Notes under the pieces: generated by a model | Databases searched by the model: none | The model's input: the letters and a program-made list of their open reading frames with translations, nothing else | What the model was told of the DNA's origin: nothing | Program-made: the position numbers and the translations under genes | Shown: positions 1 to 64,000 of the stretch, one piece after another | Position numbering within the stretch: position 1 is the stretch's first letter | Layout: every line of letters begins with the position of its first letter | Source of the DNA: Deltaproteobacteria bacterium | Lineage (GTDB): Bacteria; Desulfobacterota; Binatia; Binatales; Binataceae | Direction: 5' to 3' | NCBI GenBank assembly: GCA_021801125.1 | Contig: JAJYYI010000042.1 | Location: 2,975-66,974, forward strand | DNA length: 64,000 nt

Positions 1-198
1 GTCGTCTTTGCTCTCGGGTGAAAAGTAAAGCTTGAGCAACTCGTTGGCCGGGTCTTCGGTGCGCAGCGTGGCTAGGTTATCGTAGCTCTCCACGATCGCC
101 TTAAAGAGCGCCATCTGCGCCGCCGGAACGTGGATTACCCATGCCACCCATTGAGGACGGTGCGGCGGCACAATGACGCGGTTATTCCTCTCGTTCAT
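1..198 (-). CDS. DUF4911-like small protein (runs off window start)
   Basis: Manual translation from ATG at 198: MNERNNRVIVPPHRPQWVAWVIHVPAAQMALFKAIVESYDNLATLRTEDPANELLKLYF...; the FKAIVESYDNLATLRT pattern resembles DUF4911. Not in the ORF track. Confidence 0.6.
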   Translation of the reverse strand, partial: MNERNNRVIVPPHRPQWVAWVIHVPAAQMALFKAIVESYDNLATLRTEDPANELLKLYFSPESKDD

Positions 199-359
199 CC
201 TTATGCTGCGCCGTAGCCGTCCTCAATTTTGGTGTCGCAGTGGCCATGGCTGGGGCCGCCTATGCCAAAGGGCGAGACGCAAACGCTTCGGCGGCGACAA
301 GTTTGGCCGAATGAGGCATCCGTGAAGGTCGAGTTGCGACGGCAGTCTAGGACAGGCCC

Positions 360-713
360 TTAGTGGTGCGCGGCGGTGCGCCGGCCGCGAGGTCGCGTCG
401 GTGCGGACTTGGCAACGGATTGGTTCAGCAGGCGATCGAGCTTCAGATTCAGATTCACGACATGGGCGGTGAGGCGCTCCACTCGTTCGCGCAACTCGCG
501 CAAGTCGCGCTTGGACGGCAGATTGGCCAGATCGAGCAACAGTTCGAAGTTGCGGTCGAGCATCCCCTTGTTTTCTTTGAGCCGCTCGCCGGCGCGTTCG
601 AAGCCGCGGCGCAAGCCGCGGTTGGTTTTGAACTCGTCGAAAACCGTTGACAGCGCGTCCTCGCTCAGCCGTCGCAGGCGCGAAACCAGTGTATCTGTGT
701 CGCGGCGTGCCAT
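360..713 (-). CDS. Coiled-coil hypothetical protein, phasin/PhaE-C-terminus-like
   Basis: 117 aa helical ORF; LANLPSKRDLRELRERVERL resembles the LNLP(T/S)R motif of PHA granule-associated proteins; basic tail. Confidence 0.5.
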   Translation of the reverse strand: MARRDTDTLVSRLRRLSEDALSTVFDEFKTNRGLRRGFERAGERLKENKGMLDRNFELLLDLANLPSKRDLRELRERVERLTAHVVNLNLKLDRLLNQSVAKSAPTRPRGRRTAAHH

Positions 714-780
714 TAGTCGCAGGATTCTACTACACTTTTAGTTGACAGGCATACAGGCGACCTAAGGGACGGCTCTCCAG

Positions 781-1080
781 ATGACGACACTAGCGCGAAT
801 CGTTAGCGTGACCTCAGGCTTTGTTCTCTTCGGCTTTCAAGGCCCGGACTCAGAGCTATTGATGACGTCGCTGGTGATTGACCTGACGCTCGCCTGTTTG
901 ACAGCGAGCTTGGCTGCCAAGCGCGGCCATTCCCGGCGTGTGTGGTTCGCTATAGGCCTGCTCGGCGGTCTCTGGGTGTTCTGCGGGGCGCTAATTCTGC
1001 TTCGCTCGCAGAGCAGCACGCCGCTAAAGGGCGGCTCGTCGACGTCGAAATCTTCGCCGGCGCCGCCGCACGCCGCCTAG
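781..1080 (+). CDS. Small membrane protein
   Basis: 99 aa with hydrophobic helices and an AAKRGHSRRVWFAIGLLGG helical-hairpin pattern. Confidence 0.55.
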   Translation: MTTLARIVSVTSGFVLFGFQGPDSELLMTSLVIDLTLACLTASLAAKRGHSRRVWFAIGLLGGLWVFCGALILLRSQSSTPLKGGSSTSKSSPAPPHAA

Positions 1081-1267
1081 AAGGACCGGGCGGCGTCTTG
1101 TCAGGCGCGTGATTAACCACGCGATAAGCGGCCGGCGCAAGACGCGAAGGCTGACCGTAAGGCTCGGTGGTGTCAACGCAAGGCGCGATCGCTTGGTTTG
1201 ATCAGGCGTGTCGTTTCCTTCCGCTCAAGCTCGTTGGCTTGTCGCGGGCTGCGCCGCCTGCTTTGCT

Positions 1268-1684
1268 CTAGCCGATTCGACCCAGGACGATCCCCAAGAT
1301 CAAGCTCGTCAAGACGTAAGCCGTGAACAAAACATAGACGAAATCGCCCTCGCGAAGAAAGAGAAGAAAGCAGAATAGAACGCGTGCCAGCGGGACCAGC
1401 GTCAGCACCATCAGGCCGATTGTCATAACCGCGTCCGGATCCCCTTGCAGGGCATGGTGCACGATGATCGGAAAAGAGGTCGGCTGATGCGTGAGGCCGT
1501 GTTGCGCGTTCTCGAAGGTCTTCACGTAATGCTGCGATGGGCCGGTGATCGCGAGAACAAGGCCGGTAGCCAGCAGGATTACCGAGGCCACGAGGATGGA
1601 ACGCAACAGAAGCGGCGTCCAGAGGCGAAGAATGCGCTCTTCCTGGTCGTTTGTTCCACGGTCAACCATCTCTGCAAATCCCAT
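1268..1684 (-). CDS. DUF1634 family membrane protein
   Basis: 3-4 TM segments, GLMVLTLVPLARV motif; ATG overlaps the tauE stop (TAATG), the usual tauE-DUF1634 pairing. Confidence 0.8.
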   Translation of the reverse strand: MGFAEMVDRGTNDQEERILRLWTPLLLRSILVASVILLATGLVLAITGPSQHYVKTFENAQHGLTHQPTSFPIIVHHALQGDPDAVMTIGLMVLTLVPLARVLFCFLLFLREGDFVYVLFTAYVLTSLILGIVLGRIG

Positions 1685-2523
1685 TAAATCCGGGACAACG
1701 CACGCCATCCCATTTCTGCTGCGATCAGTACCTGAAGCAGGATAAAGGTAAGGCGCAGCCATTTAACATTGATAAAAACCAGCATCCTGCTCCCCACGAG
1801 CGCGCCGGCGGTTACACCCAGGGCGACGGGCGCGGCTATCGCCGTCGGAACATCACCGCGCGCCAAGAAGACCAGTGCTCCAGCCCCAGCGGTCACTCCG
1901 ATCATGAAATTACTGGTTGCGCTCGACACCTTGAGCGGCAGATGCATCACCGAGTCCATCGCAATGACCTTGAGCGCTCCTGAACCGATGCCGAGCAAGC
2001 CTGAGGTGATCCCCGCCAGCAGCATCACCAGCGCGCCACCCGGTACGTTCTCGACCCCATACGAAATCGGCTTGCTTGAAGGGTTTGACAACGAGGCCGG
2101 GTAAACACCGGAGAGTCTCAGCCGAGTCGCGAGCCGGTCGCTCTGCGCCAGGATGCCTTCCCCTTTCTTGCGCGATGAAAAATAGGCCGACTGGAGCATC
2201 GTCAGGGAAAACAATAACTCCAACGCCCACGGGGGCACGTGGCCGGCCAAAAAAGCCCCGGCCACCGCGCCGGTCACGGTGGCGCACTCCAACACCATCG
2301 CGACCCGCAGGTTGGTCCAGCCGTCGCGTACAAAGGCCACGCTGGCGCCAGCGCTGGTTGCGACCACTGACATGAGGCTTGCTCCCACGGCGACATACAT
2401 CGGCACGTGGGCGAGGATCACCAAAGCCGGGACGATAAACACCCCCCCACCCAGTCCCGAAAGAGCTCCGATGAACCCGGAGCCTAGGGCCAGCGCAAAA
2501 AGTCCGCCGAGAACTTCCAGCAT
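1684..2523 (-). CDS. Sulfite exporter TauE/SafE family protein
   Basis: Repeated GLxGLGGG / GLLGIGSG motifs, KVSSATSNFMIG, about 8 TM segments. Confidence 0.9.
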   Translation of the reverse strand: MLEVLGGLFALALGSGFIGALSGLGGGVFIVPALVILAHVPMYVAVGASLMSVVATSAGASVAFVRDGWTNLRVAMVLECATVTGAVAGAFLAGHVPPWALELLFSLTMLQSAYFSSRKKGEGILAQSDRLATRLRLSGVYPASLSNPSSKPISYGVENVPGGALVMLLAGITSGLLGIGSGALKVIAMDSVMHLPLKVSSATSNFMIGVTAGAGALVFLARGDVPTAIAAPVALGVTAGALVGSRMLVFINVKWLRLTFILLQVLIAAEMGWRALSRI

Positions 2524-3115
2524 CTTGATTCCTAAGCCGAAAGGCCGAGAAGTAGTTTAACCCTTCCTTACGACGCTTGCATGTCGATGGCGCGCGACTG
2601 CCGCATTCTAGGGCAGGTGCGGGCCGGCACGCGCTCGTCATTGCCTACGTTCTGTATGACGACCGGGAGGCGAGAACCTGTCAACCATGCCGGCTAAAAC
2701 CGCCGCGTTCAATTAAATGGTTAATCCGCGACAATCGGCTTTGAAGGGAGCGCGCGCCCGGCCCTCGTTCAGCCCATGGGTCGGTGCCTCAGATTCGGGC
2801 CGGTTCTCGAAAAACCGCGGCTTGAGCGCCAAGCCTGCGCTCGCCTGTCCCGATTCGCCGCTCGTGACAGGCTTGCCGTCCGTAGCTTAGCGGGGCCGCG
2901 CAGGGCCCTGTTCACGTGATCGTAGGCTTCGATATAATCGCCGGCGTAATAAGATACCATATGAATCCGATAGCGCTGAACCACAAGCCAACTCGAGCGC
3001 CGTGCTGATGTGCCAAGGTTGAAGTTACCATCGGCAACTCCGATCGCCGCAACAGAAAAATCCCTCGGACCGACAGCAGACCTGGAAGGTCGGTGCTCGC
3101 TCCGCTGATGGCCCC

Positions 3116-4291
3116 GTGAAGCCGCTTCGCGTCGCGGTTGTATGCGACTTCCTGGAAGAGCGCTGGCCCAGTATGGAGCTGGTCGCGCAGAAGCTGTTCG
3201 ACGGGCTTGCGTCCAACAACGCTTCGGCTGACATTCAACCCAAGCTCATTCGGCCGCGGTTCGTGCGAACGGCGACGCGAATTCCCCACATCAACACGCG
3301 AAAGGCTCTGTTCAACGCCGACCGTCTTCTCAACCGCTTCGTTAACTATCCGGCGTTCTTGCGACGGATTCGCGACAATTTCGACGTCTTTCATATCATT
3401 GACCACAGCTACAGCCATCTTGTTCACCAGCTCCCCAGCCATCGCACAGTGGTAGCGTGCCACGACCTTGACACGTTCAGGTGTCTGCTCGCCCCCGACC
3501 TCGAACCTAGGTCCGTCGCCTTCAAGGCTATGACCCGGCGGATTTTGCGCGGTCTTCAACGCGCTGCGGTCGTGACCTGTGACAGCTGCGCGACGCGCGA
3601 TCAAATCCTCGCTCACAAGGTAGTGCCGGCCGATCGCCTGGTTGTGATGCCCAACGGAGTGGACGGCGCTTGCTCGCCCGACCCCGACCGGTTCAGCGAC
3701 CAGCGCATTGCGCGGTTGCTAGGGAATCCATCGGCGGACGCGGTGGAGTTGCTCCACGTAGGGACAACCATCGCGCGAAAGAGGATCGATTTGTTGTTGC
3801 GGATTTTCGCCGAGGTGCGCAAACTGGTTCCTTCGGCGCGCCTGCTGCGCGTGGGCGGCGAGTTTACAACGGCACAGCGCGAGCTTGCGAGGGATCTGCA
3901 AATCGAAGATTCCGTCGTGGTGATGCCATACTTGGAACGAAGCGACCTCGCCGCAGTGTACCGGCGCGCCACTATGCTGCTGTTGCCATCAGAGGGCGAG
4001 GGCTTCGGTTTGCCGGTGGTTGAGGCGATGACGTGCGGAACACCGGTAGTCGCGAGCGACATCCCCGCGTTACGCGAGGTGGGCGGCGCCGTGGCTGAGT
4101 ACTGCCCCGTCGGCGATGTCGCTAGCTGGACCAAAACTATCCTCGCTCTTTTCGAGGAAAGACGCGCGCAACCGCAGCGATGGGCGACGCGGCGGGATGA
4201 AGGTCTTCGTTGGGCCGCCCGCTTCAGTTGGGACGCGTACGCGTCCCAGAGCATCTCAATCTATCGTCAACTGGCCGCATCCGCGGCGTGA
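3116..4291 (+). CDS. Glycosyltransferase family 4 (GT-B)
   Basis: HDL, RKRID and PSEGEGFGLPVVEAMTCG (EX7E) motifs. Confidence 0.9.
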   Translation: MKPLRVAVVCDFLEERWPSMELVAQKLFDGLASNNASADIQPKLIRPRFVRTATRIPHINTRKALFNADRLLNRFVNYPAFLRRIRDNFDVFHIIDHSYSHLVHQLPSHRTVVACHDLDTFRCLLAPDLEPRSVAFKAMTRRILRGLQRAAVVTCDSCATRDQILAHKVVPADRLVVMPNGVDGACSPDPDRFSDQRIARLLGNPSADAVELLHVGTTIARKRIDLLLRIFAEVRKLVPSARLLRVGGEFTTAQRELARDLQIEDSVVVMPYLERSDLAAVYRRATMLLLPSEGEGFGLPVVEAMTCGTPVVASDIPALREVGGAVAEYCPVGDVASWTKTILALFEERRAQPQRWATRRDEGLRWAARFSWDAYASQSISIYRQLAASAA

Positions 4292-4492
4292 CAGGCCTGA
4301 GTCCTGCCGCGTCATCGCGGCGTGCAGAAGCGAAGGCTCTCACTTCGGTCCTCGCCGCAGCGAGTTCAAGGAGACCCGCCTGGAGGGCGGCTACGGGCGA
4401 GGAGATAGCGGCCGTCGCCGAGCTCGTGAGCGACCAAGGGCCCGATCCGCGGCAGGTTGCCGCGTGGCCCTCATCTCCACGTGGCGACGACG

Positions 4493-4795
4493 CTAGTTGA
4501 ACCCTCCGATGGCCAATTGGCGCATGGTGGGAATCAAGAACGACTGCATGAAATAAATCGCGAAAATCACGACCATCGGCGAGAAGTCAATCCCCCCGAA
4601 CATCACGGGCATGTGCGTACGTACCCAGTCGAACACCGGCTCAGTAAGCGAGTATATCGCGCGGACGATGGGATTGTACGGGTTCGGCTCGATCCAGCTC
4701 ATGATGGCCGCGATGATTACGACCCAGAAGTAAAGCTGCAAAAGCATCTGCAGCATCTGCGTGATAGTGATTACGAAATTTGCCCAGATAACCAC
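4493..4795 (-). CDS. yggT: YggT family membrane protein
   Basis: SWIEPNPYNPIV...TEPV...GGIDFSP signature; follows proC. Confidence 0.92.
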   Translation of the reverse strand: MVIWANFVITITQMLQMLLQLYFWVVIIAAIMSWIEPNPYNPIVRAIYSLTEPVFDWVRTHMPVMFGGIDFSPMVVIFAIYFMQSFLIPTMRQLAIGGFN

Positions 4796-4807
4796 GACAA
4801 GCTCAGT

Positions 4808-5686
4808 CTACCTGATCCTGCCAAGTTCACGCGACCTCGCCGCCGCGGCTCGAACCGCGCCGGCAACGACCGTGGTAAAACCCTGCTGCGAAAACGCGCT
4901 CAACGCGGCCTCGGTGGTGCCGCCAGGCGAGGCGACCATCCGAATCAGCTCGTCCGGGCCGAGCCCCGACTCTCGCATCATCGCGACCGCCCCGAGGAGC
5001 GTTTGCAGCGTCATCTTAAGCGCAAGCCGCGGTTCGATTCCTTCGCTCGCCGCGGCGTCGGCTAACGCCTTAGCGAATAGGTAAACGTACGCGGGGCCAC
5101 TGCCGGAAAGAGCCGTGACACCATCCAGCGCCGCTTCGTCTTTTATCGCCACGGCTTCGCCGACTGCACCGAAGATCTTTAGCGTCAGCGCCTCGTCGGC
5201 GGTGCTGGCGCGCGCTCCGCGCACCACGGCCGCCATCCCGCGCCCGACCATCGCCGGGGCGTTCGGCATGACGCGTACGACCCGTGCCAATGAGCCTAAT
5301 TGCCCCTCTAAGTGATTGAGTGTGATGCCGGCGGCGATCGAAATGAAAAGCCGGCCGGCTTTGGGTTTGCTTTTGGCGCTGCTGCGCGCCGAAACTGATC
5401 GACCAGCCTGCGCTTGAGAGGTTTGTTCGAGCGCGCGCTTCGCATCTTCAAGCACGGTGTCGATTATCTGAGGTTTTACCGCGACCACGATCGCCGGAGC
5501 GTTGACGATAACCTCCGGGTTTTTAGTCGTCGTCTCGATGCCCAGCGTGCGCGCCAGTTTTTGCCGGCGCTTGGGCTCGGGGTCGGCGGCGATGATTTCG
5601 GTTGCCTTGAAGACCTTCTTTTCGAGCAGGCCGCGGATCAACGCCTCGCCCATATTGCCTGCGCCTATGAATCCAAGTTTCTTCAT
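4808..5686 (-). CDS. proC: Pyrroline-5-carboxylate reductase
   Basis: GFIGAGNMG, AVKPQ, RVMPN, ALSGSGPAY and VASPGGTT motifs. Confidence 0.95.
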   Translation of the reverse strand: MKKLGFIGAGNMGEALIRGLLEKKVFKATEIIAADPEPKRRQKLARTLGIETTTKNPEVIVNAPAIVVAVKPQIIDTVLEDAKRALEQTSQAQAGRSVSARSSAKSKPKAGRLFISIAAGITLNHLEGQLGSLARVVRVMPNAPAMVGRGMAAVVRGARASTADEALTLKIFGAVGEAVAIKDEAALDGVTALSGSGPAYVYLFAKALADAAASEGIEPRLALKMTLQTLLGAVAMMRESGLGPDELIRMVASPGGTTEAALSAFSQQGFTTVVAGAVRAAAARSRELGRIR

Positions 5687-6399
5687 CTGACGCGCTCACT
5701 GAAGATCGCCCGCCCAATCCGGACGATAGTGGCGCCCTCCTCGATCGCGACTTCAAAATCGTCGGACATTCCCATCGAAAGCTCGCCCAGCTCAAGACCC
5801 GTCGAGCGTGCAAGGTCGTCTCTCAACTCGCGCAGGCGCGCGAAACTGCGGCGGGAACCCTCGGCCGCCATCGGCGGCGCGGGAATGGTCATCAGGCCGC
5901 TCACCTTTACGATCCCGCGCACGGCGTCGAGCAGCGCCTCCACTTCCTGCGGCGCCACGCCATGCTTCGTGGCTTCATCGTCTACGTTTACCTGGATCAG
6001 CACTTCCACCGGGGCGGTCTCGTCCAACCGTGCGAGACGGCTTGCAAGGTGCACGGAGTCGAGACTATGAATCAAACCGAAACAGCCCAGAGCTTGCGCA
6101 ACTTTGTTGCGTTGAAGATGACCGATAAGGTGCCATCGGATGTCGGAGAGGTCGGCCAGCGCCGCTCGTTTCGCGACCGCCTCTTGAACGTAGTTCTCGC
6201 CAAATTCCCGCGCGCCCGCGCGATGGACGGCCCGCATTTTCTCGGGTGGTTGAGTCTTGCTTACCGCGACCAGCCGGACGCTATCCGGGGTGCGTCCGCT
6301 GCGGCGAGTGGCCGCTGCAATGCGTTCGCGCACGGAGTTGAAACGCTCGCAGGTCTCGCGCTCTAAGTCCGATACCAGGTATTCCTTCATCTCAACCAT
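5683..6399 (-). CDS. yggS: YggS family PLP homeostasis protein
   Basis: AVSKT, FGENYVQE, HLIGHLQRNK, LSMGMSDDF and RIGRAIF motifs. Confidence 0.95.
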   Translation of the reverse strand: MVEMKEYLVSDLERETCERFNSVRERIAAATRRSGRTPDSVRLVAVSKTQPPEKMRAVHRAGAREFGENYVQEAVAKRAALADLSDIRWHLIGHLQRNKVAQALGCFGLIHSLDSVHLASRLARLDETAPVEVLIQVNVDDEATKHGVAPQEVEALLDAVRGIVKVSGLMTIPAPPMAAEGSRRSFARLRELRDDLARSTGLELGELSMGMSDDFEVAIEEGATIVRIGRAIFSERVR

Positions 6400-6429
6400 A
6401 TGAAAAGCCTGATTTCGGTGCGGCGGCGC

Positions 6430-7002
6430 TCAAGAAGCCGGAGAAAGGTAGCGTTTCAGCGCGGGCAGCGCCTTCTCTATAGGCAGGCCCATCACGTTTG
6501 TGAACGAACCCTCGATATGTTCGACGAAGCCGCGGCCCATTCCTTGGATACCGTAGGCTCCGGCCTTGTCGAATGGCTCACGGCTGAGGATGTAGGCGTC
6601 TACTTCCTGAATTGTCAGCGTGCGAAAACTTACCTGCGATAAAACCGCCTCGGCCTCCAGAACGTCTTCTCTTTGAGCGATAGCGAACGCGGTGATGACC
6701 GTGTGAGTGCGGCCCGATAGGCGTTTGAGCGTCCGGCGGGCTGCTTCCGGGTCTTTCGGTTTTCCGATTGTTTCGCCTTCCAGCTCGACTATGGTATCGG
6801 CCGCCAGCACCAGGTGCGCGGGGTTGACACGGGAAGCAGCCAGAGCTTTTGCGCGCGCCATCCGCAGCGCGAACTCACGCGGCGGCTCGCCTTCATGCGG
6901 CTCTTCGGCCACCGCTGTTGCCAGCACGTCGAACTCAAGACCCGCAGCGGCAAGAAGATCGCGCCGACGGGGAGACGCGGAGGCGAGGATGAATCGTCTC
7001 AT
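6430..7002 (-). CDS. maf: Maf family nucleoside triphosphate pyrophosphatase
   Basis: ILASASPRR, ADT, GKP, DKAGAYGIQG and NVMGLP motifs; start set at ATG 7002. Confidence 0.93.
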   Translation of the reverse strand: MRRFILASASPRRRDLLAAAGLEFDVLATAVAEEPHEGEPPREFALRMARAKALAASRVNPAHLVLAADTIVELEGETIGKPKDPEAARRTLKRLSGRTHTVITAFAIAQREDVLEAEAVLSQVSFRTLTIQEVDAYILSREPFDKAGAYGIQGMGRGFVEHIEGSFTNVMGLPIEKALPALKRYLSPAS

Positions 7003-7230
7003 TGTTTCGTTTTGATGCGCTATAGCTTTAGATCGAAGACGCCCGAGCCACGGCTTCCAAGAGCTACGTTGTATAATGCAGTGGTCGCGTGCAAATCTCA
7101 ACCCGTGCGAATCTCACCATGGAACGAGTGTCTGCACGGCGGAGGGACGCGGGTACCACCACGGGCGTGGATGGCCGGCTGGGCGGCTTTGCGTCTGGCG
7201 CAGTAGGTTTTGGGAATTAGGAGCTAAGGC

Positions 7231-9435
7231 GTGATGGATGAGGGGCAGGTATTTCCCAAGCCTAAGGAGCGTTTGGCTGGTTTCGCACGATTCGTCTTGG
7301 CGCTGACTCTGGTGTTTGCCGGTGGCGGCTTGGCGAGTGCTTTGCGCATATCGGAGATCGCTGCGCTATCGACTAACACCGCCAATGCCGCGGTTGGGTC
7401 CGCGCAGCAAGAGCAGGTGCGCCGCGAGTTTTTGCGTGGTTATCAGGCCCAGGTCGACGGCGATTACGCGCAGGCGGCGCGGGTTTTCAGCGCGCTCGAG
7501 GGACGTTATCCTGAGCTCGGCGACTACGTTCTGTTCTATCTGGGGCGCGCGCAAAGCAAGCTCGGATCGGCGAGTGCGGCCGAGGCGAGCTTCGAGCGAT
7601 TATTGCGCTCTTACCCGCAAAGTCTTCTGGCTGAGCGCAGCGAATTCGAATTGGCCAAGCTAGCTCTCGAGCAAGCGCAGTTTACGCGGGCCGAACAGAT
7701 TGCGGTGCACCTGATGCCTAAAATTACCTCGACCGAACTGGAAGGCGAGACACGAGTGGTGCTAGCGGGAGCGCTCGTCGGTCGCAGAGAGATCCGCGAA
7801 GCCGACGCGCAGTTGGAACAAGTGCGCCAGGAGATGCCCCATTCCGCCGCTGACGCGAAGGCCCGCGTGATGCAGACCGAATTACGCCAGCTTTATCCCA
7901 GCATAATCGGGCTGCACACGGCAGAGGAATTCAGGAGCGAAGCCGAGTTGTTGTACAGAGAAGGCCTCGCGGCTCAAGCCCTAACGGCCGTCGATAAGGC
8001 GCTGAGCCTGCATCCCAGCGCGGACATGACGGCGGAGATATTGTGGATCGAGGCTCGTGCGGCGGCGCATGTTGACCGCGCGCGCCAAAAACGCGCGCTC
8101 GACCGGTATCTGGAATTGGCGCCGAACGGCGCGGCGGCGCCCCAGGCGACCTACGCGCTGGGGCTATGGTATTGGCATGAGGATCAGACCGCGTTGGCCA
8201 GGGATTGGTTTGCCCGCGTAGCGCGCAGATTCGCCGCCAGCCCGCTGGCAGCCGAGGCGATGCTGCGGGCTGCGCGCATCGCCGAGGAGGAAGGCGATTT
8301 AAATCTGGCGCGCACCGAATATCTGCGCTTGGCCGCCCGTTACCCACAAAGCGACGCGGGCGAACAGGCGCAATTCCGCGCGCCATGGATGCTATACATG
8401 AGCGAGAACTATCGCGCCGCAGGCGAACAGTTCAGCGGGCTTCGCGAGCGGACGCCCGCCGGCGCCGCTCGCGACCGCTTCGGCTACTGGGAGGCGCGAG
8501 CGTGGGAGAAATCGGGTCAGCCTGACAGAGCGCGCACCCGCTTCGCGACAGTCGCTCAGAGCCTCGCCAGCAACTACTATCCGGCGCTCGCCGCTCGCAG
8601 AATAGGCGAGGATCCTCCAATCTTGGCAACTGTCGATCTGGTGGCCGGAAGATCACCCCGGGTCAACGGTCCGGCGGCGTTTCACCTGGTGCGAGCCGAC
8701 GAGCTTGCCGCGCTGGGGCTAAAGCGCCAAACGGCCAACGAGTTGCTCGCATTAGTGAAATTCGCCAGGGAGCAATCGAGCCTGCGTAACTTTGTGCTGG
8801 TCGAGCTGCAGGCCGCTCAAGCCTACTACGACGCGATCATGGTAGCGGTGGAAATGGAGCAGCGTGGCGAATTGGACTCGGCCGCGGCGGAACGCTTGCG
8901 CTATCCGCGCGCCTACTGGGACTGGATCGGTCCGATCGGCGCTCGCATCGGCCTCGACCCTTATCTGTTGCTCGCCGTGGCGCGCCAGGAAAGCCTCTTC
9001 AACCCGAACGCCCGCTCCCCAGCCGACGCGCGGGGGCTTATGCAGTTGCTGCCGGCAACCGCCGGGCGGCTTGGCAACGGGCCTCGCGACCAGGTCGATC
9101 TTTATGACCCGCAGCGTAATCTGGAACTCGGTGCGCTTGAGTTAAAGCGTTTGTTAAATCGCTTTGGGGACGACCTATTCAAAGCGGTTGCCGCTTATAA
9201 TGCCGGCGAGCAGGCGGTTGAGCGCTGGAACTCCAGTTTCTCTGGAGACGACGACGAATGGGTTGAAAATATCGAGTACAAAGAAACCCGCCGCTATGTA
9301 AAAAGAGTCATCGGCGGCCTGCGCGAATATCGGATGCTGTACGGACCGCCGACGCATCGCTCCACCCCAAGCCGCGCGGGTAGTGAGGAGTTCACGCCGG
9401 CCGCTGACGCCCGAGGCGGTGCGGCGCAAGAATAA
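7231..9435 (+). CDS. slt: Soluble lytic murein transglycosylase with TPR superhelix
   Basis: N-terminal hydrophobic signal, TPR-like repeats, C-terminal RQES...ARGLMQL...AAYNAG...ETRRYVKRV. Confidence 0.9.
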   Translation: MMDEGQVFPKPKERLAGFARFVLALTLVFAGGGLASALRISEIAALSTNTANAAVGSAQQEQVRREFLRGYQAQVDGDYAQAARVFSALEGRYPELGDYVLFYLGRAQSKLGSASAAEASFERLLRSYPQSLLAERSEFELAKLALEQAQFTRAEQIAVHLMPKITSTELEGETRVVLAGALVGRREIREADAQLEQVRQEMPHSAADAKARVMQTELRQLYPSIIGLHTAEEFRSEAELLYREGLAAQALTAVDKALSLHPSADMTAEILWIEARAAAHVDRARQKRALDRYLELAPNGAAAPQATYALGLWYWHEDQTALARDWFARVARRFAASPLAAEAMLRAARIAEEEGDLNLARTEYLRLAARYPQSDAGEQAQFRAPWMLYMSENYRAAGEQFSGLRERTPAGAARDRFGYWEARAWEKSGQPDRARTRFATVAQSLASNYYPALAARRIGEDPPILATVDLVAGRSPRVNGPAAFHLVRADELAALGLKRQTANELLALVKFAREQSSLRNFVLVELQAAQAYYDAIMVAVEMEQRGELDSAAAERLRYPRAYWDWIGPIGARIGLDPYLLLAVARQESLFNPNARSPADARGLMQLLPATAGRLGNGPRDQVDLYDPQRNLELGALELKRLLNRFGDDLFKAVAAYNAGEQAVERWNSSFSGDDDEWVENIEYKETRRYVKRVIGGLREYRMLYGPPTHRSTPSRAGSEEFTPAADARGGAAQE

Positions 9436-9458
9436 AGGGGGAGCGCTGGATTTTCTTT

Positions 9459-10148
9459 ATGGCAATGAGTGCAAAAAGGTTTAAGGCGATCTTTTTCGAC
9501 CTGGACGGGACCTTGATTGACATCCGCGGGCCGCTTTACGCCTCCGTGCGGTACGCTTTTGATTGCATGGGTGCGGAGCCGGCGCTGACCCGCGAGCGCT
9601 ACGAGGAACTGCTTCTGCGAGAGGGGTTGTCGCTGGGCGTGGCGGAATCACAAAGACGGCAATATGCCAAGCTCGTCCTATCACACTTCATGGCCCAAGC
9701 TCAGGACGCGCAATTCGAGATCCTTCCCGAGGTTCCCGAAGCGTTGACCGAGCTTAAGCGGCGCAATTACACGACGGGCGTCGTGACGAGCCGCCCCGGC
9801 GACGCGGAGGCGATTAGCTATAAGCTCAACGCTTGCGGTTTGGCCGGGCTGCTGGACCACGTGCTCACCGCGCGCATCAACAACCTAAGCGCGCTCGATA
9901 AGACAGAGAGCCTCGCCCTTGCGTGCGAGCGTGCGGGCGTCTTGTCGGCGCATTGCGCATACGTCGGCGATGAGCCGCGCGATACGATGGCGGCACGAAA
10001 TGCCAAGTTCGGCATGGCTATCGCGGTAGCCACCGGTGCTGCCGGTTTCGAGCATCTGCGCGGCCATCCCGAGTTCAAGCCTGGTCATGTGCTGCACTCG
10101 ATGGGGCAGCTCCCCGAACTGATGGCGCGCCTGGACCTCGACGATTAA
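9459..10148 (+). CDS. HAD family hydrolase (phosphoglycolate phosphatase-like)
   Basis: FDLDGTL motif I, VTS motif II, YVGDEPRD motif IV. Confidence 0.85.
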   Translation: MAMSAKRFKAIFFDLDGTLIDIRGPLYASVRYAFDCMGAEPALTRERYEELLLREGLSLGVAESQRRQYAKLVLSHFMAQAQDAQFEILPEVPEALTELKRRNYTTGVVTSRPGDAEAISYKLNACGLAGLLDHVLTARINNLSALDKTESLALACERAGVLSAHCAYVGDEPRDTMAARNAKFGMAIAVATGAAGFEHLRGHPEFKPGHVLHSMGQLPELMARLDLDD

Positions 10149-10345
10149 AACGGCTGGGCTGGCGCCGGACTTAAGCAACCGCGCATTCGTCTGATTCCCA
10201 ACGAAAAGAGATTAGCGGTCAGGCAAGCGAATACCTGTCCGGCGCGCGCTGAAGCCTCGGCGCTGATCGCTGTCAGGACCGAGCGACATGAGTTCGCGAT
10301 AATTCTCACCTGACTCACTTGCTCGACCCTCGCGCCGCAAGACGG

Positions 10346-10861
10346 TCAGCGCGTGAGCGCGGCGATTACTTTGTCGACTGCAGCCTCGGCTTTGGCCTTC
10401 ATCTCCTCATTGGTCGCATCCTGGATTGGATGGGGGACGAAGATCCGTCGCACCTCCGGCAAGCCGAGGGCGTCGGCCTGCCTTTGCGCAGCTTCAACGA
10501 AAACGTCCGACGCCAAGAAGACCGCCGGCTTAGCGCTGGTTTCAAACCATATTGAGTCGTGCACACTGCACGTCGTGCACGACCCTCAATCGGCGAGGGC
10601 TTCGATTACGAAGTCGTTCTCCGCGGCGATAGTGCGCCTTAGCTCTTCCGGCGCGGGCTTGGTAAAAGTCGGCTTGCGGTACCGGTTGAATTTCACTTCC
10701 GGCAGCCGCTCGCTGAGCAACTCCGCGAGCCGATCCAGAAAGACGTCGCCGCGCGGTTTGCTGATATCGAGCAGAGCCACGGCGCCGTGAAGTTGTGGCG
10801 TCCGTGCGGCAAGAGTTCGTCTTACCGGCACACGCTCGTCGGTCGGATCGATTATCTCCAT
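10346..10861 (-). CDS. UGSC-family selenoprotein (171 aa, Sec92 encoded by in-frame TGA at 10586-10588)
   Basis: ORF-track pieces 10586..10882 and 10346..10564 share a frame: ...IEALAD-(TGA)-GSCTTCSVHDSIWFE...; SECIS hairpin directly after the UGA; GAGGAGG RBS before ATG 10861. Confidence 0.9.
10554..10585 (-). promoter_or_regulatory. Bacterial SECIS element
   Basis: Directly 3' of the UGA: GGGUCGUGCAC-GACGUGCAGU-GUGCACGACUC. This gives an 11-bp stem with one G-U, a bulged G, a short upper stem and an apical loop starting with G. Confidence 0.85.
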
Positions 10862-10868
10862 GGTTTGC

Positions 10869-12482
10869 TCACACCTCCTCAATCACGCGGCTTACGCTTC
10901 GCGCGGCGGCCCTGTCGTACCATCCGGCGAAAATCGCCGTGAATTTTCCGGCTTCGCCGCCGGCGACGACAATGTTGATTCCTTCCGCCTCGCGGAACTT
11001 CGGGATGCGGCGCGCCAGATCGGCGGTTGTCGGCTCCTTGATCCCTAGGACTCCGGGCGCCGTTCCGACCGCGCACTCGGAACTCGGCAGCAGTTCGGAA
11101 AGCGGCCGAGCCGTGATCTCCTGAATTCGTTCGCGCACCTGAGTTTTGGTCCATCCGTCGCGGGCAAATACGGCGGCGTGCTCCGGCGCGACCACGATCA
11201 GCACCTCCGGCTCGTAGTCATGCGCCTTGGGATGCCCGCAGGCCTCGAGGCCCAGACCCAGGCTTGCGGCGAGCGAGCTTGCAGTGCGCGACGTTTGATC
11301 CCAAACCTGGCGCGAGCCGGACTCGAGGGGAAAGACGGTAACCACGCTTTGCTCGGGCTTAAATCCGCGCTCCACGTGAAGCGGTTCCCACGGAGTCCGT
11401 TCTTCCCATTCCGCGAAGCAGGTCGTGTATTTGCCGGCAGAGCCTAGCGTGGTTTGCTCAACTTCGCCTGGGCGTGCTCCGCCGAGATTGCGCATCACGA
11501 GCTTCAACGCGCGCCCGATCGTGGCATTGGCGCGGTTCCCGTACCCGAGCACCATGCGTCCCATATTCATCACGATCCTATGGCGAATCGGGCCGTTGAC
11601 GACAATCACCGGTGTTGCACCCCAAGTCGTCGCCATCACGCCGTGGACGTTGAACTCGGGGGTGCATGCCGCCTCAAGGGCGGCGAGCACCACGGGCAGA
11701 TATTCGGGTTTGCACCCGGCCATCACAGCGTTCGCCGCAACCGTTTCGACGGTCGCCGGGGCCATGTTCGGCGGCACGATTGCGACCACTTCCTGCGCGT
11801 CGCGCCGCGTGCCCTTCAGCATCGCCACCACACGCTCCGGCGTTGGGGGTATCACCGGAAGGCCGTCAGTAAGCCCACGCTCGAACATGAATTCGAACGG
11901 GTCCTCGGCCGAGCCCAACTCGATTCGGCGCGCCCGCAAGCGCGAGCCTGACGCTTCCGCTTCAAGCCGCTGCGCCGCTTGGGGCTCGAGCGACTTCGAG
12001 CCGCATCCCGCGCGCCAGGCTGGATAGCTGTTCCAATCAAGCGCCGGTTCGGCAACGCCCGCAAGCGCGGCAAATTCCTTGAACGTGCTGCGCCACTCGT
12101 CACGCACGAAGCCTTCGAGGCGGCGCAATTCGCTCCCGTCCGCTCGCACCAGGACGATCGTCGGTACGATTTCAATCGCGAAGCCGTAGGAAACCTTCAA
12201 CGCCGAGTCGTCGAGCATCGGAACTTCGAGCCCGTGGCGCGCGACCAACTTAAGGTTGCCTTCGCGCTCCTGGCCGATCGCCCATATATCGGCCTTCGCA
12301 CGCATCGCACGAAAGGCCGCGTCGATCAACGGCACCGAAAGGTCGCACGTCGGGCAATCCTCCTTGACGAAGCAGAGCATCGCGGGACGCTCCCCTGGAA
12401 AGGTGCGTTGCGTTCCTGCGGCATCGGTCAAGATGAACGGAGGCAAATTGTTTGAACTTCGTTGTGTCCCCACGCCGAGCAT
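10869..12482 (-). CDS. Thioredoxin/AhpC-TSA (CPTC) domain fused to an uncharacterised 'TDGLPVIPPT' domain; partner of the UGSC selenoprotein
   Basis: CFVKEDCPTC and IVPT (cis-Pro) thioredoxin-fold marks; GCGSKS linker; TDGLPVIPPT, NAVMAGCKPEY and NRANATIGRA blocks; stop lies 7 nt before the selenoprotein ATG. Confidence 0.8.
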   Translation of the reverse strand: MLGVGTQRSSNNLPPFILTDAAGTQRTFPGERPAMLCFVKEDCPTCDLSVPLIDAAFRAMRAKADIWAIGQEREGNLKLVARHGLEVPMLDDSALKVSYGFAIEIVPTIVLVRADGSELRRLEGFVRDEWRSTFKEFAALAGVAEPALDWNSYPAWRAGCGSKSLEPQAAQRLEAEASGSRLRARRIELGSAEDPFEFMFERGLTDGLPVIPPTPERVVAMLKGTRRDAQEVVAIVPPNMAPATVETVAANAVMAGCKPEYLPVVLAALEAACTPEFNVHGVMATTWGATPVIVVNGPIRHRIVMNMGRMVLGYGNRANATIGRALKLVMRNLGGARPGEVEQTTLGSAGKYTTCFAEWEERTPWEPLHVERGFKPEQSVVTVFPLESGSRQVWDQTSRTASSLAASLGLGLEACGHPKAHDYEPEVLIVVAPEHAAVFARDGWTKTQVRERIQEITARPLSELLPSSECAVGTAPGVLGIKEPTTADLARRIPKFREAEGINIVVAGGEAGKFTAIFAGWYDRAAARSVSRVIEEV

Positions 12483-12674
12483 CTTAGCGCTTGGGCGCGG
12501 GCGGCGAAAGGATTGGCACGAGCCGGCGCCGGCGCACCGTTGCTGCCAGCTTTCGAAGAAACCGACGTAAGCACTCGTCGATGCAGGCGGTCAGCCGTGA
12601 TCCGCGGTCAGTTTCGCGACGTACCGAAGCGAAGTCTCAGCCGCGCAATAAGCGGCCGTCAATTTTTGTCGCAG

Positions 12675-13553
12675 TCAGCCCTCGCGCTGAGCGAGCGCGA
12701 GAGCCAGCTCCGCGCGCATCGCTTGCGCGGCGCGCCGCGCCGCCTCCGGCGGCTTCCTGCTCGTGTCGTTCCGATACGCATACATGATCGCGCGGCTGGC
12801 ATTGACGACCACGCCCGGAGCCGGCGCGTCGGAAGCGGCAGCCAAAGCGTCGGCGGCGCTCGCGCCTTGGGCGCCGTAACCGGGCACGAGGATCAGCGCT
12901 CGCGGCATCAGGATGCGCGCGCGTTCAGCGTGAGCCGGATAGGTCGCGCCGATGACCGCGCCGACGGAGCTGAGTCCCGCTTCGCCGACAAACGGCTCGC
13001 CCCATTTATGGACCTGTTCCGCGACCAGTTCCCACAACGGACGGTGGGGGGCCGGCAGATCTTGGAAGTCGCCCGACGACGGATTCGAGGTCTTGACCAA
13101 AACAAAAAGACCGCGCCCGCTTTCTACATACGGCAGAAACGGCGCGATCGCGTCGGCGCCAAGGTAGGGATTTATCGTCATCGCGTCGCTCGCGAAGTTG
13201 CCCCGACCCAAGAACGCCTCGGCGTAAGCGGCGGAGGTGGAGCCTATATCGCCGCGCTTTGCGTCCGCGATAACCGGCAAGTCCAATCGGCGAGTGAAAG
13301 CCATCGCCTCGGCGAGCGCCCGCATCCCGTCGAGTCCCCGCGCCTCGAAAAACGCCAGTTGGAATTTAACCGCTACGACTTGGTCAGCGCAGGCTTCGAT
13401 GATCTCCGAGCAGAAGCGGTTCAGCGAATAGTCGGTCGGCACGCCGGGCGCTTGCGGGCTGTCTAGCTGTGGGTCGACACCGAGCACGAGCACGCTTTGC
13501 TTGGCTTGTGAAAGCTCGGTTACACGGTCGGTGAAATTCATCGACGAAATCAT
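12675..13553 (-). CDS. pyrF: Orotidine-5'-phosphate decarboxylase (subfamily 2)
   Basis: LGVDP, DAKRGDIGST, KTSNP, VIGAT, PGYGAQG and NASR motifs. Confidence 0.95.
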   Translation of the reverse strand: MISSMNFTDRVTELSQAKQSVLVLGVDPQLDSPQAPGVPTDYSLNRFCSEIIEACADQVVAVKFQLAFFEARGLDGMRALAEAMAFTRRLDLPVIADAKRGDIGSTSAAYAEAFLGRGNFASDAMTINPYLGADAIAPFLPYVESGRGLFVLVKTSNPSSGDFQDLPAPHRPLWELVAEQVHKWGEPFVGEAGLSSVGAVIGATYPAHAERARILMPRALILVPGYGAQGASAADALAAASDAPAPGVVVNASRAIMYAYRNDTSRKPPEAARRAAQAMRAELALALAQREG

Positions 13554-13608
13554 TGCACAACCGCAGAGGCTGAATAAACCAAGTCGCCCTCCCTGGTGTA
13601 TTTTCCCA

Positions 13609-14316
13609 TTAGTCCAATGGCTGACGAAGTTTCTTCACAACGCTTCTTCCACGGCTGGCGCCGTCGGCCGCGGGTCCGCCCACCCGCGGTGTCGGCGACC
13701 TCGGCTTGAGGCTCTGCCACAAGTACCAGACCGCCACCGTGCGGTATGGGCGCCAGATCTCGCCGAGGCTTCGAAGCTCGCTCGTCTTCGGCATCCGCTC
13801 CATCCCGTAGGCCTTGGCGACCGCATTGCGAAACCCGAGATCGTCAACCGGCAGGACGTCGGGGCGGCCGAGGTTGAACATGAGGAACATTTCGGCTGTC
13901 CAGCGGCCGATACCTTTGACTTGGGTGAGTTCGCTGATGATTTCCTCGTCCTCCATGACGCTGAACCGCGCCAGGTTGAGTGTTCCCGAAGCGATACGAT
14001 CTGCCAGATCCTTCAAGTAGAGAATTTTCTGCCGCGACAAGCCGACGGTCCGCAGCTTTTCATCGGGCGCGCTTGCCACCTGCTCCGGCGTGGGGAAGGC
14101 ACGCGAGTCGAAGATGCCGACGAAGCGATCGTAGATTGCCTGCGCGGCGGATCCGGCGAGCTGTTGGAAGATGATCGCTCGCACGAGTACTTGAAAGCGC
14201 CCGCGCCTGAGCATCATCTGAAACGGTCCCACCTGCGCGATAATTTCGGCAAGCGTCCTGTCGGCCGCGCGCAGGAATGCGACCGCTTCCTCGGCGTAAT
14301 TCAATGGCGTCTTCAT
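13609..14316 (-). CDS. DNA-3-methyladenine glycosylase II (AlkA/HhH-GPD)
   Basis: QQL, GLSRQK, VKGIGRWTAEM, PVDDLG and WRPYRT motifs. Confidence 0.9.
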   Translation of the reverse strand: MKTPLNYAEEAVAFLRAADRTLAEIIAQVGPFQMMLRRGRFQVLVRAIIFQQLAGSAAQAIYDRFVGIFDSRAFPTPEQVASAPDEKLRTVGLSRQKILYLKDLADRIASGTLNLARFSVMEDEEIISELTQVKGIGRWTAEMFLMFNLGRPDVLPVDDLGFRNAVAKAYGMERMPKTSELRSLGEIWRPYRTVAVWYLWQSLKPRSPTPRVGGPAADGASRGRSVVKKLRQPLD

Positions 14317-14421
14317 CGGCGTAAATTACCCAAGTGCTCGTCAAAAAAGTTTTTGCGGCTCGCGGCGGCGGCGAGATGCGCGGCGAAAGTCTTTGCTTTT
14401 AGCATCGAAAAACCTCAAACG

Positions 14422-17018
14422 CTATCGCGAGCGGGTTTCTTGCTGCATCCCCGCGAAGTTCCAGCCAAACGCTCTCCAGCCCACGGCGATCAGTACGATC
14501 AGCGCAGCGTATCCCCAGTCGGCAGGCGAAATCGGCTGCATTTGCATCAGACTCGCCAAAGGGCCGAACGTCATGCATAGCGGAAGACTGGCGGCGACGC
14601 CTGCTACCACCGCCCAGAAACGGAGTCGTCGCGGCCACGGGGCGTGCCACCACGGTCGGCTGCCGGCGAGTTCCGCCCACGCTAGCATCAGGCTACCGCC
14701 GATGACCACCGCCATCGCGGCGCTTCTGGCATACGCGGCCCCGAGGGCCAGCCGATACGCGTAAAGCCCTAGCGCGCCCGCCATTACCAGCGCGCCGGTC
14801 AACGCCGCACGCACCGCGGGCCACAGCGGCAGCAGCGGCGCCGCTGGCGCTCGCGGAGGATCTCTCATCACGTCGCTCACCGGCGGCTCTCCTTCGAAGA
14901 CCAAGGCCGCGGTCGGATGGACCACCAGCTCGAGCCAGACGAGGTGAACCAGTTGCAGCAGAATCGGCATACCCAGCGCGGGCGCCAGCAGCGCCAGGCC
15001 AACAACGGTCGCCTTGAATCCGACGAGGAAGAAAAAGGCCCGCCGGATATTCTCAAACACCTGCCTGCCTTCGCGAATCGCCGCGACCAGTCCGCCCAGT
15101 TCGTCTCTGAGCAAGACCATCGCGGCCGCCCCGCGCGCGATTTCGGTTCCGCGCTTGCCCATGGTGATGCCGATGTTGGCGCGGCGAAGCGCGGGGGCGT
15201 CGTTGATCCCGTCGCCGGTCATCGCGACGATCTCGCCGGAGCGGACCAGGGTGTCGACGATGGCGTATTTTTGCTCGGGCCGCACGCGCGCAAAGATGCT
15301 CGAGTGGGCCACAAGATCGGTCAAGCGCTCCGGCGTGACGCCGTCGAGGTCGGGTCCATTTACTATCTTGTCGTCTTGATGGATGATTCCGGCGGCTTCG
15401 GCAACGGCGTGCGCCGTGATTGCATGGTCGCCGGTGACCAGCTTGAGATGCAAGCCTGCTTCTTGGCATTGCCTGACGGCTCCGACGACGCCTTTGCGCA
15501 ATGGGTCGCGAAATGCCAGCAGGCCGTAAAGTCTAAGTCCGCGTTCGTCATGCTCGCGATCTCCGTTGAATAGGCCGTTCTCCTCGGAGCGCGCAGAGAC
15601 ATCTGAGAGAGCGGCTCCGGAAGCCTGCTTTGGCGCGGCCGGCTCGCCTGCCCATCGTCCGGCCACGGCCAAAACGCGCATGCCTTTATCAGCCATCGCA
15701 GCGTGCGCGGCCTCGACCGCGGCGTGCTCGCTGATGTTGAGATGGCAGTGTTCCAAAATTCCCTCGAGCGAGCCTTTAGCGACGATTCGCGCTTGCGCGG
15801 AAAGCCCGTCGCCGCCGTCAGTCCGGGCGATCCAAACGTGCGACATGTGTTTTCCCGCGGCTTCGAAAGGGTAGTCGTAGGCGAGCTGCCAGCGAGCATG
15901 AAGAGCGGCGACGTCCACTCCGTACGCGCGGCAGTGAGACAGAATCGACTGTTCGATCGGATCTGCGGCGTCGAGCTCGCAAGCGAGCGCCGCGGCTTCC
16001 AGCAGGGTCTTGGCCGATGAGCCGATTCCAAGGGGTTCATGACTTGCCAGACCGTAGTGGCCCTCGGTCAACGTGCCGGTCTTGTCGAGGCATATTACGG
16101 TGGTTGATCCGAGCGCCTCGACGCTGGAGAGCCGGCGAGCGAGGACTCCATGGCTGCTAAGCCGCCAAGCGCCGAGGCTTAAGAAGAGCGCCATCACCAG
16201 CGGATATTCCTCGGGTGCGGCCGAGATCGCCAGCGTAACCGCATATAGGAATGACCGCTTGAGCGTGTTCCCGCGCAGCAGCATCAGCACGAACACTCCC
16301 ACTGCCACGGTCACGGCGAAGATGAGTAACTTGCGCGCCATGCGCGCGGTTTTGCGCTCCAGCGGAGTGCGCTCCTCTGGTGACTCCCTCATCAGGCGCG
16401 CGATGTCGCCGTAACGGGTCCGCTCGCCGGTGGCGGTGACCTCGAGGTAGCCGTGGCCGCTCAGCACGAGCGAGCCTGCGAACACGCTGTTTTCCTCGCC
16501 GGTTACCTCGTCGCTCGTCTTGTCGGTCGCGACCTTGTGCTGTGGTTCAGCCTCGCCGGTCAGATGCGATTCGTCCAGGGCGAGGTGGCGCACCATCGGA
16601 CAGTTCCGTCGGCATGCACCACGTCGCCCTCGCCGACCAACAAGATGTCCCCGGGCGCCACCTCCGCGGTCGGGATCTCGCGATGACGGCCCTCGCGGAC
16701 TACTCGCGCCCGCGGCGCGACGGCGCTTGCCAGCCGACGCAGCGCCTTGCGCGCCCGCAGCTCGAACAGCACGTCCACGATAAGCACCGGAACCGCGGCG
16801 ACGGTCAAGACGATTGCGTCGTGGCGGTTGCCCAATGCCGCGTAGAATGCTGCCGCGCCGAGCAGCATCAGCACCATCGGGTCGGCCAAGGCGCCAATCA
16901 CCTCTTTGACCCGCGCGGTCTTGGAGAGCCGTACAAAACGATTGGGTCCGAATCTCTTGAGCCGGGCCGCAGCTTCAGCCTCGCTGAGCCCTCGGAACCC
17001 TTCAGGGGTGAATTGCAT
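14422..17018 (-). pseudogene. Cation-translocating P-type ATPase split by a single-base frameshift near 16586
   Basis: N-part (GLSEAEA...GPN...PGDILLVGEGDVVHADG) and C-part (LALDESHLTGE, PEE, DKTGT, TGD, GDGINDAPAL) lie in different frames. Adding one base at GCC-A(A)C-CTC restores ADGTVRWCANLALDES. Confidence 0.8.
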
Positions 17019-17275
17019 CGCCTACAAGATAGCGACTCGTTCTCGGGCTCACTACCCCGACGTCATTCTCGTCCCGCTCGGCGCAAGTCGCCGATCGGTC
17101 CGAATTTTCGCGAGTTCGCTTTTCGTTTGCCGCATCGTGAGATCACTGCCTCCTGTCTGCGTATCCCGGAGTCCGGGTCGGGGTTATGAGAAAGGCGGTC
17201 GCTGCCCTGAAGGCGCGCTAATAAAGAGGCGGCGAAGCGCGGGCGCAAACCGCGGCTGGGAGGCGGAGAGTAGGA

Positions 17276-17334
17276 TTGACTAAAATTCACCATCGGGTTA
17301 ATATCTGAAATCGGTAAGTCACCAGGTGGTTAAT
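17276..17334 (+). promoter_or_regulatory. Sigma70 promoter overlapped by two TetR-type operators
   Basis: TTGACT-17nt-TAATAT (17276-17304); imperfect palindromes ATTCACC-N4-GGTTAAT (17285-17302) and AGTCACC-N4-GGTTAAT (17317-17334). Confidence 0.75.
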
Positions 17335-17343
17335 TAGCGTTCC

Positions 17344-18003
17344 ATGCGAGACCTCGAGCGGACACGGGAGAAGATCCTTTCAGCGGCGCGGACCGAGTTT
17401 TGCGCCAAGGGACTGGCCGGCGCGCGCACGGCAGCGATCGCCCGGCGCGCAGGCGTGAACAAGCGGATGCTCTTCTATTGTTTCGGTTCAAAAGAAGAGC
17501 TGTACAACGAGATACTGCGGCGCAAAAGCGCGGAAAGCGCGCGTTTTCTTGAGTCCGTGTCGGACGAGGTGGGCGCGGCGCTGGTCCAGTGGGACGGCAA
17601 TTGCCGCGAGGATCCTGACTGGGTGCGTTTGCTTGAATGGGAGGCGCTCGAATCGGGTGCTGGCCCGGTAGTAATCGAAGAGACTCGGCGGCGGCTGTTC
17701 AAGGCGGCACTGGCGAAGTTGCGGCGCGCACAAGAGAAGGGAAACGTGTCATTAGGCTTGGATCTTACGCAGCTCTTCCTCTCCTTGGTAGCGGTAACGG
17801 TCTTCCCCTACGCATTTCCCCAGCTCGTGCGTCTTATCAGCGGCAAGGAACCGAGCGACGCGGACTTTGTCGCGCGGCGCTCGGAGTTTTTGCACTGGCT
17901 TGGCGAACGGCTCGCGCTTGCTGAAACGGGCGTGCAGGCCGCTCCAAGTAACAGGCGGCCGAACGCACGAGTCGAAAGCGGAATACGACGAAGCGCGCGG
18001 TAG
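17344..18003 (+). CDS. TetR/AcrR family transcriptional regulator
   Basis: N-terminal HTH: ILSAA..EF..KG..GAR...IARRAGVNKRMLFYCFGSKEEL. Confidence 0.92.
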   Translation: MRDLERTREKILSAARTEFCAKGLAGARTAAIARRAGVNKRMLFYCFGSKEELYNEILRRKSAESARFLESVSDEVGAALVQWDGNCREDPDWVRLLEWEALESGAGPVVIEETRRRLFKAALAKLRRAQEKGNVSLGLDLTQLFLSLVAVTVFPYAFPQLVRLISGKEPSDADFVARRSEFLHWLGERLALAETGVQAAPSNRRPNARVESGIRRSAR

Positions 18004-18057
18004 AACCGTAACGTTGGATACCGCGCAACCCTAGAGCTGCGTGGGCTAAGTACAGCG

Positions 18058-19314
18058 ATGATGATGTACGAAGCGGAACTCGAACGAGGCGGCGAGGCTT
18101 TGCTGGCCGAAGGCCGAAAGAATCACCAGGCCGACGAACAGGAATCGCTGCGCCAAGAGGTCGCGATTCTGCGCGAAGAGGTGCAACGCCTGCGCGAGCG
18201 GCAGGAGGCCCTGCAGCAGCACGCCCTGCAACAGGCGCCTTCGGTTATAACTCAGGATGGCGAGTTTGGAGTGGACGGGCAGGGTCATCACGAGCCGAAG
18301 CACGATGAGCCTCCCGACGCCGAGCCGCGACGCCGCACGGGCCGGATCATTCTGCGCGCTGCGATCGCAGCGGTCGTAATGGCGTTGCTTGCGGTGGGCA
18401 GCGACCATTTGTGGCAATACGTCAGCTCGTACGAGACGACCGACGACGCGCAGATCGATGGCCATCTCAATTCCGTGAGCTCGCGTATCAACGGCACGGT
18501 GATCGGCGTCTATGTTGACGACACGCAATACGTAAAGGCCGGCCAGTTGATCGTTGCGCTCGACCCGCGCGATTACACGGTCGCGGTGGAGCGGGCTCGC
18601 GCCGATCTAAAGCAGGCACAGGCGCAGGTGGAGTTGGCCAAGGCTAACTACCAGACCGCTACAGCGAAGCTTAGGGCTTCCCAGGCCACCAGCGTCAAGG
18701 CGAACAGAGACGTGCAGCGGTACGAGGAACTGTTCAACCGGCGCGTGATTTCGCGCGATCAGTACGAAGAACAAATTCGCGTAGGCCAAGTTGACGCGGC
18801 CACGGTCGAGGCCGACCGCGCCACGGCCGCCTCGGTGGAAAAGGACGTCGCCTCCAAGGAGGCCGCTGTGCAAAGCGCTAAGGCGGCGCTCGACCAGGCG
18901 GTGCTCAACCTGAGCTATACGAAGATTTACGCGCCGGTTAGCGGCGTGGTCGGGAAAAAGACCGTCGAGATGGGGCATCGGATCGAGCCGGGGCAACAAC
19001 TGATGGCGATCGTCCAGCTCGACGATATCTGGGTCACGGCCAACTTCAAGGAAACGCAAATCCGCAAGATGCGCGTGGGCCAACCTACGACGATTTACGT
19101 CGACGCCCTTGGCCGCGACTTTAAGGGCTACGTCGAAGGTCTGCCGGGAGCCAGCGGCGAGAAGTACAGCCTCTTGCCGCCTGAAAACGCGACCGGGAAC
19201 TACGTTAAGGTGGTGCAGCGGCTGCCCGTGCGGATCCGCTTCGACAAAGGACAAGACCCCGACCATCGCTTGCGCCCGGGGATGTCGGTGGAACCGACGG
19301 TCTGGCTGCGATGA
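18058..19314 (+). CDS. EmrA/HlyD family membrane fusion protein
   Basis: Single TM, TDDAQIDG, ANFKETQ and LLPPENATGNYVKVVQRLPVRI motifs. Confidence 0.93.
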   Translation: MMMYEAELERGGEALLAEGRKNHQADEQESLRQEVAILREEVQRLRERQEALQQHALQQAPSVITQDGEFGVDGQGHHEPKHDEPPDAEPRRRTGRIILRAAIAAVVMALLAVGSDHLWQYVSSYETTDDAQIDGHLNSVSSRINGTVIGVYVDDTQYVKAGQLIVALDPRDYTVAVERARADLKQAQAQVELAKANYQTATAKLRASQATSVKANRDVQRYEELFNRRVISRDQYEEQIRVGQVDAATVEADRATAASVEKDVASKEAAVQSAKAALDQAVLNLSYTKIYAPVSGVVGKKTVEMGHRIEPGQQLMAIVQLDDIWVTANFKETQIRKMRVGQPTTIYVDALGRDFKGYVEGLPGASGEKYSLLPPENATGNYVKVVQRLPVRIRFDKGQDPDHRLRPGMSVEPTVWLR

Positions 19315-20933
19315 GCGCGGCGCAGGCGAGCACGAAAGTTTCGACCCAGCCTGCGCCAGCGGCAGCCGAACTTTGGAGGCCGCACCACAACCCGTGGCTC
19401 GTGGCGCTAACGGTGACGCTGGCGACCTTTATGGAGGTGCTGGATACCAGCATCGCCAACGTCGCTCTGCCGCACATCGCGGGAGGGCTCGCCGCGAGCT
19501 CGGATGAAGCCACCTGGGTACTAACTTCCTACCTGGTTTCCAATGGGATCGTTCTGCCGGTGAGCGGATGGGCTTCGGGCTTGGTCGGGCGCAAACGCTT
19601 TTACATGCTGTGCGTCCTGCTCTTCACGATCAGTTCTTTCCTATGCGGGGTAGCCCCGAGCCTGCCGCTTTTGATCCTCTTTCGCACGTTGCAGGGCGCC
19701 GGCGGCGGCGGCTTGCAACCCAGCGAACAGTCGATATTGGCCGACACCTTTCCGCCCGAGAAATTCGGGATGGCGTTTGCGGTCTATGGAATGGCGGTCG
19801 TGCTCGCGCCGGCCATCGGGCCGACGCTGGGCGGATGGATTACCGATAATTTCAACTGGCGCTGGATTTTCTTCATTAACGTGCCGGTAGGAATCCTCTC
19901 CTTGTTTTTGTCTTACAGGATGATCGAGGACCCGCCGTATCTTAAGCAACAGGTGGCCGAGGGTCGCGCGAAGCTGAAAATTGACTATATGGGGCTGGGT
20001 TTGATAACCCTGGGCTTAGGATGCCTGCAGGTCGTTCTAGACAAGGGGCAGGAGGACGACTGGTTTGGCTCGCGCCTGATCGTGGTCCTTACGATAATCA
20101 CAGCGGTGTCGCTCGTCGCTTTTATTATTGCGGAATGGCGGACCAAGCAACCGGTTGTCGATCTGCATTTGTTCAGGAACTATACCTTCGCCATCGGCAA
20201 CGGGATGATGTTTTTCCTCGGCGTGGTTCTGTACGGCACGACCGTGCTGCTGCCGTTGTTCCTGCAGGAGCTGATGGGTTACACGGCGGAACTCTCGGGC
20301 ATGGTGTTGTCGCCGGGCGCGGTGGTGATCATCGCGCTGCTGCCTCTGGTGGGAGCGTTGGTTTCGCGCATGGATGCGCGCTGGTTAATTCTGTTTGGCC
20401 TGGTCTTGAGCGCGGTGGCGATGTACCACATGACCAACCTGAGCCTTGATATCGACTTCAAGACGGCCACGTTATGGCGCTGCTACCAGACCGCCGGTCT
20501 GGCATTTCTCTTTATCCCGATAAATACGATGTGCTACGTAGGCGTGCCACGGGAAAAAAGCCGCGAGGTTTCAAGCCTGATCAATCTTTGCCGCAACGTC
20601 GGGGGAAGCGTCGGAATCTCGATGGCAACCACGATCGTCGATCGTCGTGCTCAGTTTCATCAGGATCGGTTAATCACTCATGCGACGACGTTCGATCCGA
20701 CGTTTCACGCCCGGCTCACTGAGCAAACTCGATCCCTGTTCCAAAGCGGGCTTAGCATGCACGACGCGGCGAATCAGACCTACGCGCGGCTTTACTCGGA
20801 TATTCAAGCCCAGGCGACGGCTCTCTCGTATATCGACACGATGTGGGTCTTCACGATCGTCTTCGCGGTAATGATTCCGTTCGTGTTCCTCATGCGCAAG
20901 AGCGATCCCACAAGGGGCGCCGCGGTGCACTGA
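19311..20933 (+). CDS. DHA2 family MFS efflux permease (EmrB/QacA)
   Basis: FMEVLDTSIANVALP, WVLTSYL, GPTLGGWI, WRWIFFINVP and RNVGGS motifs; about 14 TM segments. Confidence 0.95.
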   Translation: MSAAQASTKVSTQPAPAAAELWRPHHNPWLVALTVTLATFMEVLDTSIANVALPHIAGGLAASSDEATWVLTSYLVSNGIVLPVSGWASGLVGRKRFYMLCVLLFTISSFLCGVAPSLPLLILFRTLQGAGGGGLQPSEQSILADTFPPEKFGMAFAVYGMAVVLAPAIGPTLGGWITDNFNWRWIFFINVPVGILSLFLSYRMIEDPPYLKQQVAEGRAKLKIDYMGLGLITLGLGCLQVVLDKGQEDDWFGSRLIVVLTIITAVSLVAFIIAEWRTKQPVVDLHLFRNYTFAIGNGMMFFLGVVLYGTTVLLPLFLQELMGYTAELSGMVLSPGAVVIIALLPLVGALVSRMDARWLILFGLVLSAVAMYHMTNLSLDIDFKTATLWRCYQTAGLAFLFIPINTMCYVGVPREKSREVSSLINLCRNVGGSVGISMATTIVDRRAQFHQDRLITHATTFDPTFHARLTEQTRSLFQSGLSMHDAANQTYARLYSDIQAQATALSYIDTMWVFTIVFAVMIPFVFLMRKSDPTRGAAVH

Positions 20934-20956
20934 CCGCCTCAGCCTGAAGCAATTGC

Positions 20957-20998
20957 AAAACCAGACACCGCGGCGTCAGTCTCGCCGCGTTCTGTTTT
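20957..20998. terminator. Probable bidirectional intrinsic terminator between emrB-like gene and hsp20
   Basis: CGCGGCG-7nt-CGCCGCG hairpin flanked by AAAACCAGA and TCTGTTTT, between convergent genes. Confidence 0.6.
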
Positions 20999-21031
20999 CA
21001 CCGCGCCGTTGAAACGCGAGCCCCAGAAGTT

Positions 21032-21484
21032 CTAGCCCTTTTTGATACTTGGAGCGATCTCCACGGGAACTTTGCGCGCTCCCACGGATGCCGGTATCGG
21101 CACGGTCAGCTCCAGCACTCCGTTGCGGTATGACGCCCTTATCTGGTCGGCGTCTACTCCCGTGGGCAGCGTCAGTGAGCGCTCGAAGCTGCCGTATCTG
21201 ACTTCGCGACGGAGGAAATCGCGTCCTTTGTCTTCGTGTTCGTAGTGGCGCGAGCCCTTAATCCTAAGGATGTTTCCGGTCACGGTTACGTCAACGTCTT
21301 TTGGGTCGACTCCTGGGAGGTCGGCGCGTACAATCAACCGGCCGCCCTCGATGAATGATTCGATCGGAGGCGCTGCGAAGGTAGTCTCGCTGCTGCCTAA
21401 GAAACGCGTGAATAATTCGTCGAAATCGCGGCTGAACCGTTCAAGCTCTCTGGTTGGCGACCAAACGCGAAGCTCCCTTGCCAT
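21032..21484 (-). CDS. Hsp20/alpha-crystallin small heat shock protein
   Basis: ADLPGV, EVRYGSFERSLTLP and ASYRNGVLELTVP motifs; GGAGG RBS. Confidence 0.93.
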   Translation of the reverse strand: MARELRVWSPTRELERFSRDFDELFTRFLGSSETTFAAPPIESFIEGGRLIVRADLPGVDPKDVDVTVTGNILRIKGSRHYEHEDKGRDFLRREVRYGSFERSLTLPTGVDADQIRASYRNGVLELTVPIPASVGARKVPVEIAPSIKKG

Positions 21485-21616
21485 GCTCTATTTCACCTCC
21501 TGCCGCCGACCGTCCGGCGAAACGACTTCCGCATTCTCTGATGGGAACTTAACCACGAGAGGCGCTTGGACAAGAAGGCAAACGATGTAACCCGGCGCGC
21601 AGGTCGCAGACGCGCG

Positions 21617-22375
21617 TCATTCCGTGTTTGCGGCGTTGTCATCGCCGCTCGCGAAAGGGTCGGAAACCTGATGCTCCGACTTGGCCGAGGCGGTACCATG
21701 CGGTGGCGGTACCTGACCCGGCCCCAAGAGAGCCGCGGAAGCGGCCGCGCTGGGGACGCCGTTCGCCGACGGCTTCCCGACCGGCTGGTTTGACACGGGC
21801 TGAGTCGCCGCCACGGCCGACGGGCCGGCGGAAGGAGACAGCCCGGTCGGGGACGACGGCTTGTTGGCCGAAGACGCGCCAGGCCGCGCGGGATTTGCGG
21901 CCCCGGACGGAGAATGGCTGCCGGCCGACGGAGGTGGAGACTGCTCGCGGTAACGGCTCTGGCCAAACTTTGCCAAGGCGATCGCTCCAATCGCCGCTAC
22001 GAGGATCGCAATCCATGACAAGCGCCGCGTCGGCCGCTTGGTTTCCAGCATCACTGGTTCCGCCATCCGGGCCGACTCATTCTCGATATATTGGAACTCG
22101 CGCACAAAACGCATGGCCAGGTCTTCGCCGTCCAGGCCGAGCGTGTTTGCGTATCGGCGAAGGAAGGGAACTAGGTAAATCTGGTCCGAGACTTTCTTGT
22201 AGGACTCCCCCTCCAGCATCTCAACGTAGCTTAATGACAGGTGTGTGCGCTGAGCGGCCTCCTGACGGCTGAGCCCGAGCTTCTCCCGGGCAGTGATTAG
22301 TACCTGTCCGAGAGTCGGTGGAGAACCGCTCTCGTCCTTCGCGCCCTCAGACGGACGCTTTGCTTTGGTGTCCAC
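21617..22375 (-). CDS. RodZ-like helix-turn-helix membrane protein
   Basis: LGQVL..AREKLGLS...LE...Y...FLRRYANTLGLD HTH, one TM, Pro/Ser/Ala-rich tail. Confidence 0.75.
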   Translation of the reverse strand: MDTKAKRPSEGAKDESGSPPTLGQVLITAREKLGLSRQEAAQRTHLSLSYVEMLEGESYKKVSDQIYLVPFLRRYANTLGLDGEDLAMRFVREFQYIENESARMAEPVMLETKRPTRRLSWIAILVAAIGAIALAKFGQSRYREQSPPPSAGSHSPSGAANPARPGASSANKPSSPTGLSPSAGPSAVAATQPVSNQPVGKPSANGVPSAAASAALLGPGQVPPPHGTASAKSEHQVSDPFASGDDNAANTE

Positions 22376-22471
22376 TGTTAAGCTGGTCCTTATGCTTTAG
22401 CTTTGTGCGACTTCGATGCTACCGGTGGGGCGATGGAATCGGGTCTGATGCCCAAAAAGCCTGAAAGAGCA

Positions 22472-22975
22472 TTAATTCGAACTGCTGGCTGCTTGACCGG
22501 CCTTGGTGGGCTGGGCGGCTGGTTTTGGCGGCAGCCCACCGTTCTTAATCTTTTCGAGTTCCTGCTTGGCTTGTTGCACATACGGCGGATCGGGCCTGCT
22601 CTCGAGTTCGGATGCTCTGTTGCCGTAATCGACCGCGTTTTGCCAGTCATGATTCCAATAAGCGACCATGCCTAGGTAGTCGTACGCCGGTCCGAACATT
22701 GAGTCATACTCTATCGCCGTATGGAACTCCTTGGCGGCGGCAATCATTTCACGTCGCTGAAAATAGTCTTCGCCGCGACGAGTGAAAATTTCCGCCGCAA
22801 GTTCACGCAACTGGAGGTTTCCCGGGTCGTCGGCTAGAGCGGCCCGGACCTGACGCGCGGCGTCATCCAGACGCCCCTGCTTCAGGGCGACCTCTCCGTC
22901 GTCATCGAGAATCGCACTACATGCCGGAACAAGGCAGATAAGGGCAGCTAGCGCCAGATACTTTGACATTTTCAT
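22472..22975 (-). CDS. TPR-repeat lipoprotein
   Basis: Signal peptide with lipobox-like VPAC; TPR pattern (AYDYLGMVAY). Confidence 0.75.
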   Translation of the reverse strand: MKMSKYLALAALICLVPACSAILDDDGEVALKQGRLDDAARQVRAALADDPGNLQLRELAAEIFTRRGEDYFQRREMIAAAKEFHTAIEYDSMFGPAYDYLGMVAYWNHDWQNAVDYGNRASELESRPDPPYVQQAKQELEKIKNGGLPPKPAAQPTKAGQAASSSN

Positions 22976-23489
22976 CAGAAGTTATGCTTTCAATTTTTAC
23001 CGCCTGTGGCCGGTTATGCCAACTCCCCCGAGCCAACGCATCGTCCGGTCAGCGAGTATCCTGTCGCCTCGCTTTGGCTTAAGGCGGCTAAGCTTCAGGC
23101 GCGCCAAAGCGGGCCACGATCCGAGTCGAGAGGAAAGGAAGGCTTGGTGCTCGGTACTCGCTCGATCCAGTGCTTTGCCTTGAGCGAAGCAGAACAAACG
23201 CGACGCAGAAAAGCCGTTTAAGCTGAGCCGGAACTCGGGTCGCAGAACATAGAGCTTGGCTGCGGATCGCCGGCCGGACGTGGAAAACGAATTCATGATC
23301 GGCAGGCTCTGGGCAACGCACCCTAATTCGCGGCCACTTCCGGCTTAGCTTCCCGAGGCCCGCTCAAGCCTACGGTGCCCGCCGTTTTCTTGAAAATCAA
23401 ACCGCTGCCGGTCAACACTCGGAAGATCAACGCGGCGCGATAGCGCAACGGCGCATGGGCGGGGAGACAGTTTTCTCGGTTTGAGAGAA

Positions 23490-23564
<75 letters not shown>

Positions 23565-23962
23565 CCAAGATTGAGACTTTAGGCCGCCTCGTAACTTCTG
23601 TCAAATCGCCACGGCGTGTCGGCGTGTGCTCGGCGATGTTCCATCGAACACGCCTTCCGCGTGGCCGACGCGAGTCTACGGAGGCCGGTCCGCAATGACT
23701 ATGCAGCAGACGCCGCGAACCGAATGCGCGCGCCGCTCGCGTAGCCGAGAGTACGGTCTCTTCTGCGGGCCGACGTGGTACTTGCGCAACGACAAAGATA
23801 GCGTTGACCCTCGCGTTACATGGGCCGACCGCGATGCTCAGTCTCGTCGTACCAGACTCGAAAGCCCAGCGCGAGCCAAACGTTGCATTCACCGCGCGGG
23901 GGTCGCGGTCAGCAATTGAAGAATGGACACGGAGCGTTAACGCGAGTGTGCCGTTGAATAAC

Positions 23963-24457
23963 TTAAGGAAGCTGGACCTCTCCTAACCTGCTGTTTAGCA
24001 GCCCAAAGTGGACGCCAATCCAACGTTTGATGAAAAAGTCGAGACTGACTAAACCCGGTCCGCTCACCATCAACCAGAAAAACGTCAGCATATACAGCGG
24101 ATCATCCAAGGCAACGAAATCAGCAAACCCGTTGGCTTCCTTTATCTGCACCGTAGCGGTGGCCACGGCCATGTCGATAATGAGCGGAATGCACGCGATT
24201 CGGGTCACAAGTCCGACGATGAGCAGAAGGCCGCCAACCGTTTCTGTGTACCCCACCAACAGCAGGCTCAGGTGCGGATAAGGGATGCCCCATCCGACAA
24301 ACACTTTCGTGAAATCGGCTACCCTTTCAATCTTTGGTAATCCGGATTCGAAAAAGAGGTAACCGAGGAAAACGCGGATGAGAAGGGGAGGTAGCCACTG
24401 AATCCAGCCTGCTACGCTGAGCAGAACATTGGCTAAAAGTCCGACGGCTTTTTTCAC
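23963..24457 (-). CDS. DoxX family membrane protein (BufD-like)
   Basis: LIRVFLGYLFFESGLPK, ETVGGLLLIVGLVTR and GPGLVSLD DoxX motifs; start uncertain (GTG 24457 chosen). Confidence 0.85.
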   Translation of the reverse strand: MKKAVGLLANVLLSVAGWIQWLPPLLIRVFLGYLFFESGLPKIERVADFTKVFVGWGIPYPHLSLLLVGYTETVGGLLLIVGLVTRIACIPLIIDMAVATATVQIKEANGFADFVALDDPLYMLTFFWLMVSGPGLVSLDFFIKRWIGVHFGLLNSRLGEVQLP

Positions 24458-24473
24458 TGTTGTCTTCGCGCGG

Positions 24474-25319
24474 TTATCTTCGCTGCGGGCAACGGGTTGC
24501 CGCCCTCTGCGCTCTGAGGTCGCAAACGGCCAGCACGCCGTCAGCCAACCACCGACCAAGAAGCCGATTAATCGCTTCAGCCGGATCTTCGCCGAAATGC
24601 GCGCGGGCCAGGGTCTCGCATATTACGCAGAAAGCGGCGCCTTCTGATGCGACCCGCAGGGCCGCGCTCTCGGCCGGTTCCAATTCGCGGAAATAAACGT
24701 CCATTTGATTGCGCCAAACGAGTAAAACAGTCCGCTCGCGGTGTGGGTTGCGCCACGGCGTTGCGTTGTCAATCGCCCGTCGAACGTCTCCCACTCGCCA
24801 TTCGCATTCCAACATTCGCGAGGCCGGATGAGTCCTGAGCACAAGCGTTGGCCAAGCTTCGGGCGCGAGCTTGCGCATCTCGTCGGCATCCAAGACGGGG
24901 CTGTCCGGCGCGATAAACACTTCTGTGATCGCCTGATCCAGTCGCGCCAATTCGGCAACGAACGGAAAGTCCAAGAGAATTGAATGGTCGCGCAGAAAGG
25001 TGGGGAAATGCCGGCCGGCGTGATCTATCGAAGGTTCGGTGGGCGGATGATGCGCGATATATGAGCGCGCTAGCGCTTCGAAGCGCGCGTCACCTAGCAC
25101 CGTCGAGGTGGCGGGAAAATCCTCCCTCAAGCAGCTCAGCAAGCGAAGAAAGTAGGCCTCGGTGTATATCTGAAGGCGCCGCGCCGCAGGCAAGCCGACG
25201 TCCCCACGCAGCGCGCGCTCGGCCACGCTGCGATAGAGCCGGCCGTCAACGCTGCCATCGGGGGTAGTGATGCCGGCGTAAATGAGGCGTTGAAGTTGCT
25301 TCAGGCGCATGATCTGCAA
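24474..25319 (-). CDS. DUF2063 family MNIO partner protein (BufC/HvfC-like)
   Basis: RLQIYTEAYFLRL...DFP...LGDARF...Y...HPP...ELARLD pattern; adjacent to DUF692. Confidence 0.88.
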   Translation of the reverse strand: MQIMRLKQLQRLIYAGITTPDGSVDGRLYRSVAERALRGDVGLPAARRLQIYTEAYFLRLLSCLREDFPATSTVLGDARFEALARSYIAHHPPTEPSIDHAGRHFPTFLRDHSILLDFPFVAELARLDQAITEVFIAPDSPVLDADEMRKLAPEAWPTLVLRTHPASRMLECEWRVGDVRRAIDNATPWRNPHRERTVLLVWRNQMDVYFRELEPAESAALRVASEGAAFCVICETLARAHFGEDPAEAINRLLGRWLADGVLAVCDLRAQRAATRCPQRR

Positions 25320-25339
25320 TCCACTATTATTTATTATTC

Positions 25340-26191
25340 CTAACCCAACGCGGTGCGAGCCCGTTGCCGCGCTTCGTCAGCGACGGCGGCGAGCCTTGAG
25401 AATTCCGGAATGTTGTCATCCCATTCGATAAGCGTCGAAACCGGTCCGAAACGACGCACCGCCTGCTCGTAAAGCCTCCACACCTCCTCGCGAATTGGGT
25501 GATCATGCGTGTCCAACAGGTAGCCGCCATGATCGCTGTGACCCGCGAGGTGAAACTGACCGACGCGGCCGATGGGGATGGCGTCGATGTAGACGCGCGG
25601 GTCGAAGCGGTGATTAAAAGCGCTGACGAAGATGTTGTTGATATCCAGGAGGATGGCGCAGTCCGCCTCCTCAGCCACCGTTGCTAAAAAATTCCATTCG
25701 CTCATCGTCGCGTTCGCGAATTCGAAGTAACTGGAAACGTTCTCGAGCAGAATCGGCTGGCCAAGAATCTCCTGCACGATGCGGACTCGTTGCACGACAT
25801 GCCGGAGCGTTTCGTCCGTGTACGGAAGCGGTAGCAAGTCATGCAGGCTGCGCCCGCCGACCCCCGTCCAACAGAGATGATCGGAGATCCAAGCCGGCTC
25901 AAAACGCCGCGCAAGCGACGCAAGACTTTTCAGGTAACCGCGACGGATCGGGTCGGTCGACCCGATCGAGAGGCTGACCCCGTGGAAGACCACGGGGTAG
26001 CGTTCCCGTATTCCTTCCAGGACCTTAAGCGGCTGCCCGCCCGGCACCATGAAGTTCTCCGAAATCACTTCGAACCAATCCATTGGCGGATGCTGCTCAA
26101 GGACCTGCGAATAGTGAGGTCGACGAAGGCCCACTCCAAAGCCGAGAGCCGGAAGGTGAGCGCATGCTAAAGAAACCGCCTTTTCGAACAT
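25340..26191 (-). CDS. DUF692 multinuclear non-heme iron oxidase (MNIO, BufB-like)
   Basis: GVGLRRPH, FEVISENF, HGVSLSIG, SDHLCW, DLLPLP, LENVSSY, LLDINN, HLAGH, DTHD and EWD motifs. Confidence 0.95.
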   Translation of the reverse strand: MFEKAVSLACAHLPALGFGVGLRRPHYSQVLEQHPPMDWFEVISENFMVPGGQPLKVLEGIRERYPVVFHGVSLSIGSTDPIRRGYLKSLASLARRFEPAWISDHLCWTGVGGRSLHDLLPLPYTDETLRHVVQRVRIVQEILGQPILLENVSSYFEFANATMSEWNFLATVAEEADCAILLDINNIFVSAFNHRFDPRVYIDAIPIGRVGQFHLAGHSDHGGYLLDTHDHPIREEVWRLYEQAVRRFGPVSTLIEWDDNIPEFSRLAAVADEARQRARTALG

Positions 26192-26256
26192 TTTGCCAGC
26201 TCGTTCAGCGAGATTTTCCAGAATAAAGAAACTTTTGTACGGCGACTTAGGGACGT

Positions 26257-26293
26257 GGGCGGGTGCGTCGGAGAAAGCCCCACGTACCCGCCC
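26257..26293 (-). other. Stem-loop between precursor and MNIO genes (possible mRNA stabiliser or partial terminator)
   Basis: GGGCGGGTGCGT...ACGTACCCGCCC, an 11/12 inverted repeat about 20 nt after the precursor stop. Confidence 0.55.
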
Positions 26294-26314
26294 GTGACCT
26301 GATGAGACAGGGTG

Positions 26315-26584
26315 CTACATCTTCATAGCTTTGCCGCCCTTTTCGATGCACTCGGCTGCGGTCTTCGTATAAATTATGCCTTGTCCCTTGCAGGAGTTCT
26401 TGCCCGGTCCGGCGCTGGTCGCGGTCTTGCAAGCGCTCGCACCCTTGCATGAATTTGCGCCCAGGCATTTGACCTGCGCGGCCTGTGACGTTGAGGAGTC
26501 CGAACCCGCTGAGCTGGGCGTGGTGAGAAACAAAAGCGCCACGGTGCTTGCCAAGAGCGCTCCCGGAACCGTGATCTTTTTCAT
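26315..26584 (-). CDS. Bufferin-type (BufA2-like) secreted Cys-rich RiPP precursor
   Basis: Sec-pathway signal peptide, then CLGANSCKGASACKTATSAGPGKNSCKGQG...EC; GGAGG RBS; first gene before DUF692/DUF2063/DoxX. Confidence 0.88.
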   Translation of the reverse strand: MKKITVPGALLASTVALLFLTTPSSAGSDSSTSQAAQVKCLGANSCKGASACKTATSAGPGKNSCKGQGIIYTKTAAECIEKGGKAMKM

Positions 26585-26640
26585 ACGCACCTCCATTTGC
26601 TACGTTTTCGAGCCCGTTGAGGGCCGATTTGCCTATGAGC

Positions 26641-26671
26641 GTACTGTCTTCGGAGGCGGCTTAGCGTTACA
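26641..26671 (-). promoter_or_regulatory. Candidate ECF-sigma promoter for the precursor operon
   Basis: TGTAAC (-35, AAC motif) then 16-17 nt then (A)GAC, about 60 nt upstream of the precursor ATG; the -10 match is weak. Confidence 0.35.
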
Positions 26672-26747
26672 GCGGCGGACCGGTGCGCTATTTTAAGCGA
26701 ACCAGTGGCGTTCTGATGGCGGCCTGGGGTTTGCGGAACCTGCTCGT

Positions 26748-27407
26748 ATGGTATCCCAGATGAAACGAAGTCCCAGCGCTCAAGACGTGCCCGATGAAAA
26801 TGAGCCTGACCTACTTGCGCGCCTGCTGGACGGGGACGAGGCGGCGTTTCGCGACCTGGTCTTGTCCTATCACAACTCGCTCGTCCGCTTGGCGATGACC
26901 TTTGTCGCCGAGCGCGCCGTGGCGGAGGAGGTGGTACAGGAAACCTGGCTTGGGGTGGTACACGGTCTTCGTGATTTTCAACGTCGCTCTTCGCTTAAGA
27001 CTTGGATCTTTCGCATTCTGGCAAATCGCGCCAGAACGCGAGGCAAGCGCGAGGCTCGCTCGATCCCGTTCTCTTCGCTCCAGGGTCCTGGATCCCAATA
27101 CGAGCCTGCGGTTGACCCCAGCCGTTTCGACGCACGCGGGATGTGGACGGATCCACCTCGGTCGTGGAGCGACGTTGGGCCCGACGAACTGCTGGCTCGT
27201 CGGGAAACGATGGGCATGCTGCAGCGAGAGATCGAGAAGCTGCCGCCGAATCAACGCGCGGTGGTGATCCTCCACGACGTGGAGGGGATCCCATCCGCGG
27301 AAATCTGTAACATTCTCGAAATCAACGAGACTAACCAGCGGGTGCTTCTGCATCGTGCACGCGCGAAACTAAGGCGTGCGCTCGAACAGCACCTCGGTAA
27401 TAGGTGA
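26748..27407 (+). CDS. ECF RNA polymerase sigma factor
   Basis: GDEAAF, AEEVVQETW, SSLKTWIFRI and region 4 LPPNQRAVV...RVLLHRAR motifs. Confidence 0.93.
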   Translation: MVSQMKRSPSAQDVPDENEPDLLARLLDGDEAAFRDLVLSYHNSLVRLAMTFVAERAVAEEVVQETWLGVVHGLRDFQRRSSLKTWIFRILANRARTRGKREARSIPFSSLQGPGSQYEPAVDPSRFDARGMWTDPPRSWSDVGPDELLARRETMGMLQREIEKLPPNQRAVVILHDVEGIPSAEICNILEINETNQRVLLHRARAKLRRALEQHLGNR

Positions 27408-27413
27408 ACGCCG

Positions 27414-27653
27414 GTGTTAAGCTGTAGGGAAATCACCGAACTTGCCAGTGACTATTTGGAGGGCGAGCTGCCGCTGGGCAAGCGACTCTTCATCCGTGTG
27501 CATCTATGGATGTGCACGCATTGCCAAACCTACCTGGCCCAGTTGAGAAAGGTCATCGAGCTCCTACGGCGAGTGCCGAAAGAGCCGCCCAAAGAAGAGT
27601 TGCTGGAAATCCTGTTGCCGGAATTCAGACGGAAACATCGCGGCCAAGCTTAG
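27414..27653 (+). CDS. zf-HC2 (ZAS) soluble anti-sigma factor
   Basis: 79 aa; CREI...DYLEGEL...HLWMCTHC (HxxxCxxC); no TM; directly after the ECF sigma. Confidence 0.88.
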   Translation: MLSCREITELASDYLEGELPLGKRLFIRVHLWMCTHCQTYLAQLRKVIELLRRVPKEPPKEELLEILLPEFRRKHRGQA

Positions 27654-27841
27654 AGTCGCGGAGTCGATGCCTTGGCGCGGGGAGAAGAGCAGCGTCGCGC
27701 CGCCCTTGCCGGTGCTTTTACTCCCCCGCGAACCAGGTGACGCTCCCGAATGGGAGCGCGCGCGGACCCGGTCTAAAGGCGCGGCATCATCGACTTGCCG
27801 AAGCGGATGCGCGGACACTTTCTTGCCGCTCGCCTCGTTCT

Positions 27842-27862
27842 AAAAGTCGGTCAACCGACCTT
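27842..27862 (-). terminator. Hairpin containing the cbiX stop codon
   Basis: AAGGTCGG-TTGA-CCGACTTTT: 8-bp stem with the TGA in its loop, at the end of the cbi operon. Confidence 0.4.
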
Positions 27863-28720
27863 GTACTTGCATAGGTCGCAAGACATTCGCGTCAGACCTT
27901 CCCGCGCCTCCCGCACGCGCAGGAAGAGCACGTCCAGCAATCGCGGGTCGTCACCCAACGTCGGCGCGCACAGTGCTTCGGTTTCGGGACACTCTTGGCG
28001 GAAATTCGCGAGCGCCGTCTCGATGCGCCGCACCAGGACGCCGCTGAAAAAGAGGTAGGGTGCCACGATCACGCGGCGATACGGAAGGCGACTTAGTTTG
28101 CGTAGCCCTTGCGGGAGCGAAGGTTCCACGACGCCGCAAAAGGCGCATTCGACGGTAGCCAAGCCGCGCCGCTCCCACAAAAGCCGCCCCAGTTTGTAGA
28201 TGTCGCTGTTAGCGTCAGGATCGCTTGAGCCTCGGCCGAGCAGCAAAACCGCCGTGTCGCTCGCGGCACGTTCTGGCGCCGCACTTTGCGCTTGCGTTAT
28301 CCGGTCGCTGAGTATCTCGACCATCAGCGGATGCAGCCCGAGCGGGGCGGCCTGAGTGAAGCGCACCGAAGTAAAGCGTGCGCGCGCCGCCTCGACGTGC
28401 GTTGGGATGTCGACCTTCGCGTGTCCCGCAGCGAGGAGCAAAAAGGGCGCGATAACGATTTCCTCGGCGCCCCGGCGCACCGCACGTTCCAGGGCCTGGG
28501 GGATCGTTGGCTCGGCGAGCTCGACGAAGGCCGGTTCAACCAAGCCGTCGGTGCGCCGGCGGACCTGGTCGGCTAGCTCAAGAAATGACTGATTAGCCTC
28601 GGCGATACGGCTGCCATGACCAACCAGTACGATCGCGACGCGCTTCATCTCGCTTCGTCGGTCAAAATCGGGCACCGGGCGGCTGTAGCTTCTGGCGCGC
28701 CTCGACAGGTTTGAACTCAT
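27851..28720 (-). CDS. cbiX: Sirohydrochlorin cobaltochelatase CbiX (long form)
   Basis: VGHGSR, AGHAKVDIP, GRGSSDPDANSD, PYLFFSGVL and terminal MSCDLC motifs; start may instead be ATG 28648. Confidence 0.9.
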   Translation of the reverse strand: MSSNLSRRARSYSRPVPDFDRRSEMKRVAIVLVGHGSRIAEANQSFLELADQVRRRTDGLVEPAFVELAEPTIPQALERAVRRGAEEIVIAPFLLLAAGHAKVDIPTHVEAARARFTSVRFTQAAPLGLHPLMVEILSDRITQAQSAAPERAASDTAVLLLGRGSSDPDANSDIYKLGRLLWERRGLATVECAFCGVVEPSLPQGLRKLSRLPYRRVIVAPYLFFSGVLVRRIETALANFRQECPETEALCAPTLGDDPRLLDVLFLRVREAREGLTRMSCDLCKYKVG

Positions 28721-29100
28721 CACGTCGTGCTCAGAACAGTCACTGCCGGTTTGTCGGCGTAGCGCGCCTTCAGCGCCTCGAACGCCGCATGGCGCGCCGG
28801 GTCGAAATCGGACTTGGCGCGGTTGGTGCGCGGCACGTAGCAGGTGAGCACCGTGTCACCGGCGGCGTTGAGAAAGCGCACGAAGCAGTTGCGGTCGGCG
28901 CTGTCGGCGATCTCCGCGCGTGCCAGTGCGCTTTGCTGGACGTGCAGATGATCGGGGCCGGCGCCGATCTCGATGGTCAGGTACTCCTCTCCGCTTCGCA
29001 CGGCCGGTTTGCCGCAAAGCTCGGCGATCGCCCCCTGGTTGCGCACGACGAAACGAATCTCGTCCCAGTCGGCGAGCCCTTCGAGCAGCTGGGTTATCAT
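28720..29100 (-). CDS. ChuX/HutX-like tetrapyrrole-binding protein inside the cbi operon
   Basis: LADWDEIRFVV...AIAE..G......Y.......HLH...FLNAAGDTV...Y.PR...FEALK pattern matches the ChuX/HutX/HemS fold; overlaps both neighbours. Confidence 0.6.
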   Translation of the reverse strand: MITQLLEGLADWDEIRFVVRNQGAIAELCGKPAVRSGEEYLTIEIGAGPDHLHVQQSALARAEIADSADRNCFVRFLNAAGDTVLTCYVPRTNRAKSDFDPARHAAFEALKARYADKPAVTVLSTT

Positions 29101-30179
29101 GCGGCGTTAACCTCGTGAACCAGGGCGACCGCCAGCGTGACGCGCCCGCACTTGCATTTGGGTACCAGCACCGCCGACGCGCCCGCGCTGAGCATCGCGG
29201 CGGGCTCGGCCACGCCCAGCACGCCGGTGTGTTTCAGCACCATCGGCGAGGGACTGGGAATCAGATGCTCGACGCGGTTGATCTCTTCGCGTTCGTAGGC
29301 GACCAGCGCAAGCCCGCGCTTCTGTGCGAAGGCGCAAAGCCCGGGTTCGTCTTTCTTTAAGATGTAGGTGGCGAGGTTGCGCACGCTCAGCGCTGATAGG
29401 CCATGATCTCGAAGCACTGTCTCAAAGGCCTGCTCGATTTCCTCGATCGCCGTGCCGCGATCGCACCCCACGCCCACCACCAGCGACTTAGGCCGCACCC
29501 AAAGCGTGGGGATTTTGGCCGGCATTTGCGCGGCGAGGATGCGATGGGAAACTATCACGGCGGCGCGGAAGCGGTCCTCGAGCTCGCCGAGCGAGGCGAT
29601 GCGCGTTACTCCCTTGGCCGCGAAGGGCTCCAGGTTGGGCATCCTCACGTTCGGCTCGGCGAAGATCGCGACCCTCTCCCCATCGACCAGCATCCCGCTC
29701 ACGACCTTCAGCGCTTCCCAGTTTTCGATCTCCGCGCCCAGTTCCTTGGCCAGCATGTCCGGCGCGAGCGTCTGATTCACGTCGGTACCTGTGGTGACGA
29801 CCGGTATCGCGCCGAGAACCTCGCCCAGCTCGCGCGCCAATTGGTTAGCGCCGCCCAAATGGCCGGCGCACAGACTTATCGCGAAGCGTCCGGTGATGTC
29901 GATAACGACGATTCCGGGGTCGAAGCGCTTATCGACGATATAGGGCGCGATGGTCCGCACGACGATTCCGGTCGCCATCACGAAAATCAATCCGTCGTAG
30001 GCGCCGAAGATTTCCTTGACCAGCGGCGCAAGGCCGCCCTCGAAGCGCCGCCAATGGGACGGCGCTTCGGCGTCGTACTTGCGGGCGACGAACACCTCGC
30101 ACTCGGGCCGAGAGTTCTGGATTCGCCGGCACACGTCGACGCCTTGCCGAGTCAGCGTTATGGCTGCCAGCCTTGTCAT
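29097..30179 (-). CDS. cbiG: Cobalt-precorrin-5A hydrolase
   Basis: MATGIVVR, DKRFDPG, GHLGGAN, VTTGTD, GVGCDRG and GVAEPAA motifs. Confidence 0.93.
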   Translation of the reverse strand: MTRLAAITLTRQGVDVCRRIQNSRPECEVFVARKYDAEAPSHWRRFEGGLAPLVKEIFGAYDGLIFVMATGIVVRTIAPYIVDKRFDPGIVVIDITGRFAISLCAGHLGGANQLARELGEVLGAIPVVTTGTDVNQTLAPDMLAKELGAEIENWEALKVVSGMLVDGERVAIFAEPNVRMPNLEPFAAKGVTRIASLGELEDRFRAAVIVSHRILAAQMPAKIPTLWVRPKSLVVGVGCDRGTAIEEIEQAFETVLRDHGLSALSVRNLATYILKKDEPGLCAFAQKRGLALVAYEREEINRVEHLIPSPSPMVLKHTGVLGVAEPAAMLSAGASAVLVPKCKCGRVTLAVALVHEVNAA

Positions 30180-31027
30180 TCGTCGCTTCCGCCGTCCGCG
30201 GCAGGGCTCGGGCGCAAGGAAAGCCCGGGTGTCTGCCCTTCGAGCGTCTCGTGGGTCTCGAGATCGTACTTATTCGCGTAGCCGCGCGGGGTGACGACCA
30301 ACCCTTCAAAGCTCTGCGTGGAGGTGTTGCCGATTATCACCGTCGTGAGCATCCCAATCTCATGCTCGTGCAGCCGGGCAAGGTCGGAGACCACTACGTT
30401 CTGCAGCTTGCGATAAGCGCTCTTGACGATCCCGACCGGGGTCGTGGCGGGGCGATATTTTAGGACTATTTCCTGGGTCCTCTTGAGCTGCCAGTTGCGC
30501 CGCTTCGATTGCGGATTATAAAGCGCGATGACGAAGTCGGCCGCCGCCGCGGCCTCCACGCGCCGTTCGATTATATCCCACGGCGTGAGCAGGTCAGAGA
30601 GGCTTATCGCGGCAAAGTCGTGGGTCAACGGCGCGCCAATCAGGGATGCGCACGCCGAAAGTGCGGTGATTCCCGGAATTACCTCGACGTCCGGGTTGTC
30701 GCCTGGCTTCCATCCCATCTCGCGCAGGCATTCGAAGGTCGGGCCAGCCATCCCGTAGATGCCGATGTCCCCGCTGGAGACGAGCGCGACGGTTTTTCCC
30801 TCTCGCGCGATCTCCACCGCTTCGCTAGCTCGATCCAACTCCTCGGTCATTCCTTTGCGGATGACCTGCTTGCCTTCGAGCAGGTCGGCGATAAGCTTGA
30901 TATACGTCGAATAGCCGATCACGACGTCGCTCTGGCGTATTGCCGCCAGCGCTCGCGGCGTGATCTGATCGTGATCGCCGGGTCCAAAGCCCACCAGAAG
31001 CAGTCGTCCACGAGCCCCGTTATTCAT
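30176..31027 (-). CDS. cbiH: Precorrin-3B C17-methyltransferase
   Basis: VGFGPG, SSGDIGIYGM, HDFAAISLSDLLTPW, LYNP and TPRGY motifs. Confidence 0.94.
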   Translation of the reverse strand: MNNGARGRLLLVGFGPGDHDQITPRALAAIRQSDVVIGYSTYIKLIADLLEGKQVIRKGMTEELDRASEAVEIAREGKTVALVSSGDIGIYGMAGPTFECLREMGWKPGDNPDVEVIPGITALSACASLIGAPLTHDFAAISLSDLLTPWDIIERRVEAAAAADFVIALYNPQSKRRNWQLKRTQEIVLKYRPATTPVGIVKSAYRKLQNVVVSDLARLHEHEIGMLTTVIIGNTSTQSFEGLVVTPRGYANKYDLETHETLEGQTPGLSLRPSPAADGGSDE

Positions 31028-31854
31028 GGCGTTACCTCGCCGGGCTTTTGCGCGCCGGCCTCCTTTGCGCGCGCCGATGCGCGCTTGCGAAAGCCGTGGC
31101 TGAATTGCGGGTCGTAGAGCCGCGACTTGCGCTCGCCGGCGCGCTGCTTGATCGCCGGATCGAGCGTGTCGCCAACGAGAATCATGGCCTGGGCGCGAAT
31201 CCCCGCCGCTGTGCTCTTCGCTGCGATGTCCTCCAGCGTGCCGCGCACGATACGCTGGCCGGGTTGGGTAGCGTTGGCGACCACCGCGACCGGGGTTTCC
31301 CGCCCGTAGCCGGCGCTAAGCTCCTCCACGACGCGCTCGATTAACGTTGCGCTGAGAAAAATCGCCAGTGTCGCGCGGTGATCGGCAAGCTCGCGCAGCC
31401 GCTGCCCGGAGGGCATCGGCGTGCGCCCTTCAGCCCGCGTCAGAATCACCGTCTGCGCCATTTCCGGAACGGTTAGTTCGTGGCCCAGCACTGCGGCGGC
31501 GGCAAAGGCAGAGCAGACCCCGGGGATTATCTCGTATGGGACTCCGGCGCGCTCGAGTTCTACCATCTGTTCGTGAATAGCGCCGAAGACCGACGGGTCG
31601 CCGGAATGAACTCGCGCGACCAGTTTACCGCTGCGCGCGCCGCTCACCATGAGTTCGACCAACTGCTCCAGATGGAGCCCGGCGCTGTCGTGAAGCTCGG
31701 CGTCGGCCCGCGCGTTCGCAAAAAGCCCCTGATCGAGCAGCGAACCGGTGTAAATTATGACGTCGGCCTGGCTGATCACGCGATGAGCGCGAAGAGTGAG
31801 CAGTTCGGGGTCGCCGGGTCCTCCGCCGACGAAGCATACCTTACCTGAATTCAT
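31024..31854 (-). CDS. cbiF: Precorrin-4 C11-methyltransferase
   Basis: GGGPGDPELLT, YTGSL, RVHSGDPS, ELTVPE..QTVILTR and SRLY..FSH motifs. Confidence 0.94.
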   Translation of the reverse strand: MNSGKVCFVGGGPGDPELLTLRAHRVISQADVIIYTGSLLDQGLFANARADAELHDSAGLHLEQLVELMVSGARSGKLVARVHSGDPSVFGAIHEQMVELERAGVPYEIIPGVCSAFAAAAVLGHELTVPEMAQTVILTRAEGRTPMPSGQRLRELADHRATLAIFLSATLIERVVEELSAGYGRETPVAVVANATQPGQRIVRGTLEDIAAKSTAAGIRAQAMILVGDTLDPAIKQRAGERKSRLYDPQFSHGFRKRASARAKEAGAQKPGEVTP

Positions 31855-32651
31855 TAAATCGGCTCCACTGCGGCGCCGTTCTCGCTCGGCCGCGCCTGCG
31901 CGGCTTGCGCCTGCAAGGCGCGCACCAGCGGAACACCGCGTTTACTGACGATTAGCGTCGTCAGATAATGCAGCCGTTTGGCGCGGTACGCCTCAAGCTC
32001 TCGCGTGACGATCTCCTGCTTAGTGCCTACACGGCTTGCGAGAAGTGCGCGGTCGCGCAAGCCCAGTTCGTCCAGCACTTCGACAACTTGGTCGAGCACG
32101 GCGCCGACCTTCATCAGGACCACCACGTCGAACCGTTCCAGCAGTTCCTTCAGCTCATGCTTCTGATAGGTTGCGGGCACGATCGCGATCGCCTCGTCCG
32201 CCTGGCCCAGAGCGATGCGGCCCGCTGCCGCCGCCGCGCCGAGAGAAGAGACGCCGGGTACGATCTCGACCGCGACCTCGGGAAACTCCTCGGTGATGAT
32301 CTCGTACACGTGCAAGAAGGTTGAGTAGAGCATCGGGTCGCCTTCGGTGATGAAGGCCACTGAACGATTCTCGCGGAGATGGCTGACGATCGCGCGCGCC
32401 GACTCGTGCCAGATGGGGATGAGCCGCGCGAAGTCCTTGTCCATCGGGAAGAGCAGCCCTTCAAGCCGCTGACGGCTTAGGTCGAGCATCGGCTTGATGA
32501 TTCTGAGGGCGTAGCTCGACCCCCCGGGCTTGCACGACGGATAGCAGATCACGTCGGCCGCGCGCAGAATGCGCTCCGCCTTGAGCGTAAGCAGCTCGAA
32601 TTCGCCGGGCCCGACGCCTACGCCGTAAAACACCGCGCCGCGAGCGCTCAT
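31854..32651 (-). CDS. cbiL: Precorrin-2 C20-methyltransferase
   Basis: GVGVGPG.ELLTLKA, FPM, TEGDPMLYSTF, PGVSS and LMKV motifs. Confidence 0.93.
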   Translation of the reverse strand: MSARGAVFYGVGVGPGEFELLTLKAERILRAADVICYPSCKPGGSSYALRIIKPMLDLSRQRLEGLLFPMDKDFARLIPIWHESARAIVSHLRENRSVAFITEGDPMLYSTFLHVYEIITEEFPEVAVEIVPGVSSLGAAAAAGRIALGQADEAIAIVPATYQKHELKELLERFDVVVLMKVGAVLDQVVEVLDELGLRDRALLASRVGTKQEIVTRELEAYRAKRLHYLTTLIVSKRGVPLVRALQAQAAQARPSENGAAVEPI

Positions 32652-33274
32652 GTCGTCTCCTGTGCGTCAGAGCGCGTCTCGGATTTGACCGCACTGATGA
32701 TAAAAATTGGATTTAGCGCTTCGAACCGCAGCAGGTCCAGAATCGGTTTGCTGCGCGAAACTTGCACCAAGGTAACGTCGAACTTGAGCTCCAGGGCCTT
32801 GAGCGTGTCTAGCGCCGCGCTGAGATTGTCGAGGGTGATCGCGTTGATCACGAGCCGGCCGTTGGGGCGCAGCCTGGCGAGCGAGGTCTTGATCACTTCG
32901 CCCATCTCGCCGCCACTGCCGCCGATAAACACCGCATCAGGTTCCGCCGCGATCTGCGCCAGGGCCTGAGGGGCGCGGCCGTGAATCACCTCGATCACAT
33001 GGCCAAGCTCGAATTTGGCGACGTTTTGCCGCGCGATCTGCGCGTCTTCGGCATTTTTTTCCAGCGCAAAGACCTTGCCTTCATTGCCCACCAACATCGC
33101 GGCTTCAATTGCGACCGAGCCGGTGGCGGTTCCGATATCCCAGATAACGTCGCCCGCGCCTGGCGCCAGTCGCGCCACGCTCAGCGCTCGTATCTCGGCC
33201 TTGGTGATAAGTCCCTTCTCAGGCTTGCGTTGGAAGAAAGCCTCGTCAGGCAATCCTATCGAAAGACGTTTCAT
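32648..33274 (-). CDS. cbiT: Precorrin-6B C15-methyltransferase (decarboxylating) CbiT
   Basis: GLITKAEIR, WDIGTATGSVAIEA, DAVFIGGSGG and ALNPIFI motifs. Confidence 0.92.
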   Translation of the reverse strand: MKRLSIGLPDEAFFQRKPEKGLITKAEIRALSVARLAPGAGDVIWDIGTATGSVAIEAAMLVGNEGKVFALEKNAEDAQIARQNVAKFELGHVIEVIHGRAPQALAQIAAEPDAVFIGGSGGEMGEVIKTSLARLRPNGRLVINAITLDNLSAALDTLKALELKFDVTLVQVSRSKPILDLLRFEALNPIFIISAVKSETRSDAQETT

Positions 33275-33287
33275 ATAGTGCGAAACC

Positions 33288-34643
33288 TCAAGGCCGGTCC
33301 GCGGCGATCAGGATCAAAACGTTGAGCGCCGATACCGCCTCCAGCTTTGCGAGTTCTTCTAGCGACAACTCGCGCACGCGCTCGGTCGGACTCCCCAGGT
33401 CCTCGCACAGAAAGGCGCGATAACCGCCGGCGCCAGCTTTGAGCAGTTCTCGCGCGACCACGGGCGGGGTGTTCGACGGATCCGTGAAAATGCCCACCTT
33501 GCGATGGGGGACGATTTGCTCGACCTTGAGCGGGCGGGCGTGGAAGCTTAAGAAAGCCGCGTCGTCCCACGGCTCTTTGATCCGCGCGAACGCCTCCTGA
33601 ATCGCGCTCGGCGCCGGCACAATTTCGACCTGCTCCTTGCCGAGCTTGTTCACGAGGTACCTGGCGACACCGTAAAAGTTCGGATCACCGGAGGCCAAAA
33701 CCACCGCCGGCTCGCTCGTTTCCGCAAGCGTGCGGGCAAGCTCCTCCAGGTTCGCCCGAATAACGAAGCGGCGCGCCGGATGGTCGGTGAACAGCGCCAG
33801 ATGACGTTCGCCGCCGCACAGCAGCTTCGCGCCGCGCACGGCTCCGAGCGCCCGGGCCGAAAGATCCTGCGCTCCGCCGGTGCCGACGCCGACGACGGTC
33901 ACCGCGCTGCGCAGCGAGGGTTGGGCGCTAAGCTCATCCGCGCGTGTCCGCGTCGCGCCATCTTCGCGAACGGCGCTGCTTGACCGGCCGTCGGCGGCCT
34001 GCGCGGATGATCCGGCGCGTTGCGCGGCGATTGCCAGCAACGCGTGGATAATCGCAACCGCGATAGTGCTGCCGCCCTTGCGCCCGTGCGCGACAATCGC
34101 GGGTACGTCAAGGCGCAGCATCTCCTCCTTGCTTTCGACCGCGTTGACGAAGCCGACGGGCACCGCGATCACCAGCGCCGGCTTTACCCGTTCCTCGCGC
34201 GCCAAGCGCGCAATCTCCAGCAACGCCGTGGGCGCGTTGCCGACGGCCACCACGCTGTTATGCAAGAGCGGGCTCGCCCGGCGCATCGCCGCCACCGCCC
34301 GCGTTAGATTCAATCGCGAGGCTTGCTCGATTACCTGCGGGTCGGAAATAAAGCAGTGCGTGACGATCCCGAAACGGGCCAGGCGCGGCGCCGAGAGGCC
34401 CGCGCGGATCATCTCGACGTCGGCCACGAGGTTGCATCCCGAGGCCAGAGCAGCGATTCCGGCTTCGAGGGCATCGCGATGAAAAACGATATTGTCCTTG
34501 AACTCGAAGTCGGCGCTGGCGTGGATTACCCGACGCACGATCGTCCACTGCTCGGGCGTAAAGTGATGGGCGCCGGCTTCGCGATCGATTGTGGCAAAGC
34601 TCTCTTCTTCGATTTCGCGCCCGGTGGCAGTTATCTGCTGCAT
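33288..34643 (-). CDS. Fusion of precorrin-8X methylmutase CbiC and precorrin-7 C5-methyltransferase CbiE
   Basis: N-half: IEEESF, RRVIHASADF, GNAPTAL, PVGFV, GRKGGS (CbiC/CobH). Ala/Ser linker. C-half: GGERHL, LASGDPNFYG, EDLG..ER (CbiE). Confidence 0.88.
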   Translation of the reverse strand: MQQITATGREIEEESFATIDREAGAHHFTPEQWTIVRRVIHASADFEFKDNIVFHRDALEAGIAALASGCNLVADVEMIRAGLSAPRLARFGIVTHCFISDPQVIEQASRLNLTRAVAAMRRASPLLHNSVVAVGNAPTALLEIARLAREERVKPALVIAVPVGFVNAVESKEEMLRLDVPAIVAHGRKGGSTIAVAIIHALLAIAAQRAGSSAQAADGRSSSAVREDGATRTRADELSAQPSLRSAVTVVGVGTGGAQDLSARALGAVRGAKLLCGGERHLALFTDHPARRFVIRANLEELARTLAETSEPAVVLASGDPNFYGVARYLVNKLGKEQVEIVPAPSAIQEAFARIKEPWDDAAFLSFHARPLKVEQIVPHRKVGIFTDPSNTPPVVARELLKAGAGGYRAFLCEDLGSPTERVRELSLEELAKLEAVSALNVLILIAADRP

Positions 34644-34688
34644 CGGCCTGTCATCCTCGATCCACCCGCTTGGCGGATGCGCTCAGCT

Positions 34689-35864
34689 TTACGCTCGAGC
34701 ATCGTTCGGTCGACTTTCCTTCAGATGCTCGAGCGCAGCATCGGCGGCATAAAGCCCCAAAAGTTTCCCGTCGAAGTCGGTCAGCATCACGCTAATCGCA
34801 AGCGGTTCACCGGCGAAACGGCGCAGATGCTCCGCGGCGGCGGTGCAAACCTGGTCGGCCAAGGCGGTAAGCCCGCCGGCCAGCGCGATCTCCAGCGCGT
34901 GGCGGGCGGTGTTCGCGTTTTCAATTTGCGCAGCCAGTTGTGGGTCAGCGCCTAGCTTTAGCGCCATCCCGGCCAATAGCCCCAGATTCACTTTGGAGCC
35001 GGCCGCGTGGGTCATTTTCTTGCCATCAGCGATCTTGGACAGCTTGCCTATCATGCCGGCGAAGATAGCGTGGCGCACGCCCTTGCGCGCCGCCCAATTC
35101 GCCGCGTAGCCGGCGAAATCCCCCATTTCGATGAAGGCGACCTCTGGAAGATGCGGCAGAAGGGCCATGGCGAATTTTTCGGATTGTCCCCCCGTGGTGA
35201 AGACCAGTTCGCGCTGGCCGGCGCTCAGCGCGACGTCGATCGCGCGGGCGATGCTGGCGCGAAAGGCCGCGGTCGAAAATGGCGTGACAAGGCCGTTGGA
35301 GCCTAAGATTCCTATCCCGCCAATCACACCTAAGCGCGCGAGCAGAGTTTTCTTTGCCAGCTCCGCTCCGTTGGGCACCGATATCGTCACTCGCGCGCCG
35401 AGGTCGCCGCGCTTGAGGTCGTCGAGCGCCTGGCGCACCGACTCGGAAATCATTCGGCGGGGCACGCGCGTAATGTCGGGCTCGCCCACTTCGAGCCCGA
35501 GACCGGCGCGCGTCACCTTACCGACGCCTTCTCCTCCGAGGATCGTGATCGCGGGGTCTTCGCTCAGTTCGACCGTCGCGAAGATTGCGGCGCCGTGTGT
35601 GACGTCAGGATCGTCGCCGGCATCCTTGATAATTGAGCAGGTCGCTGAATGGGCGTCGGACTCGCAGCGTGCCACTGCAAAACGGGCCGGCGTGCGATTG
35701 GGCAAAAGAATCGTCACCTCGCTCTGGGCCGTTTTAGTCAACAGGGCGGTAGTAGCCGCCTTAGCGGCGGCTGCTGCGCAGCTACCGGTCGAAAAGCCGG
35801 TCCGGAGCTGCTTTTTAGGCTCGAGCTGTTTGTTGGCTTGCGCCACGTAGTTTCGTCCGGGCAA
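34689..35864 (-). CDS. cbiD: Cobalt-precorrin-5B C1-methyltransferase
   Basis: LRTGFSTGSCAAAA, KDAGDDPDVTHG, GGEGVG, MGDF and GKLSK..G...TH motifs; start may be GTG near 35846. Confidence 0.94.
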   Translation of the reverse strand: MPGRNYVAQANKQLEPKKQLRTGFSTGSCAAAAAKAATTALLTKTAQSEVTILLPNRTPARFAVARCESDAHSATCSIIKDAGDDPDVTHGAAIFATVELSEDPAITILGGEGVGKVTRAGLGLEVGEPDITRVPRRMISESVRQALDDLKRGDLGARVTISVPNGAELAKKTLLARLGVIGGIGILGSNGLVTPFSTAAFRASIARAIDVALSAGQRELVFTTGGQSEKFAMALLPHLPEVAFIEMGDFAGYAANWAARKGVRHAIFAGMIGKLSKIADGKKMTHAAGSKVNLGLLAGMALKLGADPQLAAQIENANTARHALEIALAGGLTALADQVCTAAAEHLRRFAGEPLAISVMLTDFDGKLLGLYAADAALEHLKESRPNDARA

Positions 35865-36064
35865 AAGTCTCGCTTGTCAGTTCGGCTGCAATTCGCCGGT
35901 GCCGGATCGCTTCGAGGCAAAAAGAAGCAACCGCGAAGGCCGCGTGCGCCGGTACGGTCAGCCGCCGCCCCGCCCGCCGGGTATCGCCCTATTCACATTG
36001 ACAGGAACTGGCGTTGCGTGACTCCGCCGGCTCTCCTGCTCCCCGCAGACCAGCCCCGGAACGC

Positions 36065-36260
36065 CATTCGGCAGGTCTCCTGACTCTCGGATCAACCTAC
36101 TTGCGGCAACCTTCCCGCTGCGCACCCGTCTCAGGTAACCATAGCAGCAGTGGCAGAGGAGCGCTTTCGTCCCCGATCACAGTGGCGGGGGCCGTGTCGG
36201 ATTCGCACCGACTTCCCTATTAAGGCCTAGCCGCCGTCCGGCTTACTAACCGGTATATCG
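36065..36260 (-). ncRNA. Cobalamin (B12) riboswitch
   Basis: TAATAGGGAA-GTCGGTGCGAATCCGAC-ACGGCCCCCGCCACTGT...GCCACTG...GGGAAGG...AGTCAGGAGACCTGCC (B12 box), upstream of cbiD. Confidence 0.95.
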
Positions 36261-36504
36261 GCGCGCAGTGGAAAGTCAAGACGATTCGGCGTAACGGAAT
36301 CGCGCCTGGACCGTTGCCCAACTGGCCGCTGCGAGGCCAACAAAGGGGCTCCCGAGCAGATTTCCGGCCTCGCGAAAGCAACAAGCGGCAGACCTGAGGC
36401 GAAGATCGTTCGTCCGCGGATGAGACCCGACGTCCGGACGCTTCACCCAGAGCGGCATTCCTCTGCCTAGGAACCACCGTGTGCGTTGCATTACCGCGCG
36501 CTTG

Positions 36505-37716
36505 TCAGCCCAACACACCGTTTTCCTTCAGGCGCGCGATCTCCTCCCAGCTAAAGCCGAGTTCCAACGCGACCTCTTCGCTATGCTGCCCCAATTCGGG
36601 CGCCGGTCGATGCGGCGTGTCGGGCATAGAACTGAATCGCACCGGGTCGTTGACCACGCGGCATTCAGGAATGCGCGGATGATCAACGGCGGCAAAGGTA
36701 CCGATCGCCTGCGCCTGCGGGTCTGCAAGCACCTCTGCGTTAGTTTGCACGGGTGCCCAGAACAACTCGTGACGATCGAAGATCTGAGCCCATTGATCGC
36801 GGGTGCGCGTCGCCACGATTTCAGCTATCGCGCTGATTAATTCGCGTGAATTGCGCCGGCGCGCCTGACTATCGCAAAAGCGCGAATCGTCGACCCATTG
36901 CGGCCGTTCCAGGGCGGCGCAAAAGTTCGGCCAATGGCGTTGATCCTGCAGCATCACGAAGAAAATCCAGCGACCGTCCTGACACTGATAGGAGTTCCAG
37001 AGGGGATTCGGTCGCGCGTGCCGGCTCTCGGGCTGAGGCGGCGTACCGCACAACAGTCCTATCGTCAGATCGGTGGCGTTCATCCAGAGCCCCATCGAAA
37101 ATAACGACAGGTCGACTTCGCATCCGCGACCGGTCCGTTCTCGCGCAAGCAGCGCCGCCGATATAGCGCCGGCCATTCCCAACCCGGCGGCGTGATCGAT
37201 CATGCCCGGACGCTGCGCCGGAGGAGGCTCGCCGGGTTCCGCCACGGTCGCCATCAGGCCAGACCGTGACCATCCGGCTGCATAATCGAAGCCCGGACGC
37301 AGGCGGTCTGGCCCGGTATGGCCATAAGCGTTGAGGCTGGCATAAACCAGGCGCGGATTTCGCTGCCTAAGCGAGGCGTAATCGAGCCCCATCTCTTCGA
37401 GCGCGTCCAAGCGCAGATTGGTCACAAAAACGTCAGCCAAATCAATTAGGCGCCAGGCAAAATCGCGCCCTTGCGGATGGCGTAGGTCCACGGCGACCGA
37501 GCGCTTGTTGAGATTGTCAAGCTCGTAGCCTGGCGGAATAACCAGCGCTTCGTTGCCGCGCGCCGAAGTGGTCAACGCACGGATCGGGTCTCCGCCTTTT
37601 GGGCTTTCGAGCTTAATCACGTCGGCTCCCCAGCGGCCTAAAATGGCGGCCGCCGAAGGACCTGCGACCCACATCGCGACCTCAGCAACGCGAAACCCAT
37701 CCAGCGGTCCTCGCAT
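36505..37716 (-). CDS. CaiB/BaiF family III CoA-transferase
   Basis: GPLDGFRV, GADVIKLE, NLNKRS, NPRLVYAS, GFD and APELGQHS motifs. Confidence 0.92.
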   Translation of the reverse strand: MRGPLDGFRVAEVAMWVAGPSAAAILGRWGADVIKLESPKGGDPIRALTTSARGNEALVIPPGYELDNLNKRSVAVDLRHPQGRDFAWRLIDLADVFVTNLRLDALEEMGLDYASLRQRNPRLVYASLNAYGHTGPDRLRPGFDYAAGWSRSGLMATVAEPGEPPPAQRPGMIDHAAGLGMAGAISAALLARERTGRGCEVDLSLFSMGLWMNATDLTIGLLCGTPPQPESRHARPNPLWNSYQCQDGRWIFFVMLQDQRHWPNFCAALERPQWVDDSRFCDSQARRRNSRELISAIAEIVATRTRDQWAQIFDRHELFWAPVQTNAEVLADPQAQAIGTFAAVDHPRIPECRVVNDPVRFSSMPDTPHRPAPELGQHSEEVALELGFSWEEIARLKENGVLG

Positions 37717-38143
37717 AAAGCCATCCTCCTCGACGCTGACCCGCAGTCACGGCGTCGCGGTCGCCGGCCTGCCGGCAAACCATTTCAGGTGGGGACAGGT
37801 TGAGCAACTGCGTTCGCCTTTGCCCGCCGATCCTTGACCTTTTTTCATAACAAGCTCGCTGGGTGCGGGAAATAGCCGGGCGGTTTGAGATGATGCCGCA
37901 ACCTAGACTTGCCTGAATGCCTTTTATCGCACCAGCTCGCGCTCGGTCTCTCGCAGGCCCGGATGACCAAACGAGAAGCCGAAAGACCACTTTGGCAACC
38001 GCGGGAAAGCCTTGTTGGCGAACGCGATGGACGGGCTCGCTCGTCTTGACCGTGCGCAAAGACGCGTTGTATAGGTCAGATACTGTCAAGGGGGCAGAGC
38101 TCCGACCTGTGCTGTGGGTACCTTTTGGAGGGGGCAGCACTAC

Positions 38144-38791
38144 GTGAGCGTGCCGTTAGACCATCTCCGGAACTCTCGCGGCCAAGCTGCAAGCGCTTGC
38201 GCCGCCCGCGCCCTGTTATCCGCCGCACGCACGCTTTCGCGGCGCGCCCTGTTGAAGGCTGCGGTCTGTGCCGGGTTAGCGCTTAACCTAACTGACGCGG
38301 TGCGCGCTGACGACGTAGACGTCCGCGCCATGCGTCCCGAGGTGGGGGACGTTTTGGTTTTCGCCAACGAAGCTACCCCGCGCAAGATGATACGGGTACC
38401 GGACTTGCCCGTGGGCGGCGCACCGGTGTTCGCCTGGCCGATGGACCCCAGGACAGGCATCGTTCGCGACGGCACGCGGCTCAATCGCCTGTTGGTGCTT
38501 CGCTTAGACCCGGCGAAGCTTTCCGCGGTGACCCGCGCTCATGCGGCTGACGGCGTCGTGGCTTACTCTGCCGTCTGCACGCACGAGGGATGTCCGGTGA
38601 CCGAGTGGTTAAGCCAACAGCGCGTGCTTCAGTGTCCGTGCCACGGCTCGCAGTACGACCCCGCCGATGTCGCGAACGTGGTCAAGGGCCCGACGCTTTA
38701 TCGGCTGGCCAACCTTCCGCTTCGGAAGGTGGATGGAGCACTGGTGGTGGCCGGCAAATTTATTGGCAGGCTTGGGGCCCAAGGAGCCTGA
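38144..38791 (+). CDS. Tat-exported Rieske [2Fe-2S] protein
   Basis: SRRALL twin-arginine signal; CTHEGC and CPCHGSQY ligands; GGAGG RBS before GTG 38144. Confidence 0.88.
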   Translation: MSVPLDHLRNSRGQAASACAARALLSAARTLSRRALLKAAVCAGLALNLTDAVRADDVDVRAMRPEVGDVLVFANEATPRKMIRVPDLPVGGAPVFAWPMDPRTGIVRDGTRLNRLLVLRLDPAKLSAVTRAHAADGVVAYSAVCTHEGCPVTEWLSQQRVLQCPCHGSQYDPADVANVVKGPTLYRLANLPLRKVDGALVVAGKFIGRLGAQGA

Positions 38792-38909
38792 CTTCTTACC
38801 TCGACTCATCCCTCACGACTAGTCCCTGAAAGGCCCGTTGGCGCGCTCGCTTTTGGTTTCGCACCAAGCCTGCGCATCCAAGATGAGCTCAAAGAGGGGG
38901 GACTAAACT

Positions 38910-40646
38910 ATGAGTCGAAACGCGCTTAGGCGCTTGGCGGCGCTGGCGGCGCTAGCCTGCGTCGGATTTTTCGCCTCATCCGCGGCCGCCGACAGCATCG
39001 AGAATTACCGCACGGTCTCGGATCAGCGCCTGCAGTCGCCCGAGCCGGAGAACTGGCTGATGATCCGGCGGACGTACAACGGATGGGGCTACAGTCCGTT
39101 GTCCCAGATCAATCGCGACAACGTCAAGAACCTCGTGCCGGTATGGCTGTTTTCCACCGGCGTTACCGAGGGGCATGAGTCTCCGCCGATCGTCAATAAC
39201 GGCGTGATGTTCATCTCCACTCCTCAAGCGCAAGTGATCGCCTTGGACGCGAAAAGCGGCAAGGAATTATGGCGCTACCGAAAGCAGCTTCCCGAAGATC
39301 TCTTCCAACTTCATCCCACCAACCGCGGCGTAGCCCTCTACGGCGACCGCGTATACGTGACGACCACCGACGCGCATCTGATCGCCCTGGAGGCGAAGAC
39401 CGGAAAGGTGGCTTGGGACCGCACCGTTTCGGACTATAAGAGCGGGTACTACATGACGTGCGCGCCCTTGATCGTAAAGGGTAAGGTGATCGTAGGCACC
39501 TCGGGTGGAGAGTATGGCGTGCGCGGCTTCGTGGCGGCCTTTGACGCGGCCAACGGAGAGCCGCTATGGAAGACTTTCACCATACCCGGGACGGGTGAGC
39601 CAGGCAACGAAACCTGGCCCGGTGATTCCTGGAAACACGGCGGAGCGCCGGCCTGGATGACCGGCAACTACGACCCGCAGCTCAATCTCGTTTACTGGGG
39701 CACGGGCAACCCCGGGCCCTGGCCGCCGAATGTGCGCAAGGGCGACAATTTGTACGCGACGTCCGTGCTCGCTATCGACCCTGAGACCGGAAAAATCAAA
39801 GCCTACCATCAGTACCAGTGGAACGACGCCTGGGACTGGGACGAGGTTCGCGCACCGTTAATCATCGATATCGATAAAGGCGGGCAGGTAGTCAAAGAGC
39901 TGGTGCACTCGGGGCGCGACGGCTATTTATGGCAATTCGAACGGCGGTCCGACAAGATCAGCTATCTGTCGGCGCAGCCTTTCGTTTACCAGAACGTCTT
40001 CACCAATCTCGATCCCGAAACCGGCCGTCCGCAGTATGATTCCAGGCGCATTTTCTCCAGCACCAGCAGCGCTTCTTTTTGCCCTTCGCTGTGGGGCGGC
40101 GACGACTGGGCGCTGGAAGCGTACAGCCCCAAGACCGGCTACTTGTACATTCCGGTCAACGAGAATCTTTGCAGCAAGCTCGAGGGCAAGCTCGGTCCTT
40201 ACGAAGCAGGGCAACTCTTCATCGGCGCCGACATCAGCAAGAACTTGGCCTACGTGCGGGAAGGTGCTGACCATATCGGGGAGCTGCAGGCCTGGGACCT
40301 GAAGAATAATCGCAAGGTTTGGACGCACGTTTTCCCCAAGTCACAGAACTTTGGCGGGATATTGGCCACCGGCGGGAACGTCATTTTCATGGGCGGCACC
40401 AACGACCGGATGTTTCGCGCATTTGACGCCGAGACCGGAGACGTGCTCTGGGAGCAGCCTACGAATTCCGGTGTGGTCGCGCCGCCGGCAGCCTACGAAG
40501 TGGACGGCGTCGAATACATTGCCGTGCAGTCCGGATGGGGCGTCGATCCGCAGCGCGTCCAGGACATCTTCAACAAAGATTATCCGCAGTACCGCGGCGT
40601 GGTTCCGCAGGGCGGCGTCGTGTGGGCGTTCGCGCTCAGGAAGTAA
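38910..40646 (+). CDS. PQQ-dependent dehydrogenase, methanol/ethanol family (8-blade propeller)
   Basis: Signal peptide; YSPLSQIN..NV..L..VW, NRGVA, GGEYGVRG, WGTGNPGP and WDWDE motifs; tryptophan-docking repeats. Confidence 0.92.
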   Translation: MSRNALRRLAALAALACVGFFASSAAADSIENYRTVSDQRLQSPEPENWLMIRRTYNGWGYSPLSQINRDNVKNLVPVWLFSTGVTEGHESPPIVNNGVMFISTPQAQVIALDAKSGKELWRYRKQLPEDLFQLHPTNRGVALYGDRVYVTTTDAHLIALEAKTGKVAWDRTVSDYKSGYYMTCAPLIVKGKVIVGTSGGEYGVRGFVAAFDAANGEPLWKTFTIPGTGEPGNETWPGDSWKHGGAPAWMTGNYDPQLNLVYWGTGNPGPWPPNVRKGDNLYATSVLAIDPETGKIKAYHQYQWNDAWDWDEVRAPLIIDIDKGGQVVKELVHSGRDGYLWQFERRSDKISYLSAQPFVYQNVFTNLDPETGRPQYDSRRIFSSTSSASFCPSLWGGDDWALEAYSPKTGYLYIPVNENLCSKLEGKLGPYEAGQLFIGADISKNLAYVREGADHIGELQAWDLKNNRKVWTHVFPKSQNFGGILATGGNVIFMGGTNDRMFRAFDAETGDVLWEQPTNSGVVAPPAAYEVDGVEYIAVQSGWGVDPQRVQDIFNKDYPQYRGVVPQGGVVWAFALRK

Positions 40647-40664
40647 CTGTAGGCGCGAATTTTC

Positions 40665-40706
40665 GCAGTCAGGGGCGTGTCGTCTGCGCGGCACGCCCCT
40701 GACTGC
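40665..40706 (+). terminator. Strong stem-loop after the PQQ dehydrogenase
   Basis: GCAGTCAGGGGCGTG...CACGCCCCTGACTGC, a perfect 15-bp inverted repeat with no U-tract. Confidence 0.55.
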
Positions 40707-40950
40707 CGCGGTTGAGGCGAAGGGAGGTCGCGCGCGGGTTGCATTAGCTTGCGTTCGCCGCACTTCTTTGGCCTCGCGTATCGAAAAACGTTCGCTGCTC
40801 CAGCTGTCGAGCCGAGCGAACGTTTTTGACTTGTCGCTAAAGTTCACAAACAATCTTTCTTTAGTTGCACACTACACGGCCGGCGTCCGGAAGCGGCGAG
40901 CATGCGCCGGACGAGCAGCTGTTAGCGCAAGGAAGGCGAGAGGAGCGACT

Positions 40951-41349
40951 ATGGCTAGCGAGCTGTTTGAAAACGGGCTTAAAGTTCGTCGGGAGGTCTT
41001 GGGAGCGGAGCATGTCGATCGCTCGCTGGCTGCCGCCGACGACTTCTCGCGTCCACTCCAGGAGCTGATTACCGAGTATTGTTGGGGAAAAGTCTGGAAC
41101 CGGCCGGGCTTGCCGCGACGCACCAGGAGCATGCTTAACCTGGTGATGTTGACCGCGCTCAACCGGCCGCACGAACTCAAGCTCCATATAAGAGGCGCGC
41201 TCAACAACGGTGTAACCAAAGACGAGATCAAAGAGGTTTTCCTGCAGGCCGCGATATACTGCGGCGTGCCGGCGGCGGTCGAGAGCTTCAGAATCGCTCG
41301 AGAAGTTTTTGCCGAGGACGAACCGAAAACCCGCGTCGAGAAAAAGTAG
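40951..41349 (+). CDS. Carboxymuconolactone decarboxylase family protein
   Basis: GLKVRREVLG..HVD, EYCWG..W.RPGL..RTRS, ELKLH..GALNNG and YCGVPA motifs; AGGAG RBS. Confidence 0.9.
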   Translation: MASELFENGLKVRREVLGAEHVDRSLAAADDFSRPLQELITEYCWGKVWNRPGLPRRTRSMLNLVMLTALNRPHELKLHIRGALNNGVTKDEIKEVFLQAAIYCGVPAAVESFRIAREVFAEDEPKTRVEKK

Positions 41350-41431
41350 GGCCGCGGTTTCGTTTTCGCACGACAACGTTGTCCGGTCGGAGGACGCCGG
41401 AAGGCGTTTCGGCTGGTTTAGGCGAGCAGCC

Positions 41432-42244
41432 ATGGAAGACTCATACGAGCTTTTCGCGATTCGTTTCGCCACGATGGAGCGGACAGCGGCGGAGAACTTT
41501 CTTGACGGCGATCCGCATAACGGACCGATGCCGATGGACTATTTCGTTTGGGCGGCGATCGGCAGGCGGCGCACCTACGTGATCGACACCGGGTACAAGC
41601 AAACCGTCGCGGCCAAACGTGGACGCACGTTTTTGCGATGCCCGGTGCAGACTCTGCGCGAGATCGGCATCGATCCCGCTTCGCAGACCGACGTAATCTT
41701 GACCCATATGCATTACGACCATGCGGGCAATTTCGACCTGTTTCCCAACGCACGTTTCCATCTTCAGGATGCCGAGATGGCGTTTGCGACCGGCCGCTAC
41801 ATGAGCCATCGAGCGATCGGCGGCGTGTACGAGGTCGATGACGTCGTCGGTCTGGTGCGCGCGGTTTTTGACGGCCGCGTAAAATTTCACGCGGGAGATG
41901 TCGAGCTCGCCCCGGGCTTGAGCCTGCATCATCTCGGAGGTCATACCATGGGTCTTCAGGCCGTGCGCGTGAGAACCGCCCGCGGATGGGTCGTGGTCGC
42001 CTCCGATGCCAGCCATTACTTTGCGAACATGGAGCAGGGGCGCCCGTTTCCCTTGGTTTTTGACGTTGGAAAAATGTTCGATGGGTTCGCGAGGCTCAGG
42101 AATCTGGCTGACTCGCCGGAACACATCGTGCCCGGCCATGACCCCCTGGTACGCCAGCTCTATCCGCCGGTGGGCGAGCGGTTGCGCGACATTATCGTGC
42201 GGCTCGACGCGCAACCCGCAAGCAGACCGCGGACTGACCGGTGA
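41432..42244 (+). CDS. N-acyl homoserine lactonase-like metallo-beta-lactamase
   Basis: IDTG, THMHYDHAG, GGHT.G.Q, ASDA.H and PGHDP motifs. Confidence 0.88.
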   Translation: MEDSYELFAIRFATMERTAAENFLDGDPHNGPMPMDYFVWAAIGRRRTYVIDTGYKQTVAAKRGRTFLRCPVQTLREIGIDPASQTDVILTHMHYDHAGNFDLFPNARFHLQDAEMAFATGRYMSHRAIGGVYEVDDVVGLVRAVFDGRVKFHAGDVELAPGLSLHHLGGHTMGLQAVRVRTARGWVVVASDASHYFANMEQGRPFPLVFDVGKMFDGFARLRNLADSPEHIVPGHDPLVRQLYPPVGERLRDIIVRLDAQPASRPRTDR

Positions 42245-42330
42245 CGTACTTGTCCGGTATAAAGGTCGGAGCGAGCGAAGCGATAATTTGCTATCGCTTG
42301 ATCAACGCCTTTTCGCCAGGCTGAAATAAC

Positions 42331-43263
42331 GTGACCGCCCTAGATACGCTGAACGCCATATCGCCACAAGCCGACGCTATCTCGCGGCTGTTTGTCGGCG
42401 TGCTGACTGTCCTCGGCCTCATCTTCGCTGTCGTGGCCGTGCTCGTGACGTTTGCCGTGTTGCGTTACCGAGAAAAGCCGGGAGTGCAGCTTCCTAGGCA
42501 AATCTACGGGTCGCATCGCCTGGAGCTCACCTGGACCGCGATTCCCATCTTGCTGCTCGTCGGGATTTTCGTTTTCACGGTGAAAGTGATGCACGCCGCG
42601 CGACCTCCGGAGGACGTTCGCGCGCCGGACATTCTCGTAGTGGGCCATCAGTGGTGGTGGGAGGTGAATTATCTTAAGTCCGGGATCGTCACAGCCAACG
42701 AGCTTCATATTCCGGTCGGGCAACGTCTGCTAATCCGGCTCGAGTCGGCGGACGTGATCCACGACTTCTGGGTGCCTCGTTTGGGCCCCAAGCTCGACGC
42801 GATTCCTGGACATCCGGGTTATCTGTGGCTTGAGGCGGATCAGGCAGGGACTTATAGAGGCGCCTGCGCCGAGTTTTGCGGCGCCGAGCATGCCTGGATG
42901 CGGCTTGAGGTGATAGCTCAGCCGCAGGATGAGTTCGCTGCCTGGGAACAGGCGCAACTAGCGGTTCCGGCGGCGCCCACGTCTGCGCAGGCGCTCGCCG
43001 GCATGAAGCTGTTCGCGGAACGTACGTGCGTTAATTGCCATCGGCTTGCGGGCACGTCCGCCGACCAGCGCGTCGGGCCCGATCTGACTCATCTTGCCGA
43101 CCGGCGATTTCTCGCCGGTGGCGCCGCGTTGAACACGCCGTCGAATCTGGCGCAGTGGCTCAAGGACCCGAACAGCATCAAGCCCGACAGCCGAATGCCG
43201 AATTTTCAGTTCAGCGACGCCGAAGTCGCGGCGCTGGTCGCGTATTTGGAGAGCACCAAATGA
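42331..43263 (+). CDS. coxB: Cytochrome c oxidase subunit II with fused cytochrome c (caa3)
   Basis: Two TMs, GHQWWW, DVIHDFW, CAEFCGAEHAWM (CuA) and C-terminal CVNCH. Confidence 0.95.
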   Translation: MTALDTLNAISPQADAISRLFVGVLTVLGLIFAVVAVLVTFAVLRYREKPGVQLPRQIYGSHRLELTWTAIPILLLVGIFVFTVKVMHAARPPEDVRAPDILVVGHQWWWEVNYLKSGIVTANELHIPVGQRLLIRLESADVIHDFWVPRLGPKLDAIPGHPGYLWLEADQAGTYRGACAEFCGAEHAWMRLEVIAQPQDEFAAWEQAQLAVPAAPTSAQALAGMKLFAERTCVNCHRLAGTSADQRVGPDLTHLADRRFLAGGAALNTPSNLAQWLKDPNSIKPDSRMPNFQFSDAEVAALVAYLESTK

Positions 43264-44939
43264 AAGGCCATGAGTTGACCGGAGGCGGAATCGGCGCAGC
43301 CGTCGCCGATGAGCACGCCGCCTGGGCTCCCCACGAAAGCTTGCTTGGATGGGTCGCCTCGGTCGATCACAAGCAGATCGGCATCATGTACATGGTCGCC
43401 GCGATGGTCTTTTTCGCGCTGGGTGGGATCGAGGCTCTGCTGCTGCGCATCCAGCTTGCGGTGCCGCACAACAACTTTCTTTCGCCGGAAACTTTCAACG
43501 AGCTTTTCACGATGCACGGCACGACCATGATTTTTTTGGTCGCGATGCCGCTGCTGACCGGCTTTACGGTTTACGCTGTGCCGCTGATGATCGGCGCGCG
43601 AGACATGGCTTTTCCGCGCCTTAATGCGTTGAGTTTCTGGCTTCAAGTATTCGGCGGCGTGATGCTCTACTTCAGCTTTTTCACGCACGGCGCGCCGAAC
43701 GCGGGATGGTTCAGCTACGCGCCGCTGAGCGAGAACGCCTATTCCTTCGGGAGCGGTCAGGATTACTGGATATTGAGCCTGCTAGTGATGGGGATTGGAA
43801 CCGTCGCGGGCGCGATCAACGTGATCGTCACCGTGGCGACGCTGCGCGTGCCCGGAATGACCATGCGGCGCTTGCCGCTATTCGTCTGGATGACCTTCGT
43901 CAATTCGTTCCTGATGCTGATGGCCTTGCCCGTGCTCAATGCGGCGATTGTGATGCTGCTGATCGACCGCTTGCTGCACGCGCATTTCTTCACGCCGGCC
44001 AGCGGCGGATCCGCTCTTCTCTGGCAGCATTACTTCTGGGGCTTCGGTCATCCCGAGGTGTATATTGTAATTCTTCCCGCCTTCGGCATCATTTCCGAGA
44101 TCATACCGGTCTTCTCGCGCAAGCCGATCTTCGGCCACGAATTCGTGGCCGCCTCGACGGTGGCGATCGCTTTCCTTAGCTTCGCAGTGTGGGCCCATCA
44201 CATGTTCGCGGTTGGCTTAAGCCCGGTCGCCAACCTGTTTTTTGCGGTCACGAGCATGTCGATAGCGGTGCCGACGGGCGTCAAGATCTTCAACTGGACG
44301 GCCACCCTGTACGGCGGTCAACTCAGATTTACGACCGCGATGAAGTTCGCGGTTGCCTTCCTGCTGATGTTCACGGTCGGCGGGCTGTCAGGAGTGAGCT
44401 TTGCGGTGGTGCCGATCGACTGGCAGTTGACCGACACATACTACCTTGTAGCTCACCTCCATTACGTCTTCTTCGGCGGAACCGTGCTCGCGGCGTTCGC
44501 CGGTACGTACTATTGGTTCCCCAAGCTGACGGGCCGTATACTTTCGGAACGACTCGGCACGTGGCACTTCTGGCTGACCATCATCGGGCTCAACCTGACC
44601 TTTTTCGTTCAGCACCTGCTCGGGATGATGGGGATGCCGCGGCGCGTGTTTACCTATCCGGATCTGCCGTATTGGGGAGGCTTGAATATGGTCTCGACGA
44701 TTGGCGCGTTCGTGTTGTTGTTTGCTGTGGCGATCTTCCTGTGGAACCTGCGCGTCAGCTTTGCCCACGGCGAGGAAGCCGGCGACAATCCGTGGGACGC
44801 CTGGACCCTTGAATGGGCGACTACCTCTCCGCCTCCGGTCGACAACTTCACGCGCGTGCCGCCGGTTCGCGGGCGCCGCCCGCTGTGGGATTTGGCCCAT
44901 CCGGAATTGGCCGATGAGCTTCAAAGAAAGGCGCAGTGA
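43260..44939 (+). CDS. ctaD: Cytochrome c oxidase subunit I (type A1)
   Basis: DHKQIG, TMHGTTM, GHPEVY, VWAHHM, AHLHYV and GMPRR motifs; ATG overlaps the coxB stop. Confidence 0.96.
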   Translation: MKGHELTGGGIGAAVADEHAAWAPHESLLGWVASVDHKQIGIMYMVAAMVFFALGGIEALLLRIQLAVPHNNFLSPETFNELFTMHGTTMIFLVAMPLLTGFTVYAVPLMIGARDMAFPRLNALSFWLQVFGGVMLYFSFFTHGAPNAGWFSYAPLSENAYSFGSGQDYWILSLLVMGIGTVAGAINVIVTVATLRVPGMTMRRLPLFVWMTFVNSFLMLMALPVLNAAIVMLLIDRLLHAHFFTPASGGSALLWQHYFWGFGHPEVYIVILPAFGIISEIIPVFSRKPIFGHEFVAASTVAIAFLSFAVWAHHMFAVGLSPVANLFFAVTSMSIAVPTGVKIFNWTATLYGGQLRFTTAMKFAVAFLLMFTVGGLSGVSFAVVPIDWQLTDTYYLVAHLHYVFFGGTVLAAFAGTYYWFPKLTGRILSERLGTWHFWLTIIGLNLTFFVQHLLGMMGMPRRVFTYPDLPYWGGLNMVSTIGAFVLLFAVAIFLWNLRVSFAHGEEAGDNPWDAWTLEWATTSPPPVDNFTRVPPVRGRRPLWDLAHPELADELQRKAQ

Positions 44940-44948
44940 GCAAACGCG

Positions 44949-45503
44949 ATGTTGTCCAGGGGCAAGCTCGCGATGATCCTGTTTATCGTCTCCGAGGCGA
45001 ACTTCTTCGCGCTGTTGGTGATCGCCTACGTCTACTATCACGCGATGGATAGCAGCGGCTCGACCGGAGCCGGCGCGCTTGACGTGGTGACGACCGGCCT
45101 TTATTCGATCTGCTTGTTTGCCAGCAGCGCGACGTTGTGGGCCGCCGATTTAAGTTTGCGCCGCAAGCAATACCAGAACCTCTCGCTGTGGCTTTTAGCG
45201 ACGATTGCTCTTGGCGCGATTTTCCTTTTCGGGCAAGGGCGAGAGTATGCGCGGCTTTTTGCCAGCGGCATAACGATCAGCCGCGATCTTTTCGGCACCA
45301 CGTTAGTCACCCTTACGGGATTTCACGGATTGCATGTTTTTCTCGGTCTGTGCGGCTTAACCACGCTCGCTGGTCTCGCCTTGAGGGGACGAATCCGCGA
45401 GCGCGAGGCGCAGGCGGTCGAGGCGGTCGGACTTTATTGGCACTTTGTCGACGCGGTGTGGGTGGTGATTTTCGGCGTCGTCTACCTGGGTTCGGTGCTT
45501 TAA
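44949..45503 (+). CDS. Heme-copper oxidase subunit III (short)
   Basis: FIVSE..FF, TGFHGLHV and YWHFVD.VW motifs. Confidence 0.92.
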   Translation: MLSRGKLAMILFIVSEANFFALLVIAYVYYHAMDSSGSTGAGALDVVTTGLYSICLFASSATLWAADLSLRRKQYQNLSLWLLATIALGAIFLFGQGREYARLFASGITISRDLFGTTLVTLTGFHGLHVFLGLCGLTTLAGLALRGRIREREAQAVEAVGLYWHFVDAVWVVIFGVVYLGSVL

Positions 45504-45506
45504 GGC

Positions 45507-46304
45507 ATGGAAAAGCTTTTGGCAACGTGGGACCTCGAGCCTACGGTCATCGCCGGCGGCGTCTTGCTGCTTGCCGCCTACCTGCTGTGTCATCCTTGGC
45601 GCGGCTGGCGCGCGGCGGCGTTCGTTGCGGGAGACCTGATGCTTGTGCTCGCGCTGATCTCGCCGCTTGACGTGCTGGCCGACAACTACCTTTTTAGTGC
45701 GCACATGGTGCAGCATCTGATCCTTGTGCTCGGCGTTCCACCGTTATTGCTGTTGGGGCTCTCGCAGCATGTTGCCGCGCGCGTCGTCAGTGTGCCGGCG
45801 CTGGGCAGGGCGGAGCGTTACTTGAGTAACCCAATAGTGGCGTGGGGCTTTTTCACCTTTACGCTTTGGGTGTGGCATCTTCCGCTGCTTTACGACGCCA
45901 CTCTCGCGAGCGAATCGGTTCACGTGTTCGAGCATCTGACCTTTCTACTCAGCGCGACGATTTTCTGGTGGCTGATCTACTCACCGCTCGAGCGCTTGCG
46001 CTTGGGCTCGGCAAGCGCCATCGCGTACCTTTTCACGGCGGCGCTTTCCAATAGTTTGTTGGGGATTCTTCTGACCTTCGCCCGTCCCGGCCTTTACGCC
46101 CCATATTTGAACCCGGTGGATCGCTATGGGCTGGCTTCGCTGCTGCGCAACTCGTTGGCTCTCGATCCGGCGACCGATCAGCAACTAGGCGGCCTTATTA
46201 TGTGGGTGGTGGGCGCCCTGGTTTTTCTCGCAGCTATATTGGGCGTCGTGAGCCGATGGCAGCACTCCGCTGAACCCGAGGAATCGTGGAGCGCAACCGG
46301 ATGA
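45507..46304 (+). CDS. ctaG: caa3-type oxidase assembly protein CtaG
   Basis: SPLD, FSAHMVQH, WHLP, HVFEH and DQQLGGLIMW motifs. Confidence 0.88.
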   Translation: MEKLLATWDLEPTVIAGGVLLLAAYLLCHPWRGWRAAAFVAGDLMLVLALISPLDVLADNYLFSAHMVQHLILVLGVPPLLLLGLSQHVAARVVSVPALGRAERYLSNPIVAWGFFTFTLWVWHLPLLYDATLASESVHVFEHLTFLLSATIFWWLIYSPLERLRLGSASAIAYLFTAALSNSLLGILLTFARPGLYAPYLNPVDRYGLASLLRNSLALDPATDQQLGGLIMWVVGALVFLAAILGVVSRWQHSAEPEESWSATG

Positions 46305-46531
46305 GCGAACATGAACTTAACGGCACGGCCGAAAGCAAAACGGCTGACGGATGGACTGCCCCTGTGCCGCAGGAGATTCCGCCCCCGAGCTATTCGCCGG
46401 CGATGCTGGCGATGGGGATTACGCTGGCGCTGTGGGGAATCGTGACGGCATGGCCGGTTTGGACGGTTGGGTTAGCGTTGACCCTGCTGTCGCTGCGTAG
46501 ATGGCTCGGAGAATTGATTCATGGTGAATGA
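46301..46531 (+). CDS. Small two-TM protein (oxidase subunit IV-like)
   Basis: IPPPSYSP, two TM helices, then W..E; overlaps both neighbours. Confidence 0.65.
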   Translation: MSEHELNGTAESKTADGWTAPVPQEIPPPSYSPAMLAMGITLALWGIVTAWPVWTVGLALTLLSLRRWLGELIHGE

Positions 46532-47057
46532 GATCGGAAGCGTTTCTCAGACCGGCGAGCAGCTAAGCCCGGAACGCCGCGCGTTTCTCGCCCGATTGAG
46601 CATCGTGCTGGCAAGCGTAAGCGCCCTTATCGTAGCGATTCCGGTGGTGGGCTTTATCCTGGGGCCGCTGTTCGAAAAATTGCCTCGGGTGTGGCGCAGA
46701 GTGGGAGCGTTGGATGACTTCAAAGTAGGGGAGACGGTAAAGGTGGACTTCGTTGACCCGTCGCCCCTGGCGTGGGCTGGCGTGACCGCGGAGACCGCCG
46801 CCTGGTTAAGGCGTACGGATCAAAACACGTTCATCGCGTTTAGCTTGCACTGCACACACCTGGGATGTCCGGTGAGATGGATTGACACGGCGGATCTGTT
46901 TCTATGCCCGTGCCATGGCGGGGTCTTTTACGCGGACGGCCGCGTCGCGGCGGGCCCTCCGCCGCGTCCGCTTCCGCGCCTTCCGGTGCGGGTGCGCGGT
47001 GGGCAAGTGGAAATTTTGGCCAGTGCCGTGCCGCTCTCGGGCTGGTCCTCACGATAG
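46521..47057 (+). CDS. Rieske iron-sulfur subunit of a cytochrome bc complex
   Basis: ERRAFL Tat anchor; CTHLGC, CPCHGG and GPPPRPL motifs. Confidence 0.92.
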   Translation: MVNEIGSVSQTGEQLSPERRAFLARLSIVLASVSALIVAIPVVGFILGPLFEKLPRVWRRVGALDDFKVGETVKVDFVDPSPLAWAGVTAETAAWLRRTDQNTFIAFSLHCTHLGCPVRWIDTADLFLCPCHGGVFYADGRVAAGPPPRPLPRLPVRVRGGQVEILASAVPLSGWSSR

Positions 47058-47081
47058 AGTGCCGTGGCCGCGATTGGAGCA

Positions 47082-48515
47082 ATGAAACTTCTTCGACGTG
47101 CAATCCAGGCATTTGACGATCGCACCGGGCTGGTCACCGCGATGCGTCAAATTGCGATGCATCCGGTGCCGCCGGGAACGGGATGGTCTTACGTTTTCGG
47201 CAGCGCTGTGATGATCGCGTTCATCATTCAGGTGGTCACCGGCACGGCCTTGGCGATGGGTTACGTAGCCTCGGCGGGCGATGCTTATCAGGCGCTGGGG
47301 TTTATCACGAACAACGCCTTCATGGGGAGCTTTTTGCGCGGGATGCATTTTTTCGGTGCTTCCGCGATGGTGCTCCTGTTAGGCATCCACATGACGCAGG
47401 TGTTCGTGATGGGGTGCTACAAGTACCCGCGGGAACTTAACTGGATAACCGGCGTGGTGCTGCTCGTGCTCGTCGTGGGTATCGGGTTCACCGGACAGCT
47501 GCTGCGCTGGGATCAGATTGCTGTGTGGGCCGTGGTGGTTGCGGCGGAACAAGCCAGCCGGGTTCCGGTCATCGGCACGCCCTTGGCGCGGTTTATCCTG
47601 GGCGGCAACACGCTCGGCGCCCAGACCCTAAGCCGCTTTTTCGCGATGCACGTGTTCTTCATCCCCGGGCTGATCTTCGCGTTCGTGGGCATTCACCTTT
47701 TGCTGGTGCTGCACGACGGCATCTCGGAGCCGCCGGTCTTGGGCGAAAAGGTTGAGCCCAAGACCTACCTGGCGCGTTACCATAAGCTGCTCGCCGAGCG
47801 CGGCGTTCCATTTTGGCCTGACGCGGCGTGGCGCGATGTGGTGTTCGGCTTCGCTGTAGTAGTGGCGATCGCGCTGCTTGCGTGGTTCGCCGGTCCGCCG
47901 CGGCTGGGTCCGCCGCCCAACCCGAGTCTGCTCGCGCAAGACCCGGCCCCCGACTGGTATTTGCTCTGGTACTACGCCGCCTTGGCACTTATACCGCACG
48001 GGCTCACCGCGCCGTTCATTGTGCTGGCTCCGGTTATCGGTATCCTCATACTTCTGATTGTGCCGCCGCTTTGGAACCGCGGCGAGCGCCATCCGCTAAA
48101 GCGCCCTTGGGCGGTAGCGGCGACGATCATCGTGTGGCTTGTGGTGGGGACGCTCTGGCTCGAAGGCATCAAAGCGCCCTGGTCGCCGCGCTTTGAAGCG
48201 AAACCGCTGCCCGTGGCCGTGATCGGTGCGTCCAGCGGCCCGGTATACCGCGGAGGCGTATTGTTTCACACCAAAGGATGTGAGTTCTGCCACGCTGTTT
48301 CCGGGTACGGCGGTGCGCGAGGACCGGACTTGAGCACGATTGGCGACCAGCTTACGCGCGAAGAGCTGACCAGCCGTATCCTCAACGGCGGTTACAACAT
48401 GCCGGCCTTCGCGTCGATCCTGAGACCCGACGAGCTGACCGATGTCGTGGCCTTCCTGCAGTCGCGAAGCGTCAAGCGCTCTTCGCCGGCGCAGCAGGCG
48501 TTGGCGACACACTGA
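47082..48515 (+). CDS. Cytochrome b with C-terminal fused cytochrome c
   Basis: Four heme-b His (GMH, GIH, AMH, GIH), PDWY Qo motif, C-terminal CEFCH...MPAF. Confidence 0.93.
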   Translation: MKLLRRAIQAFDDRTGLVTAMRQIAMHPVPPGTGWSYVFGSAVMIAFIIQVVTGTALAMGYVASAGDAYQALGFITNNAFMGSFLRGMHFFGASAMVLLLGIHMTQVFVMGCYKYPRELNWITGVVLLVLVVGIGFTGQLLRWDQIAVWAVVVAAEQASRVPVIGTPLARFILGGNTLGAQTLSRFFAMHVFFIPGLIFAFVGIHLLLVLHDGISEPPVLGEKVEPKTYLARYHKLLAERGVPFWPDAAWRDVVFGFAVVVAIALLAWFAGPPRLGPPPNPSLLAQDPAPDWYLLWYYAALALIPHGLTAPFIVLAPVIGILILLIVPPLWNRGERHPLKRPWAVAATIIVWLVVGTLWLEGIKAPWSPRFEAKPLPVAVIGASSGPVYRGGVLFHTKGCEFCHAVSGYGGARGPDLSTIGDQLTREELTSRILNGGYNMPAFASILRPDELTDVVAFLQSRSVKRSSPAQQALATH

Positions 48516-48751
48516 GTCGAGCCGGGATCACTAACCACCGCTGGGAAAGCTAGCTCGCGATTTTTATGTCGAAGAATCGGCGCGACTCGTTCCAGGTGGG
48601 CCGAGTGTTCATCTCGCCGCACAGCTGCCTCATCTTGAGCGCGATCTCTTGCGCGCGCTCCGCGCGCAAGGTTTACGTGGCAATGCTCGATAATGACATC
48701 GGGCCTGAAACCGAGCCAAGCAGGCTCCGCAAGCTCGGCGAAAACGTGGCC

Positions 48752-49225
48752 CTACGTTCCAGCCCGGATGGTACGGGCCGCATAACAGTCCGGCGCGGCG
48801 TAGTGAATGTGCAGGTAGGCCGCGCGAGGGTCGGCGAGAAGTCCCCCAATTGCGCTCTCCAATTCACGTCCGTCGCCAAGCTGCCATCCGACCATCATGG
48901 CGTCTGCGTCGAAAGCCCGCATCACTAACGTGCGCAGGCGCAATTGCTTGGGAACCTGATTTTCTTCGGCGTATTTTTGCTCAACCTGGCGATTGTAGAC
49001 CGCAAAGCGCATCCGATAGGGCGAATTGGTGGCGTGGTGCTCCTAGTTGACGAGCAGCAGCTCGTCGCCGGGGCTGGAGTTCGTCAGACCAAAGCGACAC
49101 GGATAGCCTGGCGTGGGAGCATCGGCGATCTTGCGAACCGCACCCTGTTTGGTCAATTCTTCGTCAGATGAATCGAAAAAGTGGGAGAAGTGCTCTGCCG
49201 GCAGCCCTATGATTCGGAATCCCAT
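48752..49225 (-). pseudogene. DUF1203 family gene interrupted by an in-frame TAG at 49043-49045
   Basis: ...PGYPCR...ELLLVN-(TAG)-EHHATNSPYRMRFAVY...YLHIHYAAPDCYA; both ORF-track pieces share one frame. Confidence 0.8.
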
Positions 49226-49629
49226 GTTCGTTGCTACGCGATAAATGGTATTCTGTGCGTAGAACCTTGTGACGGTTTGGATGTAAACTCGAACGTTAAG
49301 CGTTTCTACGAACCCGCCCAGCCCCATCACGTCGCGTAATTTTGTGGCAACAAGGAAGTGGCGGCCGCGCCATCGTCTTAAGGCCGACGCGGTCCTGATG
49401 TTTCACGAGCTGAGACAACCCGGTTCGTTTGGCAGGATCAAACCGATACTGCGAGCCTGAGGTGCGCCGCGCGCGAGCTATTGCTAGTTGCGCGCGCTTG
49501 ATCTAATTTGCCGCTACGAGTTTTTTGCCAGAGCCTTACCCGTCATCGAGCACCCTCTATGGTTCGCTCCCATGCGGCCGCGAGTTTCGGGCCGAAATCG
49601 ACGCCGGCTGGCCGGCTGCATCGCGCATC

Positions 49630-50610
49630 ATGAGCGAACCTCCCGGCGAATTTCAGTTAATCCGTGCGCTCTGCCGCGGGCTTCGCAACAGCCGCGCCAC
49701 ACTCGTAGGGCCTGGCGACGATTGCGCTGTGCTTGCCGTCGACGGTGTAAAGCTGTTGGCGACGGTCGATTCGCTCGTTGAGGACGTTCATTTTAAGCTC
49801 GATTGGTTTACGCCTGAGAAACTGGGCGTGCGGGCCCTTACGGTCAACCTAAGCGACGTTGCGGCGATGGGCGGCGACCCCACGGCTTGCGTGATTGACC
49901 TTGCCCTTCGCGACAATTTGCCGGAACGGTTCGCCGAGAGGCTTTACCGCGGGCTTAAGAGCGCTGCGCGCGAGGCCAAGGTTGATATCGTGGGCGGCAA
50001 TGTTACGCGAGCCGGTCAGGTGATGATCTCGATCTCGCTCTTAGGCCGCATCCGCGCGGGCATTCTGGAGCGCGACAACGCGCGTCCCGGCTATGGCATC
50101 TTTGTCACGGGCACGCTGGGCGACGCCGCGCTGGGATGGCGCATCCTCGATGGCCGGTTGCGCGCCGCCGGCCGCACGCGCCGCTTTCTCGTCCAACGCT
50201 ATATCAGTCCCAGTGCGCGTTTGAGCGCGGGGCGAGCGCTTGCCGAATTGATTCCGACCCCGGCTGCTATTGACCTTAGCGACGGATTGGCCGGCGACCT
50301 TCGGCACATTCTTGAGGCTAGCCGCGTGAGCGCCGAGGTCGATGCCGGGTTGATTCCGGTGTCCACGGCCTACCGCGCAGTGGTCGGTGATGATCTCGAA
50401 TTGGCGCTGTCGGGTGGGGACGACTACGAGTTGCTGTTCTGCATGCCGGAACGCTATTCCGGGGACGAATTGAGTCGGCGACTGGGTGTTAGGGTGACGC
50501 GAATCGGTCGCGTGATGAAGCGCGGGTCGGGACTTAAGATCGCAAACCTCGCCAAACCGCCTTATGCGGGCGCACTGCGCGGCTGGGATCATCTGAGGCA
50601 AAGTTCCTAG
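49630..50610 (+). CDS. thiL: Thiamine-monophosphate kinase
   Basis: GEFQLI, GPGDDCA, NLSDVAAMGG, DLSDGL and GGDDYELLF motifs. Confidence 0.94.
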   Translation: MSEPPGEFQLIRALCRGLRNSRATLVGPGDDCAVLAVDGVKLLATVDSLVEDVHFKLDWFTPEKLGVRALTVNLSDVAAMGGDPTACVIDLALRDNLPERFAERLYRGLKSAAREAKVDIVGGNVTRAGQVMISISLLGRIRAGILERDNARPGYGIFVTGTLGDAALGWRILDGRLRAAGRTRRFLVQRYISPSARLSAGRALAELIPTPAAIDLSDGLAGDLRHILEASRVSAEVDAGLIPVSTAYRAVVGDDLELALSGGDDYELLFCMPERYSGDELSRRLGVRVTRIGRVMKRGSGLKIANLAKPPYAGALRGWDHLRQSS

Positions 50611-50896
50611 GATGGTGCTCCGTGAAGAAGTGCACGAACGGGATTGCGATTTGAGAACTTCCGGTTCGCGGAAACTGCGAAAATAAGGATTCGAGTTGTC
50701 GTTGTTGGCTGATGTCCAGGATTTATCCGCAATCCCGGATCATGATTCAAGAGCGATTGGCGCAAAGTCATCACGCCGCGAGAGGTTGGGCGCTGTCCCG
50801 TGATGTTCCATACTATGTCACTCCAGGTTGCTCTAGCTAAGAAAGGTGGCACGGCTTAGTTACACGACCTTGGAGCGGCCCTAGCCGGGACCGTCG

Positions 50897-52105
50897 ATGT
50901 CCGTCGTGCCGTTCATTATCGTGGCGCTGATCTTCTTTAGCGCCCTCCTGGCGGCCAGCGAAACTGCCTTGTTCTCGCTAGCGCGGCTGGACCATGCGCG
51001 CGCCGCTATTGGCGGTGAGAGTGAGCGAGCCGTCGAGCGTATCTTACGTCGGCCGCTCGAATTCCTTATCGTGCTCGGCACGCTGAGCGAATCGACGAAC
51101 ATCTTTGCGGAGTGTCTGGCTGCCGCTTATCTGCTTGCCAGCTTCGGGCGCACCGGCGCATACATGACGGTTCCCCTGATGTTCGTGGTCGTGCTGCTGT
51201 TCGCGGAGGTAACGCCTAAGACGTTCGCGCTGGGCCGACCGGGGACTATAGCGAGGTTGACCGCTCGGCCGCTCGCGGCGATTACGGCCGCTATTTCACC
51301 GCTCGTCAGCGCGTTGCTTTTGCCTATGGAGGCGCCACGGGCCGAGGCGGTTTCGGAGGCGGAGTTCAAGACGCTGTTGCGCATCAGCGAGGACCAAGGG
51401 CTGGTGGAATCCGGCGAGCGCGAGCTAATCCACCGAATTTTCGACTTCTCTCATCGACGCGTGTCCGAGGTGATGACGCCGTACGAGGCCGTCTTCTCGC
51501 TTAGCATCGATACGCCGCCCCAACAGTTGTCGGCGCAGTGCGCCCGCGGGCATTTCTCGCGGATTCCCATTTATCGGGGTGACCCGCGCAACGTGGTGGG
51601 GTTGCTGCATATCAAGGACCTCGCGATGCGCCGGCTGGAGCCGGTACCGCTGCGGTTGGAACGGCTCGTGCGCCGGCCGAGGTTCGTCCCGCCAGGTAAG
51701 CGCGTGGGCGAACTCTTCGAGGAAATGAGGCGGGACCGCCTGCAAATGGTGCTCGTGGTGGACGAGTTCGGAAAGCTCCTCGGCCTGGTGACCTTCGAGG
51801 ACCTTCTGGAAGAGCTGTTTGGCGACATCCGCGATGAGTTCGATCCCGAGAGCCCCCAGATGGCGCCCTTTGCGAGCGGCGAGATGCTGGTCAGCGGATC
51901 GATCAATCTCGACCGTCTCAATCAGTTCCTGCAAAGCCGCGGCCTTAGGCCGATCGACGGGAGCGGACCGACCTTGGGTGCGCTCATCGCGCAACAGTTG
52001 GGGCGCGCTCCGCGCCGCGGTGAACGTTTGCGCCTTGGCGACCTGGCGGCTGTGGTGGAGCGAACGCGCGGCACCACGGTAGAGGTGGTTCGACTAAAAC
52101 CATGA
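50897..52105 (+). CDS. CNNM/DUF21-CBS-CorC (hemolysin family) transporter
   Basis: SETALFSL, EVTPK, HFSRIPIY, VVDEFG and EDLLEELFGDIRDE motifs. Confidence 0.9.
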   Translation: MSVVPFIIVALIFFSALLAASETALFSLARLDHARAAIGGESERAVERILRRPLEFLIVLGTLSESTNIFAECLAAAYLLASFGRTGAYMTVPLMFVVVLLFAEVTPKTFALGRPGTIARLTARPLAAITAAISPLVSALLLPMEAPRAEAVSEAEFKTLLRISEDQGLVESGERELIHRIFDFSHRRVSEVMTPYEAVFSLSIDTPPQQLSAQCARGHFSRIPIYRGDPRNVVGLLHIKDLAMRRLEPVPLRLERLVRRPRFVPPGKRVGELFEEMRRDRLQMVLVVDEFGKLLGLVTFEDLLEELFGDIRDEFDPESPQMAPFASGEMLVSGSINLDRLNQFLQSRGLRPIDGSGPTLGALIAQQLGRAPRRGERLRLGDLAAVVERTRGTTVEVVRLKP

Positions 52106-53385
52106 GCCCGCTTGCTTTCACCAGCGCGCTGTTGGCCTGCCTTGGGTGCGAAGCCTTCTTTGCTGCCAGTGAGATGGCGCTGGTCGCGTGCGACGAGATC
52201 AAGGCCAAAGCGGAGAGCGAACGTGGCGACCGGCGCTCCCAACGTCTCACCAAGCTGCTTCAGCGCCGTGACCAGGTAGTGGCGCTGACCTTGACCGTGG
52301 CCAATCTTGCTACGATCACGGCCTCCACGTTGACCACTGCGTATCTGCATCATGTGAACGCTCAACTTGATCTGTTGGCTCCGTTCCTGCTGGCGCCCGT
52401 CGTGCTGCTCTTTGGTGAGGCGTTGCCAAAATACTTCACGCTGCGCCATCCGCTCAGGTTCGCCAAGTTCGGCGCCTTGGTGCTGTGGCCTCTACTGCTG
52501 GTGCTGATGCCTTTGATATGGTTCGCGACCGCTCTCAGCCGAGCTTTGCGCCGCCTGGCGGGCGTGCCGGCCCAAGCGGGCAGTGTGTTCTTGAGCCGCG
52601 AAGACCTGACCCGCCTGGTGCAGCGGGAAGGTTACAACCGCCAAGTCGAAAGCGACGCGATTCTACCGGTTGAACGCAGCATGATCAGTCGTCTTTTCCG
52701 CTTTAGCCGACTCGAAGCTCGCCAAGCGATGGTGCCCTTGGTTCGGGTCGAGGCGGTATCGCAGGATGCCAGCTTGGCCGAAGCGATCGAGATCGTGCGG
52801 CGCGAGGGCTTTAGCCGACTGCCGGTGTTCGAGCGCCAGATCGTGAACATCGTGGGGGTGATTCACGTCTTTGATCTGTTGCAAGCCGTTGATCTGTCGC
52901 AGCCGGTGGGTGCCGTGATGCGCACGGTGAGCTACGTTTCGGAAGCGTCGCCGCTCAGGGATATACTTGCGCTCCTCCAGCGCACCGGCGACAACCTGGC
53001 CGCGGTGGTCGACGAGCACGGCGGCGCCAGCGGGATCATCACGATGGAGGATTTACTGGAAGAGATCGTCGGCGAGATTGAAGACGAGTACGACGTGCGC
53101 GAGGAGCACATTCGCGTGCTCAATAGCCGCCAGATAGCGGTCACCGGGCGGGCGCAGATTACCGAACTCAACGAGCGCCTCGGCCTTCGTCTTCCTGAAA
53201 GCGACGACTATACTACCATTGCGGGCTTGGTCATCGAGCGCCTGGGGCATATTCCACAGGCGGGCGAGCAGCTCAAGCTTGGCGGTATGACGATCAGCGT
53301 GGCGCTCAGCGATGCCAGGACCGTGCAAGAATTAGTACTAAACCTTTCTCAGCCGCTGCGCGGCGAGCAGGTGCGCCGTCCGTGA
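52102..53385 (+). CDS. Second CNNM/DUF21-CBS-CorC transporter
   Basis: ASEMA, GEALPK, FSRLPV, VDEHG, EDLLEEIVGEIEDEYD and TIAG motifs. Confidence 0.9.
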   Translation: MSPLAFTSALLACLGCEAFFAASEMALVACDEIKAKAESERGDRRSQRLTKLLQRRDQVVALTLTVANLATITASTLTTAYLHHVNAQLDLLAPFLLAPVVLLFGEALPKYFTLRHPLRFAKFGALVLWPLLLVLMPLIWFATALSRALRRLAGVPAQAGSVFLSREDLTRLVQREGYNRQVESDAILPVERSMISRLFRFSRLEARQAMVPLVRVEAVSQDASLAEAIEIVRREGFSRLPVFERQIVNIVGVIHVFDLLQAVDLSQPVGAVMRTVSYVSEASPLRDILALLQRTGDNLAAVVDEHGGASGIITMEDLLEEIVGEIEDEYDVREEHIRVLNSRQIAVTGRAQITELNERLGLRLPESDDYTTIAGLVIERLGHIPQAGEQLKLGGMTISVALSDARTVQELVLNLSQPLRGEQVRRP

Positions 53386-54155
53386 CCGAGCGGGCCGTGC
53401 AGGAAATTCTCGAGCAGGTGGCTCGCGGCCAGCTCGCGGTGCGCGGTGCGATGAGCCGGTTGCGTCACTTGCCATTCGAAGACCTCGGTTTCGCCAAGCT
53501 CGATCATCATCGTCGCCTAAGACGCGGTCTTCCCGAGGTGGTGCTGGGCGAAAGTAAGAGCGCCGAACAGATCGTCGATATCGGGCGCCGCGTTAACGCG
53601 GCAGGTTACAATCTGATCGTGACGCGCCTGGTGGCTGAAAAGGCGCGAGCGATCCGCCGTCGTCTGCGCAAGTTCGTCTACCGGCCCGAAGCTGAGCTCG
53701 GATGCATTGTCAGCGAACCGACGCGAACGTCAGGCCATGGCACGGTTATGGTGATCAGCGCCGGCACTTCCGACCTGCGCGTCGCTGAAGAGGCGGCGCA
53801 ATGTGCGGAGCTGTTCGGGAATCGGGTCGAGCGGCTTTACGACGTGGGCGTTGCGGGGCTCCATCGCTTGACCGCGAACGTTGAGGCGCTAAAAAGCGCC
53901 GCTGTGCTTATCGTCGTGGCCGGCATGGAGGGAGCGTTGCCTTCGGTTGTCGCAGGCTTGCTGGACAAACCGGTGATAGGAGTGCCGACCAGCGCGGGCT
54001 ACGGCACGGCGTTAGGCGGACTAACCGCGCTGTTCGGGATGCTCAATAGTTGTGCCGGTGGCGTGACCGTGGTCAATATCGATAACGGCTTCGGCGCGGC
54101 GTTTGCCGCGACGCTGATCAACCGGACAGGCCTTAATTGGGCGGATGGCGCTTGA
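53382..54155 (+). CDS. larB: Nickel-pincer cofactor biosynthesis protein LarB
   Basis: DHHR..R.G.PEVV, AGTSD, DVGVAGLHRL, AGMEGALPSV, PTS.GYG and VVNIDNGFGA motifs. Confidence 0.93.
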   Translation: MTERAVQEILEQVARGQLAVRGAMSRLRHLPFEDLGFAKLDHHRRLRRGLPEVVLGESKSAEQIVDIGRRVNAAGYNLIVTRLVAEKARAIRRRLRKFVYRPEAELGCIVSEPTRTSGHGTVMVISAGTSDLRVAEEAAQCAELFGNRVERLYDVGVAGLHRLTANVEALKSAAVLIVVAGMEGALPSVVAGLLDKPVIGVPTSAGYGTALGGLTALFGMLNSCAGGVTVVNIDNGFGAAFAATLINRTGLNWADGA

Positions 54156-55495
54156 TGGCCGGGCATAAGACGTTGACCAGCGGGCGCACGCGTCGCGCGA
54201 TGAAAATCGGCGGTCTCGCCTCGCAGGTAGGATCGAGTTACCTATGGGCTTCTTTGCGCCAGCTTATGCAAGGCGGCGAAGAAGGCCGCCGGTTTTTGTA
54301 CGACGCGCACATCAAAAACGCCCGCCGCATCGTCGAGAGTTCCAAGCAGCTGCGCGGCGCCTTTATGAAGCTCATCCAGATGCTCTCGATGCGCGCCGAC
54401 ATGCTCCCGACCGAAGCGCTGGACATCCTGAAGGCGACCCAGTCGAACGTGCCGCCGATGGATTACGCGATGATGAGCGCGCAGATCAAGCGCGAGTTGG
54501 GAGCGGAGCCGGATCGTCTGTTCGCCAGCTTCGAACCGGTGGCATTCGCCGCGGCCTCGCTGGGCCAGGTTCATCGCGCGCGGCTTAAAAGCGGCGAGGA
54601 GGTTGCTGTCAAGATTCAGTACCCCGGAGTCGACAAGACCGTCGAGGCGGACCTGCGCAACCTCAAGCTCCTGCTGCAAACCTTCGCTGCGTTGGCTCGC
54701 GACGTCATGCGTCAGAAGATCGAGGTGCGAAAGATCTACCTCGAACTCGAGGAGCGGCTTAAGGAAGAACTCGACTACGTCTCCGAAGCGCGTAACATGG
54801 CCTACTTCGGGCGCCTACTCGCCGACGATCCCGAGGTAATCATCCCGCGGGTCATCCAGGAGTTAAGCTCCCGGCGCGTGCTCACGATGACCTATCTTGA
54901 TGGTTATTCGCTTGCCGACGTGCTTGTGCCTGGGGTGGACCCCGAACTCAAGGTGTGGCTCGCAAAAAAATACTTCGCGCTGGTTTGGCGCCAAATTCTG
55001 GAGTTCGGAGTGCTTCACACCGATCCCCATCCGGGGAATTATCTGGTTCGCTGGGAGCCCAAGTTGGGGATTCTCGATTTCGGATCGATTCGCCGCTTTC
55101 CGGAGCCGATTCGTCGCGCGCAACTCAAGCTTGCATTGGCACTTGTGCATCACGACAAACCTGCGCTGGGCCACTCGCTGATCGCTCTGGGTCATCTGGA
55201 TCCGAAACAGGACACGGCCCCGATGGTGAAGATCATCCATACGTTATTCGAACCGATCCTCGTCGACCGACCCTACGATCCTAATGAATACGACTCGGTG
55301 GCCAAGGCGCGCGAGGCGAGTGAGATCGCCTTCGCGCACAAGCTTTACAAGTCGCCGCCGCATAGCGTGTTCATGTTGAGGGCGCTGATCGGCCTGGACG
55401 GCATCATGAAGCAGCTTGGCGTCGTTGCCAATTACCGCGAGATTTTCTGCGGCTGCGTGCGCCGCGCCGCTGAAGTGCGCGGGCTGGCTGTTTGA
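54155..55495 (+). CDS. AarF/ABC1/UbiB atypical kinase
   Basis: AAASLGQVH, VAVKIQYPG, EELDY, HTDPHPGN and LDFG motifs. Confidence 0.92.
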   Translation: MAGHKTLTSGRTRRAMKIGGLASQVGSSYLWASLRQLMQGGEEGRRFLYDAHIKNARRIVESSKQLRGAFMKLIQMLSMRADMLPTEALDILKATQSNVPPMDYAMMSAQIKRELGAEPDRLFASFEPVAFAAASLGQVHRARLKSGEEVAVKIQYPGVDKTVEADLRNLKLLLQTFAALARDVMRQKIEVRKIYLELEERLKEELDYVSEARNMAYFGRLLADDPEVIIPRVIQELSSRRVLTMTYLDGYSLADVLVPGVDPELKVWLAKKYFALVWRQILEFGVLHTDPHPGNYLVRWEPKLGILDFGSIRRFPEPIRRAQLKLALALVHHDKPALGHSLIALGHLDPKQDTAPMVKIIHTLFEPILVDRPYDPNEYDSVAKAREASEIAFAHKLYKSPPHSVFMLRALIGLDGIMKQLGVVANYREIFCGCVRRAAEVRGLAV

Positions 55496-55758
55496 CCCGA
55501 CTTTCCCACCCGTAAGTAATTTGCTTAACGCTCGAAGCTCCTCAGGCTAAGGTCTGCGACCGCGGCCCAGCGGAAGACCACAGGGCGGGGTGCCCCGGAC
55601 GGCTGGTGCTCGATCTGAGCCGGGTGGCCGAGCAGAGTTCGCCGGCGGGCTTGCCCTTCGCCGCGATTCAGAGCGCGACCTTCCGAATGATGCCCGCCGG
55701 CTTCTAGTTCGAGATGGGGACTATCCTCGAAGGCTTAAGGATCTCGAGCCGCAGAGAG

Positions 55759-56661
55759 TCAATGCAGCCATCGCGTCGGCCAAGCGCCGGTCGAGCGATG
55801 AGCTGGCGACTGACTAATGTTCGACTGAGAAGGCGGATGGTCTTCTGCGCGTGAGGCCGGAGGGCTTGGCCTGAAGCGTGCGCTTAGCAGCAAGAACGGT
55901 CCCGAAAGCACGTACCCGATGGACAGAATCAACACCGAAACCTGCGGCAAAACCATTAGCACACCGATGCCGATCATCACGGCGGTGACCGTTTCGAGCG
56001 AGACTCGACGCTTGATGTTTATCCCCTTGAAACTAGGGTAGGGAACCGACGAAACCATCAGGCAGGCCAGCACCAACGCGATGGGCGTCATCAGCACGGG
56101 CAAGGCGCGGCCCAAGTCGAGTTCGAAGTAACTGCAGGCCAAAACTGAGGCAGCCACCGGCATCGCCGCGCCCGGCACCGGCAAGCCGGCGAAACGGCGC
56201 TTGTCGCTGCTCGGCGCCTGCACGTTAAACCGCGCCAGACGCAACGCCGCGCAAACCACAAACGCCGCGCATACTACCCATCCCCACGCGCCGAGTGGCC
56301 GCAGGGCCCAGACGTAGAGCAGGGTTGCCGGGGCGGCGCCGAAGGCGACTACGTCGGCGAGGCTGTCGTATTCGACTCCGAACTGGCTCGTCGACTGCGA
56401 TACCCGAGCCAGTCGCCCGTCCAAGCCGTCGCAAAAGAAGGCGACCATGACCAGGGTCGCCGCCAGCTCCAGGTGGCCGTTCGCGCTTGATACCATCGAA
56501 TAGAAACCTATCGCCAGGCCCAGCGACGTCACTACCGAAGGCAACAGGTAAACGCCGCGCTTGAAGGGCGCAGCCATACGCTGGCGGGGCTTTGTCAGGC
56601 GCGCGGAAATGCCTCTGATGCGCTTGGTGCGCGGCTGTTCCGTCTCGGTGTTCTGTTTCAT
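55759..56661 (-). CDS. pssA: CDP-diacylglycerol--serine O-phosphatidyltransferase
   Basis: DGLDGRLAR...FG.EYDSLAD, LRLARFN and F.GLP.P motifs. Confidence 0.93.
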   Translation of the reverse strand: MKQNTETEQPRTKRIRGISARLTKPRQRMAAPFKRGVYLLPSVVTSLGLAIGFYSMVSSANGHLELAATLVMVAFFCDGLDGRLARVSQSTSQFGVEYDSLADVVAFGAAPATLLYVWALRPLGAWGWVVCAAFVVCAALRLARFNVQAPSSDKRRFAGLPVPGAAMPVAASVLACSYFELDLGRALPVLMTPIALVLACLMVSSVPYPSFKGINIKRRVSLETVTAVMIGIGVLMVLPQVSVLILSIGYVLSGPFLLLSARFRPSPPASRAEDHPPSQSNISQSPAHRSTGAWPTRWLH

Positions 56662-57353
56662 TGTTCGAACTCTGCGATCACGGTCTCGCCCGCGCGGACA
56701 TGATCTCCTACGCGAACGGTCACACGGCAATCGGGTGGCAGGTAATGGTCCACGCGACTGCCGAACATAATCAGGCCGATGCGCGTGCCTTTCGCCACCG
56801 ATTGTTCAGCTTGCACCAGGCATACGATGCGCCGCGCCAGATAACCCGCGATCTGCATGATGGCGTATCGTCGCCCGTCATTACCGCATATCAGGACCAG
56901 GTTGCGCTCATTATGGGTCGCCGCCGAATCGCGAAAGGCGGCCTTGAAGTCGCCCGCGGTATGCTTGGTTTCGACTACCTGTCCGGCCACCGGCGCGCGG
57001 TTGATATGCACGTCGAGAAGCGACATAAAAACGCCGACCAGGGTAAAGTCCTGCTGCTCTTGCGACAGCGTGGCCTGGCGAACCTCAACGACGCGTCCGT
57101 CAGCCGCCGAAACGACGGCTTTGTCGGAGACGGGCGGTTGTCTTTGCGGGTCGCGGAAAAACAAGCTCGCCCCGACCGCGCACGTCACGAACAATAACGC
57201 CAGGACATGCCAGCCGAGCAGCAGGCTGAACGCAGCCAGAATAATCAGCGCGCAAACCACCGGCGCCCCTTCGGGCGCGATTCCCGCCGCGCCAAACACG
57301 CGCGAGAGCCGTCCCCCGCGCTCTCGCGGGGGACGAAAATTCGCCGTCTCCAC
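56658..57353 (-). CDS. psd: Phosphatidylserine decarboxylase proenzyme
   Basis: FFRDP, ADG, FMS..DVH.NR, NER, AR.IVC and FGSRVD (autocleavage) motifs; start uncertain. Confidence 0.92.
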   Translation of the reverse strand: METANFRPPRERGGRLSRVFGAAGIAPEGAPVVCALIILAAFSLLLGWHVLALLFVTCAVGASLFFRDPQRQPPVSDKAVVSAADGRVVEVRQATLSQEQQDFTLVGVFMSLLDVHINRAPVAGQVVETKHTAGDFKAAFRDSAATHNERNLVLICGNDGRRYAIMQIAGYLARRIVCLVQAEQSVAKGTRIGLIMFGSRVDHYLPPDCRVTVRVGDHVRAGETVIAEFEQ

Positions 57354-57358
57354 CGCGG

Positions 57359-58375
57359 TCAGTTCTTGGCGCGGTCGACCAGGCGCTGGCTTTCGAGCCA
57401 CGGCATGAAGGAGCGCAAGCGATTGCCGACGGCCTCAATCGGATGGCGCTCCGCTTCCGCGCGCAACTCACGAAAGCGCGGCAGGCCGGCGCGATATTCC
57501 TGAATCCATTCGTTGGCAAATTTGCCGGACTGAACGTCGGCGAGAATCTGCTTCATTGCTGCCCGCGACGGTTCACCGATGACCTTCTTTCCGCGGGTCA
57601 TGTCGCCGTACTCGGCCGTATTGCTAACCGAGTAGCGCATATTTCGGATGCCGCCCTCGTAGATCAGGTCGACGATTAGCTTCACCTCATGCACGCACTC
57701 GAAATAGGCCATCTCCGGTGCGTAGCCGGCCTCGACCAATGTTTCAAAGCCGGCTCTAATGAGTTCGGTCAGACCTCCGCACAAGACCGACTGCTCTCCG
57801 AACAGGTCGGTCTCCGTTTCCTCCTTGAAGGTGGTCTCCAAAATCGCGGCCCGACCACCGCCGATCGCGGCGCCGTACGCAAGGCCGACCTGGTGCGTGT
57901 TCCCCGATGGATCCTGATGCACGGCGAGCAAACAGGGCACCCCACGCCCCTGGGTGTATTCGGACCGCACCAAGTGGCCGGGGCCCTTGGGAGCGATCAT
58001 GAAGACGTTGACGTCAGGCGGGGCGACGATGAATTTGAAATGGATATTGAATCCGTGGCCGAAGGCCAGCGATTTGCCCGCCTTGAGCGCCGGCGCGATC
58101 TGAGCCTGATAAATCTCAGACATCATCTCGTCGGGCGTGAGCATCATGATGATATCCGCTTCGCGTGCAGCCTGCGCGGTCTCGGCGACGGCCAACCCCT
58201 GGTTTATCGCCTTGGCCCACGAAGGACTGTTTTGCCGCAGCCCGACTCGCACGTCCACGCCGCTGTCGCGTAAATTGAGCGCGTGCGCGTGGCCTTGGCT
58301 GCCGAAGCCTATGATCGCGACCTTTTTCTTGGCCAACAGGGAAAGATCAGCATCCCGATCGTAGTAAATTTTCAC
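57359..58375 (-). CDS. ilvC: Ketol-acid reductoisomerase
   Basis: [32 protein letters not shown] and SNTAEYG motifs. Confidence 0.97.
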
Positions 58376-58897
58376 TCATCCCTCCTCCCGTGCCTGGCGC
58401 TGATTGCCGTTGAGTTGTACCGATCGCGCCATCGCTACGCTGCCTGTCCGCACTATTTCCTTGATTCCGAACGGGCGCACCAAGGCGACAAATGCCTTGA
58501 GCTTTTCGTTATCGCCTGTGATTTCCACGGTCAGCGCGCGCGGGCCGATATCTACCACGTGCCCGCGAAAGGCGGTGACGATGGAGTCAAGCTCGGCCCG
58601 ATTGCGCTCGTCGACCGCGACCTTGACCATCATCATTTCCCGCTCGACCGTATCAACTCCCTGGAAGTCGAGGACTTTGATTACCGGAACCAGCTTGTTC
58701 AGTTGCTTGTTGATCTGCTCGAGAATCTCATCAGGGCCGGCGGTGACCAGGACGATCTTCGACACCGTTGGGTCAAGGGGCTCTTCGTTGACCGTCAGGC
58801 ACTGGATATTGAATCCACGGCCGGCGAACAACCCAACGACCCTGGCGAGAACGCCGAATTGATTTTCGACCAGAATTGAAATCGTATGACGCGGCAT
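58376..58897 (-). CDS. ilvN: Acetolactate synthase small (regulatory) subunit
   Basis: HTISILVEN..GVLARV..LF..RGFNI, EQI.KQLNKL and EIVRTG motifs. Confidence 0.94.
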   Translation of the reverse strand: MPRHTISILVENQFGVLARVVGLFAGRGFNIQCLTVNEEPLDPTVSKIVLVTAGPDEILEQINKQLNKLVPVIKVLDFQGVDTVEREMMMVKVAVDERNRAELDSIVTAFRGHVVDIGPRALTVEITGDNEKLKAFVALVRPFGIKEIVRTGSVAMARSVQLNGNQRQAREEG

Positions 58898-58975
58898 GTG
58901 TATGGGAACGAGATCCTATTTGGTTAAACGATGACGCCCCCGTGAGATGGAAAGTTGCGAACTTCGCGGTTCGGG

Positions 58976-59203
58976 TCAAGCTGACTGACGATAACGCGAC
59001 AGGATTTGCATGATCCTATCTTTCGACGCAAGTTTGAGCTTTTGAATTCGCTTTTGCTCTACTTCTTCCTCGGCGGTAAGGTACACTTTTTTGCGTAGCG
59101 CATCGAGCTTCTGTTTGAACTCCAGATGCTCGTCGTAGGCCGCCCGCAACTCCTCGTCATGCGCAGCATGCTCCTGGATAAGCCGTTCTTCTCTCGGCTC
59201 CAT
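58976..59203 (-). CDS. DUF465/YdcH family protein
   Basis: 75 aa; EH...LT.EEE...KLKL..KD.I pattern; GGAGG RBS. Confidence 0.85.
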   Translation of the reverse strand: MEPREERLIQEHAAHDEELRAAYDEHLEFKQKLDALRKKVYLTAEEEVEQKRIQKLKLASKDRIMQILSRYRQSA

Positions 59204-59236
59204 GGATTCATTCCTCCATCCATTTTTACTGTTTGG

Positions 59237-59965
59237 TCACCTCGTAATCGGTTGTGGGAGCCGTGCTTGCGCCGGTCGTACGTACAGGGGCTCAAGAGAT
59301 GCCACTGAGTCGGTACGACCGGCGGCAATGCGCGCCGCGCCTATGGCGCTGAGGGCCGCCGCGCATCTTTCGGGTGTCGGAAAAATGAAAATCGCCCCGC
59401 GCCCCGAGGCAAGCGTGCGCAGTCGTTCCTCGATTGACGCAGCGTCGCCGCTCACTAAAGCGAGTCCTTCCGTTATCGACGCCGATAGGCCCGCGACGTC
59501 GAGCAGCTCTGACGGCGACGTCTGCTCCAGTCCGTCCTCGTTGACTCGGAAGGCAGCGCTATAGAATTCGTTCCGCCGCGCGTCGATTATCACACGGACC
59601 TCCGCACCGTTACGTACCTCCGGATGGTCCAAGGCGCAGGCCGCCATGCTTTCGAAGGTGGACACGCCGACTATGGGGCAACCGGCGGCGAAGGCCAGCC
59701 CCTTACCGTAGCTGAGGGCGATTCTCACGCCAGTGAACGAGCCGGGTCCGACACCGACCGCGACTCCTCTTAACTCGCTCAACTCGACGCCCGCGCGCCT
59801 GAGCAGCGCTTCAACCATCAGCGGCAGGCTTGCTGCGTGTGATTGATTTGCTTTGCCGGTCGCAGTGCCAAGGACAGCCTGTTTATTGACCAGTCCCAGG
59901 AGCATCGGAGAGGCGGCCGTATCTAATCCTAGGACCAAGCCGGCCGCTGCGGCTTGGCCAAGCAA
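59237..59965 (-). CDS. tsaB: tRNA t6A biosynthesis protein TsaB
   Basis: LGLDTA, GPGSFTGVRI, DARR.E and LEPLYVR motifs; start uncertain. Confidence 0.9.
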   Translation of the reverse strand: MLGQAAAAGLVLGLDTAASPMLLGLVNKQAVLGTATGKANQSHAASLPLMVEALLRRAGVELSELRGVAVGVGPGSFTGVRIALSYGKGLAFAAGCPIVGVSTFESMAACALDHPEVRNGAEVRVIIDARRNEFYSAAFRVNEDGLEQTSPSELLDVAGLSASITEGLALVSGDAASIEERLRTLASGRGAIFIFPTPERCAAALSAIGAARIAAGRTDSVASLEPLYVRPAQARLPQPITR

Positions 59966-59969
59966 CTGT

Positions 59970-61355
59970 TCAACCTTGTGCAAGCCGCGTAATGTCATTG
60001 AAGATTACAAACGCCATTAACGCCGCCAGCAGCACGAGGCCCGCCTGCTGAGCAAGCTCGCGATGGCGCACCTGCAGCGGACGGCCTCGTAAGCCCTCGA
60101 TCGCGAAAAAAAGCAGATGGCCCCCGTCGAGCATCGGCACCGGGAAAAGATTGATAATGCCAAGCTCAAGGCTCAGCATCGCCATGAAGAGGCCTAGATT
60201 GGCCACGCCCTGATGGGCCTGCTCGCCAGCCAACCGCGCGATCATTATCGGCCCTCCCAAGGTCTCGCGCAGAGGCGCGGCGCCGGTAACGATTCGAGCG
60301 ATTCCCCCGACCAGCATTGCAGTCATCTTAGCGGTCTCGGTCAGCGCCCGTGCGCCGGCACTCAAGGGCCCGAAACGCTGCATATAAGCATCGCCGCGTG
60401 GCAGTACCCCAATGACCCACGGTCCTGACGCGCTGTTTGCCGGGTTTTGCCCCGATTCGCGCTGGGCGCGAATCACGGTTGTTAGCACCTGGCGCGCTCC
60501 CTGCTCCTGGCGCTCAAACTCGACACGAAGGGCGCGGCCGTCGCTCTTTTTGACCAAGTTCGACAACTCTTCCCAGCTTCTGACCGCCCGTTGGTCGATT
60601 CTAACGATGCGGTCTCCCGCGCGCAGACCCGCGTGCTCGGCGGGTAGGTTCGGCTTAACTTGTCCGATTACCGGCAGCAGAGTAGGCACGCCGTAGACAA
60701 AAACCAACGTCAAAATTACGGGCACGAAGAGGATGTTCGCCAACGGGCCGGCAAGGACGATCGCGGTGCGCTTGCCAAGCGGCTGAGTGGGAAAGGCTTG
60801 GCGTCGCAGCGCCCCAACCAGGCTTGCCGGCGGGGTTTCGCTCAACGTGTCCAAAGCCTTCTCCACGGAATCTTGCCGTACGACCTCCTCGACCAGCAAC
60901 GACTCTTCAGTTCGCAACTCGCGGCCGATTTGCTGCCGAAGGAGATTTGCGCCGTTTTCCCGCGCGCTCAGGCCGACGATGTTCTTGGCAACCTCGAGCA
61001 GTCGTTCGTCCTCGGCCGAATTCGCCGAAGCGGGCTGCGGCTGTCGCGAATCGGCCGCCAGCGCACATCTGCTAAGAAGGTCTCGACCGATCTCTCGCAA
61101 GTACGCCTTTACATCGGAGGCCCCAACCTCGTCAGCGACCTCATCGCCAAGCATCCGGACGTACCCGCCAAACGGGGCCGCACTCACTGCATACTCGGTC
61201 TCGCCCCATCGGACGCCGAACAACTTTGGGGGGTACCCCAGCGAGAAGCGCAGCACGCGTACGCCCGCGCGTTTAGCTACTAAAAAATGCCCAGTCTCAT
61301 GAACAATGATGAGAACGGCCAGGACGGCAACGGCGGCGACGATTGAGAGCAGCAT
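59970..61355 (-). CDS. rseP: RIP metalloprotease RseP with a large cytoplasmic insertion
   Basis: HETGH, GGYV, AGP..N, PDZ domain, GPIMI and NLFPVPMLDGGH motifs. Confidence 0.92.
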   Translation of the reverse strand: MLLSIVAAVAVLAVLIIVHETGHFLVAKRAGVRVLRFSLGYPPKLFGVRWGETEYAVSAAPFGGYVRMLGDEVADEVGASDVKAYLREIGRDLLSRCALAADSRQPQPASANSAEDERLLEVAKNIVGLSARENGANLLRQQIGRELRTEESLLVEEVVRQDSVEKALDTLSETPPASLVGALRRQAFPTQPLGKRTAIVLAGPLANILFVPVILTLVFVYGVPTLLPVIGQVKPNLPAEHAGLRAGDRIVRIDQRAVRSWEELSNLVKKSDGRALRVEFERQEQGARQVLTTVIRAQRESGQNPANSASGPWVIGVLPRGDAYMQRFGPLSAGARALTETAKMTAMLVGGIARIVTGAAPLRETLGGPIMIARLAGEQAHQGVANLGLFMAMLSLELGIINLFPVPMLDGGHLLFFAIEGLRGRPLQVRHRELAQQAGLVLLAALMAFVIFNDITRLAQG

Positions 61356-61396
61356 CGAGCGCTAAGTGTGGCCTCGCTTCCCTAGCGACGCCTACT

Positions 61397-62176
61397 TCAG
61401 CATAAACAATAATAGGTGAAGACGGCCGCGAAAACTAGGCTGTCGACCCGGTCCAAAAGCCCGCCGTGTCCGGGAAACATCCAGCCGGAGTCTTTGACCT
61501 TTCCCAGCCGTTTAAGCGACGATTCAACCAGGTCGCCAACCTGTCCCATAACGCTGATGCCTACCGCCAGGGCTAGCGTGGTCCCTAGATTAAGGCCAAG
61601 GCTACCCCATTGCCGCCAAGCCACCGCCAGCGCCAAGCTCGCGGCGAGCGAAGCCGTCGCGCCCTCAACCGTCTTGTTCGGGCTTACCTTGGGGATAAGT
61701 TTGATTCGGCCAATGCTTCGCCCGACGAAATAAGCGCTGGAATCGCCCGCCACTACCAGAGCCAGCATCAGTAGGAACGCCTCTTTTCCGCCGGGGCAAT
61801 TCCTCAACAAGGCGAAATAAGGGAACAACGTGGCGACGTAAATTGTCCCGAGAATGCCCGCGATTACGGGCGCCTCGGGAAGCTCTGCGCCCCAAACGGC
61901 TACCACCCCGGTCAGCAGCGTCGTTGCGATAATCACGGCGGCCGCCAAAACCCCGTTTCCGCCCGCTCGAAAGACGTAAAAAGCAAGCAGCAGGCCAGCG
62001 CTCACGAGCACGCGAAAACGCACCGAGCCAAGGTCGCCTATCGCGCCTGCTTCGCGCAGCCCCAAGGCGGTCACCACGGCGACGAGAGCGGTGAAGATCG
62101 TCGGCGGGATCGCAACCACCGCCGTCACCACTACCGGAAGGGCGACCAAGGCGGTCAGAACTCTGGTTCGCAGCAC
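61397..62176 (-). CDS. cdsA: Phosphatidate cytidylyltransferase
   Basis: DSSAYFVG, SPNKTVEG and GDLVES.LKR...KDSG..PGHGGLLDRVDS motifs. Confidence 0.95.
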   Translation of the reverse strand: MLRTRVLTALVALPVVVTAVVAIPPTIFTALVAVVTALGLREAGAIGDLGSVRFRVLVSAGLLLAFYVFRAGGNGVLAAAVIIATTLLTGVVAVWGAELPEAPVIAGILGTIYVATLFPYFALLRNCPGGKEAFLLMLALVVAGDSSAYFVGRSIGRIKLIPKVSPNKTVEGATASLAASLALAVAWRQWGSLGLNLGTTLALAVGISVMGQVGDLVESSLKRLGKVKDSGWMFPGHGGLLDRVDSLVFAAVFTYYCLC

Positions 62177-62183
62177 GCGCCGG

Positions 62184-62945
62184 TCAGTCCGAGCTTCGCA
62201 CTGCCCCGAAACGGCGCTCGCGCGTTTGGTAGGCCACGACGGCCCTTAGGAATTCGCGCTCACCGAAATCGGGCCATAAAGTCTCGGTGAAATAGAGCTC
62301 CGTATAGGCTAGCTGGTAGAGCAGGAAATTGGAGAGCCTAAGCTCGCCCGAGGTGCGTATCAAAAGGTCGGGATCGGGCAGATGGCCGGTGTGAAGCCTG
62401 CTGGCGATCAACGCTTCGTTGATTTGTTCAGGGTCGAGTTCTCCGCTTGCCGCGGCTCGGGCAATCGATTTAACCGCCTGGACAATTTCCTGTCGTCCGC
62501 CGTAGGACAGCGCCAGGGCCAAGGTCATGTCGGTGTTGGCCGCCGTAAGTCGTGTCGCCTCGTCCAGAACCATGCGTACGGCATGCGGCAGCTTAGCTTG
62601 GTCTCCCAGGATGATCAGCTTTATTCCACGCTTGCACAGCCGCTTGGTCTCAGTCATCAGATAGCGGCGCAGCAGCGCCATTAGGAAGCTTACCTCGGCT
62701 ATCGGCCGCTGCCAGTTCTCGTTAGAGAAGGCGAAAAGCGTCAGGTAGGGGATCCCCAGTTCGCGCGCCACCTCGATCACGGTTCGCGCGGAGTCTTTGC
62801 CGCGCCGATGGCCCTCGAGGCGAGACAAGCCACGGCGTGTCGCCCAACGCCCGTTTCCGTCCATGACGATTGCCACATGACGCGGCAATCGCGCGGGATC
62901 AAGAACCAGGGTCGGAAAATCTTCTAGCGGTAGTGAGAGCCCCAC
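62184..62945 (-). CDS. uppS: Undecaprenyl diphosphate synthase
   Basis: HVAIVMDGNGRWA, AFS.ENW.R, YGGR and DLLIRTSGE.RLSNF motifs. Confidence 0.96.
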   Translation of the reverse strand: MGLSLPLEDFPTLVLDPARLPRHVAIVMDGNGRWATRRGLSRLEGHRRGKDSARTVIEVARELGIPYLTLFAFSNENWQRPIAEVSFLMALLRRYLMTETKRLCKRGIKLIILGDQAKLPHAVRMVLDEATRLTAANTDMTLALALSYGGRQEIVQAVKSIARAAASGELDPEQINEALIASRLHTGHLPDPDLLIRTSGELRLSNFLLYQLAYTELYFTETLWPDFGEREFLRAVVAYQTRERRFGAVRSSD

Positions 62946-62988
62946 GGCGTTGGCTCGGCCAGGGCATGGCGAGGCCTTGTCAGCTTCG

Positions 62989-63561
62989 TCAGACCTGCAT
63001 TATTTCGGCTTCTTTCGCTGCAAGGACTTGATCGATTTTCGCGATCTGTTCGGTCGTGCTCTGCTGAATTTTGGCCTCGGCGCCTCGTAGCTCGTCCTCG
63101 CTCAGCCGTTTCTCCTTGTGCAGCTCGCGCAGCTTTTCGTTGGCGTCGCGCCGATGGTTGCGCACGGACACACGGAATTCTTCGGCTATTTTGCGCACGT
63201 GCTTAACCAGCTCTCGCCGGCGTTCCTCGCTTAGCTCCGGAATCGGGACCCTGATGATTTTGCCGTCGTTGACCGGCGTCAGCCCCAGATCGGAGGCGAG
63301 GATCGCCTTTTCAATCTCACCAAGGAGGCTCTTGTCGTAGGGCGTGACTACCATCAGCCGCGTTTCGGGAGCGGCCAATCCCGCCACCTGTTTGAGCGGT
63401 GTCTTGGTCCCGTAGCAGTTGACCATCAAGCCCTCGAGCAGCGCGGTTGAGGCCCGTCCGGTCCTGACCCTGGATAACTCGTGACGCAACGCCACAACGG
63501 CCTGCGTCATCTCCTGTCGGGTCTGTTCGAGCACCTGGTCTTTAGAGAGACCTTGGGTCAT
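62989..63561 (-). CDS. frr: Ribosome recycling factor
   Basis: RTGRAS, LGLTP.NDG, P.LSEERR, VRN.RRD and KEAEIM motifs. Confidence 0.96.
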
Positions 63562-64000
63562 GGCTTAGGCCCTTCATCAACCCGTGTGCCCACGGGTTCG
63601 CCCATAATGACTCGTTTAATGTTACCGCGATGTCGTAAGTTGAATACTATAACGGGTAAGCGATAGTCCATACAGAGCGAAATTGCCGCCGCGTCCATGA
63701 CCTTGAGGTTATGGGTCAGCACGTCGATGTAAGTAAGATGGTCGAAACGCTTGGCTCCCGCCTCACGCATCGGGTCGCGGTCGTATATGCCATCCACGTC
63801 GTGACTTGCCTTCAGGATGATCTCGGCGCCGATCTCGGCTGCTCTCAAGCTCGCCGCGGTGTCGGTTGTGAAGTACGGGTTGCCGGTTCCGGCGGCGAAA
63901 ACCACAACGCGCCCTTTTTCGAGGTGGCGCACGGCGCGCCGCCTGATGTACGGCTCGCACACCGCCTGCATCTGAATCGCTGACAGCACGCGGGTTTGCA
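63558..64000 (-). CDS. pyrH: UMP kinase (5' part outside window)
   Basis: [31 protein letters not shown] and LKVMD motifs. Confidence 0.95.

Follow-up and report, generated by a model that had tools for sequence, protein, structure and literature searches.

Predicted UGA-encoded selenocysteine in a UGSC-family protein of a Binataceae bacterium, and strict linkage of its gene to a thioredoxin-tagged partner domain

The window analyzed in this study (the whole stretch of 64,000 nucleotides from contig JAJYYI010000042.1 of a Deltaproteobacteria bacterium, family Binataceae) contains a gene at 10346-10861 that very probably (probability of approximately 0.85) encodes a genuine UGSC selenoprotein, in which selenocysteine 92 (Sec92) is inserted under the guidance of a SECIS element, and which would act as part of a two-part enzyme with a ~350-aa domain encoded upstream. 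At the level of sequence, this reading is carried by demonstrated family membership, conservation of the UGA, a SECIS, the Sec machinery of the genome, and strict genomic linkage and fusion. The features of the gene are as follows.

10346..10861, minus strand: UGSC-family selenoprotein gene, 171 codons plus stop, Sec at codon 92 (NF041046, PF24696, AF2 model)
10586..10588, minus strand: UGA codon for Sec92, at the same aligned column in 30/30 loci; G93 and C95 downstream of it are invariant
10874..10880, minus strand: Shine-Dalgarno-like GAGGAGG for the UGSC gene, 12 nt upstream of its ATG and within the last codons of the partner gene

The first-pass annotation had read two short ORFs as one frame, and translation bore out both its coordinates and this reading: the gene runs on the minus strand from the ATG (10861-10859) to the terminal TGA (10348-10346), and the single in-frame TGA (10588-10586), at codon 92, is the sole separator of the two ORFs (...FVIEALAD-U-GSCTTCSVHD...). 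Standard ORF calling yielded the pieces 10586..10882 and 10346..10564 (both minus strand), the latter of which opens at a GTG within the conserved CSVHD, and GSCTTCS falls in no ORF. The stop of the partner gene (10871-10869) and the ATG of the UGSC gene are 7 nt apart. Contigs from 4/4 sequencing runs (two studies) spanned the TGA with no variants, the runs possibly including the source samples and not being independent. The genome holds only this one UGSC copy.

The read-through product matched the NCBIfam model NF041046 ("UGSC family (seleno)protein") with 163.2 bits (cut-off of 125; model positions 4-147 of 147) and the Pfam model PF24696 with 160.4 bits (cut-off of 25; model positions 1-171 of 172). 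Both scores exceed the curated cut-offs and both alignments cross the UGA, in support of the single selenoprotein that had been proposed. A match to the UGSC family was present in 35 of 301 genomes sampled from the same phylum, with 103 matches in all; exactly one in-frame TGA was found in 92 of these and none in 11, while all 25 matches above the cut-off contained one. Homologs had been expected to align across the stop with Sec or Cys, and this was observed: the TGA occupied one column in 30/30 loci, and Cys was found there in four of nine full-length homologs. The sequence U-G-x-C was present in all 30 loci, including 26 with U-G-S-C. In an alignment of 34 sequences, G93, C95, and F121 were invariant, and D91, D102, G133, and P145 were nearly invariant.

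A database search gave 3,917 UGSC homologs. Among the best 120 of them, 108 covered 49-53% of the query, three covered 66-78%, and nine were full length; 17 of the 120 were aligned (eight without the C-terminal half and the nine full-length homologs). All eight without the C-terminal half ended at ...ALAD, whereas the nine full-length ones read on into GSCT(S/T)C, with C in four, W in two, G in one, R in one, and a garbled residue in one at the Sec position. The ~94-aa homologs with ALAD as their last residues were cut short at the UGA by gene callers, and no start of its own is conserved for the downstream half. Judged by its sequence, the gene adds one more ordinary member to the catalogued UGSC family, which it resembles in length (~170 aa), in Sec within U-G-S-C, and in the fact that Sec forms far outnumber Cys forms. 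The subfamily of the window copy, on the other hand, differs from the family at large by an additional Cys three residues past Cys95 and by a partner gene that bears a thioredoxin-like domain.

Two overlapping RNA structures downstream of the UGA had to be distinguished.

10558..10572, minus strand: family-conserved SECIS core, a 6-bp stem (10572-10567 with 10563-10558) and a GUG triloop (10566-10564)
10554..10585, minus strand: 32-nt long hairpin with 11+2 pairs, one bulge, and a 5-nt loop

The first-pass annotation had described a 32-nt hairpin that starts at the first base past the UGA and had taken it for a bacterial SECIS. Folding confirmed the presence of this hairpin (10585-10554). The claim of a SECIS stood insofar as a conserved stem-loop follows the UGA; the 32-nt hairpin, however, was conserved no better than the controls. 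Segments of 54 nt surrounding the TGA of each locus (30 in all) aligned without gaps, and individual folds of these loci revealed a recurrent apical stem with a G-U-N triloop, distinct from the 32-nt hairpin. The stem tested (the inner 7 bp; alignment columns 25-31 with 35-41) was derived from the same 30 sequences and lies inside coding sequence, and the shuffle and slid controls both lean in its favor; read with this leaning, it was paired in 86.7% of cells versus 72.8% in shuffles (0/500 reached 86.7%), pairing was 55.7% of cells or lower when the 3' partner was slid, and changes on both sides were found in 25 cells versus the 7.8 expected (0/500 shuffles). Two further covariation measures on the inner stem were not significant (48/500 and 38/500).

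Compensation in which both changes are synonymous was observed for Ser (TCG to TCA) with His (CAC to CAT) in loci L033, L037, and L039 and, separately, in L035. A change of Cys to Trp (UGC to UGG) was offset by G to C at the third base of the opposite Val/Ile codon, including GUG to GUC with Val unchanged (L038, L047, and L050). The hairpin lay in another register in three small subgroups (L043, L045 and L046, L051 and L052, and L054), and folding gave no stable hairpin in L053. The loop G of the window copy is located 22 nt downstream of the U in the UGA; this distance corresponds to the spacing of G23/U24 in the fdhF SECIS and to the bSECISearch model. The element is similar to the SelB-dependent SECIS of Escherichia coli fdhF in that a stem-loop is located just past the UGA within the coding sequence and G-U opens the apical loop, but differs in having a triloop and in a sequence constrained by the GSCT(S/T)CSVHD codons.

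When the 13 pairs of the 32-nt hairpin were examined across the 30 loci, 67.7% of cells were paired versus 66.6% in shuffles (43/500), with no covariation. This hairpin is an alternative pairing of the 3' arm of the SECIS core that can form only in the clade of the window copy. Folding energy is a weak test for a SECIS, and the region past the UGA was not distinctive by energy alone: the 71-nt context around the UGA gave z = -2.1 (10/200 shuffles folded equally well), the 45 nt past the UGA (-21.4 kcal/mol) ranked fifth among 157 sliding windows in the same gene, and, when ranked within their own genes, the corresponding regions came first in 1/30 loci and among the top three in 4/30. At the gathering threshold, a search of the window with Rfam found a cobalamin riboswitch and tRNA only, and no SECIS family.

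The genome assembly (96% complete, 150 contigs) encodes the Sec machinery that had been predicted as selA, selB, selC, and selD, and is thus not a genome without it. The tRNA-Sec (anticodon TCA) scored 68.8 bits, selB 381.9 bits, and selD 381.8 bits; selD adjoins selB and itself contains one in-frame TGA. The selA gene was split between the ends of two contigs, C42 and C149 (320.9 and 251 bits, respectively); this split is an assembly break, and the gene is not broken.

A center composed of Sec92, Cys95, and Cys98 had been proposed for the window protein (U92-G-S-C95-T-T-C98). Sec92 and Cys95 held across the 30 loci, but Cys98 was found in only 12/30, the others having W, G, Y, A, K, or P, which leaves UxxC as the core of the family and makes UxxCxxC a subfamily trait. 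The AF2 model of UGSC (mean pLDDT of 95.3, pTM of 0.89) is a series of five beta-alpha units in which Sec92 follows strand 3 (84-90) and precedes helix 3 (93-108), whose first turn carries Cys95. The predicted placement of Sec92 and Cys95 is one commonly seen in redox-active X-x-x-C pairs. The best Foldseek matches were FMN reductases, flavodoxins, and AzoR (TM of 0.41-0.52), and VIA-align gave Z values of 9-11 to many unrelated three-layer alpha/beta families; a generic flavodoxin/Rossmann-like alpha/beta domain is thus the predicted fold. A PDB sequence search with UGSC gave no match. A Trx-like fold was suggested for UGSC in the accessible text of PMC2398784; the predicted structure provides no support for it. 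The strand-helix order of the model is not that of thioredoxin. No thioredoxin-fold chain was present among the Foldseek and VIA-align matches listed, an absence that does not by itself exclude that fold.

The gene upstream of the UGSC gene encodes the second part of the proposed enzyme.

10869..12482, minus strand: partner gene, 537 codons plus stop (10869-10871), comprising an N-terminal thioredoxin-like domain, a linker with the conserved Cys160, and a ~350-aa domain
12345..12356, minus strand: CPTC motif (Cys43-Cys46) of the thioredoxin-like domain, invariant in 17/17 aligned homologs
10872..11930, minus strand: the partner domain itself (residues 185-537), found beside or fused to UGSC in other genomes

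No Pfam or NCBIfam family was assigned to the partner at 1e-3. With loose thresholds, its N-terminus matched Thioredoxin_2 (E of 0.007; 17.1 bits versus a cut-off of 27), Redoxin (weakly), and ResA (E of 0.029), and a Pfam search at E <= 10 gave only weak thioredoxin-like matches and no reductase-subunit family. The N-terminus is similar to thioredoxin-fold proteins of the TlpA/ResA/AhpC types in its invariant CPTC motif and the usual sequence context, but differs from them in being fused to a 350-aa domain of no family. The linker Cys, within a GCGS motif, was also invariant in 17/17 aligned partner homologs. The close relatives (67-89% identity, ~530 aa) are called peroxiredoxin or TlpA in their source records, names taken from the N-terminal AhpC/TSA or Redoxin domain only, and most of the 120 partner homologs listed had a precomputed match to PF00578 or PF08534. 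By eye, no hydrophobic leader was seen in the N-terminal sequence, and the partner is presumably cytoplasmic.

The family of the partner domain contains at least 7,999 members at E 0.001 (7,999/8,000 candidates scored), with RGWTDGLPVVPPT, RANATIGRA, and PGKY as conserved stretches. A Pfam search with 24/24 partner-domain sequences found no family in common. In PDB sequence searches, the partner gave weak matches to thioredoxin domains only and the partner-domain profile none, and a search of the ESM Atlas gave solely unnamed or thioredoxin-named clusters of the partner's own family. The AF2 model of the domain (pLDDT of 87.3, pTM of 0.89) was closest in Foldseek to class I fumarate hydratases (TM of 0.24-0.29, rmsd of 14-18 A), and VIA-align against 48,161 PDB representatives gave a best Z of 5.0, for a chorismate-mutase/YjgF-like subdomain (residues 200-341). 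Neither a fumarase nor a chorismate-mutase-like fold was accepted, and the domain, although confidently modeled, has no clear structural relative. Since the wider family has no invariant Cys and no recognizable catalytic motif, to designate the partner as the "catalytic subunit" would be an assumption.

In all 30 loci, a homolog of partner residues ~190-530 was located beside or fused to UGSC. Three arrangements were found: an upstream gene (as in the window), a downstream gene, and an in-frame fusion. The last of these, in about 11/30 loci, is a frame of ~580-600 aa with the UGSC domain first and the partner domain at the C-terminus. In the 301 genomes of the one phylum, a profile search detected the partner domain in 34, all of which also carried a UGSC match; no genome had the partner alone, and a UGSC match without the partner was confined to one genome (G299), at 21 bits. 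The thioredoxin-like domain of the partner was present in 11/12 loci with Cys98 and in 0/18 without it. Cys98 and this domain may together be the character of one subfamily in related lineages, acquired in a single event.

The neighbors in the window (pyrF, an HhH-GPD DNA glycosylase, a P-type ATPase, a HAD hydrolase, a lytic transglycosylase, and Maf) are unrelated housekeeping genes and give no clue to the substrate. Some genomes contain a dozen or more UGSC/partner paralogs, which would suggest many substrates. Two paralog arrays elsewhere are located amid genes for MmgE/PrpD, a family III CoA-transferase, ADP-forming acyl-CoA ligases, and a MaoC-like dehydratase; a rhodanese, MauE/DoxX, and a TctC-type receptor match just below the Pfam cut-off were also found around such arrays. 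The PrpD, CoA-transferase, acyl-CoA ligase, and MaoC-like neighbors, together with the sub-threshold TctC-like match, are weak hints at chemistry on small carboxylic acids or acyl-CoA compounds. The partner domain also showed faint fold echoes of class I fumarase, PrpD/IRG1, and serine dehydratase.

In the mechanism that we propose, SelB and tRNA-Sec would decode UGA92 as Sec, guided by the SECIS within the GSCTTCSVHD codons. UGSC would act as the small subunit, which other lineages have as a fused domain, and the ~350-aa domain as the large part, which would bind the substrate. Sec92 may then attack or reduce the substrate and end as a Sec92-Cys95 selenenylsulfide, and, in the lineage of the window, the CPTC domain of the partner would re-reduce this selenenylsulfide, perhaps via the lineage-specific Cys98. 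Physical contact between the two proteins, redox cycling, and an electron flow from the CPTC domain are inferred. In a broader and more tentative reading, to which we give slightly less than even odds, UGSC and the ~350-aa domain might constitute a widespread, so far undescribed family of selenoenzymes driven by thioredoxin.

The best functional analogy for the UGSC/partner unit may be provided by GrdB/F/H (protein B of glycine/sarcosine/betaine reductase) and PrdB of D-proline reductase (PF07355), which, in the accessible parts of PMC6778437 and PMC13188914, have UxxCxxC after Sec and are fed by thioredoxin. UGSC would share with these proteins the UxxCxxC, the combination of a small Sec-containing part with a larger substrate-binding subunit, and electrons from thioredoxin; however, UxxCxxC is not conserved across the UGSC family. 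No homology to GrdB/PrdB was detected: UGSC gave no GRDB match at E <= 1, and hhalign with the sole GRDB-like ORF of the genome (C8, 23.2 bits) gave a probability of 0.2%, i.e. the two are unrelated. Neither GrdA/GrdC nor a pyruvoyl-forming proprotein (GrdE/PrdA) was found near the UGSC gene, where the neighbors are unrelated and the partner has no such Pfam match.

Three other readings were weighed against this two-part enzyme. UGSC may work alone as a thiol/selenol oxidoreductase that protects in a general way, like thioredoxin or peroxiredoxin; its neighbor would then be only co-regulated, or one of many clients. The accessible text of PMC2398784 classes UGSC among redox selenoproteins and guesses a Trx-like fold, UxxC at the N-terminus of a helix is a generic redox motif, and close homologs of the partner carry the names peroxiredoxin or TlpA. 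These names, however, derive from the N-terminal domain of the partner only, the strand-helix order of the UGSC model is not that of thioredoxin, with no thioredoxin-fold chain among the matches listed, and in-frame fusion in about 11/30 loci, together with 34 genomes that have both genes and none that has only the partner, is unlike a general-purpose reductant. We therefore regard this reading as unlikely. Still less probable, in our estimation, is a U-x-x-C-x-x-C triad that binds a metal, metalloid, or cluster as a chaperone, sensor, or detoxifying site. Sec92, Cys95, and Cys98 do share one helix N-terminus in the subfamily of the window, and the rhodanese and MauE/DoxX protein occur in homologous clusters elsewhere, but a three-ligand site cannot be the function of a family in which Cys98 is limited to 12/30 loci, and the window contains no linked metal-handling gene, the P-type ATPase (14422-16596) lying beyond pyrF and the glycosylase gene.

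The UGA may also be a true stop, which would leave a nonsense-split relic or two small proteins, with the hairpin as a terminator or attenuator. Such a view agrees with the two ORFs of standard ORF calling, with the ~94-aa truncations that make up most database entries, and with a consensus terminator scan, which flagged the long hairpin plus AATATGGTTT as terminator-like. The T-run is poor, however, and terminator-like sites in the region occurred at the frequency expected by chance (3 versus 3.1), so that the hairpin was rejected as a terminator. Conservation, moreover, continues across and past the UGA (G93, C95, and F121 invariant; D102, G133, and P145 nearly invariant), all 30 loci keep the TGA at one column, Cys forms exist, the Sec machinery is complete, and GSCTTCS lacks its own start codon. 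These findings make a true stop extremely improbable, and Sec92 within a two-part enzyme remains the reading that we prefer.

UGSC-containing proteins were reported in 2007 as selenoproteins of unknown function, with Hyphomonas neptunium among the hosts (Zhang and Gladyshev, PMC1976440; accessible text), and in 2008 as one of the most abundant selenoprotein families of the GOS data, with 255 Sec forms versus 21 Cys forms (Zhang and Gladyshev, PMC2398784; accessible text). The latter text also mentions a fusion of UGSC to a domain termed "Unknown_1", which is likely to be the ~350-aa partner domain. The family was still listed without a function in the available portions of reviews of 2022 (PMC9312934) and 2026 (PMC13188914), and the description of UGSC in the first-pass annotation, as a family defined by computation and lacking an assigned reaction, agrees with PMC2398784 and PMC13188914 to the same extent. 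As far as the accessible parts of these four articles go (PMC1976440, PMC2398784, PMC9312934, and PMC13188914), neither a reaction nor an obligate partner of UGSC is described.

The gene call alone is of little import because curated models name the UGSC family and Sec-aware pipelines would annotate the gene. Both components are, on the other hand, routinely mis-annotated, UGSC as ~94-aa truncations and the partner by a name taken from its thioredoxin tag only. The strict pairing, together with the natural UGSC-partner fusions and the fusion to a thioredoxin-like domain, delimits a concrete unit of two proteins open to expression and assay. The main interest thus extends beyond 10346-10861: strict linkage to a thioredoxin-tagged domain without clear relatives makes the function of the UGSC family testable.

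Genes of the selenocysteine (Sec) machinery of the source genome (G000) were located as follows:

C30, 35331-36257 (locus L019): selD
C30, 36438-38330 (locus L009): selB, adjoining selD
C42, 2-733, and C149, 12395-13009 (loci L017 and L018): selA, in two pieces

The two pieces of selA were found at two contig ends and covered positions 1-241 and 240-444 of the model, respectively; this split is an assembly break, with no sign of a broken gene. Since selD contained a single in-frame TGA of its own, SelD is probably a further selenoprotein in this genome, besides the UGSC protein.

In four full-length database homologs of the UGSC protein (P0003, P0004, P0005, and P0008), the Sec position was occupied by Gly, Trp, Arg, and Trp, respectively. 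Each of these residues is one base from TGA or corresponds to TGA under translation tables 25 and 4, and they may reflect gene calls under another genetic code, not real substitutions. A search of the source genome (G000) for the selenoprotein B family of glycine/sarcosine/betaine reductase (GRDB) gave one weak match:

C8, 25664-25987 (L055, 1453-1938, minus strand): GRDB-like ORF of 161 amino acids

This ORF, without Sec, aligned weakly with the GRDB model in the model's C-terminal third (23.2 bits; cut-off, 22), and it is unrelated to UGSC.

Two regions of the partner gene, upstream of UGSC, were characterized by alignment with homologs:

Window 12380-12482, minus strand: N-terminal start region
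Window ~11995-12015, minus strand: Arg-X-Gly-Cys-Gly-Ser motif (residues 157-162)

One database copy of the partner protein (503 amino acids) starts at Met35. Because residues 14-34 were nearly invariant among homologs (Pro14, Phe16, Leu18, Phe28, and Pro29), the longer start is better supported than that at Met35, a call that truncates into the thioredoxin-like domain. Arg157, Gly159, Cys160, Gly161, and Ser162 were invariant in all 17 close homologs, and this motif is positioned in the linker that leads from the thioredoxin-like domain to the partner domain.

Three other features were assigned in the window:

36053-36253, minus strand: cobalamin riboswitch aptamer (RF00174; 99.9 bits)
23493-23564, minus strand: tRNA (Rfam match)
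14422-16596, minus strand: P-type ATPase ORF of 724 amino acids

The Rfam search of the window gave no matches besides the riboswitch and this tRNA. The match of the ATPase ORF to the E1-E2 ATPase model began only at model position 50, with residue 7 of the ORF, which may reflect a true start at a more upstream position or a gene shortened at its N-terminal end.

Among genomes of the same phylum, some (G291, G171, G201, G034, and G124) contained from 9 to at least 12 UGSC copies (the upper limit of scoring was 12), which were often UGSC-partner fusions arrayed in tandem; three UGSC and four partner domains were found on one 12-kb contig (L056; G124, C3, 1-12153). In public sequencing runs, unitig breaks fell exactly on the UGA/SECIS region (window 10552-10614), over which summed depth increased ~5-10-fold in two runs (109-207 vs. 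18-22). These breaks and this increase suggest that a short UGSC core is common, at the nucleotide level, to other UGSC genes of the same communities.

Follow-up and report, generated by a model that had tools for sequence, protein, structure and literature searches.

Among the closest described systems are the glycine and proline reductases. Their Protein B is a UxxC selenoprotein whose larger partner binds the substrate, and the Se-S form of Protein B is returned to the reduced state by thiols (PMC11229817). In the glycine, sarcosine, betaine and D-proline reductases, the UxxC selenoprotein (GrdB, GrdF, GrdH or PrdB) lies beside the gene of a larger partner (GrdE or PrdA), and the locus described here has the same layout. 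Its downstream gene encodes a full member, by score, of the UGSC family (PF24696/NF041046), with Sec in D-U-G-S-C and a SECIS-type hairpin after it. Zhang and Gladyshev described the family as the ‘UGSC-containing protein’, and their papers assign it no function (PMC2398784, PMC1976440). A 2026 review likewise still lists UGSC as being of unknown function (PMC13188914). Aquatic metagenomes nevertheless contain UGSC as one of their most abundant selenoprotein families, with 255 sequences in the GOS survey and the top rank in several non-marine samples (PMC2398784). The sequence-only reading of the locus had presented the gene pair as its best candidate for an undescribed system. This holds in that our literature search, which excluded subscription-only papers, returned no paper assigning a function to UGSC or describing the partner. 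It needs correction in that UGSC is a named family and that the 2008 paper already mentions its fusion to an unnamed domain, labelled ‘Unknown_1’ (PMC2398784).

The pair lies on the minus strand of the window, a 64,000-nt stretch of a Binatia contig (Table 1). The upstream gene encodes a 537-aa protein in which a thioredoxin-like domain is followed by a large domain, TDGLP, and the UGSC gene is its downstream partner. The stop codon of the first gene (10869-10871) and the ATG of the second (10861-10859) are separated by 7 nt, and the putative ribosome-binding site of the second gene is embedded in the last codons of the first, just as had been read from the DNA. The motifs that the sequence-only reading had picked out in the 537-aa protein (CPTC, GCGS, TDGLPVIPPT, NAVMAGCKPEY and GNRANATIGRA) are all in place in the translation; TDGLPVIPPT spans residues 205-214 and GNRANATIGRA residues 315-325. 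Inspection of the translations by eye revealed no hydrophobic N-terminal stretch in either protein, in agreement with the absence of signal peptides that had been claimed. A promoter scan of the locus identified no sigma-70-like site, terminator-like sites were no better than in shuffled sequence, and no Rfam family matched positions 10200-12700 at E ≤ 1.

Table 1. Features of the gene pair, in coordinates of the window.
Feature	Position	Strand	Basis
Trx-like::TDGLP gene, 537 aa	10869..12482 (including stop codon)	-	ORF translation
Thioredoxin-like (TlpA/ResA-like) domain, residues ~12-127	12102..12449	-	Weak matches and homologue annotations
CPTC redox motif, residues 43-46 (Cys43, Cys46)	12345..12356	-	Read from sequence
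Cys160 in P-G-C-G linker motif (GCGS 159-162)	12003..12005	-	Alignment
TDGLP domain, residues 180-537, 358 aa	10872..11945	-	Matching sequence clusters, AF2 model
Cys257 in MAGC, predicted helix start (NAVMAGCKPEY 251-261)	11712..11714	-	Alignment; model secondary structure
Cys355 in TTCFAEWEE	11418..11420	-	Alignment
Shine-Dalgarno-like GAGGAGG for UGSC gene	10874..10880	-	Within last codons of 537-aa gene; read from sequence
UGSC-family selenoprotein gene, 171 aa and TGA stop	10346..10861	-	Translation with TGA=U; PF24696, NF041046
Sec92 codon, in-frame TGA (EALAD-U-GSCTTCSVHD)	10586..10588	-	Translation with TGA=U
SECIS-type hairpin directly 3' of Sec codon, 12-pair stem	10554..10585	-	Folding; conserved core 10558-10572

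The assignment of the downstream gene to UGSC is well above threshold for both PF24696 (160.4 bits, cut-off 25) and NF041046 (163.2 bits, cut-off 125). Its in-frame TGA is credible as a selenocysteine (Sec) codon because the genome encodes tRNA-Sec (68.8 bits, cut-off 47) and SelB (381.9 bits, cut-off 242), a hairpin follows the TGA, and the contigs of three public runs that span the codon all show the same letters, although these runs may represent the source sample and not independent ones. The hairpin has a folding energy of -34.2 kcal/mol (z -2.79) that none of 200 shuffles equaled. Among the 74 homologous neighbors identified in 80 related loci, the codon aligned with that of Sec92 reads TGA in 72, TAG in one and TGC in one, and the five-pair core stem is present in all 73 Sec forms. 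Changes within the stem were limited to G-C to G-U and double-sided compensation was not found, so the case for the hairpin rests on synonymous sites that are fixed in the Sec forms (NCG at codon 97, 73/73; TGC for Cys98, 73/73; AGT for Ser99, 68/68) and missing from the lone Cys form. The claim of a UGSC selenoprotein with Sec at residue 92 is thus well founded.

The Sec92 motif reads D-U-G-S-C-T-T-C, that is, UxxCxxC. In selenoprotein A (GrdA) the motif is CxxU. The order of residues in UGSC differs from it and sets the protein apart from selenoprotein A. An AF2 model of UGSC (pLDDT 92.9) contains five beta-alpha units, with Sec92 at the start of a helix (residues 93-108) just after a strand (residues 84-90). 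We therefore predict a flavodoxin-like fold and not the thioredoxin fold, in contrast to the thioredoxin-like guess in the 2008 paper (PMC2398784). When the UGSC profile was aligned with that of 27 PrdB/GrdB-like selenoproteins using hhalign, the two matched over 79 columns with Sec placed on Sec (probability 63.6, E 6.7e-5, score 37.5). The controls scored 14.3 (reversed), up to 21.3 (30 column shuffles) and up to 32.8 (30 block shuffles). The Sec region of UGSC thus appears to bear a weak resemblance to the PrdB/GrdB-like selenoproteins. UGSC did not match PF07355, TIGR01918 or TIGR04483 even at E ≤ 10, and the genome’s own PrdB-like protein matches TIGR04483 at 162.5 bits. Direct comparison of that protein with UGSC as single sequences gave a negligible signal (probability 0.1), so the likeness comes from the profile-profile comparison only. 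Further differences separate UGSC from these reductases: its carriers are mostly aerobes whereas glycine and proline reductases belong to Stickland fermenters, and the likely electron donor is a fused thioredoxin (Trx) or thioredoxin reductase (TrxR) module, unlike in the Protein B systems.

The association between UGSC and the TDGLP domain is very strong: the families occur together or fused, as an obligate pair. The 80 loci were drawn from Binatia, Dehalococcoidia, Gamma-, Alpha- and Betaproteobacteria, Acidobacteriota, Actinomycetota, Myxococcota and Spirochaetaceae. Cultivated carriers include Sulfitobacter sp. M05 and Pseudonocardia bannensis, to which Hyphomonas neptunium can be added from the literature (PMC1976440). 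A same-strand UGSC gene accompanied the TDGLP gene in 74 of them, starting within 150 nt of its stop codon in 71 of the 74. Of the six loci that lacked an adjacent UGSC, five were in genomes that encode one elsewhere. In two phylum samples of 151 genomes each, both families were present in the same 18 and the same 13 genomes, respectively, and no genome had just one of the two; the genomes within a sample are kin, so these counts are not independent events. UGSC and TDGLP copy numbers also run in parallel (6/6, 13/11 and 11/9), with 6 to 13 paralogous copies in expanded genomes. Further, the two domains are joined in a single uninterrupted chain with a Pfam UGSC match in four ORFs (L108, L109, L112 and L117), and many other frames join across the Sec TGA. 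Among the 85 TDGLP proteins of at least 628 aa, PF24696 was detected in 25, TrxR-type domains (PF07992/PF00070) in 33 and AhpC/Trx domains in two; the class of about 530 aa is the Trx-fused one. Cys-type variants occur as well, in one locus (L091) and in some UGSC fusions, such as the single-chain ORFs at L108:6556-8292 and L112:11038-12759. The fused paralogues retain G-[DHG]-U-x-x-C, and in them partner cysteines 78 and 176 (domain numbering) are often Ala or Val; UxxC is, in the sequences compared, the only motif conserved family-wide. Profiling of gene neighborhoods and of phylogenetic distribution, fusions included, therefore bears out the two-gene module, with near-perfect co-occurrence of its parts across genomes.

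The large domain is the more enigmatic of the two partners. It was matched by 5288 clusters at 50% identity (E ≤ 0.001), yet we retrieved no Pfam or NCBIfam model for it, including in a scan of 39 TDGLP-domain proteins. Sequence and profile searches of the PDB returned nothing relevant, and the ESM Atlas returned only the family’s own unnamed clusters. A structural search with the AF2 model of the TDGLP domain (pLDDT 91.9) against 48,161 PDB chains gave no hit at Z ≥ 8. The best (Z 6.3), to chorismate mutase over residues 205-346, covered a subdomain of only about 90 residues. The best global rows in the Foldseek PDB search were class I fumarate hydratases (TM 0.27), and the iron-sulfur hydro-lyases as a group (class I fumarate hydratase, L-serine dehydratase and CyuA) scored TM 0.22-0.30 with rmsd of 14-18 Å in Foldseek and Z 4.2-4.8 in VIA. 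Iron-sulfur hydro-lyases use three Cys ligands to bind their cluster. The TDGLP family, in contrast, has no cysteine conserved throughout. The large domain, which had been regarded as part of an uncharacterized enzyme, thus retains that standing: Pfam, NCBIfam, PDB, Foldseek and VIA link it to no characterized enzyme. The residues kept family-wide (59 or more of 65 diverse members) are D206, G207, P209, P213, T214, A249, M254, A255, G256, G297, N319, G323, R324, E358 and W365, a set with no Cys or Ser. Unlike GrdE and PrdA, the domain therefore has no family-wide residue able to give a pyruvoyl group. Consistent with this, PF09338, the model for the pyruvoyl proprotein, matched none of the 39 TDGLP-domain proteins; its lack of matches in the genome is weak evidence, as the search control was also silent. 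We propose that TDGLP may be a catalytic or substrate-binding domain.

Together, these results lead us to read the gene pair as encoding a single cytoplasmic selenoenzyme of two subunits that is fed by thioredoxin and is most likely a reductase, a reading to which we assign a probability of roughly 55%. The TDGLP domain would provide the substrate-binding and catalytic scaffold through its family-wide polar residues (D206, T214, N319, R324 and E358), and UGSC would be a small flavodoxin-like subunit that offers Sec92 at a helix start within the U-x-x-C(-x-x-C) motif. In the proposed cycle, the Sec92 selenolate would attack the substrate held in the TDGLP domain and Cys95 would resolve the adduct, forming a Se-S bond. 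Thiol exchange via Cys98, Cys160 of the PGCG linker or both could then hand this bond to Cys43 and Cys46 (CPTC) in the fused thioredoxin-like domain, which thioredoxin reductase and NAD(P)H would re-reduce. A redox role with thioredoxin as the electron source is favored because the TDGLP domain is alternatively fused to Trx-like, TrxR-like or UGSC modules. We infer which way the electrons flow, in what order the relay steps follow one another and that Sec, rather than the partner cysteines, contacts the substrate. The sequence-only reading had already proposed a relay from the CxxC pair through the linker cysteine to Sec. The fusions back its redox character and its electron source, its order (CxxC, Cys160, Sec) is as conditional as in our scheme, and a catalytic role for Cys257 of the ‘AGC’ motif, which it considered as a possible point of approach for Sec92, does not extend to the family as a whole.

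The cysteines of the 537-aa protein bear on an alternative in which UGSC is a mobile electron carrier only, which reduces a Cys257-Cys355 disulfide so that the TDGLP enzyme acts with its own cysteines. UGSC would then play the role that thioredoxin or selenoprotein A has in other systems, in a cascade comparable to those of thioredoxin-coupled arsenate reductase and methionine sulfoxide reductase. Relatives of the 537-aa protein are plentiful (7991 of 8000 scored candidates); among the matches listed, most are about 530 aa long with a query coverage of 94-100%. In 81 aligned Trx-fused sequences, Cys43 and Cys46 of the CPTC motif are present in 75 and 74, respectively, and Cys160 in 77. Cys257 and Cys355 are kept just as well (77 and 76 of 81), they are lost together, replaced by Ala and Asn, in four genes of one Dehalococcoidia group (L070, L082, L083 and L093), and Cys257 is predicted to lie at a helix start, a typical spot for a reactive thiol, all as a carrier would lead one to expect. 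Yet those four genes, without both cysteines, still have a Sec-containing UGSC nearby. Moreover, of 27 paralogue copies, 11 have Ala in place of Cys257 and 15 have a residue other than Cys in place of Cys355, although the fused UGSC of these copies keeps UxxC, and neither cysteine appears in the list of family-wide residues given above. In these alignments Cys257 and Cys355 are conserved only within the thioredoxin-fused subfamily. Their substitution in many fused paralogues means that they cannot be universal catalytic residues, and we consider the carrier-only scheme unlikely, if still deserving of attention.

The selenoenzyme reading also has to be weighed against an antioxidant or repair system, that is, a peroxide, sulfoxide or disulfide reductase without a metabolic role, in which TDGLP would bind a damaged or oxidized target. 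The annotations of homologues point in this direction, with names such as peroxiredoxin, AhpC/TSA or TlpA disulfide reductase and precomputed PF00578, PF08534 or PF13098 in the close homologues of the 537-aa protein. So do the dependence of the module on Trx/TrxR and its frequency in aerobic aquatic and soil bacteria, as judged from record titles and from the GOS abundance in the 2008 paper (PMC2398784). Those names, however, derive from the N-terminal thioredoxin-like part only, where the window’s protein falls below every Pfam threshold: its best Pfam match is Thioredoxin_2 (E 0.007, 17.1 bits, cut-off 27), with NCBIfam ResA (E 0.0016, 18.4 bits, cut-off 170) and the PDB entry 4nmu of ResA (E 0.029) giving matches of similar weakness. 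TlpA and ResA, of about 170-180 aa, are anchored in the membrane and located in the periplasm. The N-terminal domain of about 125 aa resembles them in its CxxC and in the weak ResA and Thioredoxin_2 matches, but no signal or anchor is visible and the domain makes up only a quarter of the 537 residues. As the commonest source name for the large protein, TlpA/ResA takes no account of the family-defining domain of 358 aa. Another architectural parallel is PilB, a Trx-MsrA-MsrB fusion in which a reductant module is joined to the enzyme that it recycles. The logic is the same, without any known relation in sequence or fold, and here the recycled center is a separate selenoprotein subunit.

The gene neighborhoods supply arguments of both kinds. 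Clustering of the ORFs in the 80 loci recovered only selB, selA and three generic kinds of protein (acyl-CoA dehydrogenase-like, SDR-like and CoA-transferase-like, as judged by the N-terminal sequence only), in clusters spanning 8-13 loci. No Pfam family recurred in more than four of 120 neighbors scanned around paralogues, and a 20-kb Vicinamibacterales region with two copies contained FadB-like, MutY-like and other unrelated genes. In one genome (G034), the genes adjoining the fusions encode a glycyl-radical enzyme, two aldehyde:ferredoxin oxidoreductases (AFORs), a molybdenum hydroxylase, an arylsulfotransferase, an MFS transporter and a flavoprotein. AFOR had been considered as the gene that follows three of these fusions and was rejected, the adjoining genes being mixed. 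We thus found no common theme pointing to a substrate in the 80 loci, the 120 paralogue neighbors or the Vicinamibacterales region, and the lack of conserved metabolic neighbors is in keeping with a defense function. On the other hand, paralogous copies within one genome each adjoin different catabolic genes. Such an arrangement, with up to 13 copies per genome, suggests that the family has diversified over several small-molecule substrates, and the expansion to 6-13 copies agrees better with such diversification than with a housekeeping defense. The large conserved domain with its D, N, R and E residues is, moreover, without a counterpart in known peroxidases. An antioxidant function is, in our judgment, improbable.

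We give still less weight to the idea that selenium or sulfur as such is what the pair handles, through selenide carriage or delivery for instance. It draws on the location of selB directly upstream in 13 of the 80 loci and of selA in 10, with both identities verified. Adjacency of this kind is also expected if UGSC is a main client of the Sec machinery, however, and 67 of the 80 loci have no sel gene nearby. Cys-type forms such as L091 and the Cys-type fusions would need no selenium, and multi-copy expansion is unlike a trafficking factor, making this explanation very improbable. That the genes are unrelated neighbors and the in-frame TGA a true stop or a sequencing error has next to no likelihood: we found no point in its favor, and it is contradicted by the adjacency, fusions and identical phyletic profiles, by the recurrence of TGA at this codon, with a conserved hairpin, in 72 loci, by a family model that spans both sides of the TGA, and by the agreement of contigs from three runs on the codon.

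The proposed two-subunit selenoenzyme has implications for both families. The TDGLP family is very large, yet it has no Pfam or NCBIfam model and its members are named in the sources after their thioredoxin tag. Many of the 420-460-aa entries in databases seem to be fusion proteins that were ended at the Sec codon, which points to a systematic gap in annotation. More tentatively, with somewhat less than an even chance of being right, UGSC and TDGLP may constitute a new class of Sec-dependent reductase with a wide distribution among aerobic bacteria of soil and water. It would be an evolutionary cousin of selenoprotein B from the glycine and proline reductases, with a partner that has neither a solved structural relative nor a pyruvoyl group, powered by a fused Trx or TrxR and diversified over many small-molecule substrates, with up to 13 copies in a genome. 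UGSC gains from this analysis a partner with which it is obligately paired, Trx/TrxR as its likely source of electrons and a shortlist of conserved residues, which turn an orphan selenoprotein into a testable enzyme.

The two genes make up a real, well-supported module that probably forms an uncharacterised thioredoxin-linked selenoenzyme, and each is present in one copy in the window genome. The first encodes a 537-aa protein whose C-terminal domain we refer to as TDGLP, after its TDGLPVIPPT motif; the second follows after a 7-nt gap and, when its TGA is read as Sec, yields a 171-aa protein carrying Sec92 in the sequence D-U-G-S-C-T-T-C-S-V-H-D. The latter clearly belongs to the UGSC selenoprotein family (PF24696, 160.4 bits; NF041046, 163.2 bits). 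Matches of the N-terminal region of the 537-aa protein to thioredoxin-like proteins were weak (Thioredoxin_2, E 0.007; ResA, E 0.0016; PDB ResA, E 0.029), and every motif that the sequence-only reading had named in this protein was found in its place. The database copy (P0002, 503 aa) starts at Met35, a difference that concerns window positions 12380-12482; the 537-aa start is the better call because homologues align from residue ~6-18. The link between the module and the phosphatase and decarboxylase genes that flank it appears to be positional only and gives no functional hint.

Features of the two-gene module and its flanks (window positions, or residues of the 537-aa protein)
Feature	Position	Strand	Evidence or content
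HAD-family phosphatase	9459-10148	+	PpaX/phosphoglycolate-phosphatase models best, all below cut-offs
UGSC frame	begins 10861	-	171-aa selenoprotein
537-aa ORF	10869..12482	-	ORF reading
CPTC	residues 43-46		weakly thioredoxin-like N-terminal region
Cys160	residue 160		P-G-C-G motif
C-terminal (TDGLP) domain, 358 aa	residues 180-537		TDGLPVIPPT, NAVMAGC, GNRANATIGRA
Type-2 orotidine-5'-phosphate decarboxylase	12675-13553	-	258 bits

The co-occurrence of the TDGLP and UGSC families, proposed for checking in the sequence-only reading, was borne out in genome loci, in whole genomes and in gene fusions. Of the 80 genome loci with the greatest similarity to the TDGLP domain, which span many phyla, 74 encode UGSC on the same strand, and in 71 of these the gene starts at most 150 nt from the stop codon. 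The codon aligned to Sec in the 74 neighbours is TGA in 72, TAG in one and TGC in one. No UGSC gene was found in the 4-kb flanks of the other six loci, profile search included (one ends at a contig edge), and a search of five of their genomes located UGSC elsewhere in every one. Using thresholds of E<=1e-10 for the TDGLP domain and E<=1e-3 for UGSC, we detected the former in 18 of the 151 genomes sampled from the window's phylum and the latter in the identical 18, and their copy numbers match (maximum 13 and 11, respectively). In a second phylum, the identical 13 of 151 genomes carry both families, and neither sample contained a genome with one family only. These figures are counts rather than a statistical test, because related genomes are not independent. 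Directly upstream of the module lies selB in 13 of the 80 loci and selA in 10; the identity of the sel genes was verified (selB at L039:1404-3305, 263 bits; selA at L037:723-2135, 588 bits; each has equivalents at further loci).

The Sec codon of the window UGSC gene is real. The genome encodes tRNA-Sec (68.8 bits) and SelB (381.9 bits), and a hairpin with a 12-pair stem (z -2.79) starts a few bases past the TGA. All 73 Sec forms compared (72 loci plus the window) share a five-pair core stem (CGUGC/GCAYG), and the synonymous sites that form it do not vary: the third base of codon 97 is G in 73/73, Cys98 is always encoded by TGC (73/73) and Ser99 by AGT (68/68). Of the 74 neighbours, a single stand-alone UGSC, from a Lysobacter sp. 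MAG (L091, 1816-2316), is of the Cys type (TGC), and it lacks the hairpin-forming codons (TCC TGC AGC vs NCG TGC AGT). Changes in the stem across Sec forms are from G-C to G-U only and therefore indicate conservation, not compensatory covariation; an Rfam search of the module region returned no match. Contigs from three public metagenome runs, from which the assembly itself may derive, span the Sec codon with no alternative letter. The summed depth of metagenome contigs jumps (for example, 117 vs ~20 and 51-61 vs ~18) and assembly contigs break at window positions 10531-10607 and 11763-11839, which cover the Sec codon plus hairpin and the TDGLP motif, respectively, and where near-identical DNA of other organisms in the same samples is probably piling up. 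The UGSC homologue of Candidatus Blastococcus massiliensis (L087, ~5041-5538) has TAG at the Sec92 codon and keeps the downstream hairpin codons; a pseudogene and a sequencing error are among the possible explanations.

Many copies join the two families in one frame, which reads from the UGSC part across the Sec TGA and on into the TDGLP domain, and four Cys-type copies are unbroken ORFs with the Pfam UGSC match within the same chain. PMC2398784 notes that UGSC can be fused with a conserved domain termed 'Unknown_1', for which it cites a supplementary figure. Among 85 TDGLP proteins of at least 628 aa, we identified PF24696 in 25, thioredoxin-reductase-type domains (PF07992/PF00070) in 33 and AhpC/Trx in two; several are tandem duplications. 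Forms of ~680-765 aa (P0126, P0145-P0147, P0167 and P0203 among database proteins; loci L101, L102, L103 and L105) include a further stretch of ~310-420 residues that matches no Pfam family, and are assigned as tandem TDGLP duplications because the listed representatives contain two or three matched stretches. The window protein belongs to the ~530-aa class, which is the Trx-fused form. Many database entries of 420-460 aa carry 80-100 extra N-terminal residues, the length expected of fusion genes called just past the TGA (open frames of 431-474 aa), and from this length we take them for UGA-truncated gene calls.

The TDGLP family is large (scanning all 1.84 billion representatives gave 5288 clusters at E<=0.001, 1314 of them at E<=1e-30), yet 39 domain members had no relevant match in Pfam or NCBIfam, neither of which holds a model for it. 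A PDB sequence search with the domain returned nothing, and the ESM Atlas only unnamed clusters of the family itself. The AlphaFold model of the domain is confident (pLDDT 91.9, pTM 0.92). Foldseek found no convincing structural relative, the best rows being class I fumarate hydratases at TM 0.22-0.30. VIA-align gave Z>=8 for none of 48,161 representative chains, a search that barely probed the N-terminal two thirds of the domain; its best match (Z 6.3) was limited to a chorismate-mutase-like alpha+beta subdomain (residues 205-346). Four distant relatives (database proteins P0350, P0352, P0354 and P0355; 28-32% identity, E 1e-12 to 1e-14) join the domain to dockerin (PF00404), giving proteins of 859-1486 aa. 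They suggest that part of the family is extracellular, a location that would be at odds with a thioredoxin-fed enzyme.

The predicted structure of UGSC (pLDDT 92.9) comprises five beta-alpha units, with Sec92 opening helix 93-108. Because this model matches flavodoxin-like and CheY-like proteins, albeit generically (TM ~0.5, Z 9-11), the predicted fold is not the thioredoxin fold suggested for UGSC in 2008. Outside the window, the same genome encodes a PrdB/GrdB-like selenoprotein of ~299 aa (C8, locus L099:1039-1938, minus strand) with Sec162 in LLVPV-U-PVC-HQSVGL; it scores 162.5 bits with TIGR04483, below the cut-off of 300, and 21.5 bits with PF07355, and a search of the genome for a PF09338 (GrdE/PrdA) partner came back empty. 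In the phylum sample, 42 of the 151 genomes encode similar short PrdB-like Sec proteins. Aligned to a profile of 27 PrdB-like proteins, the UGSC profile placed Sec on Sec over 79 columns (probability 63.6, E 6.7e-5) with a score of 37.5, compared with 14.3 for the reversed control and at most 21.3 and 32.8 for 30 column and 30 block shuffles, respectively. The alignment is suggestive, though not proof, of a distant kinship of UGSC with selenoprotein B of glycine/proline reductases. Those enzymes have a pyruvoyl proprotein (GrdE/PrdA), whereas the TDGLP partner bears no sign of that type.

Conservation separates the redox residues of the Trx-fused group from those of the family at large. Among 81 Trx-fused sequences, Cys43 is present in 75, Cys46 in 74, Cys160 in 77, Cys257 in 77 and Cys355 in 76. 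Four related Dehalococcoidia loci (L070, L082, L083 and L093) replace Cys257 by Ala together with Cys355 by Asn, keeping the CPTC pair, Cys160 and a nearby Sec-UGSC gene (1055 nt away in L082). Widening the comparison to 38 stand-alone TDGLP members and 27 paralogue copies left none of the domain's cysteines conserved; the conserved residues are D206, G207, P209, P213, T214, A249, M254-A255-G256, G297, N319, G323, R324, E358 and W365. The UGSC part of fused paralogues keeps G-[DHG]-U-x-x-C but frequently lacks the H-D pair and the third cysteine. With UxxC kept and no family-wide TDGLP cysteine, UxxC on UGSC is therefore the universal redox element, and UGSC Cys98 together with the partner's Cys160, Cys257 and Cys355 appears to be a relay acquired by the Trx-fused subfamily. 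The main rival explanation, that the Cys257-Cys355 pair performs the chemistry and UGSC merely recycles it, is consistent with the Trx-fused subfamily but does not fit the many paralogues without those cysteines. Alongside the observed pairing, fusions and conservation pattern, we infer a step order with direct action of Sec at the substrate. In such a two-subunit enzyme, the TDGLP domain would bind the substrate, Sec92 would attack it and Cys95 would resolve the adduct into a Se-S bond; electrons would return via Cys98 and/or Cys160 and then the CPTC pair, with thioredoxin reductase as their ultimate source.

Gene neighbourhoods of the module and its paralogues yielded no clue to the substrate. 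In the genome with 13 copies, the neighbours vary by copy and include a glycyl-radical enzyme, aldehyde:ferredoxin oxidoreductases, a molybdenum hydroxylase, an arylsulfotransferase and an MFS transporter, which is weak evidence consistent with a family spread over several substrates. Passages of PMC1976440 (2007) and PMC2398784 (2008) describe UGSC as an abundant selenoprotein of unassigned function, as do passages of PMC9312934 (2022) and PMC13188914 (2026); nowhere in the literature searched for UGSC did we find its partner family, its Trx/TrxR fusions or any function described. The module probably falls within the thiol/selenol-dependent reductases, and merits experimental work.
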